Source: a virus (taxonomy: Duplodnaviria > Heunggongvirae > Uroviricota > Caudoviricetes). Taken from it: a stretch of 6,466 bases of DNA. The stretch's first letter is position 1. Every line of letters starts with the position of its first letter. Shown here piece by piece: positions 1 to 6,466 of the stretch. The stretch lies in IMG/VR virus record IMGVR_UViG_2740892019_000001. One strand, given 5' to 3'. A program made the position numbers and the translations under genes. The notes beneath the pieces were generated by a model that ran no database searches, was not told where the DNA came from, and saw nothing but the letters and a program-made list of their open reading frames with translations.

Positions 1-3239
<3,239 letters not shown>

Positions 3240-3259
<20 letters not shown>

Positions 3260-4559
3260 TCTCCCGCATATTGCCAGCATGGCTTTTAATGAGCCGCTGA
3301 TGCTTGAACCCGCCTATGCGCGGGTTTTCTTTTGTGCGCTTGCAGGCCAGCTTGGGATCAGCCGCCTGACGGATGCGGTGTCCGGTGACAGCCTGACTGC
3401 CGGAGAGGCACCCGCGACGCTGGCGTTATCCGGTGATGGTGACGGACCACGACAGGCCCGCAGTTATCAGGTCATGAACGGCATCGCCGTGCTGCCGGTG
3501 TCCGGCACGCTGGTCAGCCGGACGCGGGCGCTGCAGCCGTATTCGGGGATGACCGGTTACAACGGCATTATCGCCCGTCTGCAACAGGCTGCCAGCGACC
3601 CGATGGTGGACGGCATTCTGCTGGATATGGACACGCCCGGCGGGATGGTGGCGGGAGCATTTGACTGCGCTGACATCATCGCCCGTGTGCGTGACATAAA
3701 ACCGGTATGGGCGCTGGCCAACGACATGAACTGCAGTGCAGGTCAGCTGCTTGCCAGCGCCGCCTCCCGGCGTCTGGTCACGCAGACCGCCCGGACAGGC
3801 TCCATCGGCGTCATGATGGCTCACAGTAATTACGGTGCTGCGCTGGAGAAACAGGGCGTGGAAATCACGCTGATTTACAGCGGCAGCCATAAGGTGGATG
3901 GCAACCCCTACAGCCATCTTCCGGATGACGTCCGGGAGACACTGCAATCCCGGATGGACGCAACCCGCCAGATGTTTGCGCAGAAAGTGTCGGCATATAC
4001 CGGCCTGTCTGTGCAGGCTGTGCTGGATACCGAGGCTGCAGTGTACAGCGGTCAGGAGGCCATTGATGCCGGACTGGCTGATGAACTTGTCAACAGCACC
4101 GATGCGATCACCGTTATGCGTGATGCACTGGATGCACGTAAATCCCGTCTCTCAGGAGGGCGAATGACCAAAGAGACTCAATCAACAGCTGTTTCAGCCA
4201 CTGCTTCGCAGGCTGACGTTACTGACGTGGTGCCAGCGACGGAGGGTGAAAACGCCAGCACGGCGCAGCCGGACGTGAACGCGCAGATCACTGCAGCGGT
4301 TGCGGCAGAAAACAGCCGCATTATGGGGATACTCAACTGTGAGGAGGCTCACGGACGCGAAGAACAGGCACGCGTGCTGGCAGAAACCCCCGGTATGACC
4401 GTGGAAACGGCCCGCCGCATTCTGGCTGCAGCACCACAGAGTGCACAGGCGCGCAGTGACACTGCGCTGGATCGTCTGATGCAGGGGGCACCGGCACCGC
4501 TGGCTGCAGGTAACCCGGCATCTGATGCCGTTAACGATTTGCTGAACACACCAGTGTAA
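3240..4559 (+). CDS. C: Head maturation protease / scaffold gpC (439 aa; S49 SppA-like serine peptidase family)
   Basis: GTG start at 3240, preceded by GAGGAGGAG at 3227-3235, overlapping the last 20 nt of B in a different frame. Product MTAELRNLPHIASMAFNEPLML... is recognised as lambda gpC. The ORF-track start at 3126 is an upstream in-frame extension lying inside B. Stop TAA at 4557-4559. Confidence 0.9.
3954..4559 (+). CDS. Nu3: Scaffolding protein Nu3 (201 aa), translated from an internal in-frame ATG of C and sharing the C-terminal third of gpC
   Basis: In-frame ATG at 3954 (MDATRQMFAQKVSAYTGLS...) in the same frame as C (3240 and 3954 are both 0 mod 3). This matches the nested C/Nu3 arrangement known for lambda. 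No strong SD is visible immediately upstream, so the start assignment rests on homology and recalled annotation rather than sequence signals. Confidence 0.68.
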   Translation: MDATRQMFAQKVSAYTGLSVQAVLDTEAAVYSGQEAIDAGLADELVNSTDAITVMRDALDARKSRLSGGRMTKETQSTAVSATASQADVTDVVPATEGENASTAQPDVNAQITAAVAAENSRIMGILNCEEAHGREEQARVLAETPGMTVETARRILAAAPQSAQARSDTALDRLMQGAPAPLAAGNPASDAVNDLLNTPV

Positions 4560-4568
4560 GGGATGTTT

Positions 4569-4901
4569 ATGACGAGCAAAGAAACCTTTACCCATAACCA
4601 GCCGCTGGGCAACAGTGACCCGGCTCATACCGCAACCGCGCCCGGCGGATTGAGTGCGAAAGCGCCTGCAATGACCCCGCTGATGCTGGACACCTCCACC
4701 CGTAAGCTGGTTGCGTGGGATGGCACCACCGACGGTGCTGCTGTTGGCATTCTTGCGGTTGCTGCTGACCAGACCAGCACCACGCTGACGTTCTACAAGT
4801 CCGGCACGTTCCGTTATGAGGATGTGCTCTGGCCGGAGGCTGCCAGCGACGAGACGAAAAAACGGACCGCGTTTGCCGGAACGGCAATCAGCATCGTTTA
4901 A
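4569..4901 (+). CDS. D: Head decoration protein gpD (110 aa)
   Basis: ATG at 4569 with AAGGGA SD at 4558-4563 (5-nt spacer). Product MTSKETFTH...GTAISIV is recognised as lambda gpD. The ORF-track start at 4563 (MFM...) abuts the SD and is unlikely to be used. Stop TAA at 4899-4901. Confidence 0.93.
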
Positions 4902-4918
4902 TCTTCCCCTTCATCAAC

Positions 4919-4943
4919 AAAGGCCGCCTGTGCGGCTTTTTTT
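4919..4943 (+). terminator. Candidate intrinsic-terminator-like hairpin in the D-E intergenic region
   Basis: 5-bp GC-rich stem GCCGC (4923-4927) / GCGGC (4932-4936) with loop CUGU, extendable by flanking A-U and G-U pairs (AAAG...UUUU), followed directly by a 7-nt T run (4937-4943). It lies 18 nt after the D stop and 14 nt before the E start. Confidence 0.5.
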
Positions 4944-4956
4944 ACGGGATTTTTTT

Positions 4957-5982
4957 ATGTCGATGTACACAACCGCCCAGCTGCTGGCGGCAAATGAGCA
5001 GAAATTTAAGTTTGATCCGCTGTTTCTGCGTCTCTTTTTCCGTGAAAGCTATCCCTTCACCACGGAGAAAGTCTATCTCTCACAAATTCCGGGACTGGTA
5101 AACATGGCGCTGTACGTTTCGCCGATTGTTTCCGGTGAGGTTATCCGCTCCCGTGGCGGCTCCACCTCCGAATTTACGCCGGGATATGTCAAGCCGAAGC
5201 ATGAGGTGAATCCGCAGATGACCCTGCGTCGCCTGCCGGATGAAGATCCGCAGAATCTGGCGGACCCGGCTTACCGCCGCCGTCGCATCATCATGCAGAA
5301 CATGCGTGACGAAGAGCTGGCCATTGCTCAGGTCGAAGAGATGCAGGCAGTTTCTGCCGTGCTTAAGGGCAAATACACCATGACCGGTGAAGCCTTCGAT
5401 CCGGTTGAGGTGGATATGGGCCGCAGTGCCGCGAACAACATCACACAGTCCGGTGGCACGGAGTGGAGCAAGCGTGACAAGTCCACGTATGACCCGACCG
5501 ACGATATCGAAGCCTATGCGCTGAACGCCAGCGGTGTGATTGATATCATCGTGTTTGATCCGAAAGGCTGGGCGCTGTTCCGTTCCTTCAAAGCCGTCAA
5601 GGAGAAGCTGGATACCCGTCGCGGCTCTCATTCCGAGCTGGAGACAGCGGTAAAAGACCTGGGCAAAGCGGTGTCCTATAAGGGGATGTATGGCGATGTG
5701 GCCATCGTCGTGTATTCCGGACAGTACGTGGAAAACGGCGTCAAAAAGAACTTCCTGCCGGACAACACGATGGTGCTGGGTAACACTCATGCACGCGGTC
5801 TGCGCACCTATGGCTGTATTCAGGATGCGGATGCATTGAGTGAGGGTATTAATGCGTCTCCCCGTTATCCGAAAAACTGGAAGACATCCGGAGATCCGGC
5901 GCGAGAGTTCACCATGATTCAGTCAGCACCGCTGATGCTGCTGGCTGACCCTGATGAGTTCGTGTCCGTACAACTGGCGTAA
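4957..5982 (+). CDS. E: Major capsid protein gpE (341 aa)
   Basis: ATG at 4957; product MSMYTTAQLLAANEQKFKFDPLFLRLFFRESYPFTTEKVYLSQIPGLVNMALYVSP...VSVQLA is recognised as the lambda major capsid protein. The ORF-track start at 4816 is an upstream in-frame extension running through the D 3' end and the terminator hairpin. Stop TAA at 5980-5982. Confidence 0.96.
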   Translation: MSMYTTAQLLAANEQKFKFDPLFLRLFFRESYPFTTEKVYLSQIPGLVNMALYVSPIVSGEVIRSRGGSTSEFTPGYVKPKHEVNPQMTLRRLPDEDPQNLADPAYRRRRIIMQNMRDEELAIAQVEEMQAVSAVLKGKYTMTGEAFDPVEVDMGRSAANNITQSGGTEWSKRDKSTYDPTDDIEAYALNASGVIDIIVFDPKGWALFRSFKAVKEKLDTRRGSHSELETAVKDLGKAVSYKGMYGDVAIVVYSGQYVENGVKKNFLPDNTMVLGNTHARGLRTYGCIQDADALSEGINASPRYPKNWKTSGDPAREFTMIQSAPLMLLADPDEFVSVQLA

Positions 5983-5984
5983 TC

Positions 5985-6010
5985 ATGGCCCTTCGGGGCC
6001 ATTTTCTCTC
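5985..6010 (+). terminator. Candidate stable hairpin (UUCG tetraloop) with U-rich tail in the E-FI intergenic region
   Basis: Perfect 7-bp stem ATGGCCC (5985-5991) / GGGCCAT (5996-6002) with loop TTCG (5992-5995), followed by TTTCTCTC (6003-6010). It begins 3 nt after the E stop. Confidence 0.5.
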
Positions 6011-6023
6011 TGTGGAGGAGTCC

Positions 6024-6419
6024 ATGACGAAAGATGAACTGATTGCCCGTCTCCGGTCGCTGGGTGAGCAACTGAACCGTGATGTCAGCCTGACGGGGAC
6101 GAAAGAAGAACTGGCGCTCCGTGTGGCAGAGCTGGAAGAGGAGCTTGATGACACGGATGACACTGCCGGTCAGGACACCCCTCTCAGCCCGGAAAATGTG
6201 CTGACCGGGCATGAAAATGAGGTTGTATCAGCGCAGCCGGATACCGTGACTGATACGGCTGATCTGGTCACGGTTGTGGCACTGGTGACGCTGCATACTG
6301 ATGCACTTCACGCCACGCGGGATGAGGCTGTGGCATTTGTGCTGCCGGGAACGGCGTTCCGTGTCTCTGCCGGTGTGGCAGCTGAAATGACAGAGCGCGG
6401 CCTGGCCAGAATGCAATAA
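6024..6419 (+). CDS. FI: DNA-packaging / head assembly protein gpFI (131 aa)
   Basis: ATG at 6024 with GGAGGAG SD at 6014-6020. Product MTKDELIARLRSLGEQLNRDVSLTGTKEELALRVAEL... is recognised as lambda gpFI. The ORF-track start at 5985 lies inside the intergenic hairpin stem and is rejected. Stop TAA at 6417-6419. Confidence 0.9.
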   Translation: MTKDELIARLRSLGEQLNRDVSLTGTKEELALRVAELEEELDDTDDTAGQDTPLSPENVLTGHENEVVSAQPDTVTDTADLVTVVALVTLHTDALHATRDEAVAFVLPGTAFRVSAGVAAEMTERGLARMQ

Positions 6420-6430
6420 CGGGAGGCGCT

Positions 6431-6466
6431 GTGGCTGATTTCGATAACCTGTTCGATGCTGCCATT
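6431..6466 (+). CDS. FII: Head-tail joining protein gpFII, first 12 codons only (3' end lies beyond the window)
   Basis: GTG at 6431 preceded by GGGAGG at 6421-6426; translation (M)ADFDNLFDAAI matches the N-terminus of lambda gpFII as recalled, and it sits in the expected position after FI. Too short for independent support. Confidence 0.75.
   Translation, partial: MADFDNLFDAAI

Follow-up and report, generated by a model that had tools for sequence, protein, structure and literature searches.

Lambda-type genomes already carry an annotated terminator between the gene for the head decoration protein (D) and the gene for the major capsid protein (E). The HK629 record (JQ182735) lists a regulatory feature, 'rho-independent terminator', at 5911-5931, and the 434 record (OL657226) carries the same annotation at 6100-6120. 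In N15 (AF064539), a stem_loop at 5980-6004, between gene 7 (D) and gene 8 (E), is described as a 'putative rho-indep. transcription terminator'. All three annotations are predictions, and the classical lambda record (J02459) has no terminator feature annotated at the D-E junction. We searched the full-text literature for transcript 3′ ends measured at the D-E site, for termination assays in vitro and for mutants of the site and found none, and a full-text search with the hairpin sequence itself matched only a cloning primer.

Several systems outside this junction are related in design. Lambda tR′, the 6S RNA terminator downstream of pR′, is likewise intrinsic, stopping unmodified RNA polymerase and being bypassed by polymerase loaded with Q (PMC9388147). 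Such Q-loaded polymerase processively ignores pause and termination sites, and its nozzle prevents the formation of terminator hairpins (PMC9388147). However, tR′ is an experimentally characterized regulatory switch at the head of the operon, whereas the D-E site has a shorter stem and is a predicted terminator. From the lambda map, we estimate that the D-E site lies ~10 kb into the late transcript. The P22-like phage L also has a predicted rho-independent terminator beside its capsid genes, within an antiterminated late operon served by a single promoter; the roles suggested for the P22/L terminator are partial termination or, alternatively, the halting of polymerase that is not antiterminated (PMC8022706). 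The phage L terminator, which is uncharacterized as well, differs in its place after the procapsid gene module, a position and a head-gene family unrelated to those of D and E.

The use of internal terminators together with processive antitermination against spurious transcription is an established idea (PMC8955417). In the pLS20 conAn system, terminators within the operon curb spurious transcription, and transcription from the proper promoter passes them with the help of an antitermination factor loaded there (PMC8955417; PMC8191782). That system differs from ours in belonging to Gram-positive plasmids, in its antitermination machinery and in having had its function tested experimentally. A second type of likeness is offered by cip-cel of Clostridium cellulolyticum, where stable intergenic hairpins lie 3′ of the subunits needed in the highest amounts (PMC4423207). 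In cip-cel, processing sites and differential half-lives have been measured (PMC4423207), whereas the D-E element is known from sequence.

The D-E junction and its hairpin

We analyzed a 6,466-nt stretch of viral DNA, which we call the window. Over its full length of 6466 nt, it shares 97.8% identity with lambda-type phages, corresponding to 1178-7643 of phage 2G7b, and the 601 nt surrounding the site are 98.2% identical to lambda itself. The gene order A-W-B-C-D-E-FI was confirmed in the window, with the S49 protease C upstream and FI downstream of the D and E genes, as in a lambda-type head module. By identity and gene order, the site belongs to a lambda-type late structural operon. The D product shares 97-99% amino acid identity with lambda D homologues, and its coordinates were taken from homology to lambda 5747-6079. 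The features that concern us, all on the + strand, are these:

4569-4901, + strand: gene D, head decoration protein of 110 aa (PF02924, E = 3.9e-22)
4902-4918, + strand: 5′ spacer from the D stop to the hairpin, rich in C, U and A and free of G
4919-4940, + strand: hairpin, AAAGGCCGC-CTGT-GCGGCTTTT as read from the sequence, then TTT to 4943
4919-4922 with 4937-4940, + strand: lower stem of one G.U and three A-U pairs, using the first four U of the tract and bringing the stem to 9 bp in total
G4923-C4927 with G4932-C4936, + strand: core stem, GCCGC/GCGGC, five G-C pairs
4928-4931, + strand: hairpin loop, CUGU
4937-4943, + strand: U7 tract (terminator tail), directly abutting C4936 of the core stem
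4946-4949, + strand: GGGA, Shine-Dalgarno region of E; the 434 equivalent of 4947-4949 is annotated as a ribosome-binding site
4950-4956, + strand: second T7 tract, filling the spacer between the Shine-Dalgarno (SD) sequence and the ATG of E
4957-5982, + strand: gene E, major capsid protein of 341 aa (PF03864, E = 5.9e-72; homologous to lambda 6135-7160)
5985-6002, + strand: companion hairpin 3 nt past the E stop, AUGGCCC-UUCG-GGGCCAU, then UUUCUCUCU

The preliminary description of this DNA had placed a GC-rich stem-loop followed by seven Ts at 4919-4943, between the decoration and major capsid genes; the sequence bears this out, and the two protein-family matches establish the identity of the flanking genes. 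The gap between D and E, from the D stop codon (TAA, 4899-4901) to the E start codon (ATG, 4957-4959), is 55 nt. In the 434 record, the ribosome_binding_site feature lies 8-10 nt 5′ of the E ATG. Lambda (in which the element occupies 6097-6121), HK629 and 434 match the window at every base of the hairpin, of both T tracts and of the E start, and across this junction the window differs from lambda solely at five positions of the 5′ spacer (4902-4918). Thus, the annotated D-E terminator of lambda-type phages and the element described here are the same, and in N15 a homologous version keeps the stem but has another loop.

The anatomy is that of an intrinsic terminator. Stem length, loop size and stability lie within the ranges for this class (~5-14 bp and a 3-8 nt loop), and the T7 tract at 4937-4943 provides the expected U tract of ~7-9 nt adjoining the stem, with a tail score (nT) of 4.73. 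A terminating ribosome has a footprint that could melt a hairpin too near the stop codon; here, the position is non-coding and clear of the upstream stop, the core stem beginning 21 nt past the last base of the D stop codon. RNA folding of 4915-4945 gave -12.3 kcal/mol (z = -3.51), a value equaled by 1 of 200 dinucleotide shuffles, and folding of the whole spacer (4902-4960) gave -14.9 kcal/mol. The five G-C pairs by themselves contribute -7.7 kcal/mol, rising to -9.3 kcal/mol once the G.U pair is added. Measured against the -8 kcal/mol that the preliminary description had set as the minimum for a stable structure, the full hairpin is stable, whereas the core alone is borderline. We take a core stem of 5 bp and -7.7 kcal/mol to lie at the short, weak end of the range for terminator stems. 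Since the core is this short, termination of unmodified polymerase may be only partial.

We determined how often such a site arises by chance. A strict pattern (five consecutive G-C pairs, a loop of 3-8 nt and at least six T in the next seven positions) has two sites in the window, the D-E hairpin and 3309-3324, versus 0.004 sites per dinucleotide shuffle; any such site was present in 4 of 1000 shuffles. Long runs are also in excess, as the window holds two runs of T7 or longer and one A8, versus 0.39 expected on both strands. A chance origin of the D-E hairpin and T tract is excluded.

A terminator scan of the window did not list the + strand D-E site and gave only a weak reading on the - strand. 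We suspect that the miss results from maximal extension of the stem, which would consume four of the Ts, and a separate scan for a hairpin followed by T recovers the + strand site. With a discriminant of the d'Aubenton-Carafa type, which combines hairpin energy and T tail, the site scored d = +22.2 in the sense direction and d = -23.6 in the antisense direction; because the energies used are modern ones that differ from the original, these scores are indicative only. The terminator signal is directional, on the sense strand only. A bidirectional terminator was rejected, as the tail on the - strand is poor (CTTTGTTGAT, nT 1.98, with the antisense score above) and not conserved. We also rejected membership in the Rfam family Leu_leader (RF00512), the sole Rfam match over the site, which scored 29.8 bits versus a gathering score of 50 at 4848-4943. 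The initial two thirds of the match overlap the D coding sequence, and its end coincides with the terminator hairpin; we take it for a likeness between terminators.

Conservation of the junction and counterparts in other lineages

D-E junctions were collected from 45 genome loci and 80 viral contigs with a gpD profile, plus N15 and phi80. A hairpin with at least five T was present in 122 of the 128 first loci. Five others were cut by contig ends, and the remaining one was a lambda contaminant contig of 1.5x coverage with a single stem mismatch. We then aligned 22 distinct junctions, whose gpD proteins are 55-99% identical to that of the window, and calculated the mean pairwise identity of each segment. 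The 3′ arm of the core stem (1.00), its 5′ arm (0.97) and the U tract (0.94) stand at the top, followed by ACGGGA (0.79), the neighboring coding sequence (0.78-0.79) and the SD-to-ATG spacer (0.69). The lower stem 5′ side (0.55), the 5′ spacer (0.42) and the loop (0.31) are the least alike. There are at least 10 different loop sequences, the T tract varies in length only (T6-T8), and the 5′ spacer, not counting the 4-nt lower stem, ranges from 15 to 38 nt among the 22 junctions. In all 22 relatives, the core stem lies at least 19 nt past the D stop. A stem and U tract that are near-invariant, between a loop and flanks that drift, argue that the D-E structure is under selection.

Counting of pairs in the same alignment revealed that 97.5% of cells are paired. 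Of the nine pairs, four are constant, three change on one side and two, both in the lower stem, change on both sides, from A-U to G-C. The sole core substitutions in real variants are C-to-U changes that leave a G.U pair, seen in two Trabulsiella prophages (L036 and L037) and contig L293. Because the core stem hardly varies, covariation within the lambda clade is thin, and we rejected it as a proof since it is uninformative for a near-invariant core. The evidence therefore rests on the contrast between stem and loop and on hairpins of non-identical sequence in other lineages. The second T7 tract is less widespread than the first. It is confined to the lambda group and, among the enterobacterial prophages, to a single one from Erwinia; the others, like N15 and phi80, have AAAATCT in its place.

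Outside this clade, the junction between gpD and gpE genes takes several forms. A gpE profile search returned mostly lambda-type loci and added two new hairpin types. The forms recovered are:

21-like phages, after D: CAGGCCAC-loop-GTGGCCTG, without a U tract (d = -39.7)
EcoM-783R5-like, after D: GCCGCC-UCCG-GGCGG followed by U7
Vibrio ST2-1pr, after D: 10-bp stem followed by UUUUCGUU
Viral contig L232, after D: CCGCC-UCCG-GGCGG followed by UUUUGUUGUG
Viral contig L255, after D: GGCUGCC-AAUU-GGCGGCC followed by UUUUUAUU
Aeromonas PhAER-1, D-E junction: D and E overlap, and a hairpin is absent
Alteromonas P24, D-E junction: 12-nt gap, hairpin absent
L230, a relative of EcoM-783R5, D-E junction: 17-nt gap, hairpin absent

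Of the six hairpin types, five combine a U-rich tail with a positive terminator score (+18 to +37). Since some lineages lack the hairpin or its U tract, termination as such is not universally required at the D-E junction.

Together, the canonical anatomy, the sense-only score, the conserved structure and the annotation in N15, HK629 and 434 uphold the resemblance to an intrinsic terminator noted in the preliminary description. We regard the identity of the element as a selected, terminator-type hairpin as nearly certain. The feature is known from lambda-type genomes, where it is already annotated, and is an ordinary example of the intrinsic terminators found within antiterminated phage late operons.

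Read-through of the hairpin in the late operon

The earlier view that the site lies in the middle of a late operon and must be read through also holds. The operon is of the lambda type, and a consensus scan revealed no sigma-70-like promoter on the + strand anywhere in the window, a scan that weak or atypical promoters may escape. With nothing promoter-like between the hairpin and E, transcription of E must read through the hairpin. For the same reason, we rejected a terminator-promoter pair, with a promoter 3′ of the hairpin: the consensus scan gave no + strand candidate. The Q gene, qut/QBE and pR′ lie outside the 6.5-kb window and are present in its close relatives lambda and 434.

Hairpins are not confined to the D-E junction. 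In the annotated late operon of 434, 16 of the 21 gene junctions are overlaps or gaps of no more than 15 nt, and only five gaps reach 25 nt or more: D-E (55 nt), E-FI (41 nt), I-J (60 nt), J-lom (69 nt) and lom-stf (64 nt). All five hold a GC-rich hairpin, and four of the five are annotated as terminators. The hairpin after E, which bounds the 3′ side of the E cistron, has a folding energy of -12.3 kcal/mol and d = +7.6, and its GGCCC-loop-GGGCC core is kept at nearly all diverged E-FI junctions. The N15 record likewise describes the hairpin directly after gene 8 as a 'putative rho-indep. transcription terminator'.

A further terminator-like hairpin lies within a coding sequence, at 3306-3327 inside gene C, and contains the strict-pattern match at 3309-3324. 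In 18 diverged sequences, synonymous positions do not vary in the codons of its stem and U tract, whereas the neighboring codons drift.

A model that we consider probable is that the D-E hairpin is a canonical intrinsic terminator signal that Q-loaded RNA polymerase ignores and unmodified polymerase obeys, and that probably also protects the 3′ end of D. In this model, RNA polymerase without Q would pause on the U tract, the hairpin would take shape in the exit channel, and release of the transcript would follow at about 4941-4945, points that we deduce from the position of the tract. Stray transcription, from spurious starts in the head genes or from read-in in the lysogen, would thereby be kept from E and the ~15 kb of genes behind it. 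On Q-loaded polymerase coming from pR′, the nozzle on the RNA exit channel would block the hairpin, and late transcription would pass. In the late mRNA made by read-through, the hairpin could then fold behind the polymerase, outside the stretch covered by a ribosome that halts at the D stop, where it would most likely be a barrier to 3′ exonucleases that ends the D cistron, like its partner after E. It is the role as insulator and stabilizer that we infer.

The protective part of this model could also stand by itself. If endonucleases cut the late mRNA, hairpins after D and after E could serve in processing and stability by blocking 3′-to-5′ exonucleases, with termination incidental, so that the segments for the two most abundant head proteins (~405-420 copies of each per capsid) would outlive their neighbors. 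For gpD, 405-420 copies per capsid are reported (PMC6784203). The hairpins lie exactly after D and E, and among the head genes of the operon only the D-E and E-FI junctions exceed 15 nt. It is also the hairpin, and not the U tract, that is common across lineages: good U tracts are lacking in the D-E hairpins of 21-like phages and in the E-FI hairpins of lambda, N15 and phi80. Both elements of the idea have precedents, as stoichiometry can be set through intergenic stem-loops (PMC4423207) and upstream mRNA can be stabilized by terminator hairpins (PMC11696848). However, the U tract of the lambda/N15/phi80 clade is conserved at nearly the level of the stem (0.94), and an exonuclease barrier alone could do without it. 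Hairpins of this kind are also present at I-J, J-lom and lom-stf, where the preceding genes are not high-copy ones. Moreover, a barrier after D would protect all the upstream low-copy genes equally unless the mRNA were also cleaved upstream. We therefore regard stabilization with merely incidental termination as possible and rather unlikely.

With the E start 13 nt downstream of the U tract, conservation of the tract could instead reflect translation. The U7 tract, and in lambda also the second U7, might be an unstructured landing pad for ribosomes, bound by S1, in the initiation region of E, with the hairpin sequestering upstream sequence and so keeping the E start open. The arrangement U7-ACGGGA-N7-ATG fits this idea, as the distance of 13 nt from the U tract to the start codon is constant across the clade and GGGA is a weak SD for the most heavily made late protein. 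Pairing between the spacer and the SD is slightly lower than in shuffles (0.67 versus 0.80), which is compatible with selection for an open ribosome-binding site. Yet the second U tract is AAAAUCU in most relatives, an invariant GC stem abutting the U tract suits a terminator and not an S1 platform, and the combination of hairpin and U tract recurs at J-lom and lom-stf, where the downstream ribosome-binding sites have other contexts. A translational purpose is thus improbable. The pairing values, which compare natural with shuffled spacers in 22 sequences, also led us to reject translational coupling of E to D through pairing of the CCC past the D stop with the GGG of the E SD, a helix that a ribosome terminating on D would open to expose E. 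The MFE fold of the window does show this CCC-GGG helix around the hairpin.

A leaky attenuator, which would remove a constant fraction of late transcription despite Q and so tune the ratio of upstream to downstream products, appears very improbable. Partial termination is among the two roles proposed for terminators inside late operons (PMC8022706), and other phages are documented to tune expression through leaky terminators (PMC9163698). The effect here would run in the wrong direction, however, lowering E, for which the need is highest, relative to the low-copy A, W, B and C, and Q-loaded complexes processively ignore termination sites (PMC9388147).

Less credible still is the notion that the palindrome has no RNA function and is a DNA recombination linker between head-gene modules, or a product of chance: viral contig L067, identical to the 434 type as far as the T tract and divergent right after it, does suggest a mosaic joint, but chance is excluded by the shuffles, a linker would conserve the loop too, yet the loop varies (0.31) and the stem changes keep pairing, and unrelated stems at the same junction elsewhere point to structure and not sequence.

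The two U tracts of the lambda group admit one elaboration of the terminator model. Yin et al. predicted that a hairpin, a spacer matching the nozzle extension and a U tract of 7-9 nt could pause or terminate Q-loaded polymerase specifically (PMC9388147). The junction, with its hairpin, U7, ACGGGA and second U7, could be a tandem device, with the first U7 acting as a standard terminator and the second stopping or pausing Q-loaded polymerase specifically. The 13 nt from the end of the hairpin (4936) to the second U7 (4950-4956) would be the candidate spacer of this geometry. However, most relatives, N15 and phi80 among them, lack the second U tract, and the phage would pay dearly for a stop just ahead of E; we consider this reading very unlikely. 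If true, it would be the first natural 'Q-dependent' pause or terminator, placed at the E ribosome-binding site, where it could, for example, synchronize Q-modified transcription with ribosome loading.

Significance for lambda-type phages

Constructs for lambda display or engineering in which the 3′ end of D is changed should keep the hairpin or redesign it deliberately, given its position 13 nt upstream of the E start. The D-E element itself is nothing new in kind. The role of terminators inside antiterminated late operons has been described as unknown (PMC8022706), and the comparative picture given here helps to frame that question. The D-E site would offer a clean and genetically tractable place at which to distinguish insulation of the late genes from stabilization of mRNA segments.

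Hairpins at the junctions of the late operon

In the lambda-type late structural operon of phage 434 (locus L231, 1-21300), only five junctions are at least 25 nt long (D-E, E-FI, I-J, J-lom, and lom-stf), and all five contain a GC-rich hairpin. The genes at the remaining 16 junctions either overlap or are separated by at most 15 nt. The I-J hairpin of this phage, ACCGCC-UCCG-GGCGGU, shares its core (CCGCC-UCCG-GGCGG) with the hairpin that the unrelated EcoM-783R5 lineage carries between D and E.

The window carries the following features at and beyond the E-FI junction:

5985-6002, plus strand: UUCG-tetraloop hairpin, AUGGCCC-UUCG-GGGCCAU (-12.3 kcal/mol), then UUUCUCUCU
6024-6419: FI, with its stop codon at 6417-6419 rather than at the expected 6420-6422

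The tetraloop hairpin begins 3 nt after the E stop codon. Its GGCCC/GGGCC core is retained at nearly all diverged E-FI junctions, and its outer pair co-varies, being A-U in lambda and G-C in N15 and phi80. The N15 annotation lists this hairpin as a putative terminator; the 434 and HK629 records carry no annotation for it.

FI of the window is one codon (3 nt) shorter than lambda FI, and the window spans 6466 nt versus 6469 in its matches in DE3, DN1, and HK630. We also observed an A8 run within the coding sequence of gene A (1251-1258).

Sequence breaks downstream of D and lambda-like contigs in non-enteric assemblies

In one viral contig (L067, IMGVR_UViG_2529292725_000005; 1780-1920), the sequence is identical to the 434 type from D to the T tract behind the D-E hairpin; it then diverges abruptly (ATGGAATTTTTTTATGTCTGTATATAC...), which suggests a mosaic recombination joint right at the terminator. 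In Kosakonia sp. S29 (L047), the E homologue downstream of the D-E hairpin breaks off after 91 codons and gives way to unrelated AT-rich sequence; this locus may be a degraded prophage or the site of an insertion.

Several species-representative "genomes" of non-enteric organisms contain short, low-coverage contigs with 94-99% identity to lambda D (genome contig matches L004, L008-L015, L017-L029, L043, L045, and L048). Examples are an Akkermansia MAG, Pseudoxanthomonas, Bradyrhizobium, Kitasatospora, Paenibacillus, Shewanella, and Leeuwenhoekiella. These contigs almost certainly represent contamination of the assemblies with lambda DNA.

A hairpin within the coding sequence of gene C

A terminator-like hairpin also lies within gene C, at codons 21-30:

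3306-3327, plus strand: gene C intragenic hairpin, AACCCGC-CUAUGC-GCGGGUU, then UUCUUUUG

Apart from the D-E site, this hairpin, 47 nt downstream of the B stop codon, was the sole site in the window to pass our strict scan for hairpins followed by T tracts, for which 0.004 sites are expected per shuffle. The 434 record carries no annotation for it, and neither do the HK629 and N15 records over the parts examined.

We compared 18 distinct diverged gene C sequences, drawn from the window, lambda, N15, phi80, and enterobacterial prophages. In the codons that form the stem and the U tract (CCC GCC .. GCG CGG GTT TTC TTT), the third position was 100% invariant, while the Tyr codon in the loop and the four-fold codons that flank the element were variable (third-position identity 0.33-0.9). 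This pattern is one of synonymous-site constraint, which suggests that a functional RNA or DNA element overlaps the C coding sequence.

Follow-up and report, generated by a model that had tools for sequence, protein, structure and literature searches.

The locus and its features

The DNA analysed here (the window, 6,466 nucleotides in its whole length) carries a lambda-type head-gene block that consists of A (3' end), W, B, C/Nu3, D, E, FI and FII (start). A 601-bp region that runs from the 3' end of E into FI (window positions 5700-6300) has 93.7% DNA identity to phage lambda, over the annotated genes E and Fi, and 97.7% identity to Escherichia phage 2G7b. The E-FI spacer has 41 nt and is one of two sizeable spacers in the midst of tightly packed head genes. 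It contains a perfect stem-loop (below, the post-E hairpin). The other sizeable spacer, between D and E, contains a companion hairpin. The coordinates of these features are listed in Table 1.

Table 1. Features around the capsid gene E and the E-FI spacer (window coordinates)
Feature	Position	Strand	Basis
Companion D-E hairpin, AAAGGCCGC-CUGU-GCGGCUUUU, followed by a run of 7 U	4919-4943	+	sequence, conservation
E, major capsid protein gene, 341 codons and TAA (5980-5982)	4957-5982	+	translation and lambda match
Post-E stem-loop: AUGGCCC (5985-5991), UUCG loop (5992-5995), GGGCCAU (5996-6002)	5985-6002	+	sequence, folding, RNAalifold
U/C-rich tail TTTCTCTCT (RNA UUUCUCUCU; 6 of 9 are U)	6003-6011	+	sequence, terminator scan
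FI translation start region: Shine-Dalgarno GGAGGAG (6014-6020), ATG (6024-6026)	6012-6026	+	
FI (DNA packaging chaperone), first gene 3' of the post-E hairpin	6024-6419	+	lambda alignment

A previous inspection of these letters (the sequence-only reading) had pointed to a perfect 7-bp stem after E, ATGGCCC-TTCG-GGGCCAT, and to a U/C-rich tail behind it; both are present at the positions given in Table 1. It had placed the stem 3 nt past the E stop codon. This distance has to be corrected to 2 nt, as tc are the sole two bases between the TAA and the stem. From the end of the hairpin to the start of FI there are 21 nt. Lambda (NC_001416) has the same 18-nt hairpin, identical in sequence, at 7163-7180, while the tail of lambda (TGTTTCTCT, RNA UGUUUCUCU) differs from that of the window at two bases.

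The ATG at 5985 opens an ORF that is in frame with FI (5985-6419, 144 aa). This extends FI by 13 codons, lacks a Shine-Dalgarno sequence and has its start codon inside the stem, and the annotated start of lambda Fi aligns to position 6024. The extension is thus spurious, as had been proposed.

Structure, chance expectation and loop type

The post-E hairpin has seven perfect pairs, five of which are G-C, and a loop of four. As a C-G pair closes the UUCG (5991-5996), this is a genuine cUUCGg motif of the UNCG tetraloop class. A calculation of the folding energy, which had been suggested as a check, gives -12.9 kcal/mol for the hairpin 22-mer (z = -3.45), a value equalled by none of 200 shuffles. 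The hairpin is retained in the minimum-energy fold of its 56-nt and 111-nt contexts, which as a whole have no exceptional stability (z = -0.70 and -0.27, respectively). It is also detected by a lenient terminator scan.

Three perfect hairpins with stems of 7 bp or more are found in the window, with 2.9 +/- 1.9 expected from dinucleotide shuffles. When at least five G-C pairs are required, three are seen and the shuffles have 1.6 +/- 1.5. For the 41-nt E-FI spacer, the expectation is about 0.01 GC-rich perfect hairpins. The count alone is not improbable, and the argument for the hairpin rests on its position and conservation.

An Rfam scan of the whole window with E-values up to 10 gave PhotoRC-I as the only overlap at the hairpin (14.2 bits with a gathering threshold of 45, E = 5.9). 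A terminator on the minus strand was considered and rejected: the reverse complement of the hairpin is followed by GATTACGCC, which lacks a T-run, and the fold of the minus strand does not reach significance (z = -1.49).

Conservation among relatives

From genomes and viral contigs, we gathered 347 E-type capsid loci, 316 of which extend to the end of the capsid gene and yield 110 distinct downstream sequences. A profile-based viral scan gave only near-identical lambda-like loci because its hits were ranked against the first sequence; searches with single distant capsid proteins reached the distant relatives. The minimum free energy of the 50 nt past the stop codon, compared to other windows of the same locus, does not discriminate (median rank about 0.1), as coding windows rich in GC fold about equally well. 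For this reason, we used a test for compact hairpins (at least six pairs, at least four of them G-C, a loop of 3-6 and a start at most 45 nt past the capsid stop).

A compact GC hairpin follows the capsid stop in 99 of the 110 distinct sequences, when about 19 are expected from the density of compact hairpins elsewhere in the same loci; as the 110 sequences are phylogenetically related, this ratio is not a probability. Lineages whose capsid proteins share as little as about 40% identity still have such a hairpin, with a stem of unrelated sequence. Apart from the lambda/N15 type, we count at least a dozen unrelated stems, which belong to lineages that range from 70% to about 40% in capsid identity (among them GAGGCGCGC...GCGCGCCU, GGCCCGGC...GCCGGGCC, CGCCGGGG...CCCCGGCG and AAAAAGGGGCGC...GCGCCCCUUUUU).

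The 33 distinct variants of the enteric group all share the five inner G-C pairs, while the flanks, the loop and the distance from stop codon to stem (2-10 nt) all vary. The outer two pairs covary, one as A-U, G-U, G-C or U-A, the other as U-A, C-G or U-G. In the alignment of this group, 94.8% of the cells are paired, compared to 21-58% when the partner is slid, and the covariation score was matched by none of 500 shuffles. When the Pseudomonas-type group is taken alone, there is one compensatory pair among nine sequences, which is not significant (49 of 500 shuffles). RNAalifold was applied to 20 diverse full spacers and returned the post-E hairpin as the only consensus structure. The sequence-only reading had stated that a stem without conservation or covariation would speak against a function; the stem is conserved, and its variable outer pairs are compensatory. 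On this comparative evidence, the post-E hairpin qualifies as a real, selected feature at the RNA level.

The sequence that follows the stem differs between lineages. Enteric and other moderate-GC lineages have a U-rich stretch there (enteric ones nearly always). The high-GC Pseudomonas-type lineages lack a U-tract, and the Shine-Dalgarno sequence of the next gene directly adjoins the 3' arm.

The UUCG loop had been given emphasis in the sequence-only reading, and this has to be qualified. UNCG loops dominate among the enteric variants (23 of 33, namely UUCG in 15, UGCG in 6 and UCCG in 2), with UUCG being the commonest. However, the N15/HK225 clade has AUUC, UGUC, UGUU or UUUC, and in several near-identical lambda variants, an unbroken stem is capped by UUAG, UUCU or UUCA. 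Loops of the stable classes (UNCG or GNRA) are also found on unrelated stems (UUCG in L242, UGCG in L318, GCAA in L042), so that UNCG arises independently in L242 and L318. A stable tetraloop is favoured but not required, and it is the stem that is the selected feature. Compared to other hairpins of the cUUCGg/UNCG class, the tetraloop is here a stabilising option rather than the functional determinant.

The post-E motif, searched as GGCCC-N4-GGGCC with at most one mismatch, has a single occurrence each in the window and in lambda positions 1-23000. Because it is unique in both, a REP or another repeated extragenic palindrome is ruled out.

Some of the records are doubtful with respect to their origin. 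Lambda-like capsid genes (about 97% identical) are found on short low-coverage contigs attributed to Chromatium, Kitasatospora, Bradyrhizobium, Akkermansia, Enterococcus and others (loci L007-L023 and L038-L076). The record of "Campylobacter phage CJLB-4" has 93.7% identity to the 601-bp E-FI query, the same value as the lambda records. These look like contamination with lambda control DNA and not like real hosts.

The D-E hairpin and other hairpins of the late operon

The D-E spacer (4902-4956) has the canonical shape of an intrinsic terminator with a U7 run, and a second U7 is located directly 5' of the E ATG. A GCCGC-N4-GCGGC core with a U-run precedes the capsid gene in nearly all lineages sampled, including the Pseudomonas-type ones, down to about 40% capsid identity. 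Its loop sequences are freely variable, and the stem shows some compensatory changes, such as GCCAC/GUGGC in L042. As judged from the sequences compared, the D-E hairpin is more strongly conserved than the post-E hairpin. Two sub-threshold Rfam hits at 4848-4991 (Leu_leader and isrK) probably just reflect the D-E terminator.

Spacers of at least 40 nt occur at six junctions of the lambda late operon (D-E, E-FI, L-K, I-J, J-lom and lom-stf), and each of them contains a stable hairpin. The remaining late gene junctions overlap or have at most 15 nt. Both of the head-region spacers of this size flank E. In lambda (positions 1-23000), the I-J (GUGAAACCGCC-UGCG-GGCGGUUUUGU), J-lom and lom-stf spacers are terminator-shaped.

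Two further hairpins of the window are located within coding regions. A terminator-like one at 3306-3327 (GAACCCGC-CTATGC-GCGGGTTT, followed by TCTTTTGTG; lambda 4484-4505) is found about 47 nt past the stop codon of the portal gene B, within the coding region of C. A perfect 7-bp one at 4451-4467 (GCGCAGT-GAC-ACTGCGC; lambda 5629-5645) is located in C/Nu3 and has no T-rich tail.

Prior annotation and known counterparts

The post-E hairpin is already known, since the lambda reference contains it and records of related phages list it as a putative terminator; it is an element of a familiar kind. The record of phage N15 annotates the orthologous hairpin at 7053-7073 as a "putative rho-indep. transcription terminator", and the record of HK225 annotates it at 7009-7028 as a "rho-independent terminator". 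In both phages, it has the same place, between the capsid gene and an FI homologue, and the same GGCCC/GGGCC core as in the window. They differ from the window in that the first pair is G-C, the loops are not of the UNCG class, 9 nt separate the stop codon from the stem, and the stem is followed by no more than three U. No feature is given for the E-FI hairpin in the lambda records. In the record of phage 434, a rho-independent terminator is assigned to the D-E hairpin but none to the E-FI hairpin. A search of the literature for experiments, mutant phenotypes, transcript ends or half-lives concerning the lambda E-FI hairpin returned none.

Hairpins near capsid genes have been described or predicted in other phages. 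The P22-like phage L has an intra-operon terminator after the procapsid module, and the authors state that the roles of such elements are not known (PMC8022706). In SPP1, a terminator is predicted directly 3' of the capsid gene (gene 13). Phage phiX174 has leaky terminators (T_J, T_F and T_G), and read-through at these generates a range of mRNAs. Among these three phages, terminator efficiencies have been measured only for phiX174. Their capsid genes and hairpin sequences are unrelated to those of the window, and SPP1 and phiX174 operate without Q-type antitermination, unlike the lambda late operon.

Further parallels come from Escherichia coli. In malE-malF and menBCE, conserved intercistronic hairpins shield the upstream segment from PNPase and RNase II after a downstream cut by RNase E, and in papBA the mRNA of the major pilus subunit is shielded at its 5' end by a hairpin and at its 3' end by a terminator hairpin (PMC5927463). 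These are likewise stable and conserved intercistronic hairpins 3' of the product that is needed more abundantly. The menBCE operon has two consecutive protective hairpins, as has the window after D and after E. E is the head protein that is needed most, and its gene is bracketed by hairpins, just as papA, a gene for a major structural subunit, is flanked by them. The mechanism is established in these E. coli operons. Unlike its E. coli counterparts, the post-E hairpin is located in a phage operon that is read by an antiterminated polymerase.

Possible functions of the post-E hairpin

One explanation is that the hairpin has no RNA function at all, being either a chance palindrome that is inherited together with E or a linker at a module boundary which favours recombination of mosaic phages at the DNA level. 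As described above, the window has no more perfect 7-bp hairpins than expected by chance. The ten inner stem bases are invariant in the enteric group, which alone is uninformative on pairing, and the lambda-type and N15-type FI genes diverge from each other at the boundary on which the spacer is located. Against this, the stem at this place differs in sequence between distant lineages, which can be explained neither by descent of a common palindrome nor by a sequence-specific linker. In addition, the outer pairs change in a compensatory manner, and the motif, of which the window and 23 kb of lambda have a single copy each, is not a repeated element. This explanation is already disfavoured, and we consider it very improbable.

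A second explanation, in line with the annotations in N15 and HK225, is that the hairpin is primarily a weak or conditional intrinsic terminator. It might stop part of the late transcription, thereby cutting the gene dose of FI and the tail genes, or it might be a fail-safe within the late operon against polymerases that initiate without Q, in spurious transcription within a lysogen. The GC-rich stem with a U-rich tail has the corresponding shape, and the stem-loop falls within the range of intrinsic terminators (G+C-rich, about 5-14 pairs, loop of 3-8), consistent with its detection by the terminator scan. Textbook terminators are found at the same position in the distant relatives L060, L042, L242, L069 and L337. 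The authors of the phage L study offer the same ideas for the terminator after the procapsid module (PMC8022706), and the predicted terminator of SPP1 and the leaky ones of phiX174 fit as well. However, the U-tract is poor, with three U followed by alternating C and U in the window (UUUCUCUCU) and UGUUUCUCU in lambda, and the annotators of phage 434 selected the D-E terminator, not the E-FI hairpin. An intrinsic terminator is expected at the end of a transcription unit, whereas FI to J follow on the same strand without sizeable gaps. The late genes of lambda, FI to J included, are expressed as a single Q-dependent transcript. According to PMC9388147, the RNA exit channel of the Q-loaded polymerase is narrowed and extended, so that terminator hairpins cannot form. 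With a single late transcript read by such a polymerase, any effect of the hairpin during lytic growth must be post-transcriptional or weak. One cited study suggests that it is unusually long stems which enable a terminator to resist processive antitermination, while the stem has only 7 bp here. The high-GC lineages retain the hairpin without any U-tract and with its 3' arm abutting the Shine-Dalgarno sequence; thus, it cannot be a canonical terminator there. There is also no obvious reason why a fail-safe terminator should be kept exactly at the end of the capsid gene in so many lineages. Terminator activity in real late transcription is doubtful, and termination as the primary function seems somewhat unlikely to us.

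A translational role at the start of FI is the remaining alternative. The hairpin may prevent base pairing between the E coding sequence and the ribosome-binding site of FI, and it may make initiation at FI independent of ribosomes that terminate at E. In N15-type phages, a larger fold may hide the Shine-Dalgarno sequence of the next gene until it is opened by the ribosome that terminates at the capsid gene. In most cases, about 10-23 nt lie between the end of the hairpin, just 5' of the Shine-Dalgarno sequence, and the next start codon, and in Pseudomonas-type loci its 3' arm runs into CAGGAG. In N15-type spacers, a CUUCC or UUUCC just past the stop codon is predicted to pair with the UGGAG or CGGAG of the Shine-Dalgarno sequence around the inner hairpin. 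Dar and Sorek noted that protective structures may also reduce initiation on the flanking gene (PMC5927463). In the window and in lambda, however, an unpaired U/C tract separates the hairpin from the Shine-Dalgarno sequence and no outer helix is predicted. The RNAalifold consensus consists of the inner hairpin only, and a local hairpin over the FI start is not significant. On balance, a role in FI translation is quite improbable as the explanation for the hairpin.

Some structures around the FI start deserve a separate comment. The outer helix is predicted in N15 (L001, positions 884-925), HK225 (L002) and L024 with its relatives; it is absent in the window and in lambda. It cannot show two-sided covariation because one of its sides is the constrained Shine-Dalgarno sequence. 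This predicted helix could be a device for translational coupling. In the window, a weak hairpin (GUGGA-GGAG-UCCAU, 6012-6025) is predicted, which has part of the FI Shine-Dalgarno sequence in its loop and the AU of the start codon in its stem; it is not significant compared to shuffles (-9.6 kcal/mol, z = -0.73). The tail at 6003-6011 could be a weak terminator U-tract, an unstructured spacer 5' of the FI ribosome site, or both.

A proposed barrier to mRNA decay

We tentatively favour the interpretation that the post-E hairpin is a 3' decay barrier which keeps the capsid mRNA above the level of the downstream message and is at most a weak or conditional terminator (probability about 0.4). Q antitermination, together with the presence of essential genes downstream, makes this the best reading in our view. 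Two properties are expected of a protective stem-loop, a stable structure immediately 3' of the gene and its conservation in relatives; the post-E hairpin begins 2 nt past the E stop codon and is conserved. Its structure, position, conservation and covariation are observations, and from these we infer each of the functional steps described below.

The intercistronic stem-loop forms in the long late transcript, just 3' of the capsid cistron, and will be there in the finished RNA; it would act mainly after transcription, by blocking 3'-to-5' exonucleases. RNase E would cut the poorly protected message downstream of the hairpin; the RNase E motif is too degenerate for a motif search around the hairpin to be of use. 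PNPase and RNase II would then digest backwards and stall at the hairpin, so that the heavily translated E message may outlast the message that covers FI to the tail genes. With one promoter, this would help to supply the approximately 400 capsid subunits that go into each virion. The D-E spacer hairpin may have the same role for D and may, in addition, provide the processed E mRNA with a structured 5' end, similar to papBA. The weak intrinsic terminator shape may serve to stop polymerases without Q modification and must be read through in genuine late transcription.

Several points weigh against the hairpin being a pure stabiliser. The U-rich tail persists in enteric lineages and is not needed by a pure exonuclease barrier, so that a terminator or translational role may be selected as well; this tail is the strongest argument for such an additional role. 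The D-E hairpin keeps its U-run even in high-GC lineages and is thus more terminator-like. A 7-bp stem is a modest barrier to exonucleases and, with the stem only 2 nt past the stop codon, terminating ribosomes must melt the hairpin repeatedly. Sampson et al. 1988 (PNAS) reportedly attributed most of the differences in the yield of lambda late proteins to translation initiation. If this attribution is right, the contribution of mRNA stability may be small.

Implications for the lambda-type late operon

It is tempting to speculate that the capsid gene is a bracketed cassette throughout the family. RNase E processing between the hairpins would release a long-lived, hairpin-capped monocistronic mRNA, as for papA, and no termination under Q would be involved. 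In this extended form, we consider the proposal unlikely. If true, mRNA processing would be a conserved determinant of capsid protein dosage besides translation initiation. The post-E hairpin would be one of the cis elements by which protein doses become very unequal although they all derive from a single 22-kb transcript, the capsid subunits being made in hundreds and the assembly factors in only small amounts. For those who engineer lambda (display vectors, capsid fusions, refactored genomes), the E-FI hairpin is an element that should not be deleted casually.
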